DNA of 64,000 bases. Origin: Microcoleaceae cyanobacterium (lineage in GTDB: Bacteria > Cyanobacteriota > Cyanobacteriia > Cyanobacteriales > Microcoleaceae). Shown here piece after piece: positions 1 through 64,000 of this stretch; position 1 is the first letter of the stretch, and each line of letters begins with the position of its first letter. Location of the stretch: positions 32,001 through 96,000 of the forward strand of contig JBOFUV010000052.1 in assembly GCA_051652765.1 (NCBI GenBank). The letters are read 5' to 3'. The notes under the pieces were generated by a model. The model saw nothing but the letters and a program-made list of their open reading frames with translations, was not told the origin of the DNA and did no database searches. The translations under genes and the position numbers were made by a program.

Positions 1-265
1 ATCTTCTGGTCTGAGGTTACCCAGAGTACAATTCTTAGTAAGGGAAAAAAGAATGCTCAGACCAAAAAGTTAAGTCTGGCATTAAGGGAATCGATCCCCA
101 CTAAAAAGCTTTTAATTCTAGATTGTTTTAGCTGATCGAAACCCGTGACTTGAGTTCTCTAGGGTTAGGAACTGTAGGCTTAAGAACTGTAGGTTTGAAT
201 GTGAGGCAGTCTACCCTTCTAAGCTGTTTTGCTGTTCCTTGAAGTCAGTTTCAGGAGTTATTACA

Positions 266-817
266 ATGTTTAAGAAAATTTTAGTGGCGCTAGATTTATC
301 AAGCATTAGTCAAGAGGTCTTCAAGCAAGCTCTTTCTATTGCAAAAGCAATGGATGCGAGGCTCATGCTCTTGCATATTCTATCGGGTGAGGAACAGGGA
401 GTGCCTTCCTTGGAGGGAATGGCTAGTGTCGGTTACTACTATGGATCACTGAGGTTAGAAACCTTAAAATATTATCAGGAACGCTGGCAAACCTATATCG
501 ACTACAGCTTAGAACAGCTTAAATCTTTTGTTGAAGCGGCTTCAGAGGTAGGGGTAATTGCAGAATTCACTCAAACTCCCGGCAGACCAAGCCGAGCGAT
601 TTGTGACCAAGCTCAAAACTGGAATGCCGATTTAATCCTAGTGGGAAGACGGGGATATTCAGGCTTGAGTGAGCTGTTGTTGGGCAGTGTCAGTAGCTAT
701 GTCACTCACCATGCTGCTTGTTCTGTCTTAGTTGTTCAACTGACCTCACACCAAGATCAGAAGATTCAAGCTGAAAAAGTAGAAGCCTTAGCAAGCTCTC
801 CATCAAGTTCTACCTAG
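266..817 (+). CDS. Universal stress protein (UspA family)
   Basis: MFKKILVALD start and DLILVGRRG..LLLGSVSSYVTHHAACSVLVV Usp motif; AGGAG RBS at 253-257 favours ATG at 266. Confidence 0.92.
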   Translation: MFKKILVALDLSSISQEVFKQALSIAKAMDARLMLLHILSGEEQGVPSLEGMASVGYYYGSLRLETLKYYQERWQTYIDYSLEQLKSFVEAASEVGVIAEFTQTPGRPSRAICDQAQNWNADLILVGRRGYSGLSELLLGSVSSYVTHHAACSVLVVQLTSHQDQKIQAEKVEALASSPSSST

Positions 818-877
818 GTCAAGGAATCAATCCTCAAACGTTGCCAGGAATACTGAACATAAGCCAAATATAAAATA

Positions 878-957
878 TCCACTACTCTGAAGTTGGAGGC
901 TGCTAGCCAGAAAAGTGATACATTTTCTGCTAAGGCAGTTTCCTTAAGAGTAGTGGA
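878..957. terminator. Long imperfect hairpin between convergent genes, likely bidirectional terminator
   Basis: TCCACTACTCT (878-888) pairs with AGAGTAGTGGA (947-957); inner CAGAAAA/TTTTCTG stem. Confidence 0.55.
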
Positions 958-1013
958 AGTTTTGTAGACAAGGACAGTTATTTAGAGCAGAAATTCAACC
1001 ACAAAACAATATC

Positions 1014-4000
1014 CTAGGAATTAGGATACAGTCGAGCGACTGAAAGCGTAATCTCCCCCAAGTTGTCCTCCTTGTAAGTATCAATAAAGAAGGCATAAAG
1101 GGTCGTGGTTTCCAACACCTTCAAAGTCAATGCTTCACTGTATCCATTTAAGCTTGACCAAGTTCCAGGGACAGGCATATTAGTTTTCTGGTTCATCACT
1201 CTTCCCCCATTAATCCAGAGTAAAACCACGGGCTCCCCAGAATAACGTTGACTCGAACCGTAACTAAATTTACCTGCCTTGATCCGTAATAAGTAAATGC
1301 CGGGTTCCAAGGTTTTAGCAACTGCAGTTTCCTGGAGTTCTCGGACTTGCTCTGGGCTCAAGACGTAGCAATTGTTCTGGCTATTGACCGTGAGATGCTC
1401 GATCTTACATCCTTCCCGTTGGGTTGCTTGCTCAATGGGATAAGAACGAGCCGTAGTAGCCTGCTCTGCTGGACGAGACCAAACACTTCCAGGGATTGTT
1501 GCCCCTGTCGCTGCCCCTGTTGCCGCTCCTGCCAAGCCCATTCTATCCAGTTGAGTAGTCCCCGAAACACCAGGTTCTGAGAGACTAGACTCTGAGAGAT
1601 TAAGCCCTAAGAGATTAGGGTCTGAGAGGTCACCTGTAGGAGGCAGTCGCATAGACTTAGAATAAGCAAGCTGCACCCACTGGCTGTCTGGAGAGAGGTA
1701 ACCAATTTCTGCAATGTAGTCGCGATCGCTCACCGGGACTGGCACCGTGATTTCTTGCACCACCTCATCACAGTCATAGTAATAAATACTGTGGGCAGGT
1801 TGGGTTTCAGGGTCAATGCCCGTAATATCATGAACCCGCAGTTGAAACTGTTGTTCGGCTTGTGTTTTGGCCTGCTCCCGTTCACTGGCAGGCACCATCC
1901 AGGAAACTGACATCAGATCCGGATCTGCTGCAGAAGACTGTGAGTCAATAATTCTCACTTGGCTTTGGGTTGACAGAGAAGCAGAACCCAGAGGGGCGAT
2001 CGCCGCCATCACTGCTGCGTTCGTATTCAGAGGAACTGTTGCGGGAGGAAAATCAGGGCTCCATGAGACTGCTGGAGACAACTCTGGAACCCGAACCGAA
2101 TTGGAGCGAGCTAGAGGCATCCACTCATGTTCAATCGTGGTGTAGCCAATTTCTGAAATGTAATAGTGATCCAGATGGGGAACCGGAACTTGCCATTCTT
2201 GATCCACATCATCATTGAATTCATCACAGTCATAGACCTGAACACTGTTGGGGGCCTGGATATCAACATCAACATGGTCGATATCATAAACCCGCAACTG
2301 CAACTGCTGGCCGCCCTGCTGTTTGGCTGCATCTCGCTGAGATTGAGGGAGATGCCAACGGGCGCAAACACTCTGCTCATCCTGGGTTTGCAAAGTCATC
2401 CGACAATCAGACTCGATCAATTCATGCTTGAGCAAGAAAGCGTCTGTGGTCGCCCCAACGAGCCCCGTATCGATAGCCGCTCCAACTAAAGTGCCTGGTT
2501 CAGTTCCAGTTATTGTTCCTGAACCAGTTATTGTTCCTGAAGTTGTTCCTGAAGTTGCTCCTGAAGCTGCTGAACCAATGATGCCTGAACCCACAATACC
2601 TGCACCCACAATACCTGCACCAATTGCAGCTCCGCCCAAGGCTCCCCCTGGAATACCTGGGCCTGATTCTACAGATGAAATCTGTGGATCTACAGCCTCC
2701 GTTGGGCCGGTGATACCTGAAAGAACTCGCATTGAATTAGAACGAGCCAAAGGTAACCAAGTTCCATCTTCCGCTAAGTAACCAATTTCGGCTAGATAGT
2801 CTCGCTCTGGATTTGCAACTGTAATTTGCCCTTCTCGATCCAAGACATCGCAATCATAGGACTCCATATAGTGGGCGGGCTGGGTGTCAAAGTCAATTTC
2901 AGTGACATCATAAACTCGCAATTGGAAATCACGGCCACCATAGTCTCTAGCTGCCAATTTATCTGCGTCTGCCGCCGTCCAATAAGCATTGACTGTTTGG
3001 CCCTTACCAGGAGAAAGGTTCAGACGGCTATTGCGATCGCGCAAGGCCCAAGTGGCCAACCCAGCCGCTCCCGCTATCCCGGCCAAACCAGCCGTTCCTA
3101 CCAGTCCAGAATTGATCGTAGGAATGCCAGAATTGACTCCGGACGTTGAGGAGAAACCACCATCTGAAATCCCGGCAGAGGTCTCAATGGGTAATTCCCC
3201 AGTAGGTAAGTCCTCAAGGGGCAAGTCCGCAACAGGTAATTCCTCAACCGTTGGAGTAACAGCAAACTCGGGAGGAAGGGCAGTTTCCGCCTGAGTCGTG
3301 ACAGTGGCATTATCTGTTGGGGCCACTCTTGGTGCTGGTGGAATGATTTGATCTGTTGTTCGGGGTTCAGGGCGAGCCGGAGGAACAGGTCTAGCCTCGA
3401 CGGGTTCTTCATCCTGGCCCCGCAGCAACCACCACAGTCCTGCTCCTAACACAGGCAGTCCCAACAACCACAGTAGCCACCAGGGAAAATTACTCCTAGC
3501 ACTATTGACTTCACGAGTTTGGGTAGTGGTTGCCTGGGAGGTCTCCGCTGTTCCTGTTGAATCTGGCACGGCTTCAGGGGGAGTTACAACCTCTGGAGAA
3601 GCAGCAGGGGTAGTCACAGCCTGTGGAGGAGATGATTCTGCCTTCGGAGAAGGAGAGGAAGTTGGTTGGGGGGCTGGCTTTGGAGCAGTGGCCGCAGCAG
3701 CAACACTAGCTGCAGTTGCGGTTTTAATCGCTGTTTTTCCAGCATCCGAGGTCATCACCCCCAGAAAAGCCAGGGTTTCTGGAGTTGCTTTGTCCTTGTG
3801 GTAGACATAGCCGCGATATTGAGAATAGGGATAGCGCGGATCATCCGGTAGGGTCTTGTGCATGGCGATAATCCGGACGTTATTTTGATCCAGGACTTGA
3901 TCGGCGATCGCATAGCCAATGCCATCCTTCCCCAAGGCTTTAATCACAGCATCGGTTTCATCTTCATTCACCCGAGTTGTGGTAGAGCCCGACCTGAAGG

Positions 4001-4628
4001 GAGTTCCTTCAAAGACTTTGTAGCCACCCAGGGCCCGTCGAGTATCGCTGGATTCAGGACGATCGACAAAGTTAACCTTGGCAGACTCTCCGCCAACTTC
4101 TGACCAGTTGGTGATCTCACCTCGAAACATTTTGGCAAATTGTTCGAAGGAAACATTGCCCTTGAAGGGATTTTCAGGACTCACAATCACGGCGATTTTT
4201 CCCCGGTCAATCGGAACTTCAACGAGTCCTTGAGCTTTTTGGGCATCAGTCAGGGGACGACCAACGGCAGCAATATCAATATCTCCTTTGAGCAGAGCAT
4301 TGATGGCTTTTTGGCTATCTTGGGTTGTGGCTTCCACCTGAGCGCTGGGAAACTTTTCGGTAAACTGCTGTCTGAGGGCCTGATTCAATACAATCATGCT
4401 GCTGGTGCCATCAATTTTGACGATGGCATTGTCAGGCAACGTGTTAGGCAGAGGAAATTTTGCAGGAGCTTCAGCTAAAGCAGGCTCAAGCCAGGAAAAT
4501 GCTTGACCTTCCATCACTTCGCCGGAGTTGAGGGGCAGCGTTATGGGGGCCGTTAGGAACTTTGGAGCGGTTGCCATCGCCAGGGCAATGGCTGCGAGGT
4601 GAAGAAAGGTTCTACTTGAACGAGACAT
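1014..4628 (-). CDS. PstS-like substrate-binding domain + TM helix + 3x DUF4912 + uncharacterised C-terminal domain
   Basis: Signal-like N-terminus; KIDGTSSM..DIAAVGRPL..IAVIVSPENP..GIGYA PBP fold; TM PWWLLWLLGLPVLGAGLWWLL; three QLRVYD..ID...QP.H....YDCDE..DY..EIGY....W..LARS repeats; ATG at 4628 preferred over TTG at 4691. Confidence 0.8.
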   Translation of the reverse strand: MSRSSRTFLHLAAIALAMATAPKFLTAPITLPLNSGEVMEGQAFSWLEPALAEAPAKFPLPNTLPDNAIVKIDGTSSMIVLNQALRQQFTEKFPSAQVEATTQDSQKAINALLKGDIDIAAVGRPLTDAQKAQGLVEVPIDRGKIAVIVSPENPFKGNVSFEQFAKMFRGEITNWSEVGGESAKVNFVDRPESSDTRRALGGYKVFEGTPFRSGSTTTRVNEDETDAVIKALGKDGIGYAIADQVLDQNNVRIIAMHKTLPDDPRYPYSQYRGYVYHKDKATPETLAFLGVMTSDAGKTAIKTATAASVAAAATAPKPAPQPTSSPSPKAESSPPQAVTTPAASPEVVTPPEAVPDSTGTAETSQATTTQTREVNSARSNFPWWLLWLLGLPVLGAGLWWLLRGQDEEPVEARPVPPARPEPRTTDQIIPPAPRVAPTDNATVTTQAETALPPEFAVTPTVEELPVADLPLEDLPTGELPIETSAGISDGGFSSTSGVNSGIPTINSGLVGTAGLAGIAGAAGLATWALRDRNSRLNLSPGKGQTVNAYWTAADADKLAARDYGGRDFQLRVYDVTEIDFDTQPAHYMESYDCDVLDREGQITVANPERDYLAEIGYLAEDGTWLPLARSNSMRVLSGITGPTEAVDPQISSVESGPGIPGGALGGAAIGAGIVGAGIVGSGIIGSAASGATSGTTSGTITGSGTITGTEPGTLVGAAIDTGLVGATTDAFLLKHELIESDCRMTLQTQDEQSVCARWHLPQSQRDAAKQQGGQQLQLRVYDIDHVDVDIQAPNSVQVYDCDEFNDDVDQEWQVPVPHLDHYYISEIGYTTIEHEWMPLARSNSVRVPELSPAVSWSPDFPPATVPLNTNAAVMAAIAPLGSASLSTQSQVRIIDSQSSAADPDLMSVSWMVPASEREQAKTQAEQQFQLRVHDITGIDPETQPAHSIYYYDCDEVVQEITVPVPVSDRDYIAEIGYLSPDSQWVQLAYSKSMRLPPTGDLSDPNLLGLNLSESSLSEPGVSGTTQLDRMGLAGAATGAATGATIPGSVWSRPAEQATTARSYPIEQATQREGCKIEHLTVNSQNNCYVLSPEQVRELQETAVAKTLEPGIYLLRIKAGKFSYGSSQRYSGEPVVLLWINGGRVMNQKTNMPVPGTWSSLNGYSEALTLKVLETTTLYAFFIDTYKEDNLGEITLSVARLYPNS
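1722..1729. repeat. HIP1 octamer GCGATCGC (example; recurs throughout the window)
   Basis: Also at 1996-2003, 3033-3040 and many other sites. Confidence 0.95.
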
Positions 4629-4725
4629 TGTTTTAAGATTTCTAGGGTGGACAAAAATCTGGATGCAAGCGAACTGAGGAGGAGGTGGCAAAGGTTTGTG
4701 ATCGGGGTTGTTCGGAGGATGCTTG

Positions 4726-5121
4726 TTAAATTTTCACTACAGAAATCGTGACTTCACCCTCGTTGTCTTCGAGATAGGTATCAAAGAAAAATGCACAGAG
4801 GTAAGCCGTTTCCAAAACCTCTAAGGTTAGGGTGTCATCTTCCCCATTTAAAGTTGACCAGGTTGCTTCAACTTCAATATTGGTTTTTTTATTAATAAAT
4901 TTTCCGCCATAAATCCACAACATTACCAGCGGTTCACCCCAACGTTCTACGCCGTTACGATAGTTAAAAGAACCGTCACGAATTTTAACAACGTAGGTTC
5001 CGGGTTCTAAGGTACTTGAAACCGCTGTTTCATTTTGAATTTTTTGCATTGCATCAGAACCCAACACGTAGCAGTTCTGCTTGCTGTCAACTTTGAGATC
5101 AGTAATGGTGCAACCTTCCAT
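4726..5121 (-). CDS. Uncharacterised 131-aa protein, paralog of the C-terminal domain of the downstream gene
   Basis: About 69/130 identical residues (manual alignment) to the last domain of 1014..4628; GGAAGG purine-rich RBS-like sequence upstream. Confidence 0.88.
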   Translation of the reverse strand: MEGCTITDLKVDSKQNCYVLGSDAMQKIQNETAVSSTLEPGTYVVKIRDGSFNYRNGVERWGEPLVMLWIYGGKFINKKTNIEVEATWSTLNGEDDTLTLEVLETAYLCAFFFDTYLEDNEGEVTISVVKI

Positions 5122-5285
5122 ACTCGCCTTCCTTACAGGTGTACTCTATCAAGCATTTAATATACCGGACTGCATCGACCTTAGCGTATATCCGCCTCCA
5201 CTATACAAAACAATCTGCTTTGTTACACCCTAGGGTAGCTCAAAATCACGGTGAACTCTAGGGCTTTACCCAGCCATGACCAGCT

Positions 5286-7043
5286 CTAGATTTGTAAGGT
5301 GTGTAGGGTTGCAAACAGTCCCCGATTGTCGAGGAGTTGCCGGTGGGTTCCGACTTCAACAATTTGTCCTTTCTCAAGCACAATAATCCGGTCAGCCTGA
5401 CGAATGGTTGACAGCCGATGGGCCACCACAAAGGTGGTGCGATTTGTCATCAGGTGCTCTAGGGCAGCTTGAATCAAGGCTTCTGAAACGGTATCGAGGG
5501 CAGAAGTGGCTTCGTCGAGAATTAACACCCGTGGATCGCGAATCAGGGCACGGGCGATCGCGATTCGCTGTCGTTGGCCTCCGGAAAGCCGCACCCCGTT
5601 CTCGCCAATTTCCGTGTCCAGGGTATGGGGCAATTGGCAAATGAATTCCGCCGCATTGGCCTCTTGAATGGCTTGCTGAAGGCGGGCTTCACTGACGTTC
5701 TCTGACCCATATAGGATATTGTCCCGCACGGTGCCCTCAAACAAAATCGTTTCCTGGGAAACAACGGATAGAAATTGGCGATAGGTGCGTAAATCTAGGG
5801 TGTTCATATCAATGCCATCTAGGCGCATTACCCCAGCCGTTGGACGGAGAAAGCCAATGATTAAATTCAGCAAGGTTGATTTGCCTGACCCGGAAGGCCC
5901 AACGATCGCAATGGTTTCTCCAGGTTCAACCTGAAAGGAAAACTTCTGGACGGCCCACTGTTCAATCTCTGGATAGGAAAAACTGACAGATTCAAATTCA
6001 AAAGCTCCCTGCACTTCCTCAACCCGGCGTTTGCCTTCGTTGTGTTCCATATCGGGACTCTCCAACACTTCTCCAATGCTCCGCAGGGCTTCAAACCCTT
6101 TGCCAATCTGAGGCAACACAGTGAGAATTTGCACAACGGAACCGGTGAGGGAATCAAAGTATCCGGTCAATAGCACCACATCTCCGGGGGTAATGTTCCA
6201 TCTTCCGGTGTAGGCCAAAGTGGCGGAGGTGATCAAACACATCAGGTTAAAGGAGCGCAAGCTCATCCAGGCAGAGGCGTTGGCGATCGCGTTAATCGTA
6301 TCTAGCCGCACGCCCGACCGTTGTAGGGTTTTTAGTTTGGCTTCCGTGCGAATAATTTCCGTTTCTTCGGCTCCATGGGCACGGGTGACGGGAACCAACT
6401 TCAACATATCAATTAGGTAAGCCGAGGTAAGCTCCATGTGTTGGCGATAGTCCTGGTTTCTCACCCGAATTGGCCCCCGTAGCCGTCGAGTGAGGTACGC
6501 GCTCACAGGTACCGTTCCCACAAAAAACAGCAAAAACCAAGGAGCCCGCATTGCCGTTATAGTCACGGCAATGATGATCGTTAAAACCGTGGACGGCAGG
6601 AACTGAAACACATAGTTCGTCAGCATTGAGACGGATTCCACATCTCGCAATAGCTTATTTTGCAAAGCTCCAGAATTTTGCTGCTGGTGAAAGCCAATCG
6701 AGAGATATTGTAACTGGCGGGTGAGGGCAGATCGGAGGTTAAATTCCATTTGGTGAGTGGCTTCACTCAACAACCGAATGTGCAGGTAATGGGTTGGCAC
6801 ATTCTGTAAAATTGACACCGCCAAAATCGCTCCATTCCACCACAATTCTGACAGCGTGTGTTGCTCCGGACGGGCAATGATATCAATGATATTGGCAATC
6901 ACTAAGGGTCGAATCCACTCAGGACTGTGCTTGATAATGTAAAACACCACAGATAGCGCAATCCGAGGAACATCGTGGCGATAAAGTTGAATTAAAGTCC
7001 GAAACGGGCGATCGCTGCGGTAGTTCTGAACAAATTCATTCAT
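5286..7043 (-). CDS. ABC exporter, fused permease + ATPase (MsbA/HetA-like)
   Basis: TM domain, then Walker A GPSGSGKS, signature LSGGQRQR, Walker B ILDEATSALD, H-loop VAHRLSTI. Confidence 0.93.
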   Translation of the reverse strand: MNEFVQNYRSDRPFRTLIQLYRHDVPRIALSVVFYIIKHSPEWIRPLVIANIIDIIARPEQHTLSELWWNGAILAVSILQNVPTHYLHIRLLSEATHQMEFNLRSALTRQLQYLSIGFHQQQNSGALQNKLLRDVESVSMLTNYVFQFLPSTVLTIIIAVTITAMRAPWFLLFFVGTVPVSAYLTRRLRGPIRVRNQDYRQHMELTSAYLIDMLKLVPVTRAHGAEETEIIRTEAKLKTLQRSGVRLDTINAIANASAWMSLRSFNLMCLITSATLAYTGRWNITPGDVVLLTGYFDSLTGSVVQILTVLPQIGKGFEALRSIGEVLESPDMEHNEGKRRVEEVQGAFEFESVSFSYPEIEQWAVQKFSFQVEPGETIAIVGPSGSGKSTLLNLIIGFLRPTAGVMRLDGIDMNTLDLRTYRQFLSVVSQETILFEGTVRDNILYGSENVSEARLQQAIQEANAAEFICQLPHTLDTEIGENGVRLSGGQRQRIAIARALIRDPRVLILDEATSALDTVSEALIQAALEHLMTNRTTFVVAHRLSTIRQADRIIVLEKGQIVEVGTHRQLLDNRGLFATLHTLQI

Positions 7044-7241
7044 TGAGTTCGGGGGATTGAGTGGAGGACTGCACCGTTAACTCCAGAACCATAATTCTTG
7101 ATTCCTGAAACATATCGTGATCCAATTTAAGTCCAACTTTACGAGTGGGCTTGAACAATGTTCAGATATCTGCATAGGCTAAGATCTTTACTACAAGCGT
7201 TCAATCGGTCTTCATCGATTCAATGGGTTAGATGGATTAGG

Positions 7242-9326
7242 TTAAAATGGCACGTCATCATTACTACTTTTAGTCATCTTCTGCGACGGAGTAGACGGTT
7301 TGAAATTCAAGTGGGTAGTGGGGGAGTCTGAAGTGTGAACGTCACCCGATGCATCCACAATTTGCCCATCAAACATGGCAACCAGTCGTTGGGCTGCTTG
7401 AGCAACAACGTCAGCATCCGCTTGCAGTTGTGATTGTGAGTATTGTTCTGATGGGGGATCAACTTCAGGGTCTAATACCATAGACAGACTCTTCCCCTCG
7501 GGCTGTAGATTGGGGTGTAGATTGAGCTCGGGATTTTGTTCCGGCAAGGGATGCGTGTGAGAAGGTTCAACAGACTGACTGAACTGTTCTGGGGATATTG
7601 TTGGAGAAGGTTCTACCCGTTCTGAAGACTGTTCTGGAGGAGTGACAAAGCTTGGAGGACAACTTTCCCGAACCCGCTGCGTCGTGGACTTCGAGGTCAA
7701 CTTCGGGTCAGGAACATCTAGCAAAACTTTGACGGAACAGTTCAAGGCCCGTTGAAAGGCTTCTTCAACTTTGGTCGCTCGAACCATCCGAATTTTTTGC
7801 AGGTCATCAATTTCAATGTTAGCTACTTGGCCATTAAATCTCGCCAATCGACCATGCAATCGCAAAACGGTTTGAAGTGAACTAGACGCTTGAGCCAGAA
7901 CCTGTTGCCAAATAGATTCCAGGTCGTATTCCATCTCAGAGGTTAAGGTCGGGTCTAACGCTTGAACAAACTTTGATTCTGGTGTTGGCCATGGCGCAGT
8001 CACCGCAGGGTGTGAAGTCTTCACTTCAGGGGGTGAAGGAACCGTCGGCTGAAGCTGAACCTGAGGCTGAGCTTGAGGTTGAACCTTAGACTCAAGACTA
8101 GATTCAACTCCAGATTGGGACTCAAACGGTTCAGACTCTGGCTTCCCTGTCACCTGAGACCCTTGAACCCGAGAAGGTAAGGGCCGAACTGGCAACGCTT
8201 GAGGTTGAGCTGTCACTGATGAATGAACCGGAACCAGACTTGAAGGCAATAATCCCAACAACGTGACCTCTAGCCACAATCGGGGTTGAGTTGTATTTTT
8301 GATCTGTACTTCACTGCTGCGTAAATGTTGCTGACCCTTGAGCATAATTTGAGTCTCCCAAACCTGGGAAAAGTCACACAATTCCTTCCAAGTGGGTGGA
8401 GTCAGTCTGACTAAATCTCCTCGACTGGGAGCCGTTTTTGCAATCAGTAAATCCCGATAAAACTCTGCTAAGTTTTGCAGCAGAACAATCGGTTCTCGAC
8501 CGCGATCCAAGAGTTGACGAGTACAGTCCAAAACCGCCGTAGGGTTTTCGCTGGCGATCACTCTCAATAATTCCATCAAGTCTCGTTCTGGAATGATTCC
8601 CACCAAATCCCAAACTTTTTCTACGGTAACTTCTTCCTCAAACAGACTCAATTGATCTAATAAACTTTCGGCATCTCGCAATCCTCCCTGGGCAATTTGA
8701 GCGACCATTTGAATGGCTTCAGGGGTAATTCTAATCGTTTCTTTCTGAGCAATATCCTGTAAATGATTGATCATTGGATTCAGGGGAATTCGACAGAAAT
8801 CAAACTTTTGACAGCGAGAAATAATAGTCGGTAAAACCCGTTGTAAATCAGTGGTTGCCAGGACAAAAACAATCCGATCAGGGGGCTCCTCCAAGGTTTT
8901 TAAGAGAGCATTAAAAGCTGCCGTACTCAGCATGTGACATTCGTCAATCACATACACTTTATATCGACATTGAACAGGGGCAAATTGAGCGCGTTCAATC
9001 AGATCTCGAATGTTGTCTACCCCTGTATTGCTCGCAGCATCAATTTCAATCACATCCAGGGCCGAACCGTTGACAATCCCTCGGCAGACTTCGCACTCGC
9101 CGCAGGGGTATTCCGTGGGGCGATCGCTCTTGAGGCAGTTTAGAGACTTTGCCAAGATCCGGGCACTGGAGGTTTTTCCCGTTCCCCGTGGCCCAGTGAA
9201 CAAATAGGCTGGGGCAATCCGATTGGTGTTCAAAGCGCTGATCAATGTTGCGGCGATCGCGTCTTGACCGACAAGTTGTGCAAAGGTTTGGGGGCGATAC
9301 TTGTGATGGAGAGGTTCGTAGGCCAC
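7242..9326 (-). CDS. dnaX: DNA polymerase III subunit gamma/tau
   Basis: YEPLHHKYRPQTF, GPRGTGKTS, zinc-binding Cys cluster, EIDAASNTGVD, DECHML, SRCQ; C-terminal DDVPF. Confidence 0.97.
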   Translation of the reverse strand: MAYEPLHHKYRPQTFAQLVGQDAIAATLISALNTNRIAPAYLFTGPRGTGKTSSARILAKSLNCLKSDRPTEYPCGECEVCRGIVNGSALDVIEIDAASNTGVDNIRDLIERAQFAPVQCRYKVYVIDECHMLSTAAFNALLKTLEEPPDRIVFVLATTDLQRVLPTIISRCQKFDFCRIPLNPMINHLQDIAQKETIRITPEAIQMVAQIAQGGLRDAESLLDQLSLFEEEVTVEKVWDLVGIIPERDLMELLRVIASENPTAVLDCTRQLLDRGREPIVLLQNLAEFYRDLLIAKTAPSRGDLVRLTPPTWKELCDFSQVWETQIMLKGQQHLRSSEVQIKNTTQPRLWLEVTLLGLLPSSLVPVHSSVTAQPQALPVRPLPSRVQGSQVTGKPESEPFESQSGVESSLESKVQPQAQPQVQLQPTVPSPPEVKTSHPAVTAPWPTPESKFVQALDPTLTSEMEYDLESIWQQVLAQASSSLQTVLRLHGRLARFNGQVANIEIDDLQKIRMVRATKVEEAFQRALNCSVKVLLDVPDPKLTSKSTTQRVRESCPPSFVTPPEQSSERVEPSPTISPEQFSQSVEPSHTHPLPEQNPELNLHPNLQPEGKSLSMVLDPEVDPPSEQYSQSQLQADADVVAQAAQRLVAMFDGQIVDASGDVHTSDSPTTHLNFKPSTPSQKMTKSSNDDVPF

Positions 9327-9634
9327 AGTTCAGATCGGCTTTGGACAACGAATCTATGATAGCGTAGTTAGAAGTCTGTTCTGACCTTGGCTAAGGGCTT
9401 GAGCCCCCTGTGAATCTTGAAACCAAGACTGAAATTGGGAAAATCAAGTCAAATCTCTGGAAAGGTCAGATTACAATAAACTTGAGACAAAGCTAGAATT
9501 CATCTAGGTCGATAGATTGATTTGATAGATTGAGTTAGGTTACTTGGCTTGGGCCAGGATAGAAATAGTTCACTCCCCTTGAGTTTGATCTCCAGAACCC
9601 GGTACGATCTGCCGTTTTTTTTCAGTGAAGGCTT

Positions 9635-10474
9635 ATGGCTGTCCCCATATTCTTGACAGAACCCCAACTTGCCCAAACCCCTACCAGTCCAAGCTTGGGG
9701 CTACCGAAGTCTCTCCCTCCTGAGACCATTTGGATGGGCGCGTCAGGGCTGTTATTGCTGTTGCTCCTTCTATCTTCCCTGCTCTTTAATGCTAAGAGTC
9801 AGAAAATGACTAAAGAGCTAAAGAAAGAAGTCTTTAGAAACAAAGAGTTAGAAAAAAAATATAAACTTGCCCTCTCCACGATTTCAAAAATGGAGAAGAA
9901 TCCTGATTTAATTCACTCTCGGGATTTCAACTTAGATTATCTCAGAATGCGAATGGCAGAGGATGTTTTCCATTACGCAATTCTGGTGCAGATCAAAATG
10001 AAAGTAAAACAACAAATTGCTCTAGCCCTTCGACCCAAGCAAGTTGCCGTTGGAGAGGAACCTACTGCTGGAACGGCTCGCCAAGTTGACTCGACGTTTG
10101 ATGTAGAGTATGAAACTGGGGAAGGATCAATCACAAAGAAGCGAGTTTTATTTCGCATCCAGATTCGGTTGATGAGGTTGCCAACGCAATCAACCTCGAA
10201 GACAATTGATCAGATTATTGACTGTCTCGAAACCTATCTCAGCCCTTCAGAAGATCATGACACCTGGCAACCCACCATTCAGGGAAGATTAGCCAGTATT
10301 AAGTGGGATCAAAAAGCCAAACCAACGCCCATGTTAGTTCTAGAGCAATCCAATGAGGGGATGAATGTGACGTTAAAAGTCACTCGTCAAACGCCGGGTA
10401 CTGATCTGATTGATCCAAAAGACATACCGTCTGGACAAGCTAAACCCCACAACCCAGGCAAGACTCACGGCTGA
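9635..10474 (+). CDS. Hypothetical single-TM membrane protein
   Basis: 279-aa ORF with Leu-rich TM segment then Lys-rich helix; 3' end overlaps convergent yidD by 10 nt. Confidence 0.75.
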
Positions 10475-10704
10475 TCCTCTTGTTCTCCCAACCTTGTGGG
10501 AACCGGATCATAACCTCCTGGGTGAAAGGGATGACATCTCAAGATCCGCTCAACGCCTAGCCGCCCACCCCGTAGAGCCCCAAATCGATCAATCGCTTCT
10601 ATCATATATTCCGAGCAAGTCGGGTGAAAGCGACAAGCACGAGGCAACAGCGGAGAAATAAACAGCTTATAGCCTCGAATCGGCAGAATAAACACCTGTT
10701 TCAT
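10465..10704 (-). CDS. yidD: Membrane protein insertion efficiency factor YidD
   Basis: [39 protein letters not shown]. Confidence 0.95.
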
Positions 10705-10712
10705 CGTAGAAC

Positions 10713-11924
10713 TCAGGATAAAAACTTCTCCACACAGCGAACAAACAGCTCTACCCCCATCGCTAGGGCAGTTTCATCAAAGTCAAAACAGGGATGATGA
10801 TGGGGATAGGCCAGATTTTTCTCAACATTGGCTGAACCCAGGAAGAAGTAACAACCAGGAACTTGTTGAAGGAAAAAAGCCATATCCTCTCCTCCCATGG
10901 TTTGACAGTCTGGAACAATTCCCGCAGGAGTTTCAACGACTGTTTCAGCCACACTCTGCACTAAATTTGCCATCTGAGCATTGTTGACTAACGGCGGATA
11001 CAAGGAACGGTAATTGAGGTCATAAGTTGCCCCATAGGTCTGACAAATTCCAGCAATTATCTGCTCAATCCGTTGATGGAAAAAGCCTTCATAACTTGGA
11101 TCAAAATAGCGAACCGTTCCTTCCATGGTCGCTTTTCCTGGAATCACATTATGAGCATGTCCAGCATGGAGCGAACCTACGGTCACAACCGCAGACTGAA
11201 TCGGGTTGACATTACGACTCACAATACTTTGGAGCGCAGTGATAATTTGAGCTGCAACAACAATCGGATCAACCGTTTGATGAGGCATCGCACCATGACC
11301 ACCCTTACCCAAAATCGTGCATTCAAACTGTTCCACCGCAGCCATCAGGGCCCCAGTTCGAACACCTACGGTTCCCAAGGGCAAGTTATTCCATAGATGC
11401 AGACCAATAATGGCATCGACATCAGGATTTCTCAAGACTCCCGCTGCAATCATCGGCTTAGCTCCCCCCGGCCCTTCTTCCGCAGGCTGAAAGATGAACT
11501 TCACCGTGCCTTTGAAGTGCTGTCGATGGTTCGCTAAATAATGGGCAGTTCCGAGGGCGATCGCCGTATGACCATCATGGCCACAGGCGTGCATCACCCC
11601 ATCGTGCAGCGACTTGTAAGGAACTTCGTTCTCTTCCTGAATCGGCAAGGCATCCATATCAGCCCGAATTGCCAGCACAGGCCCTGGTTGAACCCCTTCA
11701 ATCGTAGCAACAATGCCCGTTTGAGCAACGCCCGCTTGAAAATCAATCCCCCATTGACTGAGGTGATGAGCCACAAACTCAGCCGTCAACTTTTCCTGAA
11801 AGGCGAGTTCAGGACGTTGGTGCAACTGACGTCGCCAATACACCAGCCGAGGGTGCAAATCGCGAATGCCTAAACGAATTTGACTCAGATTAACTGAACT
11901 GTTCAGGGGAAGAGTAGAAGTCAT
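10713..11924 (-). CDS. M20-family amidohydrolase (N-acyl-L-amino acid amidohydrolase-like)
   Basis: [50 protein letters not shown] motifs. Confidence 0.92.
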
Positions 11925-12022
11925 CGTAACGCATTTAGTCCCTAGCAACAAAAGGCTAAGTGTGACTCAGCCTTTTATATTATGAGCATTATTTCTCATC
12001 CCAGCCAACAGCTTGATATCAC

Positions 12023-12697
12023 TCAATCATAGGGCAAGGGATCTTGAAGGCCCAGTTCTGCAAACGCAGCCAGTCGCAGCCGACAGGAGTCACAAATCCC
12101 ACAGGCTTTTTCTGATCCAGCATAACAAGACCAAGTTAGTTCCCAGGGAACATTCAATTGATTGCCAAGCTGAATAATTTCTGTCTTCTTGAGCTGAATT
12201 AAAGGTGCGTGAATCTCAATCGCGTCTCCCTCCCGCCCCTGTTTTGTCCCCAGGCAAAAGACTTCCTGCATAGCTTGAATGTAGTCAGGACGACAATCTG
12301 GATAGCCAGAGTAATCCAATGCATTCACCCCAATGTAAACTCGGCTGGCGGCCAACGCTTCTGCATAGGCGAGGGCAAAGCTTAGAAAGATCGTGTTGCG
12401 GGCGGGAACGTAAGTCAGTGGAATAGTTTGAGCCATTTCATCTAAAGAGCGATCGCTAGGCAACTCAATCTGGTTGTCTGTGAGCGCAGATCCACCCCAG
12501 AGCCTTAGGTCAAAGTTGATCATCTGATGTTCTGCAACTTCGGCCCTCTGAGCCAGCTTTGTTGCAGAGTCCAGTTCTCGCTGATGGCGCTGTTGGTAGT
12601 CAAACGAGAGAGCGTAACAGATGCAACCCTCGGCTTTTGCTTGGAACAAGACCGTGGAGGAATCCAGACCCCCTGACAACAAGATAACCGCTTTCAC
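12023..12697 (-). CDS. queC: 7-cyano-7-deazaguanine synthase
   Basis: LLSGGLDS, YVPARN, GYPDCRP, TWSCY, CGICDSC. Confidence 0.97.
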   Translation of the reverse strand: MKAVILLSGGLDSSTVLFQAKAEGCICYALSFDYQQRHQRELDSATKLAQRAEVAEHQMINFDLRLWGGSALTDNQIELPSDRSLDEMAQTIPLTYVPARNTIFLSFALAYAEALAASRVYIGVNALDYSGYPDCRPDYIQAMQEVFCLGTKQGREGDAIEIHAPLIQLKKTEIIQLGNQLNVPWELTWSCYAGSEKACGICDSCRLRLAAFAELGLQDPLPYD

Positions 12698-13147
12698 AAT
12701 CGAGATTTTGCAGAAACTTTACAGAGAAAATTGATGTTCGCTATTCTATTCGTATTGATTGTAATATTTTTCTTAAAAAAACAGTTCTTAAAAAGCAGTT
12801 CTTAAAAAGCAGTTCCCGAGAAGACACTTTCTGAAAAGATTTGTAAAGAACCAAGACCTAACGTTACAGTTCAAGACTTTTAAGTAAAAATACCGAGAAA
12901 AAATCCATTTGTTTTTGTCCTGAAAAAAATCAATAATCTGGGGAGAGTTTTCGTCTCAGCAAGACTTTCAGGGTTTGGATTTCGTCAAGGTTGATTCGTC
13001 TCTCCCTCAACTTTAAGGTTTCCTAAACCTAATTAATTAATGTCAAGTTTGCAAACATAACTTTATGTTTAACCTCAACAAATTTCGTTAAACTAGAGAT
13101 AAGACACGCAAACGTGTTGAGGCATTATTATTTGGCATTACTATTTT

Positions 13148-13678
13148 ATGATTTCATCCTCTGAAGCTAGATCTCATTCTGAATTTCAGACCAGTCGCTG
13201 GCTGGTCATTATTTTGGGAACTCTAGCATTTTGGATTGGCGGTAGCTTGATTTTGGATTTCGTTGTGATGCCTAGTATGTACGTTACAGGTATGATGACC
13301 CAATCTGATTTTGTCTCTGCAGGCTCCTTTATGTTCTCTTGGTTTAACCGAGTTGAAGTTCTCTGTGCGGCAATAGGGTTAACCGGTGCGCTGGCATTAG
13401 GCACGATATTACCCGAGGGCTTTAGCAATCGGGTTCGGACAATTCTAATCCTGTCTCTGTTTTTATTCGCAGTGACCTTGATTTATACCTACAGTTTGAC
13501 CCCTCAAATGGCAAGTTTAGGTCTGTCACTTGATCTGTTTGAAAACAGTGCCGTCCTTCCTGAAGGCATGAACCAACTGCATTTCCAATACTGGAGCTTA
13601 GAAATGCTAAAGCTTTTGTCGGCTGGAGCCATTGCAGCTTGGTGTTTGAGAAACTTTAAGCTGGCTACAACCTGGTAG
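13148..13678 (+). CDS. DUF4149-like four-helix membrane protein
   Basis: Four hydrophobic segments; LDFVVMP, LTPQM, MNQLH pattern. Confidence 0.7.
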   Translation: MISSSEARSHSEFQTSRWLVIILGTLAFWIGGSLILDFVVMPSMYVTGMMTQSDFVSAGSFMFSWFNRVEVLCAAIGLTGALALGTILPEGFSNRVRTILILSLFLFAVTLIYTYSLTPQMASLGLSLDLFENSAVLPEGMNQLHFQYWSLEMLKLLSAGAIAAWCLRNFKLATTW

Positions 13679-13734
13679 TTTATTTGCTGCTTTGCCTGCT
13701 CTGCTATCGGGGGTGTTGGAGAACTGCACCCACA

Positions 13735-13770
13735 CCCTCTTAAAGCCCACGGGCTTGGGCTTTAAGAGGG
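13735..13770. terminator. Perfect 15-bp stem hairpin
   Basis: CCCTCTTAAAGCCCA / TGGGCTTTAAGAGGG with 6-nt loop between convergent genes; second hairpin with T-run at 13787-13837. Confidence 0.6.
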
Positions 13771-13918
13771 GCAGGACAATAAATTTGCTCTCCCAGTCTG
13801 TTGAGGTCTTTGCCTGAGGACATGGGAGAGCGTTTTTATCTCTAATCTTTTATCTCTAGTATCTACTTTCTTGTCAGATTGATCTGGAATCAACTCAACT
13901 GAAAAAGATGTTGACCCA

Positions 13919-14107
13919 CTAGATTCCTTGCCGAGATGCTAGCTTTTCCAAGTGAGCTTGGGTTTGCTGGAGAAGTTGATCACGACTATCCTTAATTTGA
14001 ATCAGAGAGGGAACTAAGTTACGAGCTTGTAGTGTCATGTGAAGCTGAAGATCAGCGACGTACTCGCTAACTCCGTGAGAGAAGGAATGAGTTAAATTCT
14101 GGTTCAT
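13919..14107 (-). CDS. Small hypothetical protein (62 aa)
   Basis: Isolated ATG ORF, helical composition, resembles conserved cyanobacterial small proteins (YVADLQLHMTLQARNL). Confidence 0.65.
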   Translation of the reverse strand: MNQNLTHSFSHGVSEYVADLQLHMTLQARNLVPSLIQIKDSRDQLLQQTQAHLEKLASRQGI

Positions 14108-14232
14108 TTCTGAAGGTAAAGCTCTACGCTTTATGTAAAGTTGCAGTACTTACGGTTCCCTGTAACAGGCTATCACACCCGCCCTATGCCTTCGCCGCCT
14201 CGTAATGAACTTTAACCCGGACTCAAACTTTG

Positions 14233-14250
14233 TTTACATTCTGTTACAGG
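14233..14250 (+). promoter_or_regulatory. Putative HLR1 (RpaB-binding) motif
   Basis: TTTACATT-CT-GTTACAGG versus consensus (G/T)TTACA(T/A)(T/A)-NN-(G/T)TTACA(T/A)(T/A), in a divergent intergenic region. Confidence 0.5.
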
Positions 14251-14426
14251 CGGCAGTGAACCGTTTAGGAACGTCTTGAGTTTGCTGCATTGACCCTGAA
14301 GTAATGCTACTGGTTCGATGGAGTTTGGGTAATCCGAACTTCAACCCAATCTCTGGCAACTGTTAGACACGCTATCCTAAAACTTATACTGTAGAACAAT
14401 AGTATTTATCATCCTAAACCCGACCT

Positions 14427-15029
14427 ATGGCTGCGCTGGGCAATCAATTTAATCAGTTTCTCGGCAAGACTCGACTGATGGTCTGTCGGATTTTTCTGCA
14501 CTTGGGAGGGGCTGAGGTTGCTCCCTTGTTGGGCATCCTCAATCAAGTTGCTCGAAGTTCAATCGAGTCCGAGGGAGATCTGAAAGTTTTAGGGGAAGGA
14601 TTGGTTGAAATCAGCCAAAACTTGCTGCAATATAACCTCTATTGGCGCTCGGCAGCAAATGAGGGAGATGTCCTGTGGAACGAAGATGAGGCGGCTGACT
14701 ATGTAGATGAACTGTTTACTGACTCTGCCCAGCGTTATCTCAGTCAACCGAGTTTCACCCCTGAAGAGGACGAAGATGAACTGCTTTCTCTCCCCGCTAC
14801 ACAAAATTTAGTTGTCATGCTTACAATAGCTTGTGAGGGAGAGGCTCCCAGCTTGGAAGCTGATTTGACCGGCTTAGAAGCGATGGAAGCAGCTTTACAA
14901 GCGTTGATTACATTACACTATCAGGAACGGCTGAGAGCCATTCAGATTCACTTCTCTCCAGCTCAGTTCGGGGATGAATTGACGGAAGATCAACTTTTGC
15001 TCAATTTTCCTGAACTGGTTCCACTTTAG
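14427..15029 (+). CDS. DUF1517-like domain protein, short soluble form
   Basis: GL.E....LL....YWRS.A, NLVVMLT.A, IHFSPAQFGDELTEDQLLLNFPELVPL end typical of DUF1517. Confidence 0.7.
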   Translation: MAALGNQFNQFLGKTRLMVCRIFLHLGGAEVAPLLGILNQVARSSIESEGDLKVLGEGLVEISQNLLQYNLYWRSAANEGDVLWNEDEAADYVDELFTDSAQRYLSQPSFTPEEDEDELLSLPATQNLVVMLTIACEGEAPSLEADLTGLEAMEAALQALITLHYQERLRAIQIHFSPAQFGDELTEDQLLLNFPELVPL

Positions 15030-15088
15030 TCAGCCAACCTAGAAAACCAAATTACCCAGCACTGATAGTTAATTCCTAATAAGGCAAT

Positions 15089-15964
15089 ATGCTTCGAAAA
15101 TTCACTATTCTTGTTCTGTCTCTGGCCTTGTGCTGGACAAGCTTTTCTTGTAGTTCCCCAAGTGGAATGACAGCCAATCAAACTCAGACCAAAACCCCTG
15201 ATCAACTTACCAATCCCATTGCCAATTCCAACTCGGTCAGCCCAGGAGAGTATTCTCTGCAACAAGCCGAATACGATGATGCAACAGGAGAATATACACT
15301 GATGTTGTTAGGCAGCACGCCACCGATTTATCGGACTGTAGATCTCCAAATGGCTCGACTGACCGATGAGGAGCTTCAGGCTGGAAAACAGAGTTATGTA
15401 ACGATCAACGGAGATCAGGCCGTTCTACACCTGGCAGAAGATTTTAAGATTGGCTACGTCCATAACGTCACTGAAAACCAGGTTGATCCCCAAACTGGAC
15501 AAACTGAGACCGTCGTTGTGCGGCGAGAGTCCAACTTCTGGAGTCCCTTTGCTGGGTCTCTTGCTGGAACAGTGATCGCCAACTCTTTGTTCGCACCCCG
15601 TTATTATATTCCTCCAGTCTATCAATCTGGTGGACGCTTAGTGGGCTATGGCGGCTATGGCAACTCCTACGGCGGCGCAGTTGATAATTACCGCTCTCGC
15701 AACAACGCTCCTCCGGCTGCAGTGAAGAACCGTCAAGTGCTGCGGACAACCGGTGCAGTTCGTTCTCCATCGACTTCAACTTCGCCTCAGCGCAAGACAA
15801 CAAATCGTTCAACCGGTTCAGGCGTGGGTTCCAGTGATCTGCGAAAGCCTAGTCAGACCACGCGCCCAACTCAAACGGCCAAGCCACGATCACCCAGCTT
15901 TGGTAGCAGTGGGACGACTCGTCGGCGACCCTCCTATAGTGGCGGCGGCAGACGGCGGCGTTAA
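15089..15964 (+). CDS. Hypothetical lipoprotein with Gly/Tyr-rich core and Arg/Ser-rich tail
   Basis: Signal peptide ending TSFSC; SNFWSPFAGSLAG segment; SFGSSG..GGGRRRR tail. Confidence 0.75.
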   Translation: MLRKFTILVLSLALCWTSFSCSSPSGMTANQTQTKTPDQLTNPIANSNSVSPGEYSLQQAEYDDATGEYTLMLLGSTPPIYRTVDLQMARLTDEELQAGKQSYVTINGDQAVLHLAEDFKIGYVHNVTENQVDPQTGQTETVVVRRESNFWSPFAGSLAGTVIANSLFAPRYYIPPVYQSGGRLVGYGGYGNSYGGAVDNYRSRNNAPPAAVKNRQVLRTTGAVRSPSTSTSPQRKTTNRSTGSGVGSSDLRKPSQTTRPTQTAKPRSPSFGSSGTTRRRPSYSGGGRRRR

Positions 15965-15969
15965 GTTTC

Positions 15970-15997
15970 ATTCCCTTCTCCCGAAGAAGAAGGGAAT
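15970..15997 (+). terminator. Hairpin after lipoprotein gene
   Basis: ATTCCCTTCT / AGAAGGGAAT. Confidence 0.5.
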
Positions 15998-16018
15998 CAA
16001 GAAACTATGGTTTGCCTA

Positions 16019-16048
16019 TTGAAAATATCTCAATTGTTTTGCTACAAT
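16019..16048 (+). promoter_or_regulatory. sigma70-type promoter of tRNA-Cys
   Basis: TTGAAA (16019-24), 18-nt spacer, TACAAT (16043-48), 16 nt before the tRNA. Confidence 0.6.
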
Positions 16049-16064
16049 AAATGTTTGTAGGTGC

Positions 16065-16135
<71 letters not shown>

Positions 16136-16182
16136 TGAATTGTGAAGGTCTCATCTAAAACATCGTAGCTCAAGTGATATCG

Positions 16183-16213
16183 TCAGCCTAGTCAGACTCT
16201 AGGCTGATTTTTT
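16183..16213 (+). terminator. Rho-independent terminator after tRNA-Cys
   Basis: TCAGCCTAG / CTAGGCTGA followed by T6. Confidence 0.8.
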
Positions 16214-16215
16214 AG

Positions 16216-16605
16216 TTACGGCAGGGCAGCAGAAATCAGGTTAACGAGTTCATCCTCTGACCAAGGCTTGTAAATGCAACTGTAGAGATTTGCCTGCTGT
16301 TGAGCGCGTTTGACCGCAGCCTCATCCGCTTGACCTGTTAACATCACGGTCACAACTTTTGGATATTTTTGATGTACCTCAACCAAAAATTCATCTCCTT
16401 TGATATTCGGCATCAACCAGTCCGAAATAATCAGTAAGATCTCAATTTGATGATTTTGTAAGTCCTCAATAATTTCCCAGGCTTCTTCAACACTTTCTGC
16501 GATTTCATAGAGATACTGATTCCCAAATCTTCGTTTCAGTTGTTCCTTTAGACTTTCTAGAATAATTGACTCATCATCAACACACAAAATTGCTTGGTCT
16601 ACCAT
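16216..16605 (-). CDS. Stand-alone response regulator receiver
   Basis: ILCVDDE, IISDWLMP, MLTG, KPW. Confidence 0.93.
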   Translation of the reverse strand: MVDQAILCVDDESIILESLKEQLKRRFGNQYLYEIAESVEEAWEIIEDLQNHQIEILLIISDWLMPNIKGDEFLVEVHQKYPKVVTVMLTGQADEAAVKRAQQQANLYSCIYKPWSEDELVNLISAALP

Positions 16606-16880
16606 AACGATCGAGGGTTTAATTCTAAAGATACATTGCTGACCTTCAGCTTTCTATAACAATCTCATTTGAACTGTGAACGTGGATTGGACTCTTGCCC
16701 ACCCAGGCTAGAAAAGGCTAGAAACCTGCACCACAGATATCTCATAAATCATTACTGATTCATTACTGATTGCTATAGTATATCGCCCTTTATGTTGATG
16801 TTGAGTGAATGTAGGTAGGAGCACACCAAACTGGATTTGAAACCGATGAAGTCTCTACAATCTCGGGCCAGAACTGACTT

Positions 16881-18344
16881 TTAGATCGAAAGTTTTGATT
16901 CTAAACTAGGGGCTTGTGTAACGGTTATCGGCAGCCAAACCTTAAAGGTTGTCTGACCTGAGACACTTTCAAAATTAATTTTACCTTGATGTTTTTCGAC
17001 AATTTTACGCACAATATCTAGACCTAGACCACTGCCCTCCCCTACCGATTTGGTGGTGAAGAAAGGTTCAAAAATTTTGTCCTGAATACTGACTGGAATC
17101 CCACACCCGGAATCTGTGATGGATACCACCTGATAACGATTTTGTTCAGATACATTGATTTCTAAAATTCCTTTCCCTTCCATAGCTTGAATCGCGTTAT
17201 GAATTAAATTAATCCACACCTGATCTAATTCATTGGGATGACATAGAATTGGGCCGACAGAATCGTAGGTTCGCACAACTTCAACACCTTGTTGAAGTTG
17301 ACTCCGATACAGTTGTAAAACAGTTTCAATGCTCTCAGACAGTTGAGCAAGCTGTTTTTCATTATTTTGGTTGTATCGGGAGTAACTCTTGAGGGCAAAA
17401 ACTGTTTTTGCAGCCCGTTCTACGGCCATGAGAGTATTTTGGCTATTACTCTGCAAGCGCGTGAGATTGTAGACAACTTGAAAGATCCAGTCTCGATTGG
17501 GCGATCGCAACCAGGGCAACAATGGTTCAAGATTATTGTAGATTTGGAGATCTGCTAACATCTCAGCCACATTTCGAACAGAGTCAATTTGATACAGGAC
17601 AAGTTGTTCAGTTAACTGTCGCTTTAACTGTCGCTGTTCTTTAGTTGAGAGTTGCAGATTGTGTTGAGTTGCTTGCCCCAATAGTGTGAATAAATGAATC
17701 TGTTGATCTTCACTTAGATTAAGTAATTGGGGTAGATCTTGCAGAAATTCTTGCAGTGCCAACTTAGTATTTTCACTAGAAGCTCGAATCGCACCCAAAG
17801 GAGTATTGATTTCGTGGGCAATACTCGCAATTAACTGACCCAAAGCTGCCATTTTCTCAGACTGAATCAGTTGATTTTGGGTGGATTGTAGTTCGGCCAA
17901 GGCTCGAGCCAGATCATCATTTTTCTGTTGTAAACTACGATGGAGCATCCGATTTTCCAAGTGAGTCTCAACTCGTGCAAGTACCTCCTCAACTTGAAAA
18001 GGCTTGGTAACGTAGTCAATGCCTCCTATTGTAAATGCTTTGACTTTGTCTATGACATCATTAATTGCACTAATAAAAATCACGGGAATGTCACGGGTTG
18101 TTTCATCTGCTTTCAATTGTTCGCAGACTTCATAGCCATCCATTTCCGGCATCATAATATCGAGCAAAACTAGGTCAGGGGGAGAGTTCTTGATGGCTGC
18201 CAAGGCCAGCTTTCCATTGGGTAATGCTCTAACATTGTAACCTTTGTTTTTGAGGAGGTTAACTAGGAGTCGAAGATTGGCTGGAGTGTCGTCAATGACC
18301 AGAATATGCCCTTTATAAAGCAGGTAATCTTGAGTAGAATCCAT
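16881..18344 (-). CDS. Hybrid histidine kinase (N-terminal REC + HisKA + HATPase)
   Basis: ILVIDD/LLDIMMP receiver; SIAHEINTPL; NAIQA, DSGCGI, FFTTK, GSGLGL. Confidence 0.93.
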   Translation of the reverse strand: MDSTQDYLLYKGHILVIDDTPANLRLLVNLLKNKGYNVRALPNGKLALAAIKNSPPDLVLLDIMMPEMDGYEVCEQLKADETTRDIPVIFISAINDVIDKVKAFTIGGIDYVTKPFQVEEVLARVETHLENRMLHRSLQQKNDDLARALAELQSTQNQLIQSEKMAALGQLIASIAHEINTPLGAIRASSENTKLALQEFLQDLPQLLNLSEDQQIHLFTLLGQATQHNLQLSTKEQRQLKRQLTEQLVLYQIDSVRNVAEMLADLQIYNNLEPLLPWLRSPNRDWIFQVVYNLTRLQSNSQNTLMAVERAAKTVFALKSYSRYNQNNEKQLAQLSESIETVLQLYRSQLQQGVEVVRTYDSVGPILCHPNELDQVWINLIHNAIQAMEGKGILEINVSEQNRYQVVSITDSGCGIPVSIQDKIFEPFFTTKSVGEGSGLGLDIVRKIVEKHQGKINFESVSGQTTFKVWLPITVTQAPSLESKLSI

Positions 18345-18362
18345 GGTGTAACGGGTTTAATT

Positions 18363-21152
18363 TCAGAGTGAAGCGATAAAGCTAAGAATTTTGTCAAACT
18401 CAAATTGATCAGTATAATCTTTTAAAATCTTCGCCAAGGAGGGATTCCGGGTCTGAATCTGTTCAATCGTAGTTGTGATTAAATCCAAGTCTCCAATTTG
18501 AAAGCCTTGATTTAAATGTTCAATCCATTCTCGGGGTAATTGTTTGAAGTCATTAGCATTGAGGGTATAAGAAAGCGAAGTAGCTGAGTCATAAGAGGCA
18601 ATATTTTCATAGACAAACTTTACGCCCAGATGTTTGTTCAGGGCTATAAAGATATCTTCATTTCGAAACGGTTTTCGCATAAAGTCATCACATCCAGCCG
18701 ATAAGATAACTGCTCGCTCTTCTTCCAAAACACTGGCTGTGAGGGCAATAATTGCGGTGGCTTGCCCTCGAGTCGTTGCCTTAATTTTCTGGGTTGCTGC
18801 ATAACCATCCATAATCGGCATTCGCATGTCCATCCAGATCAGATGGGGTTCCCATTGATGCCAAAGATCTACCGCTTCTTGACCATTAGCAGCTTCTTTC
18901 ATTTCAAATCCCAGAGGGGCTAAGAGTTTAACTAAAAGCTGGCGGTTAATGGCTTTATCATCTACCACCAATAAACGATAACGAGGTTGACCCGGCTCTA
19001 GGGCAACAACACGATGGGTAGAATGAGTTTGTTCCACATCACTCCCGTCAGCAATGGTAGCTTGAATATCAAACATAAATACTGCTCTCTGGCCAACAGT
19101 AGAGGCAACTTGAATATTACCCCCCATCAACTGCACAAATCTGCGACTAATCGGCAAGCCTAACCCTGTGCCTTCATGAGAGAGCCGACCTGATTCCGTT
19201 TGGACAAAGGCTTCAAACAGATGATCGAGTTCTTCAGCGGCAATGCCAACTCCCGTGTCTTCAACCTCAAAGTGAATTGTGATTGGCGTATTCGGAGATG
19301 GCATGGTCTGATTCTCAAGTTCCTGTTCCCAATTCTCTGGATTGATTGGGTTTGTTGAGTTTGTTAGACTTGTCCTAACGGCCACTCCCCCGGTGTGAGT
19401 AAACTTCAATGCATTGTTGAGCAAGTTAATTAACACTTGACGGAGTTTGACCTGATCGGCCTGGATGTAGCGAGGAACTGCCTCAGACCGCTCAAAGATC
19501 AGTTGCAACTGCTTTTCTTCTGCCTTGAGATGAAACATATCTTCTAGATCATCCAGCAACTGATAGAGGTCAAATCTGGTTTCATTTAACACTAACCGTC
19601 CAGCTTCAATCTTGGATAGGTCTAAAACTTGATTGATCAGGGTGAGTAAATGTTCTCCACTGCGGGAAATAATACTGAGGTTTTCCTGTTGCTCCGAAGA
19701 TAAGGTGCGACTGCGAGTGATCAGTTGAGCAAATCCCAGAATGGCATTGAGGGGCGATCGCAATTCATGGCTCATATTCGCAAGAAAGGCACTTTTCGCT
19801 TCATTGGCCACTTCTGCTCTTTGCTTAGCCTCTGCCAGTTCAGCCGTTCGTTGGGCAACCCGGTGTTCTAGGGTTTCAAAGGAATCCTGCAGTTGATCGG
19901 CCATGCTATTGAAGGAATTGGCTAACTGACCCAGTTCATCTTGGCGATCTAGAACAACGGTTTTATCCCAGTTGCCTTTGGCGATATCCTTTGCGGCTTC
20001 ATTCAGTTGGAGAATGGGCTGTACCACCCATCGAGCCGTCATCATCCCTAGGGCGATCGCCGTAGTTAGAGCCGCCAAACATAGCAACAGCGTTATTTTA
20101 GTATTTTTGTGAATTTGCTCCATGAAGTCCGCTTCAGGAACCACAACAGCAATCAGCCAGTTCAGTCCTAACTCATCTTGATAAGGCAAAACCTGAACAA
20201 ACTGTCGTTGTCCATCTGGAGTTGTGAAGTCTAGTTTTGTCAGGGTTTGAATTTGATCCAGTCCCCCAAAGTGTTCTGTTAAGTATTGAGCTGTGGCCCG
20301 AATCAGGGGGTCACCAAACTCTGTTGCCTTAACCCGCTCATTGTTCGGAGTAAACGGAAGTTCAGTAGAGGAGCTAGCCACCAACAAACCAGAAGGCTCT
20401 ACAATAAAAGTCTTTCCAGTCTTCCCAATGTTGAGGGTGCTGAGAAAGTTACTGATTGCTTCCAAGGTTACATCCAAACCCAGGACTCCGACTAACTGAT
20501 TGTTTGAGTCAAACACAGGTTGGGAAGGAGTGATCATCAAAGCTTTGGTACTCGCCGCATCGGTGTAGACCTCACTCCAAGTGGGCTTCCCGATAGCAAC
20601 AGCAGCTTTGTACCAGGGTCGAGCACGAGGATCGTAGCCTTCAACGGCATCGATCATTCGGCCAGTGAATTGGCCTTGAGCATCCGTGGCATAAAAATTT
20701 AGATTCCCCTCCGTCCACTGACTGCGTAGACTAATTTGGTAGGGGCTTTCTGGAAACAGGCGGGCCACTCCATAAAATTCTCCTTGCTCAGTCCCAAAAT
20801 AGGCATGGACAATATTTGGGAAAGTCTGGATCAACCCGAGAAAGCTCTTTTCCCGAGAGGCAGCATCCTGCAAATTGAGTTGGCCATCTCGAATTTGATG
20901 AGCCATCATCTGATTCACCAATTGGGCCTGTTGCACATAATTGTCTAAGCGATCTTCAATCCGGGCCGTTACTTCACCCCGCAATTGTGTCGCCAGATCA
21001 TTAACCGCTTTTTGACCATTGCGAAAAGAAATATAACCTACTAGCCCAACGGCAGTTACCAATTGCAATACAAAAGGCACAATCAAGATGGGACGGAGGG
21101 GTAAATGCCGAATCCCTCTAGTGAGTTTATGACTGAGTGGTTGAATTAACAT
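18363..21152 (-). CDS. Membrane hybrid sensor kinase (Cache, HAMP, HisKA, HATPase, REC)
   Basis: Two TMs around YDPRARPWY Cache domain; DELGQLANSFN HAMP; MSHELRSPLN; GTGLGL; IWMDMRMP. Confidence 0.94.
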   Translation of the reverse strand: MLIQPLSHKLTRGIRHLPLRPILIVPFVLQLVTAVGLVGYISFRNGQKAVNDLATQLRGEVTARIEDRLDNYVQQAQLVNQMMAHQIRDGQLNLQDAASREKSFLGLIQTFPNIVHAYFGTEQGEFYGVARLFPESPYQISLRSQWTEGNLNFYATDAQGQFTGRMIDAVEGYDPRARPWYKAAVAIGKPTWSEVYTDAASTKALMITPSQPVFDSNNQLVGVLGLDVTLEAISNFLSTLNIGKTGKTFIVEPSGLLVASSSTELPFTPNNERVKATEFGDPLIRATAQYLTEHFGGLDQIQTLTKLDFTTPDGQRQFVQVLPYQDELGLNWLIAVVVPEADFMEQIHKNTKITLLLCLAALTTAIALGMMTARWVVQPILQLNEAAKDIAKGNWDKTVVLDRQDELGQLANSFNSMADQLQDSFETLEHRVAQRTAELAEAKQRAEVANEAKSAFLANMSHELRSPLNAILGFAQLITRSRTLSSEQQENLSIISRSGEHLLTLINQVLDLSKIEAGRLVLNETRFDLYQLLDDLEDMFHLKAEEKQLQLIFERSEAVPRYIQADQVKLRQVLINLLNNALKFTHTGGVAVRTSLTNSTNPINPENWEQELENQTMPSPNTPITIHFEVEDTGVGIAAEELDHLFEAFVQTESGRLSHEGTGLGLPISRRFVQLMGGNIQVASTVGQRAVFMFDIQATIADGSDVEQTHSTHRVVALEPGQPRYRLLVVDDKAINRQLLVKLLAPLGFEMKEAANGQEAVDLWHQWEPHLIWMDMRMPIMDGYAATQKIKATTRGQATAIIALTASVLEEERAVILSAGCDDFMRKPFRNEDIFIALNKHLGVKFVYENIASYDSATSLSYTLNANDFKQLPREWIEHLNQGFQIGDLDLITTTIEQIQTRNPSLAKILKDYTDQFEFDKILSFIASL

Positions 21153-21570
21153 AACGTTTCTCTGAAATTACGACTAGACATAAATTGCTGAAGCCGCAAA
21201 TCAGTCCTGATTTCTAAATGGTCTGTATAGAACCTTAACCCGACCGTGCAACCTCATTCGTCCATTGTATGCCAAGTCAAAATCTAACACTTAGTATAAA
21301 AAATACATCTGTTATCGCTAGCTGTATTAAACTAGCTGTGTTAGAAAGAATGACCTTCAAGCCATGCCGTTCATTTCATCATTGCTCTAATTGAAAGTTG
21401 CTGTAAACTACAGCAAGAAGTAATCATTTGTGAGTAGGGGGTAGAGGGATGTTGACCCTTCTCAGAGACAAAGTCCCCAAACCCCTTTTTAGGGTTCTCA
21501 TGCTTGATCTCTGATTGCCGTAGCACGATGACTGATTGATGAGGTTCTTGATGGGATTCTTAATAGATTG

Positions 21571-22764
21571 TTAAATATCCGATTCCTCTTCGCCAACGGC
21601 TGAATCTTCAGGCTCCACCGAGGGACGATACAGGTGATCTGGCAGTTCATAGACTCTGGGTAGCACTCGTTCCTGTTGTAGCAGGGTGGGTTCAGCGTCG
21701 TAGCCAAGGTCTGAATCAACTTCTGGTTCTTGGCTCAGCGCTTGAGCCTCACCGATGACTGAACTAATGGATTCTGGCCTGTCAACACCTAGAGTAACCC
21801 CTGGTTCCTGGGTAATCCATTCAGTCTCCTGGCTTGCTGAAAGTTCAGGGTCTAAGTCAGCCGGGTCAGACGAGAAGAACGGTTGCACTGCCGACGGGGC
21901 ATCCGGAGTTTGTTCAGTGGATTGTCGGGATTGATAGACCCTAGGTTGACTCAGATTCGGGACAAAAGTTGACGAACTCGTCTCAACCTGGGTTGGATCT
22001 TGCATAAACTGAACCAACTCTGTTGTCCCTTCCCGAATCCGCTGATAGTATTCTTGCTCTAGGTTGAGGATCGCTCCCTGAATTTGGGCTTCAGACTTCT
22101 CCGTCAAATCCTGCCGAATGTCTTGAATCTGAGCGTCATGCCGCTGTTCTAAAACATCTAAGCGGTTCTGTAGCTCAGTTTGACTGGCTGCTGTTGTGGT
22201 TGCCAGGTCTTGAAGTTGGAACTCATATCGACCCAATTCTTGATTCAGTTGCTCCACTTGAGATTTGCTGACCTCAACGTCTTGCCGCACCTCTCCCAGA
22301 TTAACGTCGTACTGGGCCAAAGATTCGGTCATGTTCTGAACCCGCGCCTCACTGGTTGCAAGTCGTTGGGTCACTGCCATCAGGCGATTTTCATAAATCC
22401 CTAGGGTGCGATGGGCTTGATCTAATTCAAGCTCGCGGGTAGTCAGTTGAGTCGCTAATTCTTCCCGCTCTTGGCCAAACTCTTGTTTGAGAGCACGATG
22501 GGTCGCGTCAAGTCGATCCTCATAAAAGCGCTTGGTTGCTTCTGTCTGCTGCCCGAGTTGCAGTTGATGCTCCTGTCGTAAAGACTGAACCATCTCCTGA
22601 ATTCGTGACTGGTGACTTTTTTCCAGTTCCTCAGCCTGATTCCGAATTTTGGTTTCGTAGGCCCGTCGTTGCTGAAGTGATCGCCGTTCCCACAGCCAAT
22701 AGCCACAACCAAACCCCGCAGCCAAAGCTGCAACTATCATCAGCAATAGATTCATCACTTCCAT
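21571..22764 (-). CDS. Membrane-anchored coiled-coil protein
   Basis: N-terminal TM, ~230 aa Gln/Glu-rich heptads, acidic disordered tail. Confidence 0.8.
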   Translation of the reverse strand: MEVMNLLLMIVAALAAGFGCGYWLWERRSLQQRRAYETKIRNQAEELEKSHQSRIQEMVQSLRQEHQLQLGQQTEATKRFYEDRLDATHRALKQEFGQEREELATQLTTRELELDQAHRTLGIYENRLMAVTQRLATSEARVQNMTESLAQYDVNLGEVRQDVEVSKSQVEQLNQELGRYEFQLQDLATTTAASQTELQNRLDVLEQRHDAQIQDIRQDLTEKSEAQIQGAILNLEQEYYQRIREGTTELVQFMQDPTQVETSSSTFVPNLSQPRVYQSRQSTEQTPDAPSAVQPFFSSDPADLDPELSASQETEWITQEPGVTLGVDRPESISSVIGEAQALSQEPEVDSDLGYDAEPTLLQQERVLPRVYELPDHLYRPSVEPEDSAVGEEESDI

Positions 22765-22865
22765 GACCTTCTCCAGTCGTAACAGCTCGTCATCCGTGAG
22801 TGCTCCGGAATCTGGATCGAGTGGAACAGAGACCAGGGCGCTTTGAATCTTAGAGTATAGATCTT

Positions 22866-22912
22866 TTGGATCTCAAGTTGGATCTCAAGTTGGATCTCAA
22901 GTTGGATCTCAG
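22866..22912. repeat. Tandem 12-mer TTGGATCTCAAG, about 4 copies
   Basis: Three exact copies plus TTGGATCTCAG, directly followed by TATAAT (22913-18). Confidence 0.95.
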
Positions 22913-22952
22913 TATAATTTTCAACAATAGCTCTTGCCCTTGACCATCATCA

Positions 22953-23261
22953 ATGACAAAGTCCACAGAAAGTTCCCTCCTTCGTGCCCATATTTTTATC
23001 TCTGGACAAGTACAGGGAGTTGGCTTTCGGATTGCAACCCAGGCAATAGCAATACAACACAATCTTCAAGGTTGGGTGAGAAATCTCTCCGATGGTCGGG
23101 TGGAAGCAGTATGTGAGGGCAATCGCCTCCAAATTGAAGCGATGATTCAGTGGTGTCGCCAAGGGCCACCTGGGGCAATTCCTCAGACTGTGATCGTTGA
23201 ATATGAAGAACCTGAGGGAATTCAGGGATTCAAAATCACACGCCGAGAATCAGAATCTTAA
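22953..23261 (+). CDS. acyP: Acylphosphatase
   Basis: GQVQGVGFR and GWVRNLSDGRVE signatures. Confidence 0.95.
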   Translation: MTKSTESSLLRAHIFISGQVQGVGFRIATQAIAIQHNLQGWVRNLSDGRVEAVCEGNRLQIEAMIQWCRQGPPGAIPQTVIVEYEEPEGIQGFKITRRESES

Positions 23262-23274
23262 ACCAAGATCTGAC

Positions 23275-24441
23275 TTAAAGCCGAGACTTCACAAACGCCT
23301 CTAGCCGTTCCATCCCAGTATCAATGGTGGCTAGATCCGTGGCATAGGATAACCGAATATGATCGTCATCACCAAAGGCAATTCCAGGAATTGCCGCCAT
23401 CTGCTGTTCTTCTAGCAAGGCATCACAAAACGCCATTGAATTCAGACCCGTCTGACTAATATTAAGGTACATATAAAATGCCCCGTCTGGCTTCAGACAA
23501 TGAATTCCAGGAATGGCGTTTAACTTTTCATACATCACTTCCCGCCGCTTGGCAAACGCTAGCCGCATTGTTTCAACACAATCTTGGGGATATTCTAAGG
23601 CAGCGATCGCTCCATACTGAGCAAAAGTGCAAACATTGGAGGTGCTGTGACCTTGAAGTCGAATCAGTCCCTTGATCACGTCAGCATCTCCCGCAAGATA
23701 CCCCAGTCGCCAACCCGTCATCGCATAGGCTTTGGCGAAACCACTGCTAATAAATGTAAATTTTGCACTCTCTGGATGGGCAGCCGCAATGCTGAGATGA
23801 GTGATCTGATCGTAGACAATCTTTGCATAAATCTCATCTGAAACAACATAAATTCCAGTCTCGACCACAACTTCTGCTAGGGCTTTAACTTCCGCTGGTG
23901 TATAAACCATCCCCGTAGGATTGGAAGGAGAATTGAGCACAAATAACTTTGTTTTTGGAGTGATAGATTGGCGCAGCAGTTCGGGTGTGATTTTGTATCC
24001 GGTACTGGCATCGGTTGGAACAATTACTGGCGTTCCTGTGGCCAACTTCACCATTTCCGGATAGCTGACCCAGTATGGTGCAGGGATAATCACCTCATCT
24101 CCTGGATCAATCACCACCATGATCAGATTGTAGAGTGAATGCTTGCCCCCGTTGGTCACGATCACGTTTTCAACCCCATACTCAATGCCAATCTCTTGAG
24201 TTAAGCTGCGGGCGATCGCTTGTCTGAGTTGTGGTTCTCCTGCGGCAGGGCCATAGCGGGTTTTGCCCTGATCCAATGCCTGTTTTACGGCAGCCACAAT
24301 ATGTTTTGGCGTATCGAAATCTGGTTCCCCCACGCTGAAATCCAAAACATCAATTCCCTGACTCTTCAGGGTCTTGGCTTTTGCCGAGATCGCAAGGGTG
24401 AGAGAGGGCGGAACCTGTTCGATTCGTGCGGCTAGCTTCAT
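23275..24441 (-). CDS. aspC: Aspartate aminotransferase (class I/II PLP)
   Basis: [37 protein letters not shown]; start MKLAAR at 24441. Confidence 0.9.
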
Positions 24442-24652
24442 GGTGACATCCCTTGAAGTTAAGGTCATAAGTCCTAAGATTCTAAAGGGAGTTTCTCCAG
24501 GTTGCAACTTATGTCTGGAAATCCCAACAGTTCTCAGTCTAGAATTTCTCACTCTAGAATTTCAATTGCAAAATAACTGCTAATAGCCTTGAGGTCTCTC
24601 TCTCTTCTCCAAAAGCTGAAAGAGGTCATTCCTGTTGTGGCAGAATGGTTAG

Positions 24653-26389
<1,737 letters not shown>

Positions 26390-26615
26390 ATTTCCACTTC
26401 AGATTCTGCTTAAATAATGATGCTTTAGATTATAAATTATGGGGTTAAAAACACTTTGTGTATGCTCGCTCATTAGGGTTAAGAGGATAGTTGAAAAGTC
26501 GGATTTATTCCCCGATGGGTTAGGCTGCGTCATCCAAACCCCCTGGGTTTGCATTCAGAGTCTAGTTCACTGGCATCGATTGATACCCTTTTCAAACATC
26601 CTCTGAGGAACTTTT

Positions 26616-27035
26616 GTGGCTTACTGGGTTAAAATCACTGATGATCAAAAGCAGTACTTTGTTAACCTAGAGCAGGTAGGTGCATTTTGTACTGAATTCA
26701 ATAAACGGATTAAATTTTGGCTCCCTGATATTGGTCAACCTATTATTGTCAATAATCAAAGTAACCCGGAGGAATATCAGAAACTCTGGCATTATCTTGC
26801 TCTCATCACAGACCAAACTTCTCCAACATATTGGCTGAAAATTCACTACGAACGCCGAGACTACATTATTAATCTGGATCGAGTTTATGCTTTTTCCTAT
26901 GACCAAGGCAAACGCATTACGTTCTGGCTGCCCGATGGAGTAGAACCCATTATTTTAAATTCCCAAAGCTATGCAGAAGCCTATCAAAAAGTCCAGGATT
27001 ATGTTGAACGTACGACGGGATATACGCTTTCGTAA
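26616..27035 (+). CDS. Hypothetical protein made of two ~65-aa internal repeats
   Basis: YW.KI..Y..NL..V.AF..KRI.FWLPD..PII.N.QS..E.YQK occurs twice; GAGG RBS and GTG start. Confidence 0.8.
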   Translation: MAYWVKITDDQKQYFVNLEQVGAFCTEFNKRIKFWLPDIGQPIIVNNQSNPEEYQKLWHYLALITDQTSPTYWLKIHYERRDYIINLDRVYAFSYDQGKRITFWLPDGVEPIILNSQSYAEAYQKVQDYVERTTGYTLS

Positions 27036-27170
27036 GTCCTAATCCATCAGTCCTTAATATAAGGTCGGTTTTAGTTACTACTGTAAATTAATTACAAAAA
27101 AACCAGGAGCATCCTGGAGACAAAGTTTCCTTGAGAATTCTTGCCATCGCTCTCCAACTAACTCCTGGAT

Positions 27171-27225
27171 CAATTAAGCATTAGTCAATTAAGTATTGGT
27201 CAATTAAGCATTAGTTAATTAAGCA
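27171..27225. repeat. Tandem 15-mer CAATTAAGCATTAGT, about 3.7 copies
   Basis: Copies at 27171, 27186, 27201 and partial at 27216. Confidence 0.9.
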
Positions 27226-27422
27226 AATTGTTCAACCTCAATCACTTGGCTGAGTTCGATTTGTTCCCATTGACCTTCTGGAGTATCTTCGGCAGCAATA
27301 ATAATCATTTCTTCCTCTTCCGAAAACCCCATGGGACTAGCATAGCGAATCGCGCCATCATGATCTTGAAACTTGATCCGTTTGGCAGCAACAACATCAG
27401 CAATGGTTAACTCTGTGTCCAT
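27219..27422 (-). CDS. Small acidic hypothetical protein (67 aa)
   Basis: ATG with AGGAG RBS; downstream of the Hsp70-like gene. Confidence 0.75.
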   Translation of the reverse strand: MDTELTIADVVAAKRIKFQDHDGAIRYASPMGFSEEEEMIIIAAEDTPEGQWEQIELSQVIEVEQFA

Positions 27423-27500
27423 GGATTGCTCTCCTAAAGTTCAACTTGAAAACTAACTTGAAACTTAACTAAAAGCTAAACAGTCTGAATACACATTGAT

Positions 27501-29090
27501 TCAATTTAGTTGTACCACAGGTTGCTCCTGAAATAACGTTTCATGGGTTAACAAATCTTCGACAGTAATTTTGAGAAATCGCTGCTGATCTACAGTGAAT
27601 AGAACCTTCACGCGATCGCGCCCTGGACTTCCGGGTGGCGTTAATTGAGCAATGCTGCGTCCTGCATCAGTATCGTTCAAGGTCTGAACAACGGTTTGAC
27701 CTTGGGCCAGATTGCGAGTAATCAGGCGATCACCCTCAAAATAGACCTCTGTGCCTCCCACCTCCGCCCCTAATTCCCCAATAATCAGTTCAATGCTGGG
27801 CTGATTTTCCCGCGATGCACCCAACACAATTTCAGTTGGGTCAGTCATTGGATAGGGTTGACCTGATTTAACAATCGGATGCCAACTGTGACAATTGTCC
27901 CGCCGATTCCAGTAACGAATACCATAACTGTGGTACAGAAAATCTTGAATTTGTGTCCCCAAACTCAGTTGAAGTGCGCCATGGGAAATCGCCTCAAAGG
28001 GTTTTTCACACCGAATTTTACTCGCATCAAAATATTGGTTGATCCAGGTTTGAACGGCTGGAATTTGTACGGTTCCGCCAACGAGTAAGACTGCGTTAAT
28101 ATCAGCGACTTCAATGCCTTGACGACGGGCTTGCTGCAGCACTTGATCCATAGCAGTATCCAACCGCTCAAAAAATTGATGTTGGTTGAGAATGGCTTCA
28201 AATTGAGGTCGAGTTAACTCCAATTCATAACTCTCTAAAGTTTCATCATTAAAATAAACTTCTGTGGCTTTAGGGTAACGGGATAATTGAATTTTGAGTC
28301 GTTCCGCCAGACGAGTCGTTAAAACAGTCTTGGGTAATCCCTGGGTTTCAACAAAGTAATCTACTAGCCAATGATCCAGATCTGAACCTCCTAAATTTTG
28401 TCCTGCTTTTGCCAGAACCCGTGCTGTTTTTGGCTGTTGTCCAGAAGACTCAGCAAAGGATTTTTGTCCCCATTGCAAAATAAATCCAACCGGGGCGGTT
28501 TTCCCCGCATCTAGTCGAACCAAGGATAAGTCGAGGGTTCCTCCCCCAAAATCAATTACCAACAACAGTTCCTGATCTGCCAATCCATAGCCCAATGCTG
28601 CCGCTGTGGGTTCATCCAGTATCCGCACTTGGTCTACCTCTAAAAATTGACAGACCGATCCAAGCCAATTGCGATAGGTTTCAAAACTATCGACTGGAAC
28701 CGTAAAAATTAAGGAATCTACAGGCAAAGGTACTGTCCGAACTGCGTTGACTACCTGGGTCAGAAACCACTGCCCAACTTGTTCAAAGCTGACTATTTGA
28801 CCATCTAGTTCTGGCAAAAACCCTTGGATGTTTGTCCCAATTCCCCGTTTGAAGTTGCGAAAAAATCGTGGATCACCACTCGCATCGTAGCCTTTGTCTC
28901 TGACCTGCTGACCTGAAATGATCTGGTTTTCAACAGCACTTTCAACGTAGACCAGACTTGGAATCAAGGCAGGATTCTGGGCTGAACTCAGGGATAATCC
29001 TGGAAGTTTCAGGGTTTCAGCTTGTTGGGTTGCAGGATTCCACCGGGCAATAACAGTGTTACTCGTGCCAAAATCAATTGCGATCGCCAT
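27501..29090 (-). CDS. Hsp70/DnaK-family protein (non-canonical)
   Basis: AIDFGTSNT, DEPTAAALGYG, DFGGGTLDLS, LGGSDLD, VLLVGG; no canonical DnaK lid. Confidence 0.92.
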   Translation of the reverse strand: MAIAIDFGTSNTVIARWNPATQQAETLKLPGLSLSSAQNPALIPSLVYVESAVENQIISGQQVRDKGYDASGDPRFFRNFKRGIGTNIQGFLPELDGQIVSFEQVGQWFLTQVVNAVRTVPLPVDSLIFTVPVDSFETYRNWLGSVCQFLEVDQVRILDEPTAAALGYGLADQELLLVIDFGGGTLDLSLVRLDAGKTAPVGFILQWGQKSFAESSGQQPKTARVLAKAGQNLGGSDLDHWLVDYFVETQGLPKTVLTTRLAERLKIQLSRYPKATEVYFNDETLESYELELTRPQFEAILNQHQFFERLDTAMDQVLQQARRQGIEVADINAVLLVGGTVQIPAVQTWINQYFDASKIRCEKPFEAISHGALQLSLGTQIQDFLYHSYGIRYWNRRDNCHSWHPIVKSGQPYPMTDPTEIVLGASRENQPSIELIIGELGAEVGGTEVYFEGDRLITRNLAQGQTVVQTLNDTDAGRSIAQLTPPGSPGRDRVKVLFTVDQQRFLKITVEDLLTHETLFQEQPVVQLN

Positions 29091-29312
29091 TCAATCTATT
29101 CTCAGGATTAAGGTTAAAGGGTTCAATCAGAGTCTATGGGTTGGACGAATTGCCAAATCTTTAAACATTAGTGTACCGTAGGATTCGATACAGGGTGAGT
29201 TCGCAAAAGGCGGTTTCCCACGCTCTCAGGAAGTCACCTTCACGTTAATGTAGAAGTAAGTGATGTTAACACTCCGCTTATCACATTCTGTCAACAATAC
29301 TCCATCACCTTC

Positions 29313-30551
29313 ATGAACGTTAGTCTCCTGCCCCTGCTGAACGATCCCAACCTAGATGCGACTCAAAGCAATAGCCAACGGCAACTTTCTATTTCAGTAT
29401 CCGCTGTTGCTAATCCTTTGGAACGCAATGTTCCCTTGAATCTATGTTTGATTCTTGATCATAGTGGCTCGATGAATGGCAAACCTTTAGAAACGGTGAA
29501 ACAGGCAGCGGGGGAATTGGTTGATCGACTCAGTTCTGGCGATCGCCTTTCAATCGTCACATTTGATCACCGGGCAAAGGTGTTGATTTCCAATCAAGAA
29601 ATCGATGATCCAGAGCGAATTAAGCAGCAGATTAATAAACTTAGAACTTCTGGCGGTACTGCTATTGATGAAGGCTTAAAGCTGGGAATTGAGGAACTGA
29701 ATAAGGGCAAGCAAGAACGAATTTCCCAGGCATTTCTGCTCACCGATGGTGAGAATGAACATGGGGACAACAATCGTTGCCTAAAGTTAGCTCAACTTGC
29801 CGCAGAGTACAACTTAACGGTCAGCACTTTAGGGTTTGGGGATGACTGGAATCAGGATGTCCTCGAAAAAATTGCCGATCAAGCAGGCGGTTCCCTTGCA
29901 TATATCGAATATCCTGAGCAGGCAATTGATGAGTTTAATCGGTTGTTTAATCGGATGCAATCTGTGGGATTAACCAATGCTTACTTACAGTTTTCTTTAA
30001 TGCCAAAAATCAGATTGGCAGAACTCAAACCCATTGCCCAAGTTTCCCCAGATACCATTGAATTACCTGTGCAACCTGAAGGAGAGCAATTTGTAGTTCG
30101 GTTGGGAGATCTAATGCGAGACATGGAACGGGTGGTGCTGGCAAACCTCTACATTGGACAGCTCTCTCCGGGTCAGCAAGCGATCGCCAAATTGCAAGTC
30201 CGTTACGACGATCCCGCCCTCGGATTACAGGGAGTCCTGTCTGATCCGGTATTAGTCGAAGCAAAGGTGATTCAGGACTATCGACCCAGTCAAAATCCTC
30301 AAGTTCAGCCCCATATTCTAGCCCTGGCAAAATATCGGCAAACTCAAATTGCAGAAACAAAGCTCCAACAAGGCGATCGCGCTGGTGCGGCCACAATGCT
30401 GCAAACGGCGGCAAAAACAGCACTACAAATGGGCGATCAAGGCGCTGCAACCGTACTACAAACAAGCGCTACTCGTCTGCAATCAGGGGAAGAATTATCC
30501 GAGAGCGATCGCAAAAAAACCCGCATTGTTTCTAAGACTATTCTGAAGTAG
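29313..30551 (+). CDS. VWA domain protein
   Basis: MIDAS DHSGSM, GGTAI, LLTDGE, LGFGDDWN; C-terminal helical region. Confidence 0.92.
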   Translation: MNVSLLPLLNDPNLDATQSNSQRQLSISVSAVANPLERNVPLNLCLILDHSGSMNGKPLETVKQAAGELVDRLSSGDRLSIVTFDHRAKVLISNQEIDDPERIKQQINKLRTSGGTAIDEGLKLGIEELNKGKQERISQAFLLTDGENEHGDNNRCLKLAQLAAEYNLTVSTLGFGDDWNQDVLEKIADQAGGSLAYIEYPEQAIDEFNRLFNRMQSVGLTNAYLQFSLMPKIRLAELKPIAQVSPDTIELPVQPEGEQFVVRLGDLMRDMERVVLANLYIGQLSPGQQAIAKLQVRYDDPALGLQGVLSDPVLVEAKVIQDYRPSQNPQVQPHILALAKYRQTQIAETKLQQGDRAGAATMLQTAAKTALQMGDQGAATVLQTSATRLQSGEELSESDRKKTRIVSKTILK

Positions 30552-30738
30552 TTCAAAGTTAGGGATTGAGAATTAGGGGCTGTTATGATCATCCGATCAA
30601 GGCTTTGCAAGACTTTTGTAGAAGAAGGGATTCAGGGATGAGGGGTAAAGATGTATGCGTCAATTGGCTTTCTGATTCTCTACTCCCTATCTTTTTGGCA
30701 GTCTACTCATCTAAGAATTGCTAATTTTCACAGATCAA

Positions 30739-30768
30739 AGGTTAATGATAGGTTAACAATGAGTTAAT
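30739..30768 (-). promoter_or_regulatory. Putative Pho box (SphR site)
   Basis: Minus strand reads ATTAACTC-att-GTTAACCT-atc-ATTAACCT, 11-bp period, versus CTTAACCT-N3 x3 consensus. Confidence 0.45.
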
Positions 30769-31073
30769 TTTATAACGAGGTTAAATACTGAATTTTTGAG
30801 TTGGCAACTTAAGTTCAAATACTCAGCTTATTTTTAAAGCAATTAAGGTAATAGTTAAATTTATTAGTTCTGTCTCTTGAACAAGATTTCTCCGCTAAAA
30901 TTGAGATGCATCGGTTCATATAATAGTGTTGGCTTGTCAAAGAGTGCTGATACTTACAGCAATTCTTTTGAAGAGCTATCAGGGTGGAATCTACTTTCTC
31001 AAAGTACTTGGAGTTATCCAAGCAATTGCTTTGCGTGAATGTTGATGTAAGTTACCCTTGATCTACCCATTTT

Positions 31074-32552
31074 ATGCTGAATCTCGATCAGTTCCCTAAC
31101 ACTTCGAACTTACCAAATTCCCGACCTACGCCCCAGAATTTACATCTTGAATCAGCCTTACAGGATTTATCTCTCTATGATTATCAAGTGGATGCCGAGC
31201 AACCTGGCTTGGTTTTAGCGCAGCTTTTTGAGTTGAGTCCCTCCGCCCCAGGAGCAGTCCTGATGAACCAAGGGGAGTTTCTGGGAATGATCTCTCAACG
31301 TCGCTTTTTAGAACGATTAAGTCGCCCCTATGGACGAGAAGTTTTTTTAAAGCGATCGCTGCATATTCTCTATCAGTTTGCCCAGGCAGATTTACTGATT
31401 TTACCGGGAACAATCTTAGTTGTTACCGCAGCCGAGCGAGTCATTCAGCGACCCATTTCAGCTTTGTCTGAACCTATTGTTGTTCAACTTTCAGATCACG
31501 ATTATCGACTGATTGACGCACAGCAAGTGCTCATTGCCCAGTCCTGTATTCACCAACTGGCGACTGAACTTCTGCGTCAACATACTCAAGCTCAACTGAT
31601 TCAATCTGAGAAATTAGCAACATTAGGTCAGCTCTTAGCAGGAGTTGCCCATGATATTAGAAACCCGGTGTCTTGTATTGCAGGAAATGCAACTTGCTTA
31701 ACCAATTATTGCAAAGACTTAGTCGGTCTAACCCAAGTTTATGAAACCGCACACTCTGAAATTAACGACCAGGTATTAGAATACAAGGAAGAGATCGAGT
31801 TTGACTTACTCAAGCAGGACTTGCCCGAGGTCTTAAAGAGTATTAATGTCTCAGTTTCTCGGCTCAATCATTTGGTTGAAAGCTTACGGGTTTTCTCTCG
31901 GCCAGATACCCTCAAACGAGAGCGTACCGATATTCATGAATGTTTAGACAATACGCTGCTGATTTTACAGAATCGTCTCAAAGACAGAGTCAAGATCAAT
32001 CGAGATTATGGCAAACTTCCCACGCTCTATTGCTATCCCAATCAATTGAGTCAAGTTTTTATGAACTTGATTATCAACGCCGTAGATGCCTTGGAAGAAA
32101 CCGATAAAGCTCAGAAAAAATCAGGGAAGATTTGGATCAAGACTGAGTTGCGAAGTTCTTCTCTTGAGGAAAAGGAGAGCATGAATCTTATTTTAGTAGA
32201 AGAGATGAATAGCTTGATGGCGGCGCAGTCAGAGAGCTATGGAGACTATTCCTCTGATATTGCTGTAGATCATCAAACTCAATCCGTTTCTCGAGAGGCT
32301 GAACTTGCCAAAGATTACTCCTGTTGCATCTCAGTGCAGATTCGGGATAATGGCCCAGGAATTCCCTCGGAAATTCAGCATCGTATTTTTGAGAACTTTT
32401 TTACCACAAAATCTCCAAGTCGAGGAACAGGGTTGGGCTTAAGCATGAGCTATCAGATTATTGCTGAAAAGCATCACGGCAGAATCAATCTCAAATCCAA
32501 AGTTGGCAAAGGGACTGAATTTGAGGTTTTACTCCCTTTGCTTTACAACTAG
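31074..32552 (+). CDS. Cytoplasmic histidine kinase with CBS-like N-terminus
   Basis: FLGMISQRRF..SRPYG region; GVAHDIRNP; NAVDA, DNGPGI, FFTTK, GTGLGL. Confidence 0.9.
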   Translation: MLNLDQFPNTSNLPNSRPTPQNLHLESALQDLSLYDYQVDAEQPGLVLAQLFELSPSAPGAVLMNQGEFLGMISQRRFLERLSRPYGREVFLKRSLHILYQFAQADLLILPGTILVVTAAERVIQRPISALSEPIVVQLSDHDYRLIDAQQVLIAQSCIHQLATELLRQHTQAQLIQSEKLATLGQLLAGVAHDIRNPVSCIAGNATCLTNYCKDLVGLTQVYETAHSEINDQVLEYKEEIEFDLLKQDLPEVLKSINVSVSRLNHLVESLRVFSRPDTLKRERTDIHECLDNTLLILQNRLKDRVKINRDYGKLPTLYCYPNQLSQVFMNLIINAVDALEETDKAQKKSGKIWIKTELRSSSLEEKESMNLILVEEMNSLMAAQSESYGDYSSDIAVDHQTQSVSREAELAKDYSCCISVQIRDNGPGIPSEIQHRIFENFFTTKSPSRGTGLGLSMSYQIIAEKHHGRINLKSKVGKGTEFEVLLPLLYN

Positions 32553-32759
32553 ATAGGGTTCAGATTGCAGCCTCAACTGCAAAATCCTTGATCTAATCAA
32601 AGTGGATTTAGGATCATGTACCTTTTCGAGGTTACTCAAAACGTCTCACGATGGTAGTAGTGGGTCATTTTTACCTACTCCTCTCAACCCAGGGCACGAT
32701 GGTGCGCTAACATTATTGTTAGTGATAGCTCGTGAATTTTTTTGACTAACTGCCAATCA

Positions 32760-34388
32760 ATGACTACAGAAATCCAAGCTGAACTCCAAACTGAAGTTGA
32801 ACGGCGGCGTAATTTTGCAATTATTTCTCACCCGGATGCTGGGAAAACGACATTAACGGAAAAGCTACTGCTCTACGGAGGCGCGATCCATGAGGCAGGA
32901 GCAGTGAAAGCCCGACGAGCCCAGCGTCATGCTACTTCAGACTGGATGGCGATGGAACAGCAGCGGGGAATTTCTATCACCTCAACGGTGCTACAGTTCG
33001 AATACTTGGGTCAGCAGATTAATCTACTCGATACCCCTGGACACCAAGATTTTAGTGAAGACACCTACCGAACCCTGGCTGCCGCCGACAATGCAGTGAT
33101 GCTAGAAGATGCAGCAAAAGGATTAGAGCCTCAAACTCGCAAACTGTTTGAAGTCTGCAAAATGCGGGGTTTGCCCATCTTTACCTTTATCAACAAGATG
33201 GATCGACCGGGGCGAGATCCTCTGGAGCTACTGGATGAGATTGAAAAAGAACTGGGTTTAATTCCCTACGCCGTGAATTGGCCTATTGGTATGGGCGATC
33301 GCTTCAAGGGCGTTTTTGATCGCCGCCGTCAGCAAATTCACCTATTTGAACGGTCTAAACATGGCACCAAAGCAGCACTGGATACGGTTATTAGTTTAGG
33401 AGATCCGAAGATTGAAGCGTTGTTAGAACAGGATCTTTACTATCAACTCAAAGAAGAATTAGAACTCTTGGATGAATTAGGGACAGAATTAGATCTAGAC
33501 CAAGTTCATCAAGGCAAAATGACCCCGATTTTCTTCGGGAGTGCCATGACCAATTTTGGCGTGAAATTATTTTTAGAAGCATTTTTAGATTACGCTTTGA
33601 AACCCGGTGTTCACAGCAGTAGCATTGGAGACGTTGAACCAGACTATCCAGAATTCACCGGATTTATCTTCAAGCTCCAAGCCAACATGGATCCTAAACA
33701 CCGCGACCGGGTTGCCTTTGTCCGGGTCTGTACAGGCCGATTTGAAAAGGACATGACGGTGAATCATGCCCGCACTGGAAAAACCGTTCGTCTCTCCCGT
33801 CCGCAGAAGCTATTTGCTCAAGATCGGGAGTCCGTTGAGGTTGCTTATCCAGGAGATGTGATTGGACTGAATAACCCAGGTGTTTTTGCTATTGGTGACA
33901 CCATCTACAATGGAAAACATTTAGAGTACGAAGGAATTCCCTGCTTTTCTCCTGAACTCTTTGCCTACTTGAGAAATCCTAATCCTTCTAAATTTAAACA
34001 GTTTCGCAAGGGTGTTTCAGAACTCCGAGAAGAAGGCGCAGTTCAAATCATGTATTCCGTGGATGAGGCCAAGCGCGATCCGATTTTAGCGGCTATTGGT
34101 CAGCTACAGTTTGAAGTTGTACAATTCCGTTTACAGAATGAGTATGGCGTTGAAACCCATACAGAGCTTTTGCCCTATACGGTTGCTCGTTGGGTGGGGG
34201 GGAGTTGGGAAGCGCTAGAAAAGGTAGGGCGTTTATTTAATACAGTTACTGTCAAGGACAGTTGGGGGAGGCCCGTTCTACTCTTCAGAAATGAGTGGAA
34301 CTGTCGGCAAGTCGAAGGCGAACATCCTGAACTAGACCTGAGAACAATCGCTCCGGTTATTTCTGGTCAAGAACCGGAATCTTTGTAA
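32760..34388 (+). CDS. prfC: Peptide chain release factor 3
   Basis: [43 protein letters not shown]. Confidence 0.98.
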
Positions 34389-34415
34389 GCATAAAATCAA
34401 TACGCTGAGTTCTAG

Positions 34416-35945
34416 TCAAGCCAACCGATCAATGGTGCGGTATTGAATGGCCTCAGCAATGTAAGACGGTTTAATTTGATCTTCCCCCACTAGGTCAGCA
34501 ATCGTCCGAGCCACTTTAAGAATGCGATCGCTGGCCCGTGCTGAGAGTCCCAACTTCCGAATCGCGGCTTCTAACAGTTGACAACTGGCATCGTCGAGTT
34601 GGCACCAGCGACGAATATGGCGACTGCCCATTTCAGCATTGCACTGTAAACCCGGTTCCTGCTGAAAGCGAGCATGGGCGCGATCGCGTCCCTGTTGAAC
34701 TCGCTCTCGGATGGTTGTCGAGTCTTCCCCTTGGAGGTTTTGGGTGATTTCCTCTGGCTTCAAGCGATTTACCCCCACTTGTAAATCAATTCGATCCATC
34801 AACGGCCCCGATAGCTTGGCCCAATATTGGACTCGCTGGCGGGGAGAACAGGTACAGGCTTGAATCGGATCACCGTAATACCCACAAGGACAGGGATTGG
34901 TGCTAGCAACCAGGGTAAATTGGGCGGGGAACACAACGGATTGGCGGGTACGGGTTACGGTCACAAAACCATCTTCCAAGGGCTGCCGGAGAAACTCCAA
35001 CACATCCCGTTTAAATTCGGTCAACTCATCCAAGAACAAAATGCCCCGATGGGACAGAGAAATTTCTCCAGGTCGGGGATAGGTACCTCCGCCTACCAAA
35101 GATGGGCCAGAGGCTGAATGATGGGGACTGCGAAAGGGGCGATCGCGCATCAGAGTTCCCCGATTTTTCAGTAGTCCTGCCACAGAATGAATGCGGGTGA
35201 CTTCCAGGGCTTCATCAAACGTTAAGGGAGGTAAAATCCCCGGCAAACGCCTTGCCAACATCGTTTTGCCGCTGCCTGGAGGCCCCACAAAAACAAGATT
35301 GTGTCCCCCCGTTGCCGCAATTTCCAAGGCCCGTCGCCCGTGGCTCTGTCCTTTAACGTCCTTTAAATCCAGGTTAAAGGGCTGAGGGTGGGTTGCAGAC
35401 ACTTGGCGATCAAAGGCCAAGGGCTGCCAACGGTGGGGATGGTTGAGGAAATCGGTCACTTCAATAATTGTTTTGAAGCCATAGACCGACAATCCCTGAA
35501 CAACTGCTGCTTCCTGAGCATTATCTTCAGGAACAATGATCCCAGAAATTCCCAGTTGTTGGGCAGCAGCAGCAATTGGCAAAACTCCAGCTACCGGGCG
35601 CAAGCCGCCATCGAGGGAAACTTCCCCCAGAAATAGAAACTCCCCGAGCAGTTCATGACTCACCTGTTCAGAGGCCGCTAGAATCCCAACACTAATCGGC
35701 AAATCAAAACTTGGCCCCTCTTTTCGCAGGTCTGCCGGAGTCAGATTGACCACAATATTGCCCATGGGGAAGGCATATCCGGCGTTCTTCAAGGTGGCCT
35801 TGACCCGTTCCCTGGATTCTTGAATGGCCATGTCTGGGAGTCCAAGCACCACAATTTTAGGTAGCCCTCCAGAGATATCGACCTCCACTCCAACTTTAAC
35901 CGCGTCAATGCCGACAATTGTGGCACTCCAAACCCTGGCTAGCAT
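34416..35945 (-). CDS. comM: YifB/ComM Mg-chelatase-like AAA+ ATPase
   Basis: ESRERV, GPPGSGKTMLA, PFRSPHHS, PGEISLSHRGILFLDE, NPCPCG, VARTIADL. Confidence 0.92.
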   Translation of the reverse strand: MLARVWSATIVGIDAVKVGVEVDISGGLPKIVVLGLPDMAIQESRERVKATLKNAGYAFPMGNIVVNLTPADLRKEGPSFDLPISVGILAASEQVSHELLGEFLFLGEVSLDGGLRPVAGVLPIAAAAQQLGISGIIVPEDNAQEAAVVQGLSVYGFKTIIEVTDFLNHPHRWQPLAFDRQVSATHPQPFNLDLKDVKGQSHGRRALEIAATGGHNLVFVGPPGSGKTMLARRLPGILPPLTFDEALEVTRIHSVAGLLKNRGTLMRDRPFRSPHHSASGPSLVGGGTYPRPGEISLSHRGILFLDELTEFKRDVLEFLRQPLEDGFVTVTRTRQSVVFPAQFTLVASTNPCPCGYYGDPIQACTCSPRQRVQYWAKLSGPLMDRIDLQVGVNRLKPEEITQNLQGEDSTTIRERVQQGRDRAHARFQQEPGLQCNAEMGSRHIRRWCQLDDASCQLLEAAIRKLGLSARASDRILKVARTIADLVGEDQIKPSYIAEAIQYRTIDRLA

Positions 35946-36070
35946 TGCTTCAATGTTGATGAACAGTTCTAGGCTCCATCATGGCACAGGGAAAGGGCAG
36001 CGACTATCCCATCAGTTTTGACACTTGTCCTTCAATGGTCTACAGTTCCTAGGAAAAAGCTTGCACTAAT

Positions 36071-37129
36071 ATGAAAAATCTACAGGTAAAAAATCTACAG
36101 GAACTTCAAGCCTCAGCCGGAGCAATTTTTGATCAGAACAGCGGCATTCCGATCAGTTTTGGAAATGATCCGTTGGCAATGCAAGCCGTTCAATCTGGCG
36201 TTACAGTCTGCGATCGCTCCCATGGCGGACTATTACAAATTTCCGGGGAAGATCGGTTGCGATTTTTACACAATCAAAGCACAAATGCAATTCAAACCCT
36301 CAAACCAGGGCAAGGTTGTGACACCGTGTTTGTCACCTCTACTGCTCGAACCCTTGATTTGGCAACGGTTTATGTGACTGAGACAGCACTGTTAATCCTT
36401 GTTTCACAAAGTCGTCGGCAGCAGCTTTTAAAGCTACTGGACAAATACATTTTTCCAATGGATCGAATTGAACTCAAAGATGTTAGTCAAGCGTATGTTG
36501 TATTCAATTTGATCGGTTCCAATAGTATTCAATTATTGGAAAAATTGGGAATTAATCTTGAGGAAAAATCCTACGGCAGTCATCAGACTGTTATCGTTGA
36601 AAATATTCCCATTCGAGTTGCTACGGGCAACGGTTTAGCGATAGATGGCTATACAATCATCCTTGAAGTAGAAAAAGCCGGAATCTTTTGGGAGATCTTG
36701 ACAACTCAAGGGGCAATTCCTCTAGGAGAAAACGTTTGGGAAAATCTGCGAATTCAACAGGGGCGACCGATGCCCGATCTTGAACTGACGGAAGATTATA
36801 ATCCTCTAGAAGCTGGACTTTGGCACACAATTTCCTTTGACAAAGGCTGTTATATTGGGCAGGAAACTATTGCTCGATTGAACACGTACAAAGGGGTTAA
36901 ACAGCGGCTATTTGGCATTCAGTTAACTGCTCCTGTTTCCCCTGGAACAGTAATTCGAGTTGGGGATGAAAAAGTCGGAATGCTCACGAGTTACACAGAG
37001 ATTGATCAAAGACATTTTGGCCTCGGTTATATTCGCACTAAAGCAGGAGGAGTTGGGCTGAGCGTTGACGTTGGAGATGTTTCTGGGGAAGTAGTTAAAG
37101 TTCCTTACCTCAATCATCCTTTAGAATAG
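36071..37129 (+). CDS. ygfZ: YgfZ/GcvT-family folate-binding protein
   Basis: KGCYIGQE signature; GEDRLRFLHNQST. Confidence 0.92.
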   Translation: MKNLQVKNLQELQASAGAIFDQNSGIPISFGNDPLAMQAVQSGVTVCDRSHGGLLQISGEDRLRFLHNQSTNAIQTLKPGQGCDTVFVTSTARTLDLATVYVTETALLILVSQSRRQQLLKLLDKYIFPMDRIELKDVSQAYVVFNLIGSNSIQLLEKLGINLEEKSYGSHQTVIVENIPIRVATGNGLAIDGYTIILEVEKAGIFWEILTTQGAIPLGENVWENLRIQQGRPMPDLELTEDYNPLEAGLWHTISFDKGCYIGQETIARLNTYKGVKQRLFGIQLTAPVSPGTVIRVGDEKVGMLTSYTEIDQRHFGLGYIRTKAGGVGLSVDVGDVSGEVVKVPYLNHPLE

Positions 37130-37176
37130 CTCCTAAGACATTACTGAAAATTATTACCAAAAGGCATGATTAAAGT

Positions 37177-37419
37177 TTATATAAACTGCTGAATTAACCT
37201 TGGAATCTCTTTTGGATCAACGCGATCGCACCAGACTTTTTCAGGCAAGATTAAAATCATTGGCCCACTGCCACATTTTCCCAAACATCCGGTTCCTTGA
37301 ACGGTCAAATCTGGACTTGATAGTGCTTGAAAGGTTTCTAAAACTTTGACCGAACCCTGCTTTCGACAGGTTCGATTTTGGCAAATGAGAATCTGTTTAT
37401 GTGAGCAGTTGCTTTGCAT
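37177..37419 (-). CDS. Thioredoxin-like [2Fe-2S] ferredoxin
   Basis: CQNRTC and GCLGKCGSGP. Confidence 0.88.
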   Translation of the reverse strand: MQSNCSHKQILICQNRTCRKQGSVKVLETFQALSSPDLTVQGTGCLGKCGSGPMILILPEKVWCDRVDPKEIPRLIQQFI

Positions 37420-37507
37420 TAGAATAAAAAATGTAAACTTCTATAAATCTAGCTAAATTAGTCTGGTTATCTATCAAACTACGGATTAGAATAATACACC
37501 TTATCGG

Positions 37508-40500
37508 ATGAGTGAAGGCGGAACAATGGTAACAACAGGATTAGTGCAAACCGTTATTCAAGCCATGATTCAGACAAAGTACCAGACGCCACTTTCACTT
37601 CTCTTTCAAGGGGGTCTATCTTGTTGGGTTTTAGGAATTACTTCTGTTCCGACTCACGCTCAAATTGTGCCTGATCGCACTCTCCCTAGCAACACAATTA
37701 TTACCCCTAATGGAACTCTAATTAAAATTGAGGGGGGTACTCAAACTGGAAGCAATTTGTTTCATAGCTTTCAGGAATTTTCAGTGAATACAGGAACCAC
37801 AGCCTTTTTTAATAATGTTCCAGAAATTCAAAATATTATCAGTCGAGTCACAGGAAGTAACCTTTCTAATATTGATGGTTTGATTCAGGCCAATGGGATG
37901 GCGAATTTATACCTACTCAATCCGAATGGAATTATTTTCGGCCCCAATGCTCAACTGAATATCGGCGGTTCCTTCATCGGCAGTACGGCGGATCGAGTTC
38001 TGTTCAATGATGGGACGACCTTTAATGCGGTCAATCCCTCAGCCAATCCCTTACTGACCGTGAATGTTCCTGTGGGGCTCCAATTGGGGGCCACATCACC
38101 CACCATTGTTAACCGCTCTCAAGCCATGGGCATCGGTTTAGACGGAATGCCCACAACAACTGGACTCCAGGTGCAACCGGGACAGGCGATCGTCCTGATT
38201 GGCGGCAATGTCAGTTTAGAGGGGGGGTACTTAACGGCCTTTGATGGTCGGATTGAATTGGGAGCGTTGCAGAATGGAATCTGGCCGTTAGATGCAGGGA
38301 TGCCCGTGCAAGCCACTCAGATTCAATTTAACTCTCTTCAACCCTCAGACCTGCAACCGACTCAAACCGGACAGATTCAGCTTTTTGGCGGCAGTCAAGT
38401 GAATACCAGTGGCGCAAGTGGCGGTGAAATTCGAGTTCAGGGGGACACGGTTTTTTTAACCGAAGGCTCAAGTTTCACAGCTAATACCTTTGGCCCATTC
38501 AGTGGGGGTGGGGTTAACATCCAAGCCTCCCGGCTCCGCCTGCAAAATCGAGCGTTCGTTTCAGCTTCAACCTTCCTCGATTCTGGGGATGCTGGAGGAA
38601 TTACCGTCAACGCCAACCGAGTGGAGCTGATTGGCGTTGCTCCCTTTCAGTTGATTGAGCAGTTGCTCTCCCTGGTCAATCCTGATCCTGCCGGAACAGG
38701 GTTCGATCCAACCCAGCCTCAAGACGGTCTTTATAGTTTCAGTGGGGGGTCTGGAAAAGCTGGAGACATCGTGATTAATGCTAATCAATTAATTGTCAGC
38801 AATGGGACAGGTATTGCAACAACGGCCCTGCTGGAGGGCCAGGGTGGGAACTTACAATTAAACATTGCCCAAGTCGCAGACCTACAAGGCGGTTCAATTC
38901 TACTGACAGGGTCAGCAGGGTCTGGGGCTTCTGGAAATTTTGTGCTGAATACCCCACAACTCTGGGTGTTAAATGGAACTGTTCTGACAACGGCCACCAT
39001 TAACCAAGACAACCCAGCTCTAGGCGGAGATATTATCATCAATGCTGATCAGATTGAACTGCGAGGAACCCCTGGGGGAGCCATCACTCCAGGAGGAGTG
39101 TTCGCCACAACTTTGGGGCTAGGAAATGCTGGAGATTTGACGATCAATTCCCGTCAGTTAACCGTTGCCGATGGGGCGCAAGTGTCAGCCTCATCCTCGG
39201 GGGCTGGACAGGGGGGTAACCTCACGGTTAATGCCGAGTTCATTGAACTCTCTGGATTGTCTCCCGATGGTCGATTTCTGAGTGGGTTGCTCACGTCTTC
39301 TTCTTTGCTTACGGTGCAAGGACGACGAGGAACAGCGGGAGCAGGGAACTTAACGGTTGATACCAACCGTTTGGTACTGCAAAATGGAGCGCAAATTTCA
39401 GCAGCAACGGGAGGAGAAGGGGAAGCCGGGGACTTAAGGATTCGGGCCACTGAATCCCTGGAAGTCAGTGGATTTGCGACCAATGTTGACCCGTCGGTAG
39501 AAAAGGTTTCCTTTGGTGTGATCGGGGATGGGATTATTCCCACAGCGATTGAGTCCAACACTAGTGGATCAGGCACTGCCGGAGACTTAACTATTCAAAC
39601 GGGTCAGTTAATGGTTCGGGATGGAGCCGAGATTGGAGTTCGGGGAACAGGGATAGGATCGGCGGGAAACTTGACCGTGAGCGCAAATTCAATTCGCTTG
39701 AGTAATGCCGGAACCCTCAGTGCCGCCACCAATTCAGGAACCCAGGGAAATATCGTTCTCCAGGCTAGAGAAGTTGAACTGCGTCAGGGCAGCCGAATTT
39801 CCACCAATTCTAGAACAGCAAATGGGGGCAATATTACAATGGCTACTGACCTAGTTCTTGCCCTCGAAAACAGCGATATCACTGCCAATGCGGAGCAAGG
39901 TCAGGGAGGAAGGGTGGTAATCAGTGCTCAAGGCATTTTAGGAACCCAGTTTCAGGAGCAACAAACCCCTGCAAGCGATATCACTGCCACGAGTGAACTG
40001 GGAGCAGAATTCAGTGGCATCGTCGAGATCAACCGTCCTGAGGCCGATCCCAGTGCAGGGTTGGTCGATTTGCCAGACGAAGTGATTGATCCAGCTACGT
40101 TGGTGATTGCGAGTTGTGACAGCTACGCCGGAAGTGAATTTACCCTCGTGGGTCGGGGCGGCTTACCCCCCAGTCCTAACGATGCCTTCACCAGTAGCGG
40201 ACTGGTTATCGGCTGGATTGACTGGGTCGAAAGGGAACATAGCCAGATGCCAGAGCACCAGGAGCAGGAACCAACAGGTTTTAACCCATCTTCTCACCCA
40301 GGAACAGACAGTTCTTTAGACCGTTCTTTAAGTCTGAACAGCCAACCTCATCCCCAATCCCCCAGCCTTAAACCCTTATCAGTCTTAATAGAAGCTCAGG
40401 GATGGGTATTTCAACCCGACGGAACCGTTGAACTTGTGGCTCGTCCAGAACAAGCCACACTACAACGCTCAGGGTTCAATCCGCAGGATTGTCAAGCCCA

Positions 40501-40531
40501 GGGGATGTCGGATTCAGAAACTTCACCCTAG
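37508..40531 (+). CDS. Filamentous haemagglutinin N-terminal (TPS) domain exoprotein
   Basis: AQIVPD after signal region; NLFHSFQEF, NPNGIIFG; beta-helix G.AG.L.I repeats; GRGGLPPSP and EAQGW C-terminal motifs; start codon uncertain. Confidence 0.9.
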   Translation: MSEGGTMVTTGLVQTVIQAMIQTKYQTPLSLLFQGGLSCWVLGITSVPTHAQIVPDRTLPSNTIITPNGTLIKIEGGTQTGSNLFHSFQEFSVNTGTTAFFNNVPEIQNIISRVTGSNLSNIDGLIQANGMANLYLLNPNGIIFGPNAQLNIGGSFIGSTADRVLFNDGTTFNAVNPSANPLLTVNVPVGLQLGATSPTIVNRSQAMGIGLDGMPTTTGLQVQPGQAIVLIGGNVSLEGGYLTAFDGRIELGALQNGIWPLDAGMPVQATQIQFNSLQPSDLQPTQTGQIQLFGGSQVNTSGASGGEIRVQGDTVFLTEGSSFTANTFGPFSGGGVNIQASRLRLQNRAFVSASTFLDSGDAGGITVNANRVELIGVAPFQLIEQLLSLVNPDPAGTGFDPTQPQDGLYSFSGGSGKAGDIVINANQLIVSNGTGIATTALLEGQGGNLQLNIAQVADLQGGSILLTGSAGSGASGNFVLNTPQLWVLNGTVLTTATINQDNPALGGDIIINADQIELRGTPGGAITPGGVFATTLGLGNAGDLTINSRQLTVADGAQVSASSSGAGQGGNLTVNAEFIELSGLSPDGRFLSGLLTSSSLLTVQGRRGTAGAGNLTVDTNRLVLQNGAQISAATGGEGEAGDLRIRATESLEVSGFATNVDPSVEKVSFGVIGDGIIPTAIESNTSGSGTAGDLTIQTGQLMVRDGAEIGVRGTGIGSAGNLTVSANSIRLSNAGTLSAATNSGTQGNIVLQAREVELRQGSRISTNSRTANGGNITMATDLVLALENSDITANAEQGQGGRVVISAQGILGTQFQEQQTPASDITATSELGAEFSGIVEINRPEADPSAGLVDLPDEVIDPATLVIASCDSYAGSEFTLVGRGGLPPSPNDAFTSSGLVIGWIDWVEREHSQMPEHQEQEPTGFNPSSHPGTDSSLDRSLSLNSQPHPQSPSLKPLSVLIEAQGWVFQPDGTVELVARPEQATLQRSGFNPQDCQAQGMSDSETSP

Positions 40532-40536
40532 AACTT

Positions 40537-43116
40537 ATGGTAAATCGGGGAGGATTCGTTATTCTTGGCCTTTTATCTCTGGGATTGTCTTGGGGAATTC
40601 TGTATCCTGTGCTGGAGGTTCAGGGGCAGAATATCACTTCAGCAATTGCAAACTCTGATGCGAACTCTGATTCCAGAACCCTAGTTGAACAGGGCAAGCA
40701 GTTGTACCAGGCTGGACAATTAACTGAAGCTGCCAGAATTTTACAACAGGCGATCGCTGAATTAACGGCCCAGGGAGATACTCTGAATCAGGCGATCGCC
40801 CTTGCCAATCTCTCCCTCATTTGGCAAGCTTTGGGGGAATGGCAGCAGGCAGAATCAGCAGTTAACCTGGCAATTAACATCAGTTTGCAGTGGGTTCAGG
40901 AGCGCCCTGAAATTCTAGCCCAGGTGCTCAACATTCAGGGTCAGCTTCAGTTCGCTCAGGGACACCCAGAACAAGCCCTCACGACCTGGAAACAGGCAAC
41001 AAAACATTATCAAGAAACAGGCAACCTCTCTGGGAGCATCGCCAGTCAAATTAACCAAGCTCAAGCCCTACAAGCTCTAGGACTTTATCGACAGGGATTG
41101 CATACCTTACAAAATCTACAAGGGGTTTTAAGTGCCCAACCCAATTCTGAATTAAAAGTCATGGGATTAAAAAGTTTGGGGGATGCCCTGCGGGTGGTGG
41201 GAGACTTAAACCAGGCAGAAACAGTCTTACAACAAGGGTTAACCCTGGCGGAAACAATTCACCCTTCGCAGCCCGAGGTGTCCCAGCTTGTGGCTGAACT
41301 CTCCATGAGTTTAGGGAATGTGGCCCAAGCCCAAGGACAGACAGAAACAGCCCTAGAACTTTACCAAAACGCCATCAATACTTCTGAATCTGACTTAATC
41401 CAAGTTCAAGCTCAACTCAATCAATTGCAACTGTGGGTTACTACAGAGCAATGGGCATCAGCCCGTCAGTTAATTTCCCAGGTTCAAGCTCAGTTGCTAA
41501 CGTTGCCTCCCAGTCGTCTGAAGGTTTATGCAGCCGTGAATTTGGCAAATCGTCTGGCTCAGATTCCAGGAACTCCTGCTCTACAACCACAGGCCATAAC
41601 CCTGTTAACCCTAGCTGTGCAAGAGGCGAGAACGTTGCAAGATATCCGAGCAGAAGCCCATGCCCTCGGCAGTTTGGGCCGGATTTATGAACAAAATCAG
41701 CAGGGATCAATTGCTCAAACCTTCACCACCCAAGCCCTATTGCTGGCCCAATCTATCCAAGCCTCGGATATTGCTTACCAGTGGCAGTGGCAGTTGGGAC
41801 GGTTACTGAAGGTGCAGGGCAAAACAGTCGAGGCGATCGCTGCCTACACAGAAGCCGTCAACACCCTGAATTCCCTACGTTCAGACTTGGTGGCCATCAA
41901 TCCAGAGGTGCAGTTCTCCTTTCGAGAGAGTGTTGAACCGGTTTACCGGGAGTTAGTCGGTTTGATTTTGCAGCCTGAAGGGTTAGGGCAGCAGCCCAAT
42001 CAAAAAAATCTTGAAAAAGCTCGCGCCTTGATGGAATCCCTGCAACTGGCTGAACTCGACAACTTCTTTCGAGAAGCCTGCTTGGATGCAAGCCTTCAGC
42101 CCCAAAATATTGACCAAATTGACCCCACGGCTGCCGTCCTCTATCCGATTATTCTGGCCGATCGGCTAGAAGTCATTCTGGCTTTGCCGGGAAAACCGCT
42201 GCAGTCTTATTCAACTCCTGTCCCCCAAGCTCAAGTCGAGGCAACCGCCCGCCAACTGCGCCAAATCCTCAGACCTGTGTTTTCTACCCAACAACGATTA
42301 GAACTGTCTCAGCAAATCTACAATTGGTTGATCCAGCCAGCAGCAGCCGATCTAAACGATCATCAGATTCAAACTCTGGTGTTTGTGCTGGATGGAGAAC
42401 TCCGAAATCTTCCCATGGCAGTCTTGTTTGACGGCCAGCGATATTTGCTGGAAACCTACAATTTGGTCGTGACTCCAGGGTTGCAACTGTTGAAACCCCA
42501 GTTGGGTCAAACACAAATTCAGACGTTAGCCATGGGGTTAACGGAAGCTCGTCAGGGATTTGTAGCCCTGCCTGCCGTCGGCTTTGAGATTGAACAAATT
42601 CAGGCACAGATCCCCTCAACTGTTTTGCTCAATCAACAGTTTACCCTGGGCAATCTGGCAGCCCAAATTCAACAGGGCGATTTTCCCATAATTCACTTGG
42701 CGACTCACGGGCAGTTTAGTTCTCGGGCTGAGGATACATTCCTGCTGACGTGGGACAGTCGAGTGAATGTCAAGGATCTGGATCAACTGCTTCGGAGTCG
42801 CTCAGCGGGATCGCTAACCCCCATCGAACTGCTCGTCCTCAGTGCTTGCCAAACGGCTGCAGGCGATCGCAAGGCCGCCCTAGGACTAGCGGGAGTTGCG
42901 GTCGGTTCAGGAGCGCGCAGTACTGTGGCAAGCTTGTGGCAGGTGAATGATGTTTCTACTGCATTGTTCATGGCTGAATTCTACCAAGCTCTAACTCAAC
43001 CGGGTATCAACAAAGCTGAAGCCCTGCGCCAAGCTCAGCTTCAACTCCTACAACAACCCAAGTACAGTGATCCGTTTTACTGGGCTGCTTTCCTTCTGGT
43101 GGGAAATTGGTTATAA
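40537..43116 (+). CDS. Exported TPR + CHAT (caspase-like) protease
   Basis: Hydrophobic N-terminus, TPR helices, HLATHG and VLSACQT dyad, ASLW.V.D, PFYWAAF; ATG 5 nt after the upstream stop. Confidence 0.93.
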   Translation: MVNRGGFVILGLLSLGLSWGILYPVLEVQGQNITSAIANSDANSDSRTLVEQGKQLYQAGQLTEAARILQQAIAELTAQGDTLNQAIALANLSLIWQALGEWQQAESAVNLAINISLQWVQERPEILAQVLNIQGQLQFAQGHPEQALTTWKQATKHYQETGNLSGSIASQINQAQALQALGLYRQGLHTLQNLQGVLSAQPNSELKVMGLKSLGDALRVVGDLNQAETVLQQGLTLAETIHPSQPEVSQLVAELSMSLGNVAQAQGQTETALELYQNAINTSESDLIQVQAQLNQLQLWVTTEQWASARQLISQVQAQLLTLPPSRLKVYAAVNLANRLAQIPGTPALQPQAITLLTLAVQEARTLQDIRAEAHALGSLGRIYEQNQQGSIAQTFTTQALLLAQSIQASDIAYQWQWQLGRLLKVQGKTVEAIAAYTEAVNTLNSLRSDLVAINPEVQFSFRESVEPVYRELVGLILQPEGLGQQPNQKNLEKARALMESLQLAELDNFFREACLDASLQPQNIDQIDPTAAVLYPIILADRLEVILALPGKPLQSYSTPVPQAQVEATARQLRQILRPVFSTQQRLELSQQIYNWLIQPAAADLNDHQIQTLVFVLDGELRNLPMAVLFDGQRYLLETYNLVVTPGLQLLKPQLGQTQIQTLAMGLTEARQGFVALPAVGFEIEQIQAQIPSTVLLNQQFTLGNLAAQIQQGDFPIIHLATHGQFSSRAEDTFLLTWDSRVNVKDLDQLLRSRSAGSLTPIELLVLSACQTAAGDRKAALGLAGVAVGSGARSTVASLWQVNDVSTALFMAEFYQALTQPGINKAEALRQAQLQLLQQPKYSDPFYWAAFLLVGNWL

Positions 43117-43413
43117 TTGTTCAGTAGCTAGTCACTTCCAAATCTATTTCAAGTCTTCCTGAGGTTTAAGGTTAGGAACTTGGAAATTAGGTCACAGAGC
43201 TTGAGTTAAGGCTAACTTTATCGTTAGTCACAACTTTGTCCGGTTTTATCCTCAACCGGGTAGCAGAAGAGTAACAAAGGTTGTACCTTTTCGGTTTTTT
43301 AGTTAAGAGCTTTAGATAGGAGTTCCTTTCAACTTTTAGATTTTTCCTATCTCTTGGTGCATGTCAGGTTTTTACGCTTAATGTTTCCTTGTGCTTTCGG
43401 GGGTTAATTAACT

Positions 43414-44292
43414 ATGTTAAGACGATCTTTTTTTATTCAGGAATTTTTAAGTCTTGTGACAGTTTTTGGTGTCGGAATCTGTGCATTCCCGACCCTAGCG
43501 GCAGAGCCTCAGCGCTCTATTTCCCCTCAAAAACCCCAAGCTCCAAACTCCACAACTAGAAGTCAGTCTAGATCTCTATTTTCTCCTCAACCTAGACAAC
43601 ATCAGTCTAATCAATCCAAGCAACGTCGAACAGGGAGTGCTGCTTTTAAGCCTTTGCCGGGTCGGGGAATGCCTGCTGCCACGGCTGGAGGAGCATCCCG
43701 AGGACAATGTCCATCTGTGGAGATGGGTAGTTCACCCTTGGTTGCTCTTGTTCCTGCTTTAGCAATACCTGGAGCGATCGCCCCAGAGATTGAGGGTCTG
43801 ACGGTTGATCCGTTACCGACTTTTTTCTTTTACGTTGAAGGCTTGGGAATGCAGCAGGTTGCATTCAGCCTCAAGGACGAGAGCAACAATGATGTTTACA
43901 CCACAGTTCTGTCCCTCTCGGAGCAGAAAACAGGGGTAATGCAAGTGCAGTTGCCCCCTGAGATCTCACCCCTGAAAGTAGGTCAGACGTACCGCTGGTC
44001 TTTTGGAATTCTCTGCGAAGCCCAGAACCCCAATGTTCCTTCGGAGGTGATGTTTGTGACTGGAGCAGTCCAACGAATTGAACCTGATGCTGGCTTGCTG
44101 CAGCAGCTCGCACAGGCGAGCCCCTTGGAACAAGCAGTTTTATATGCCCAGAATGGCATCTGGTTTAATAGTGTAAAATCCTTAGCAAACCTTCGCCAGT
44201 CTCAGCCAGATGATCCAATGACATTGGCTAAGTGGCAAGAACTGCTGCAATCTGTTCAGTTAGAGCAATTAGCAACAGCGCCTCTTCTGTGA
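43414..44292 (+). CDS. DUF928 domain protein
   Basis: Signal peptide, GGASRGQC, PTFFFYV, YRWSF, GAVQRI, YAQNGIWF, WQELLQSV. Confidence 0.88.
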   Translation: MLRRSFFIQEFLSLVTVFGVGICAFPTLAAEPQRSISPQKPQAPNSTTRSQSRSLFSPQPRQHQSNQSKQRRTGSAAFKPLPGRGMPAATAGGASRGQCPSVEMGSSPLVALVPALAIPGAIAPEIEGLTVDPLPTFFFYVEGLGMQQVAFSLKDESNNDVYTTVLSLSEQKTGVMQVQLPPEISPLKVGQTYRWSFGILCEAQNPNVPSEVMFVTGAVQRIEPDAGLLQQLAQASPLEQAVLYAQNGIWFNSVKSLANLRQSQPDDPMTLAKWQELLQSVQLEQLATAPLL

Positions 44293-44384
44293 TGCTGTAC
44301 TGATGAGTTTGGGTGGTTTTGGCGATCGCCGGACAGCATTATTAAACGGCTTAGAATGGCTGATGCTAGTCATCTTCAACCTGA

Positions 44385-44753
44385 CTACGTCTGTGATTCC
44401 TTCATCTTGGATAGCAACCAATTAGCAGCAGTCGCTCGTCGGGCTTGAGTCGGAGAAAACTCCCCAATTTTATAGCCCTGAAACCCTAGCTCTTCCTTCA
44501 GCAGTTGTTTATGTTCCTGCGGAATTGAACGAGTCAACTTGACGGTTGCTGGGCGACTGTTGATGAAGTCTGGAGGTTCCGGATAGTCTTCGCGCCAATC
44601 CGACTCAACGGTTGTGATCTCCCAAGCTTGAATTTGAGGGTTGTAACAATATCCCAGATAGTTCCAGACTAGTTGATTCACCGTAGTATCGTCTAATTTT
44701 CCGTTGAGGATGTCCCAGATTGTCTCTGTTGTCAAAGGAGGCCGTTCAGTCAT
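44385..44753 (-). CDS. DUF1823-like cyanobacterial protein
   Basis: LVWNYLGY, YPEPPDFI.SRPATVKLTRSIP, KQLLKEELGF.GYKI, RRATAANWLL. Confidence 0.8.
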   Translation of the reverse strand: MTERPPLTTETIWDILNGKLDDTTVNQLVWNYLGYCYNPQIQAWEITTVESDWREDYPEPPDFINSRPATVKLTRSIPQEHKQLLKEELGFQGYKIGEFSPTQARRATAANWLLSKMKESQT

Positions 44754-44803
44754 GATTTTAGAGCATCAAACTTTGGGTAATGTAGGGATCTGTAGAAACA
44801 TTC

Positions 44804-44948
44804 GGCGTTGCTAAATGGCGGGACGAATTCGCCCCCCAGCCCCCAATTCTGGGGGAGCCGGATTTCTCAAAGTCCCCCAACCTTGGGGGATTTAGGGGGC
44901 AAGGAAACTTACAACTCAGACAGATTCATGCCACAGTTCAGCAACGCC
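44804..44948. mobile_element. 145-bp MITE with 8-bp target-site duplication
   Basis: TIRs GGCGTTGCT / AGCAACGCC (19/25 match extended); AAACATTC at both 44796-44803 and 44949-44956. Confidence 0.85.
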
Positions 44949-44987
44949 AAACATTCAATCGAACGTTTCTACAGATTTTCACTGACG

Positions 44988-46061
<1,074 letters not shown>

Positions 46062-46334
46062 TCACTGAAAGTTTCATGCTAGAGATGAAACTCAGAAAAT
46101 GCGAAACTAGGCAAGACTCTAACATGATTGGTTAGGGTGCGTAATGTTCTTCTTAATCTTTTAACTCTCCTTGGGGGCAGTCCAATGCTGTGCTGTGAAC
46201 GACAGTTGTGAACGACAGTATTGAGAAGAGATAGGACATTTCTTTGGGCCTGCTGATACCCACTCTAATACCCAGTTAAAAAAAATACCCAGTTAAAAAA
46301 TCCAAAAATGGGACAATCTATCAGTTTTTACATT

Positions 46335-46512
46335 GATCCCCCTCAGTCAGGCCGTACACACAAGTCAAGTTTGCTATCGTTCAAGGCTTCTCTATCCCAC
46401 AACATCTCCCCAACTCCTAATTCTAGGGGTTTTGAATAGGGGTTTTGAATAGAGGTTTTGAAAATGAGGTAAGCAGGAGGCCCCTGTACACGGTAGCTTA
46501 ATTAGGGAGATG
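46335..46512. repeat. Composite cyanobacterial dispersed repeat with internal 13-mer tandem
   Basis: GCCGTACACACAAGTC (46351) and TGTACACGGTAGC (46485) ends; TAGGGGTTTTGAA x3 at 46424-46462. Confidence 0.55.
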
Positions 46513-46597
46513 CTGGAAGAAAGGGAATTTCGATCTGTAGTAAGTCAGTGGTAAGTTAAGTAATGAGTAGAGAAATTGGGATGCAGACTCACGAATT

Positions 46598-47500
46598 TCA
46601 CGATGCTTTTGGGTGAGAATAGTTGTTTTTTTTCAACGCATCTAGAAAGGCATAAATTGCTGGAGAATGTAGGGATTGCTTTAAAATAGCCACACCAATC
46701 ACTCGTTCTAAATAGGATGGCAGGCTACAAATTTTGATTTGAGGAGGAACAGGCTCTGCTGCCAAGCGTGGCAAGATGCCAATTCCCAATCCCTGCATCA
46801 CCATGCTCACAATTGTAGAATCTTCACGCACCTGATAGGCAATATTCACCGAATTATTGAGCTGTTTTAGATAGTTGTAAATAATCTGAGAACAGCAACT
46901 AACATTGGTCATCACCAACGGAAAAGAGGCGAGTTGTTCCCAACTCAACTGGGAACTTTCAATAACATGATTGGGTGGCAGCAACACAATATAGTCATCT
47001 CGTAAAAACTCCCAAGTTTCAAATTCTTCACTGGTAGGTAGATAAGTGAAACAGATATCTGCTCGGCCTTCCCGCACACATTGCTCCATTTCTGATGTGC
47101 CATCCATTTCCATCAAAGTAATCGAAATTTCTGGAAATTGTTGGCAAAATTGGGCAATAACGGTGGGTAAAATATGGGTTGCAACACTCCGAAATGAAAC
47201 AACTCTGACCGTGCCTCCATGTAACCCTTTTTCGCGATTGGCTTCAGTTGTAATTTGTTCTAGTAAGGTCTGAACTTGCAGGGCTTTGGCAACAATCCGC
47301 TCTCCCACCGACGTGAGATGAGCCCCATAACGTCCCCGCTGAAACAGAGAAATACCCAGTTCTTCCTCTAGGGTGGCGATCGCGTGACTGACAGTAGATT
47401 GAGACAGGTTCAAGTGAAAGGCGGCCTCACTAAAGTTGCCAGAGTCTGCCACAGCCAGTAGAGCCCGCAATTGAGAGAGTTTTAAGCGTTGAGGAACCAT
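46598..47500 (-). CDS. LysR-family transcriptional regulator
   Basis: QLRALLAVADSGNFSEAAFHLNLSQSTVSHAIATLEEELG HTH; GGAGG RBS fits ATG at 47500. Confidence 0.95.
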   Translation of the reverse strand: MVPQRLKLSQLRALLAVADSGNFSEAAFHLNLSQSTVSHAIATLEEELGISLFQRGRYGAHLTSVGERIVAKALQVQTLLEQITTEANREKGLHGGTVRVVSFRSVATHILPTVIAQFCQQFPEISITLMEMDGTSEMEQCVREGRADICFTYLPTSEEFETWEFLRDDYIVLLPPNHVIESSQLSWEQLASFPLVMTNVSCCSQIIYNYLKQLNNSVNIAYQVREDSTIVSMVMQGLGIGILPRLAAEPVPPQIKICSLPSYLERVIGVAILKQSLHSPAIYAFLDALKKNNYSHPKAS

Positions 47501-47532
47501 GAAATGCAAAGCCCTCCAGATCGGATAAATTC

Positions 47533-47568
47533 CTATCTATCGATTTTATCGATAAATTCAATAGATAG
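47533..47568. promoter_or_regulatory. Putative LysR operator (T-N11-A dyad)
   Basis: ATCGAT-TTT-ATCGAT (47539-47553) inside a CTATCTAT/ATAGATAG inverted repeat between divergent genes. Confidence 0.55.
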
Positions 47569-47643
47569 AATCTTTTGATTGAATATTGAATCAGGGATAG
47601 ATTGAGGGAGTCACTGAAATTGCTAGGGCTCTAGAGAGCGCTA

Positions 47644-47946
47644 ATGACTCATTTGAGGGCAGCATCAATGGTTAATTTTACCTCGGATTCAGACCGTGAA
47701 CATCTGGAGAGGCTTTACTTAGGTGAAGGTTATTCGACTGCACTTAACAATACCCAGTCTCAGTTCAAAACATTATGCAATCGGTTCTGTATGTGGTTAA
47801 CAGCAACAAATCGATTGAGAGTCTGGCCTTCCACTGATTCAAATGGAATGCCACTCTGGAATGCCTATGACCCAATTACTGGAGACTCCATCTCTGATTT
47901 ATCGGAGTCAGAGATGCGAGCTTGGCTAGAACAACGCATTAGATAA
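47644..47946 (+). CDS. Small hypothetical protein divergent from LysR
   Basis: LRVW..D..G..WNAYDP.TG.S..SE.EMRAWLEQR pattern; alternative start 47668. Confidence 0.75.
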   Translation: MTHLRAASMVNFTSDSDREHLERLYLGEGYSTALNNTQSQFKTLCNRFCMWLTATNRLRVWPSTDSNGMPLWNAYDPITGDSISDLSESEMRAWLEQRIR

Positions 47947-48092
47947 AGCCAAGGAATCCTGCTAGGAGAGCATCAGCCTAGTGGCTTGTCTAGGTGAACT
48001 TTGTCTAAATAGACTTTGCCTAATTGAACTTTGCCCACACACTTTGTAGATTAGACCAGGTAGATTAGATTAGACCAAAGTAAAACCCAACA

Positions 48093-48122
48093 AGCCTTTG
48101 AGATCAAACCGTCTCAAAGGCT
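48093..48122. terminator. Hairpin between convergent genes
   Basis: AGCCTTTGAGA / TCTCAAAGGCT. Confidence 0.55.
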
Positions 48123-48167
48123 CAACATCAATCAACGCAAACTATACCAAGTTTGGCCAACCACAGT

Positions 48168-50144
48168 TTAAACAGAAGCTACAGAGAGTTGCTCAGGGAA
48201 GGTGGCTTGATTTGCATCTTGTTTTTCAGTTCGCAACTCTTTCTGAATAGAAATTGCCTTACCAAGAGACGAAATCGCCTCTTGATAGTTTTTGAGTTTA
48301 GACAATAGGGCTCCCCGATACCGCCAAGCTTCAACATGATCAGGTTTGAGGGCGATCGCAGTGTCGTAGGCAGCCAAGGCATCGGACAGTTGATTCAGTT
48401 TTTCTAGGGCCTTACCCCGACAACACCAAACCTCAGGAACATCTGCCTTGATCTGGATCGCTCGATCGTAGGCTGCAATGGCTGCTTCAGGCTGTTGAGA
48501 GGCATCCAAAACTTCTGCCTTGCCTAGCCAAGCGTTATAACAGTCAGGCTGAATTTGGATGGCATTTTCATAGGAGACAATGGCTTCGGTAGAATGTCCC
48601 AACTGGGCTAAAACAGCGGCCCGATAACTCCACAACTCAGCCGAATTGGGATGAATTGCTAGAGCTTTATCATAGGATTGAACTGCTTCTGTGTATCGCT
48701 TTAACCGACAAAGGGCTACAGCCCGATTGAGCCAAGCTTCGGATTTTTGGGGATGAATAGCGATCGCCCGATCGTAAGATGTTACAGCGTCTTCGTAATG
48801 CTGAAGTTTTCCTAAAGCATTCCCACGATTATGCCAAGTCTCATACTTATTCGGTTGAATTGCTAGGGCTTTATCGTAGGATTCTATGGCTTCAGCATAA
48901 CGCTTGAATCGTCTCAATAGGACTCCCCGATTATGCCAAGCTTCGTCATCATTCGGTTGAATCGCTAACGCCCGATCATAGGATTCTAATGCTTCAGGAT
49001 AGCGTTGTAATTTTACTAAAACATTGCCGCGATTATACCAGGCTTCTGACTTGTTCGGATTGAGTTTAAGGGTTCTATTGTAAGCTTTGAGGGCTTCAAC
49101 ATAGGACTGTAATCGGACAAGGGCGTTCCCTTGCCCATACCAAGCCAAATCGATTTGAGAATTGAGTTGAACTGCTTGTTTGAAGGCAGAAACTGCTTCA
49201 GAATACTGTTTTTCATTCATAAATGCCTCGCCCTGCTTCAGATAATCGTCCGCAATAAAAGAGGGCTGTGGATGCACTGAAAATCCGTTCTCTAACGTCT
49301 TGACAAATCCTGCGTCCGAACAATCTAATGTCTGTTTTCCGTTGAGTGAAGGTGACTTTAGTTGAGCAGAATAACCGTGAGTAGAAGAACTATCAGAATG
49401 AACCGATGATAAAGATGAGCCGTTCTGTTGAGAGCTATGATTACTTGTCTCTAAACGAGCTAAATTCTCGATTTCTTGAACTGCTTTTTCTTTGGAGGCT
49501 TGGACATCTTGAAGAATCGTTTGGAGTCGATGAATAAATTGATCTTGTAAGTCTTTGATTTCATCAATAGAAGTTCTAGAGGCTTCGGCTTCTTGCTTAA
49601 GAAAATCAATGGATTGTTGAGCCGCTTTCACCTGCAGTTCTAGCTGTTGAACCAATCGCTTTGATCGTTGATTAGAGGTTCTCAAATGTTTTTCTAATTC
49701 TTCAACTTTATCCAATTGTTTGCTGGCTTCAACAACAAGTTCTTTGATCACCGATCGTCGAATCAACCAAAAGAAGGTCATGGTTAGCATCGGCAACAAG
49801 GTTGCGATCACAAGGAGACTGTTTAACAGGGCAACGGTAGGATTAAACTCGGAATCTGTAGCTTCAGTTAGATTGAACTGGGCGACCTGAGCTGAATCTG
49901 TAATCGCTGAATCTACAGTCTCTGAACTTGTAATTCCTACAGTAAATCCTTGGCTTAAAATCTGTTCAGGGGGACTTACAACGGAATTGAGCAGGGGAGC
50001 GGCTGCTTGGTGTTGTTTTTCCCTGGGTTCTTCAAACATAACATCGGATTGGTCAATTTCAGCAACAATCGGCTGAGCGTTGCTAGGATGCTCCTGGGCT
50101 GCAATGGCAGCTAAGGTCAAAAGCGTTACTGTAGAAAGGTTCAT
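48168..50144 (-). CDS. Membrane-anchored coiled-coil + TPR repeat protein
   Basis: Signal-like N-terminus, TM, coiled coil, about 10 AW.NRG..L..L.RY.EA..SYD.AL.I.P repeats. Confidence 0.9.
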   Translation of the reverse strand: MNLSTVTLLTLAAIAAQEHPSNAQPIVAEIDQSDVMFEEPREKQHQAAAPLLNSVVSPPEQILSQGFTVGITSSETVDSAITDSAQVAQFNLTEATDSEFNPTVALLNSLLVIATLLPMLTMTFFWLIRRSVIKELVVEASKQLDKVEELEKHLRTSNQRSKRLVQQLELQVKAAQQSIDFLKQEAEASRTSIDEIKDLQDQFIHRLQTILQDVQASKEKAVQEIENLARLETSNHSSQQNGSSLSSVHSDSSSTHGYSAQLKSPSLNGKQTLDCSDAGFVKTLENGFSVHPQPSFIADDYLKQGEAFMNEKQYSEAVSAFKQAVQLNSQIDLAWYGQGNALVRLQSYVEALKAYNRTLKLNPNKSEAWYNRGNVLVKLQRYPEALESYDRALAIQPNDDEAWHNRGVLLRRFKRYAEAIESYDKALAIQPNKYETWHNRGNALGKLQHYEDAVTSYDRAIAIHPQKSEAWLNRAVALCRLKRYTEAVQSYDKALAIHPNSAELWSYRAAVLAQLGHSTEAIVSYENAIQIQPDCYNAWLGKAEVLDASQQPEAAIAAYDRAIQIKADVPEVWCCRGKALEKLNQLSDALAAYDTAIALKPDHVEAWRYRGALLSKLKNYQEAISSLGKAISIQKELRTEKQDANQATFPEQLSVASV

Positions 50145-51237
50145 AGACTGTTTGAATAATTTGCTCTGAATAGGGTAATGAAGTGTGAGATTTTATTCAT
50201 CTTTACAAGGTTGAGCTATCTGATCAGGATTCCTCAAAACAATAAAAATAAAGAACAAACAGTAAACGGTCAGACGTAGCTGAGCAGCATTAAACTCTCG
50301 GAATATAATCAGCCATATATTTTTCTGCATAAATGGCTCTGCATTGCATAATTTGCTAATTTTGTCAAGTAAAAGCATGACACTTTATCAACTTCCATAG
50401 AAAAAAACTGAGCAGAGGTCAGGAAGAAGCTATACCTGTAAGTAATATCACCGAAGTAAACGAAAAATAGCAACGCGCAGCGTACTAGTAGAGTGTGTGA
50501 GTCGCGTGCAGGCATACAGCTTTTTCAGACCCAATAACTCGTGTAGATGTGTCTTTTTGAGTAATCGTAATCTAGTTTGAAGTGTAAACAATGAGTGGGT
50601 ATCTAGCTCGTACAAGTCTTTGGCTTGAATTGTAGGTGTTTTATCAATCGTTGCTAGTTGCTACGTGGGGGTTTAGGCCATCTAAGCACTCTGAGTTTGT
50701 CTAGCGGATAAGCTTTCCAAACTTTCGCTGATTTCTCAAGGTTTTCAGTTGGAAGATGATGTTGCAGAGCAGCATTCAAGAAAGACATTGAATCCAGATT
50801 GAAGCCTCAGTCAACCCATGAGACTGAAAGTAAAAGTAAGTACTTTTCGTTAGATTTTCCAGCTTGAATTGGTTTTCATACTAAAGCTCGAGTGACGATT
50901 TTATCTAAACCCGCTTGGAGATTTAGATAAATGCTTTTCTTTGCAAGACTACTTTGAACTTACGCCAGAAGTCTCTTTCTAAAAACACTTCTGGCTTTGT
51001 CATCGCTCTAATTAAGCCACATATTTCTTATGTTTTAAGCCTCAATAAATTTTCTTCCAGACCAAGGATGAAATTTTCAAGCCTGGTTTGGGTATGCTAA
51101 GCAGAGTTTGTAACTAGACTTGGCTTAAAGCAAGTTACTAGAAAGTGCGAGTTCTCTTACAGCTTTCTTAAAACCCTGTGAAGTATTGAGGTGCGCTACC
51201 AGTCTAATTTTGGCATTTGTAGGTATTTTCTAAAGCT

Positions 51238-54200
51238 ATGTTTACAACTTGTGATCTTCTGGGTTTTGCTAGTAATGTTTCCGGAAAGTCTAACTTTGAC
51301 CAGGGTGACATTCAGATTGACTCTCGAACCAATGGAGCAACAGTCGTTATTCTCGATCCGGGCGTAGCAGACTTCTCTAGCTTGATCGAGGGCATTACTT
51401 CAGGCGTTGAAGTATTTGTTCTAGGAACAATGCAGGATGGTGTTCGACAAATCACTGATATCCTCCGTAAATTCACGCAGGTCTCTGTTCTACACCTCAT
51501 TTCCCACGGAGCTCCCGGTTGCCTGAACCTAGGCAATAGCGTCCTCAGCCTCAATACTCTCTGTGACTACAAGGCTGAACTGCAAGCTTGGTCGGTGTCA
51601 GAATTGTTGATTTACGGCTGTAACGTTGCAGCGGGAGATGCCGGAACTGAATTCATCGAAAAACTTCACCAACTCACCGGAGCTGAAATTGCTGCGTCTG
51701 CTAGTTTAACAGGCTGCGCTGCCCTGGGTGGGGATTGGAACCTCAACGTCAAAACTGGCAACGTTCAGGCTCTGCTTGTAGTAGACCCTAAAGTTAGGAA
51801 TGCTTACAATCACGTTCTTGCTACTTTCAATTTCAATGATTTTGACTGGCCCAGTGGTGATCGGACTTTCTCACAGGCCAATGTCGGAGGTACAGGTGTT
51901 GATTTTGACTTTGCTGCAATCGACCCTAATCAACCACCAACCATTCTTCTACCCAACCCTGATGTTCCAGACCCAGAAAACCCTGGCGTAAATCTTGATA
52001 TTGGGGATCAAAGCCTATTCACAGGAGGAATCGCCAATAACCAAGAGAGCTTGTTTATCAGCATCAATCCAAGGAGCAGAGGTCAAGGGATCACAGTTAC
52101 AGTTGACTTCAGCGAGCCTCTGTTTGGGGTCAATTTTTTCCTGATTGATATCGATGATTCATCTAACTGGCAAGACCAGATTATTGTTGGGGGTGATAAC
52201 AATGGTTTGCTGATTAAGCCAACAGTAACTAGCGGGGACACAACAGGGAATCCATCGCTGACAATTGACAACAGTGCTGCTAGTACAGTAAGTATCCTTG
52301 GCCAAGGAAATATTAATTCTCCTGCAGATTCTAATCAAGGTACAGCCCTAGTTGAGTTTAATGCTCCAATTACTCAAGTTATCATTACCTTCCAAGACGG
52401 CCCCGGTGCTGTTAACAATCCAGGTGATCACGGGATTGGCCTGTTCGGGGTGATTAACTTTACGAGCATTTCAATTGGTGATGTTACGGTTAATGAAGCA
52501 GATAATACAGCGACCTTTACGGTAACGTCTTCTGCTCCCGCTGGTGCAGCAGGCATCAACTTTGATTTTGCAACAACAGATGGAACAGCGATCGCTCCAG
52601 AAGATTACACCGCTACAACAGGTGCAGGCATAATTGCGGCAGGATCAACAACCACAACGATTACGGTTCCTATCACTAATGATGTGTTAAGTGAGCCCAA
52701 TGAAACACTCAATGTCATCTTATCGAATGTTGTAGGCGCTGCGGTAGCTGATGGTAATGGCGTGGCGACAATTCTAGGTGGGTTCCCCATATCAGGTACC
52801 TTGTTTGAGGATACCGATAGCGGAGATGACCGTGACCCGGCGGAACCTGTTTTGCCCATTGGTATCACTGTTAACCTACTGCAAAATGGCAATGTAGTTG
52901 CCACAGTAGAGACCGATGCTAGCGGCAACTACACCTTTCCTGAGATTCCTAACGGTAGCTATACTGTCCAAGTTGATACGGCTGACCCACAAGTTCCTGC
53001 AGGATTTATACTGGGCACGCCTAATGATATCCCAGTAACTGTTAATAGTGCAGGTGCTGGAGATATTAACTTCGGGTTTGATCCAGCTCCCAACCAACCT
53101 CCAGATGCAATTAATGATGGCCCCCTGAATGTTACTCAGGATATTAGTCTACCGATTCCTTCAGCTCAGTTGTTAGGGAATGACACTGACCCAGAGGGAA
53201 ATCCACTTACGATTACCAGTGTCCAATCTGCTCAAAACGGAACGGTTACTCTTGACCCGATCACCGGCAATATTACCTTTGCCCCAGCTCCTGGGTACAA
53301 TGGCCCTGCCAGCTTCACCTATACCATTAGTGATGGCAACGGTGGGACTGATATTGCCACAGTTAGTATCAACGTTAATGCCCCTGGCAACATTCCTCCT
53401 GTAGCCGTTAATGATGGCAACATCACAGCATTCGATACGCCTGTAACTTTCAGTGTTATTGGGAATGACACCGATGTTGATGGTACGGTTCAGCCTGCTA
53501 CGGTAGACCTTGACCCTGGAACTGCGGGTGTACAAAACACGTTTACGGTTCCCAATGAAGGAACTTTCACAGTTGCCGCTAATGGAGAGGTTACCTTTGC
53601 CCCAGTTCCTGGGTTTACCGGCCCCTCGACAATTCCTTACACCGTTGCGGATGATGATGGAGCCGTTTCCAACCCCGCTAATATCTCAGTCACCGTTAAT
53701 CCGGCCAATGTTCCTCCTGTAGCCGTAGATTTCCCGATTAACATTCCTTCTGGGATTACTGACCCTACTGGCCTAAATGGCCCAAGGTTGTTACGCGGGG
53801 TTGATCCTAACGGAACTATTGAGAATGTTACAGTTGAGACTTTGCCTGATCCTGCTGATGGAGTGTTGTTGTTCCAGGGAAATCCTGTTAACGAAGGCCA
53901 AACCTTTAACCTAAATGAGGTGGGACTAATTGAGTTCCAGACTTCCCCTGAGTTCAATGGAGGAGTCTTTACCTACCTGGTTACTGATAATCAGGGTGCC
54001 AACTCTACTCCCGCAACCGTAACGTTAAACGCGGCTCCGACTGTTCAAAACGAAAGTGTTGACACTCCGTCTAATACGCCAACTACCCTGGATCTTACAG
54101 ATAACGTTAACGATCCCGATGGCACCGTTAACTTTGGAACCATTGACCTTGATCCAACAACTCCTGCAGTAGATAGCACCCGAGAGGTTCCAGGGGGGCG

Positions 54201-56013
54201 TTTCACAGTGGGTGACGATGGGACAACCGTAACCTTTACCCCCAATCCAGGGTTCCAGGGCACGGCAACGTTAGACTATGTTGTTCAGGATGATCTGGCT
54301 AACCTGTCCAATGTTGCTCAACTGGCTGTTACGGTTCAGGCTCCTGTACCCACTCCAACTCCAACCCCAACACCCACTCCAACTCCAACCCCAACACCCA
54401 CTCCAACTCCAACCCCAACCCCAACGCCCACTCCAACACCCACTCCGAATCAACCTCCTGTTGCAGAGAATCTGGATCAAACCATTGGGAACAATGGCAA
54501 TCCTGCTGATATCCCGAATCTAACAGGGACTGATCCGGATGGTACTGTAGTTTCTTTTGCTATTATCGATCTCCCTGACCCTTCAGAAGGCGTTTTGGTA
54601 CTGGATGGACAAGAAATCACAAGCCTGGAGCAAGTTGCAGAGTTAACCCCTGAGCAAACGGGTCAACTGCAGTTCCAACCTGCTGATGACTTTGCTGGGG
54701 AGATTTCGTTCACCTACGTGGCCAAGGACAATGACGGAGCCAGATCTAACGCAGCCACGGTAACCCTAGAGGTTGAAGGGCCAGAGATTCCCAGGAATGA
54801 GCCGGGTGGGAATGGCGCTTGTGATTGCCCGCCGTTCCCTGTAATTCCGGGAATTGACCTGCCTGCCCGTCCAAATACGACCCAAATACCTAGACTCTTG
54901 GGCACAGTTGGAAATGATGCCTTACTGGGAACGGCTGCAGGTGAGGTAATGACAGCCTTGGGCGGGAATGACCTAGTTCTTGCCTTAGATGGGAATGACG
55001 GGGTCTTTGGCGGCAGCGAAAATGACCTGATCTTCGGGGATAGTGGCAATGATCTCTTGTTCGGTGAAACGGGCAACGACACGATCATCGGCAGCAACAG
55101 CAATGGCACAGACGTTCCTGTGGGTACGGAAGTTGATGTTATCCACGGCAACAACAACGATGATCTAATGCAAGGTGGCCCCGGCAATGACTTCATCTAT
55201 GGAGGTGAAGACAATGACTTTGCCTATGGAGGTCGCGGCAATGACCAAATGTGGGGTGACTTTGGCAGCGACACACTATTTGGGGATCAGGGAAATGACA
55301 CCCTGTTTGGGGATTACAAGGTCTCTGAACAGTTCACCTTTGAAGGGCCAGATATTATGCTGGGTGGCACTGGTGATGACATGATCAGTGGCAACCGCGA
55401 CAATGATACTCTCAGTGGAGGAGATGGGGCAGATACCCTGTACGGTGGTGAAGAAGACGATCTTCTCCATGGCGACACTGGGAATGATCTGATGTATGGA
55501 GATCTAGGTGCTGATCATCTCTGTGGAGATGCTGGAGACGATACCCTGTTCGGAGACTTGGACGTTCCTAGTTCAAGTGCGACTCCTGGGACAGGGCCAG
55601 ATACACTTTCTGGCGGGGAAGGGAATGATTTGCTACTTAGCAACGAGGCCGAAGATGAACTGTGTGGGGGCAGTGGCAATGACACTTTATACAGCGGTCA
55701 GGGTGCCGATAACCTCAGTGGTGGTAGCGGTGAAGATTGGCTCCTGGGTGACCAAGGCAATGACACAATGTCTGGGGGAGAAGGCGGCGATCGCTTTATT
55801 CTCTTCCTCGAAGATGGCACTGATACCCTGACGGACTTCCGAATTGACCTCGATTTGATTGCTTTGGGTGGTAGCCTTACCTTTGAGCAATTGACTTTAA
55901 CTCAGAATGGCACTTCTACACTGATCAGTTCAGGTGGTCAAGATTTAGCGGTGTTGACTGGGGTTCAGGTGAGTTCTCTCACGTCAGACAATTTCATCTC
56001 CTTCGCTGGTTAG
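51238..56013 (+). CDS. Large Ca-binding surface protein: DUF4347, Calx-beta, SdrD/Cna-B-like, cadherin/Ig repeats, PT linker, RTX repeats
   Basis: HLISHGAPG/LLIYGCNVAAG/GGDWNL (DUF4347); T.DGTA.APEDY..EPNET (Calx-beta); NQPPDA.ND, FTYTISDGNGG; many GG.GND.L.G nonapeptides. Confidence 0.92.
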   Translation: MFTTCDLLGFASNVSGKSNFDQGDIQIDSRTNGATVVILDPGVADFSSLIEGITSGVEVFVLGTMQDGVRQITDILRKFTQVSVLHLISHGAPGCLNLGNSVLSLNTLCDYKAELQAWSVSELLIYGCNVAAGDAGTEFIEKLHQLTGAEIAASASLTGCAALGGDWNLNVKTGNVQALLVVDPKVRNAYNHVLATFNFNDFDWPSGDRTFSQANVGGTGVDFDFAAIDPNQPPTILLPNPDVPDPENPGVNLDIGDQSLFTGGIANNQESLFISINPRSRGQGITVTVDFSEPLFGVNFFLIDIDDSSNWQDQIIVGGDNNGLLIKPTVTSGDTTGNPSLTIDNSAASTVSILGQGNINSPADSNQGTALVEFNAPITQVIITFQDGPGAVNNPGDHGIGLFGVINFTSISIGDVTVNEADNTATFTVTSSAPAGAAGINFDFATTDGTAIAPEDYTATTGAGIIAAGSTTTTITVPITNDVLSEPNETLNVILSNVVGAAVADGNGVATILGGFPISGTLFEDTDSGDDRDPAEPVLPIGITVNLLQNGNVVATVETDASGNYTFPEIPNGSYTVQVDTADPQVPAGFILGTPNDIPVTVNSAGAGDINFGFDPAPNQPPDAINDGPLNVTQDISLPIPSAQLLGNDTDPEGNPLTITSVQSAQNGTVTLDPITGNITFAPAPGYNGPASFTYTISDGNGGTDIATVSINVNAPGNIPPVAVNDGNITAFDTPVTFSVIGNDTDVDGTVQPATVDLDPGTAGVQNTFTVPNEGTFTVAANGEVTFAPVPGFTGPSTIPYTVADDDGAVSNPANISVTVNPANVPPVAVDFPINIPSGITDPTGLNGPRLLRGVDPNGTIENVTVETLPDPADGVLLFQGNPVNEGQTFNLNEVGLIEFQTSPEFNGGVFTYLVTDNQGANSTPATVTLNAAPTVQNESVDTPSNTPTTLDLTDNVNDPDGTVNFGTIDLDPTTPAVDSTREVPGGRFTVGDDGTTVTFTPNPGFQGTATLDYVVQDDLANLSNVAQLAVTVQAPVPTPTPTPTPTPTPTPTPTPTPTPTPTPTPTPTPNQPPVAENLDQTIGNNGNPADIPNLTGTDPDGTVVSFAIIDLPDPSEGVLVLDGQEITSLEQVAELTPEQTGQLQFQPADDFAGEISFTYVAKDNDGARSNAATVTLEVEGPEIPRNEPGGNGACDCPPFPVIPGIDLPARPNTTQIPRLLGTVGNDALLGTAAGEVMTALGGNDLVLALDGNDGVFGGSENDLIFGDSGNDLLFGETGNDTIIGSNSNGTDVPVGTEVDVIHGNNNDDLMQGGPGNDFIYGGEDNDFAYGGRGNDQMWGDFGSDTLFGDQGNDTLFGDYKVSEQFTFEGPDIMLGGTGDDMISGNRDNDTLSGGDGADTLYGGEEDDLLHGDTGNDLMYGDLGADHLCGDAGDDTLFGDLDVPSSSATPGTGPDTLSGGEGNDLLLSNEAEDELCGGSGNDTLYSGQGADNLSGGSGEDWLLGDQGNDTMSGGEGGDRFILFLEDGTDTLTDFRIDLDLIALGGSLTFEQLTLTQNGTSTLISSGGQDLAVLTGVQVSSLTSDNFISFAG
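54349..54447 (+). repeat. (Pro-Thr) x ~16 linker encoded by 24-bp/6-bp tandem repeats
   Basis: CCCACTCCAACTCCAACCCCAACA about three times plus variants. Confidence 0.95.
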
Positions 56014-56022
56014 GTCTGGCAT

Positions 56023-56075
56023 TTGAAAATTGCCATAGAAGCTACTGCCCGCAACTTCTATGGCACGATTTTCAA
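56023..56075 (+). terminator. Hairpin after RTX gene
   Basis: TGCCATAGAAG / CTTCTATGGCA with outer TTGAAAAT/ATTTTCAA. Confidence 0.6.
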
Positions 56076-56201
56076 TCTGATAACACCACAGTCCCAAAGT
56101 CCATGGACTTTACTTATAGGAGAAACGCTATATACTGATCGCTGTTTACTGATTGCATCAAGTTCACCAACAGACTATTAACAGACCACTGACAGATAGT
56201 T

Positions 56202-56387
56202 GTGACCCAATTTTCCCAATCTAATCAACAAATGTTTACGCACTTATTCTGGATGCTAGCCAGTTTGACATTGGCCATCTGGATTCTCAGAGGGCTAGGG
56301 GTTTTGGCTTTTCTTCCAGGCGCAGTTCTTTGGTTATTGCTGTTGCTCACTTTTGCAGCTAGTGTTCTGAGCCAAGTCAGCCGGTAG
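56202..56387 (+). CDS. Small two-TM hypothetical protein
   Basis: WILRGLGVLAFLPG..W.L hydrophobic hairpin; alternative ATG at 56232. Confidence 0.65.
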   Translation: MTQFSQSNQQMFTHLFWMLASLTLAIWILRGLGVLAFLPGAVLWLLLLLTFAASVLSQVSR

Positions 56388-56612
56388 CCCAATACCTTCA
56401 TTAATCAATTGATTAAGTTAATTGATTAGGTTAATTGACTCAAAACTCTAGATTGCTTAGAGGTAGACTAATCAAGCAGGCTAAGCTATCATAAAGAATT
56501 GACAGTCGGTGTTTGAGAATCTCAGACCAGTCCTTTTAGGGCAGGTCTTTTGAGTTGAGAAAGATGAACCTTTAGTTTTTGTTGTTAGCCGTTTTTTTAT
56601 AAAGGAGAGAAG

Positions 56613-56810
56613 ATGACCCAAGTTATTCTGGGTGAAAATGAACAGTTAGAGTCTGCTCTGCGCCGATTTAAGCGAGAAGTATCTAAAGCAGGAATCTTGG
56701 CGGACGTACGAAAGAAGCGTCATTTTGAAACGCCTCCCGAGAAGCGTAAGCGTAAAGCAATTGCGAATCAGCGTCAGAGGCGAGCATTCCGCAAGAAGAG
56801 AATGTTCTAG
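56613..56810 (+). CDS. rpsU: 30S ribosomal protein bS21
   Basis: [41 protein letters not shown]. Confidence 0.96.
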
Positions 56811-56859
56811 GTTCTTCCTGGGAAATTCACGCTGAATTAACTTCCAGAGTCATTAAGAC

Positions 56860-56897
56860 CTTTGAGAGGCGTTGGAACCAACGCCTCTCAAAGTTTT
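56860..56897 (+). terminator. Terminator after rpsU
   Basis: Perfect 16-bp inverted repeat CTTTGAGAGGCGTTGG / CCAACGCCTCTCAAAG then TTTT. Confidence 0.75.
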
Positions 56898-57082
56898 GGG
56901 GAAGTTCACCATAGCCCTCGAATGGGTTTGCATCCGTTGAAGGCATCGGCCACAATAGGAATGAGAGTATCTAGTGAAAGAGTCGGTTACAATAGTTAGC
57001 AACTATTGATTTTTCGTAACAAATGCTGGTAGATAGTTATAGTCATTGAATATTTAATTCAAACATTTGATTTACTTCATCC

Positions 57083-57799
57083 ATGCAAGTTATAATCTCC
57101 CAAGCTCCTAGCTCAGCTCTGAAGTCTTCAAAAACGCAACCTCATCCCCTGAAAGTTGTTGCTTTGGGTGATAGCCTGGTTTATGGCTACGGTGATCCTG
57201 ACGGCGGAGGTTGGGTTGAGCGCCTCAGGCGGCAATGGATGCTCTCTGGGTCTCCTGGTCATGTCCTGTATAACCTGGGTGTTCGGGGAAATCGAGTTAC
57301 CCATGTCTACGAGCGTCTGGAGCATGAATTTCGTCATCGTGGCGAACTGCGGAACCGTGTTCCTGATGTCATTATTCTCTCCGTTGGAATCAATGATTCT
57401 GCACGGGTACAATCTCCACAAGGGCGAGAATATACAGAGTTTGAAAAATTTCAGGCGTTAATGAATGGCCTCTTGGATCAGGCTCAGCCGCTTTGTCCAG
57501 TTTTGTTTGTCGGTATGGTGCCCGTGGATGAAGCCAAGATGCCGTTTCAAGAATGCTTATTCTACACCCATGCCGATCAACATCGCTACAAAGAGGTGAC
57601 GCGGCTGGCTTGTTTGGATCGGAACATTCCTTATCTTGATATTTTTCAACAGTGGATTGATCGAGGGGAACCCTGGTGGCGATCGCACCTTTGTGCTGAC
57701 GGATTACATCCCAATAGTGCTGGATATCAGTCCCTCTTGAGTGACGTTCTAGCATGGGAACCCGTTGTTCAGTTGACCATTTCCCAACACCATGGGTAG
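57083..57799 (+). CDS. SGNH/GDSL-family esterase/lipase
   Basis: ALGDSLVYG, NLGVRG, GIND, DGLHPN. Confidence 0.92.
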   Translation: MQVIISQAPSSALKSSKTQPHPLKVVALGDSLVYGYGDPDGGGWVERLRRQWMLSGSPGHVLYNLGVRGNRVTHVYERLEHEFRHRGELRNRVPDVIILSVGINDSARVQSPQGREYTEFEKFQALMNGLLDQAQPLCPVLFVGMVPVDEAKMPFQECLFYTHADQHRYKEVTRLACLDRNIPYLDIFQQWIDRGEPWWRSHLCADGLHPNSAGYQSLLSDVLAWEPVVQLTISQHHG

Positions 57800-58586
57800 G
57801 GTTAACTGCTGTCAGCCGATTACGTCCAAAGTTTTGCAATCTTGGCAAAAGGTGCGTTTGCTGGCCACCGATGTTGATGGCACTCTTACTACTCAACAGC
57901 AGTTTCCATCGACGATGGTTCAAAGTTTAGAACGATTAGCTGAGGCCGGTATTGCGGTCTTACTGGTTACAGGTCGCTCTGCGGGGTGGGTGCAAGGGTT
58001 GGCCCATTATCTTCCAGTCCTGGGGGCGATCGCCGAAAATGGCGGAGTGTTCTATCACAAGGACTCTGATGTGGCAAAGGTGTTAAGTCCAATTCCCAAC
58101 CTTGCTCAACATCGTCAACAGTTGGCATCAACTTTTCACACGCTCCAATCGCAATACCCCAACCTACAGGAATCAACAGATAATGACTTTCGCCTAACAG
58201 ATTGGACATTTGATGTCAATCAGATCAGATATACCGATCTGCAAACCCTAGCTGAAATCTGCGCCCAACAAGGCTGGGGATTTACCTACAGCACGGTGCA
58301 GTGTCACATAAAACCGCTAAAACAGGATAAAGCAACGGGATTGCAACAAGTTTTATCTCAACACTTATCGACTTTAGGTTCAACACTCCAACTCGAAACC
58401 GTGATCACTATGGGTGATAGCCCCAATGATGAATCTTTGTTCAATCCAGCGTTGTTTCCTCAGTCCGTTGGGGTTGCTAATATTTTGGACTATGCCCAAA
58501 CCCTGACTGATTTGCCGGCTTATGTAACGGTCAACCGAGAAGCAGCAGGATTTTGTGAGTTTGTTCAAGGATTACTTCAATCTTAA
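57792..58586 (+). CDS. HAD-superfamily hydrolase (Cof/IIB-like)
   Basis: ATDVDGTL, VTGRS, AENGG, DKA.G, GDSPND; overlaps the GDSL gene stop by 8 nt. Confidence 0.9.
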   Translation: MGRVNCCQPITSKVLQSWQKVRLLATDVDGTLTTQQQFPSTMVQSLERLAEAGIAVLLVTGRSAGWVQGLAHYLPVLGAIAENGGVFYHKDSDVAKVLSPIPNLAQHRQQLASTFHTLQSQYPNLQESTDNDFRLTDWTFDVNQIRYTDLQTLAEICAQQGWGFTYSTVQCHIKPLKQDKATGLQQVLSQHLSTLGSTLQLETVITMGDSPNDESLFNPALFPQSVGVANILDYAQTLTDLPAYVTVNREAAGFCEFVQGLLQS

Positions 58587-58652
58587 AAAAGTGCTAAAAA
58601 AAGCGCCGTCAAGCAGCGCTCTTAAAGCTTTTACACGAGTAAACATCCCAGT

Positions 58653-59294
58653 CTAGCGTTCGTTGTAGCAGTCATAGGGGTTTTGGGGTGAACAGTAATT
58701 GATATTACGGTTGTTGCGATTGCCCCGTCCATAGTCCCGCTGGTCATAACGTCGATCATAGCGACCGTTATCGCCATTTAATCTGCGATCACGGTTGTTA
58801 TTCTCGTCGAAGTTACGATAGCGCTCTCTGACCTCTCGGTCATTATAGCGATCGTTATAACGGTCGTCATTGCGATTATCGTAACGATCATCATCATGAC
58901 GGCGATCATAACGATCATCATCACGACGGCGATCATAACGGTCATCATCACGATCGCGACTATCGCTGTATCGTTCTCTCCAGTCCTCTTCTTCCCGATC
59001 AAGCTCTTTATCCAGGGCTTTGTGAGCGTCCCGGATAATGCGCTCTTTCTCCTTTTGAGATAAGCGACGATTATGAGACTGGTTCATCTCACTGTTAATT
59101 TGCTGATCCAGTTCCAGGTGACGGCGACGCTGATAATCGTCCCAAGCATCAGCCACCAGAACGCCTCGACCTTGAGACAATTCAGAGACTGAACGGATTG
59201 AGTTAGTGCGATTTGGATAGACAGGTGCAGCCATAGTAGGAAGGACTGAACCTGTAACCATCAGAAGGGTAACAATTGTTAAGACCGATTTCAT
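58653..59294 (-). CDS. Secreted Asp/Arg/Tyr-rich low-complexity repeat protein
   Basis: Signal peptide; DDDRYDRR(R/H) repeats; GAGGAGG RBS. Confidence 0.8.
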   Translation of the reverse strand: MKSVLTIVTLLMVTGSVLPTMAAPVYPNRTNSIRSVSELSQGRGVLVADAWDDYQRRRHLELDQQINSEMNQSHNRRLSQKEKERIIRDAHKALDKELDREEEDWRERYSDSRDRDDDRYDRRRDDDRYDRRHDDDRYDNRNDDRYNDRYNDREVRERYRNFDENNNRDRRLNGDNGRYDRRYDQRDYGRGNRNNRNINYCSPQNPYDCYNER

Positions 59295-60302
59295 AGATCC
59301 TCCTCAGTCGATCTGAGATAGATTGACCGCTCCATACTTCAATGATAACGTAGACAACAATCCAAGAAGTATTTCAGCCATAGCACTTTGCTCATGAACA
59401 AGATAAGCTCTACCCGAACACTATGTCGGCAAACCTTACTTTTCCCTGGGTTTCTAAAATTTTTGTAGTCAAAGGGCCATAATACCCCGGCAGATTTAAT
59501 TAAAGAGTCGATTCTTCAGTCTAGAAAGTTCCCTTAAGTTTCAACTAATAGCTTAAATAATTGTTCATCGTTAATGCAAACGACAATAACAGCACCCTAA
59601 CCTTACTTTCAGGGACTTCCTCTTCTAACTCGGGTAACTTAGAGATGCACTAAGACTAGCTTAACTGCATTGCTCCCAGACCTTAAACTGAGGAAATATA
59701 AAAATAAGTTGCGGATGCTGTTACCGAACTAGATGAGACAGATATTGTGTAAAACAGTATTTCGACCTCCTAAATTTTGTTGAGCGATCGCCTCTAACTA
59801 AACAACTTGAAGTGGAGTTACACCCTCGACCCTCAATCCAGATATTCTTAAGGTTAAGACTGGATCTCTAAAATCAAGATCTGCTTTACTCCCTGATTTA
59901 AACAAGAGGAAATATCAACAAAATTGAGTCTTGACAACTGTTTGACAGGGTACACATGAGATGAAACAGTATACAAACCTCCTTAATTCCTATCTGTCAG
60001 TGAAGCTTTTCTGCTTCAATTTCTAATATAAATCCTATTTACTAATTGAACAAGTTAACTCAAAGATTATTTACTTTTAAATGAGCATTAACGTCTACTA
60101 ATATTAACTTAAGTAAACTCTATTTTGTCGGTTGGGTAGAACATAGTCGGATAGAACATACAGCCGTTTTGGTTTAGATCCGATCCGGAACGATCCCTCT
60201 AAATCCCCCTGTTTACAGAAGACTTGCGGGGCTGAGATCTCCCTCGTTGATTGAGCTGATTGAGTTGATTTACACAGAGACAAACCATTAGGCTGTGCTG
60301 GA

Positions 60303-61487
60303 TCAGCACTGTGGCAGGATTCGTTGCCAGGTCAACCCTTGTCCTGAATTCTTTTGCCATCTCAAGAGTTGGCTGACAGGCTGAGCGATCAGGTCAAACT
60401 TGCCCAACGCTTGTCGAGGAGCCAGGGTTGCTATGGTAATAGCTTCTTCTACGGTGCAGAGTCCCCAAGTGGCCAAATTTTGAACTCCGGCCAACAGGGG
60501 TAAGGTAGTTCCAACGAGGGTGCCATCGTTCAGCCGTGCTGTCCCATGGGCCACTTGAATTTGCCGCTGATCCCATGGATAGGTTCCATCTGGCAAACCT
60601 AAGGGGGCAAGGGCATCGCTAACCAGGAAAAGTTTTGACCCGATTTCTGTAGCCTCTGGCCGACCTCGTGCCACTCGGATAGAAACATCCAGCATCGTGG
60701 GGCAAATGTGTTGACCATCGGCAATCAAGCCGCAGTGAACCTGAGGATGAACCAAGGCTGCTCCTAAAAGCCCCGGTTCTCGGTGGTGTAAACTGGGCAT
60801 TGCATTGAAAGCATGGGTGACCATGGAAGCTCCCTGATCAAAAGCCCGTTGTGCTTGAATTGCTGTTGCCTGGGAATGACCTAAACTCACAATAATTCCT
60901 AGCTTTTGTAAATATTCCAAGGTTTCTCCACTCTCGTCCAACTCTGGGGCTAGGGTGATAATTCTTATGCAGTCGGCATAATCTCCCAGAACTTGTTTCA
61001 GGTTCTCAAGGGTTAGGGGCAATAAGTCCGCTTGAGGATGGGCCCCCCGTTTGTCAGGATTGAGAAAAGGCCCCTCCAAATGAACGCCCAAGATCTGAGC
61101 CGTGTTTGGCGGCTGTTGAGGAATGAACTCAGCCAAGACTTGGAGCGATCGCCGAATATTTTCGATCCCTGTGGTCACAATTGTAGGCAAAAATCCATCT
61201 ACTCCCTGGGCCCAGAGAAACTGACAGATTTTTTCTAACGTTTCCCTATCCCCCGATTGTACTTCTGGAAACGCCAGTCCTAATGCTCCATTAATCTGTA
61301 AGTCCACGCCTCCCGGAGATACCCAGTCTCCCCCCAAGTCCAATTCCTCAACGTCAGGCCGGAGCGGCTCAGCCATCCCTTGAATACGGGCAATTTTCCC
61401 CTGACGAATTGCCAGCCGCTGTAAGGCAGGGTAACCCAGAAGTTTTGCATTAGTGAGATCAAGGCAAATTGCCGGTTGTTCTATCAT
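60303..61487 (-). CDS. nagA: N-acetylglucosamine-6-phosphate deacetylase
   Basis: PGGVDLQING, HLEGPFL...KRGAH, LAPE, GHS, THAFNAM, IADGQH, LVSDA. Confidence 0.94.
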   Translation of the reverse strand: MIEQPAICLDLTNAKLLGYPALQRLAIRQGKIARIQGMAEPLRPDVEELDLGGDWVSPGGVDLQINGALGLAFPEVQSGDRETLEKICQFLWAQGVDGFLPTIVTTGIENIRRSLQVLAEFIPQQPPNTAQILGVHLEGPFLNPDKRGAHPQADLLPLTLENLKQVLGDYADCIRIITLAPELDESGETLEYLQKLGIIVSLGHSQATAIQAQRAFDQGASMVTHAFNAMPSLHHREPGLLGAALVHPQVHCGLIADGQHICPTMLDVSIRVARGRPEATEIGSKLFLVSDALAPLGLPDGTYPWDQRQIQVAHGTARLNDGTLVGTTLPLLAGVQNLATWGLCTVEEAITIATLAPRQALGKFDLIAQPVSQLLRWQKNSGQGLTWQRILPQC

Positions 61488-61600
61488 GAATCACTCTTTA
61501 TAAAGCGTTAGTTACCGATTAAGTTTTTTCGTTCCCTAAAGTATAGTAGCCTGCTAGAATTAGAGGCTGTTCAAACTAAGCTGCCGTTGTCCTTGTTAAC

Positions 61601-62695
61601 ATGACTCAAATCTGTCGCATTACCCTGCTTCCTGGAGATGGCATTGGCCCTGAAATTATCAAGGTTGCGGTGGACGTTCTTCAAGGGATGGAACAGGAGT
61701 TTGATTTGCAGTTTGACTTCCAGGAGGCGCTGATTGGTGGGGCTGCCATTGATGCAACAGGAGAACCGCTTCCCGTAGAGTCTTTAGAACAGTGCCGGAG
61801 AAGCCATGCTGTCTTGCTCGCCGCAATTGGGGGGTATAAGTGGGATAACTTGCCTCGATCTCAGCGCCCAGAAACAGGCTTGCTTGGGCTGAGAGCTGGC
61901 TTAGAACTATTTGCGAATCTGCGTCCCGCTACTATTTTGCCCCATCTGATCGATGCCTCGACCCTAAAACGGGAGGTGGTTGAGGGGGTAGATATTATGG
62001 TAGTTCGGGAATTGACCGGGGGAATTTACTTCGGTCAACCCAAAGGAATTTTTACCCTAGAGACTGGAGAAAAACGCGGGGTGAATACCATGGCCTATAC
62101 AGAGTCAGAGATTGACCGCATTGGCCGAGTTGCTTTTGAGACGGCCCGCAAGCGTCAAGGCCGGTTGTGTTCTGTGGATAAGGCGAATGTATTGGATGTG
62201 TCTCAGTTGTGGCGCGATCGCATGATGACTCTTTCTGCCCAGTATCCAGACGTAGAACTGTCCCACCTCTATGTGGACAATGCCGCTATGCAGTTAGTCC
62301 GATGGCCAAAACAGTTTGATACCATCGTAACTGGGAATTTATTCGGGGATATTCTGTCGGATGCAGCGGCGATGTTAACAGGAAGTATCGGCATGTTGCC
62401 CTCAGCCAGTTTGGGAGAGTCGGGGCCAGGGGTATTTGAACCCGTTCATGGATCTGCCCCTGATATCGCCGGACAGGACAAGGCCAATCCTCTAGCCCAA
62501 GTTCTGAGTGCGGCCATGATGTTGCGCTACGGTCTCGACCAGCCTAGGGCAGCCGATCGGATCGAACGAGCCGTTCTCAAGGTGCTTGACCAGGGCTATC
62601 GAACCGGAGATATTATGTCCGAGGGTATGAAATTAGTTGGATGTCGAGCCATGGGAGACGCTTTACTGGCAGTATTGGCAGGGTCTGAAGTTTAG
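61601..62695 (+). CDS. leuB: 3-isopropylmalate dehydrogenase
   Basis: [45 protein letters not shown]. Confidence 0.97.
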
Positions 62696-63453
62696 GGCAA
62701 ATTGAGGGAAAGACCTAACTCATGGAAGTTTTGGGGAGCCCAGAAGTAGTTTGGGTTCGTGACGCGAGCCTGATCTAGTTTAATGCCTTCGGCGACTAAC
62801 TGTTCAGCTTGGTCAGGAATATAGCGAGTTAAAAGACCGCCATCGACTTTGATAATTCGATGAATTGGCAGTTCATGAACCGCTTGCTTGAGAAAACCAG
62901 GAATGGCTCGATAGTAAGCCGCAGAGACTCCCAATGCCAGTAAGAGATCAGCAGTCTTGACTACTTTTCCCTCAGGAATGCGCGGCACAAACTCCCAAAA
63001 CCTTGCTTTTGCAGTATCACCCAGGGCTGGAAATTGAGAGGACGTTAAGACGATTTCATCCCCCAGAACGATGCGACCGCTGTTCACAATCATTCCTAGA
63101 AATCCCCGTTGGGTTTTAATCCGCTGCATCAATCCGGGCTGAATTTTTTCTAAATTTTTACAGGGTTCGCAATGAAACGTTAACCGAACTAAGGCATCTA
63201 AACCAATTTGTAAAACTTGACCCGATTTAAATCCTGCAATCGAGTCATCAACAAGTAAATTTTCTCTCAGAGCACCAGGATTCACCTGAAACTCTGAGAG
63301 TGTTCTCTGACTGACTAAAAGAATTTGGCGGGGACTCCCAACTTGGGCCTGAATATCATTTTCTATTCCTACCCCAGCTCTCAAACTTAAAACTGAACAC
63401 TCTGTTGTCGGTTCCCCAGGGACAAATTTCTGATAAAGTTGCTTAACTTTCAT
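62692..63453 (-). CDS. MOSC domain fused to alkyltransferase-like (Ogt/ATL) DNA-binding domain
   Basis: RENLLV, CEPC, RGFLG....GRIVLGD (MOSC); [22 protein letters not shown]...LVAEGI (AGT/ATL fold). Confidence 0.8.
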
Positions 63454-63591
63454 CTGGGCGATGATGATTTTGTAGGCTGGGTTTCACGTTGCTCTACCCA
63501 ACATTCCCTAAGGCTTGTAAGGTAGAGCGTGAGGTCTTGCCAGCTTGACACCAACCACAACTCATCCCTAATCCCTAAGTTAAGCAAACCA

Positions 63592-64000
63592 CTAAGCTGG
63601 GGCTGCTGAGGTTCTAGCCGTTGTTTTGCCAATAATTTCTCCCTTCAGCATCCGTTGGGCCGCTTCCAAGAGTTGTTCCTCTAAATAGGGCTTGGTAAAG
63701 TAACCTCTAGCCCCAAGTTGGTAAGCCATTTGACGATGGCGATCCGCACCCCGAGAAGTCAACATTGCAATCGGGAGATCAACAAGAGTTGCATCTTTTT
63801 GCATCCGAGAGAGCAGTTCCAATCCGTCCATGCGCGGCATTTCAATGTCGCAGAAAACCAAATCGCAGGGCAACCCCGACTTGAGTTTTTCCCAAGCTTC
63901 CTTACCATCTCTGGCTTCTTCAACACGATAACCAGATTTCTCAAAGGTAATCGAGAGGAGCGATCGCACAGTAATGGAGTCATCAACAATCAGGACGGTT
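63592..64000 (-). CDS. C-terminal receiver domain of a CheA-like hybrid taxis kinase (partial; gene starts beyond the window)
   Basis: TVLIVDDSITVR, CDIEMPRMDGLELL, AMLTSRGADRHR, YFTKPYLEE; frame open to the window edge. Confidence 0.85.
   Translation of the reverse strand, partial: TVLIVDDSITVRSLLSITFEKSGYRVEEARDGKEAWEKLKSGLPCDLVFCDIEMPRMDGLELLSRMQKDATLVDLPIAMLTSRGADRHRQMAYQLGARGYFTKPYLEEQLLEAAQRMLKGEIIGKTTARTSAAPA

Follow-up and report, generated by a model that had tools for sequence, protein, structure and literature searches.

Among the described proteins with a MOSC domain, the architectures named in the part of a review consulted are YiiM, YuaD, YcbX, mARC, sulfurase, MoaB and XdhC, with a MOSC-ATL combination absent from that part (PMC10637980). 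The same text reports that 6-HAP, N4-hydroxycytosine and their nucleosides are reduced by MOSC enzymes, presents the natural substrates of MOSC proteins as an open question, and notes that the physiological occurrence of N-hydroxylated bases has been questioned (PMC10637980). E. coli defends itself against HAP with RdgB, endonuclease V and a Moco activity, according to an excerpt of another study (PMC1173102). For AGT and ATL proteins, only EndoV and histone-like fusions are named in the sections consulted of a review on that group (PMC10779285). Full-text literature searches, judged by titles and the first lines of abstracts, returned no paper on a MOSC-ATL fusion, a passing mention in a full text being possible. 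Here we describe such a fusion, which represents an old, widespread and apparently undescribed MOSC architecture. Our preferred reading, to which we give slightly less than an even chance, is that of a single-chain Moco reductase which uses a remodelled ATL helix-turn-helix (HTH) to reach nucleic acid and restores N-oxygenated bases within the polymer.

The gene was found in a window of 64,000 nucleotides (the whole stretch of DNA analyzed) from a Microcoleaceae cyanobacterium, at positions 62692..63453 of the minus strand, with an ATG start and a product of 253 aa (P0001 from here on). Its stop codon and that of a convergent leuB-type gene (61601-62695, plus strand) share a 4-base overlap, a cheA-type gene (named from its sequence) lies upstream, and a promoter scan of the coding strand found none upstream of the fusion gene. 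The GC3 value is 0.38, compared to 0.47-0.51 in the two neighbors, which gives a weak compositional hint of possible transfer. The same window codes for a 213-aa protein with a signal-peptide-like start, a long Arg/Asp/Tyr repeat and no Pfam match (58653-59294, minus strand), and for a secreted-adhesin-like protein (named from its sequence) of 1591 aa with Pro-Thr repeats and terminal Gly/Asp-rich repeats (51238-56013, plus strand). The host genome contains moaA, above its cut-off, and also encodes a separate Ogt, an ATL and a YcbX-type MOSC protein, so that the fusion is an added function that replaces none of these. The ordinary ATL of the host (L002:1420-1839, outside the window) shows PWQR where PWHR is expected, and the same Gln is seen in 9 of 24 stand-alone AGT/ATL sequences from genomes of the cyanobacterial phylum, the set used for all comparisons below.

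The N-terminal half (residues 1-141; 63031..63453, minus strand) is assigned by Pfam and structure matches to a MOSC domain of the YuaD/YiiM fold without MOSC_N. Pfam MOSC (PF03473) matches residues 51-134 with E 5.6e-8 and 33.3 bits, against a cut-off of 22.7, and residues 1-142 of the AlphaFold2 model align with YuaD at Z 19.2 (rmsd 2.0, 139 residues aligned), followed by gsYiiM (Z 16.1) and mARC1 (Z 14.9). P0001 has no Pfam match to MOSC_N, its MOSC fold beginning at residue 1, and none at E up to 1 to PF03475, the C-terminal 3-alpha domain of YiiM. A sequence-only reading of this DNA had already proposed an N-terminal MOSC domain with a CEPC motif, and it was right in both, with the refinement that the MOSC-defining Cys is the second one, Cys98. 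In the family alignment (275 rows with many close Nostoc sequences, effective number 213) this motif, C95-E-P-C98 (63160..63171, minus strand), retains Cys98 in 275/275 rows and C95 in 271/275; conservation, together with the pairing of Cys98 with the Cys of the YiiM QPRxxC motif, makes Cys98 the predicted Mo ligand. R116 is present in 275/275 rows and N65 in 270/275. The loop S40-P41-R42 (63328..63336, minus strand) is kept in 240, 252 and 269 of the 275 rows, respectively, and contacts and alignment assign to it both the docking site of the ATL turn (S-P) and an Arg, R42, aligned to the cofactor-pocket Arg of the YiiM type. The Cys, Arg and Asn matching Cys98, Arg42 and Asn65 belong to the cofactor cavity of a YiiM-type protein, in the excerpt consulted of its structural description (PMC5818509). 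The MOSC half thus looks live, its cofactor-site residues being intact in sequence and model, and would be expected to load Mo. Among the carrier genomes, moaA was above its cut-off in 45 of 48; of the remaining three, one has a partial match close to the edge of a contig and two, both MAGs, have no moaA. All three Bacteroidota carriers have moaA, versus 145 of 301 genomes phylum-wide, which lends weak support to the use of Moco.

The C-terminal half (ATL-fold domain, residues 148-247; 62713..63012, minus strand) was identified by Pfam, structure match and family profile. The Pfam DNA_binding_1 (AGT/ATL) match at residues 150-223 (E 7.2e-6, 26.2 bits) is just below the cut-off of 27, and the same stretch scores 28.8 bits, above the cut-off, in a six-frame search of the genome. 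The profile built from the family matches S. pombe Atl1 at E 2.6e-11 and the V. parahaemolyticus ATL at E 2.2e-10. Residues 145-240 of the model align with the Atl1-DNA structure 3gx4 at Z 12.7 (rmsd 2.0, 94 residues aligned), and the domain is closer to ATLs than to any AGT (Z 12.7 for Atl1, 12.1 for the V. parahaemolyticus ATL and 10.0 for human AGT). The AGT/ATL-like C-terminal domain of the sequence-only reading is therefore real, as are the PIHR and KTA motifs that it quoted; "dead", the word that it used for this domain, is correct in that a catalytic Cys is missing, but the domain is remodelled, not simply dead, as far as its conserved residues tell. The pocket motif P196-I-H-R199 (62857..62868, minus strand, by alignment) has Ile197 where AGTs have the catalytic Cys of PCHR and ATLs a Trp; the family residues at this site are Val, Ile, Ala or Leu, with Cys in 2 of 101 full-length scorable representatives. 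In contrast, the Arg finger, Arg182, is kept in 270/275 rows. It belongs to a modified HTH turn and recognition helix, G175-x6-R182-x2-P185 (62899..62931, minus strand, by alignment), in which the spacing before the Arg finger is 6 in 266 of 268 fusions versus 5 in 22 of 24 stand-alone proteins, and the third residue beyond it is Pro in 272/275 fusions versus Gly in 21 of 24; the canonical turn and the R-x-V-G recognition helix are absent from P0001. Another change concerns Thr167 (62953..62955, minus strand), aligned to the gatekeeper tyrosine. The replacement of this Tyr had been pointed out from the sequence and holds for P0001, but not for the family, in which Tyr or Phe is kept in 122 of 147 representatives with a residue there. 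Across the 275 fusion rows the position is Tyr in 172, Thr in 59 and Phe in 24 (Tyr in 24/24 stand-alone proteins), and Thr167 is the mark of a 16-row clade holding P0001 (SH-aLRT 94 in a quick tree), the loss of the gatekeeper being a trait of this clade. The ATL-type C-terminal extension carries Trp238 (62740..62742, minus strand), singled out by conservation and found in 129 of 132 representatives, members without a pocket included (see below). The net charge of the C-domain is +1 in P0001 versus a family median of +3.

These residues bear on an alternative that we consider quite improbable, namely that the chain combines two independent activities, those of a MOSC enzyme and of an unrelated, ordinary ATL by which O6-alkylguanine is marked for excision repair. 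It would be consistent with an HR motif in 103 of the 143 representatives with a long enough tail (a regex count that misses variant motifs) and with the 3 of 31 carriers in which the fusion is the only AGT/ATL-domain match. However, a Trp at the pocket site is found in 0 of the 101 full-length scorable representatives, the pocket has been lost repeatedly, the host has its own Ogt and ATL, and the interface predicted between the halves is tight, with family-specific residues on both sides.

The AlphaFold2 model of P0001 has a pLDDT of 95.3 and a pTM of 0.90. Folded as two separate chains, the halves dock with a score of 0.87, versus 0.00 for the best control, with runs agreeing in at least 96% of contacts and a partner pLDDT of at least 93; the docking mark was reached by 116 of 157 solved pairs and by 2 of 215 mismatched pairs. 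Since the docked chains are halves of one protein, this speaks for a defined arrangement and not for binding between separate proteins. MOSC residues 26-27, 37-42, 76-78, and 90-96 are predicted to meet ATL residues 142-146, 151, 172-175, and 240-247, the S40-P41-R42 loop contacting 172-175 in the model and residues 240-247, beyond Trp238, packing on MOSC. Neither the recognition helix (178-190) nor the pocket (196-212) is among the predicted MOSC-interface residues. Covariation, shallow (275 rows, effective 213) and used as a cross-check only, places 37-172 and the weak pair 93-151 among the top inter-domain pairs, beside others not in the model. Arg151 of ATL helix 1 (63001..63003, minus strand) contacts MOSC residues 41 and 93; it is present in 258/275 fusion rows versus 9 of 24 stand-alone proteins and would line the Moco phosphate site. 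The predictions suggest that the two domains probably pack as one rigid unit. The residues that hold the complementary strand in hAGT (N123) and in SsOGT (R72 of helix H2), as given in the portion of the literature consulted (PMC4605297), have their P0001 equivalents beside the MOSC interface. MOSC would therefore meet the opposite-strand patch of AGTs and not their pocket, which would put the Mo on the side of the HTH turn, away from the pocket.

The same model can be read in a different manner. Residues 1-149 align structurally with ecYiiM 3-203, continuing into ATL helix 1, and a pocket-less member (14-169) aligns with ecYiiM 0-206, where, if in register, its invariant Trp164 would fall on W201; both overlays are read from the ends of the ranges, not from residue pairs. 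In YiiM, S200 and W201 bind a cofactor-like phosphate, in the excerpt consulted (PMC5818509), and the models suggest that ATL helix 1 replaces this phosphate-binding, cofactor-pocket helix. The protein could thus, like YiiM, serve detoxification by reducing N-hydroxylated bases, nucleosides or nucleotides in their free form. The ATL part, recruited like the YiiM 3-alpha bundle, would then be a lid on the Moco cleft and bind no polymer, with Arg182, Tyr180, and Pro185 shaping a small-molecule site. Although we hold this to be the less probable of the two, such clean-up of free nucleotides is almost as likely as polymer repair, at perhaps one chance in three. The continuation of both YiiM alignments into helix 1 speaks for it, but the overlay is known from range ends without residue pairs, and the host already has a second MOSC protein.

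A part of the family has lost the pocket altogether. In 25 of 126 scorable representatives (24 of 150 were not scorable, and one of the 25, with a distance of 4, is probably misaligned) the stretch between Arg182 and the terminal Trp measures less than 40 residues, these proteins having lost the pocket motif together with its loop and the helix after it. This distance is a better measure of the pocket than the HR regex, which counts variant motifs as missing. All 25 keep Tyr, Phe or His at position 167, and one small clade is without both pocket and gatekeeper. The short forms occupy two or more separate regions of the quick tree, which is unrooted, with 73 of 147 inner branches open by SH-aLRT, and from which no order of events is drawn. 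A metagenome scan aimed at one pocket-less clade gave 67 loci, many of them near-duplicates; of the 62 reading frames that contain the search motif, all terminate in a stop codon and P-x-H-R is found in none. One pocket-less protein folds with a confidence like that of P0001 (pLDDT 93.3, pTM 0.89), and this good fold, the altered HTH, the recurrent loss of the pocket and the lack of a repair operon (see below) all fit this reading of a monomer reductase with a lid. In the pocket-less clade of alignment A4 (e.g., L122:4977-5702), the residue that immediately precedes the Arg finger is an invariant Cys (Y-C-R-x-F-P), and an invariant Trp marks the beginning of helix 1. In three metagenome loci the pocket-less fusion is followed, on the same strand, by the gene for an unannotated protein of ~290 aa (L149:5936-6814, L150:5882-6784, and L164:1463-2332). 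From the sequence alone it had been proposed that one protein recognizes a damaged base and acts on it by Moco chemistry. Of this, the two domains and their union in one unit stand, while an ATL pocket that feeds the molybdenum is unsupported, because the pocket is off the MOSC interface, its lining is changed and whole clades delete it.

The fusion is broadly but patchily distributed. A word-based search gave 49 matches among 2832 candidates, most with both Pfam domains; a GTDB scan yielded 197 loci, of which 80 were kept, mostly from cyanobacteria, plus Mucilaginibacter, Saprospiraceae, and Blastocatellia; and an exhaustive search with a profile returned 250 clusters (50% identity, E up to 1e-30), the best 150 of which are the representatives used here. 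The 197 loci and 250 clusters rule out a one-off or accidental fusion, which the earlier reading had left as a point to check. EukProt and MMETSP (algal transcripts) contain members, one labelled Gymnodinium catenatum, and nine plasmids carry the fusion. Within the host phylum it was found at full length in 10 of 401 genomes, one of them the host itself; the 26 other genomes of its family gave none. The architecture does not escape annotation, as members carry database labels such as "MGMT family" or "MOSC domain-containing". The word-based search, of low sensitivity, gave one candidate for a stand-alone altered ATL domain, and none scored. Four pattern matches were seen in viral contigs, none of them confirmed as phage carriage. 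No fusion with an added electron donor appeared among 8000 candidates of 644-2000 aa (a weak search), and the best 150 of the 250 clusters are all of 398 aa or less, with no fused electron-transfer domain seen. Another AGT or ATL is present in 28 of 31 carriers.

Past genus-level synteny, no conserved operon was found in the 80 genome loci, and no conserved repair-gene neighborhood among 111 neighbors classified by Pfam or in a metagenome sample scanned by NCBIfam (56 of 100 candidates, from 31 of 67 loci). PF05014 (nucleoside deoxyribosyltransferase), present in 8 of 32 genomes, was in no case near the fusion, and the two CxxxCxxC proteins encoded in the loci, considered as a possible radical SAM link, are not adjacent to it. 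In three independent contexts, all cyanobacterial, NUDIX genes are at most two genes away from the fusion, which would suit the clean-up of free nucleotides, but this link was chosen post hoc among the 111 neighbors. Pointing in the same direction, one close stand-alone MOSC relative is flanked by purD-like and purE-like genes (L191:1456-1953), an apparent purine-biosynthesis cluster, and another is downstream of a flavin-reductase-like gene (L190:1507-2789), all named from sequence. Mo-related genes adjoin pocket-less members in three contexts, being a Mop-domain gene (L132), a ModA-type gene (L138) and a divergent xanthine-dehydrogenase-type operon (L156 and L160). They could indicate that the fusion carries Moco or senses Moco or redox state, without catalysis, and that cofactor load governs the binding of its HTH to DNA or to a partner; the lack of a fused electron-transfer domain would also agree with this. 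We consider such a role unlikely, as a fused donor is also missing in YuaD and YiiM, AGT/ATL HTHs bind without sequence specificity, as stated in the review sections consulted (PMC10779285), and pocket-bearing loci have no Mo-related neighbors among 111 genes, save one YiiM-reductase gene (L078). Several other neighborhoods deserve description. Directly upstream of the fusion, two phyla (L036:2678-6001, Mucilaginibacter; L039:3949-5142 and L073:5066-5995, Blastocatellia) encode a protein of 310-330 aa that has no clear Pfam family and consists of two repeated halves resembling zinc ribbons; in L036 its gene comes after genes for multi-ubiquitin, E2 family E and ThiF, which make up a bacterial ubiquitin-like operon. 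One Blastocatellia MAG (G034) has three copies of the fusion (L039, L073, and L078), one converging on a YiiM-flavin reductase-ferredoxin gene and another adjoining conjugation genes. In L009:4888-11735 an Rnl2-type RNA ligase gene precedes the fusion in the same orientation; an ARPP-2 gene and a 508-aa unnamed partner are nearby.

With both domains real, the family widespread, the Moco site intact-looking and the halves forming one unit, a Moco enzyme engaging nucleic acid is a serious reading. In our preferred reading, the reduction of bases within the polymer, the MOSC fold with its intact cofactor-site residues would hold Mo, and ATL helix 1 and the HTH turn would close the Moco cleft, as the model predicts. 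The unburied face (Arg182, the aromatic residue at 167 and basic residues at 189/190) may grip nucleic acid, as conservation and homology suggest. The base might then reach the Mo not in the ATL pocket but on the HTH-turn side, the place at which AGTs bind the strand that faces the flipped base; this is the weakest step. A separate carrier would donate the electrons. Candidate substrates, to be converted to the normal base, would be N6-hydroxyadenine, its 2-amino form, N4-hydroxycytosine or a base N-oxide. In HAP and N4-hydroxycytosine the N-hydroxylation affects the ring positions that AGT/ATL proteins read (purine 6, pyrimidine 4). Lys or Arg is found at 189 in 208/275 rows and at 190 in 192/275, and Tyr or Phe at 167 in 196/275. 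None of these positions, nor Arg182, is listed in the predicted MOSC interface; they are spread along the AGT/ATL DNA-binding face, which fits an extended polyanion better than a small molecule. The motif K-K/R-x-K/R occurs in the terminal extensions of five of 51 proteins and in none of the other 46 (0.56 expected by shuffling); the bearers are two with a eukaryote source, two grouping with such proteins in the tree and one of unknown origin. Although this set was noticed because of the motif, the source on record is eukaryotic in only two of the five, and two eukaryote-associated members (P0113 and P0131) have no extension long enough to score, these nuclear-localisation-like motifs, confined to eukaryote-associated members, may add support for action on nucleic acid. 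A lid would need neither these motifs nor the distant residues 167 and 189/190.

Against repair in the polymer, the HTH is altered throughout the family, with a longer turn and with Pro185 in place of a Gly that would be needed to bind the minor groove, a change that may impair such binding. The N-terminal helix and C-terminal extension of ATLs contact DNA, according to the review sections consulted (PMC10779285), and both partly pack on MOSC here, so MOSC could clash with duplex DNA. The pocket is lost in 25 of 126 scorable representatives, no repair operon or electron donor was found in the searches above, and 28 of the 31 carriers tested already have another AGT or ATL. P0001 is a weaker DNA-binding candidate than the family at large, because of Thr167 and its nearly neutral C-domain. 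That the family as a whole is a molybdoenzyme doing direct-reversal repair of N-hydroxylated or N-oxidised bases in DNA or RNA, from cyanobacteria to algal nuclei, we regard as possible, leaning against it. To our knowledge, no molybdenum enzyme acts on a nucleic-acid polymer, and if true this would add a categorically new chemistry to the repair routes of alkyl transfer, oxidative demethylation and photolysis. The protein is small, soluble and made of one chain, with its Moco site next to a face predicted to bind DNA, and would make the reversal of N-hydroxylated bases in DNA testable, with the pocket-bearing and pocket-less forms as a natural pair for comparison. Even if only monomers are reduced, this is a new MOSC architecture in which a DNA-repair domain would have been reused as part of an enzyme active site.

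Compared with the described systems, the fusion is most similar in its MOSC half to B. subtilis YuaD (1ORU) and to YiiM of E. coli and G. stearothermophilus (5YHI and 5YHH), with which it shares a MOSC barrel without MOSC_N, the invariant Cys, the pocket Arg and Asn, and a C-terminal helix by which the cofactor cleft seems to be closed. It differs from them (~20% identity) in having an ATL fold at the C-terminus, where YiiM has its 3-alpha bundle and others nothing, and in the phosphate-binding Gln, mostly Phe here with Arg151 beside it. The MOSC fold is also that of mARC1/2 and E. coli YcbX, which reduce N-hydroxylated bases and nucleosides, as described in the review text consulted (PMC10637980), an activity only proposed for the fusion. 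Unlike these enzymes, reported to be active on free molecules and not on polymers, it has no MOSC_N, no ferredoxin domain and no known donor. With the ATLs of S. pombe and V. parahaemolyticus it shares the fold, the missing catalytic Cys, an Arg finger preceded by Tyr and a C-terminal extension with Trp, but it has Val, Ile, Ala or Leu in place of the pocket Trp and G-x6-R-x2-P in place of G-x5-R-x-V-G, has lost the Gly of TYG and the Asn after the motif, can dispense with the pocket and has an enzyme fused to it. The closest precedents in design are AGT-EndoV and archaeal ATL-EndoV, in which an AGT/ATL module is joined to an enzyme of damaged bases, as far as the review sections consulted describe them (PMC10779285); whereas their partner is a nuclease, the MOSC-ATL fusion has a redox metallo-enzyme in this place, and would restore the base with no need for a cut.
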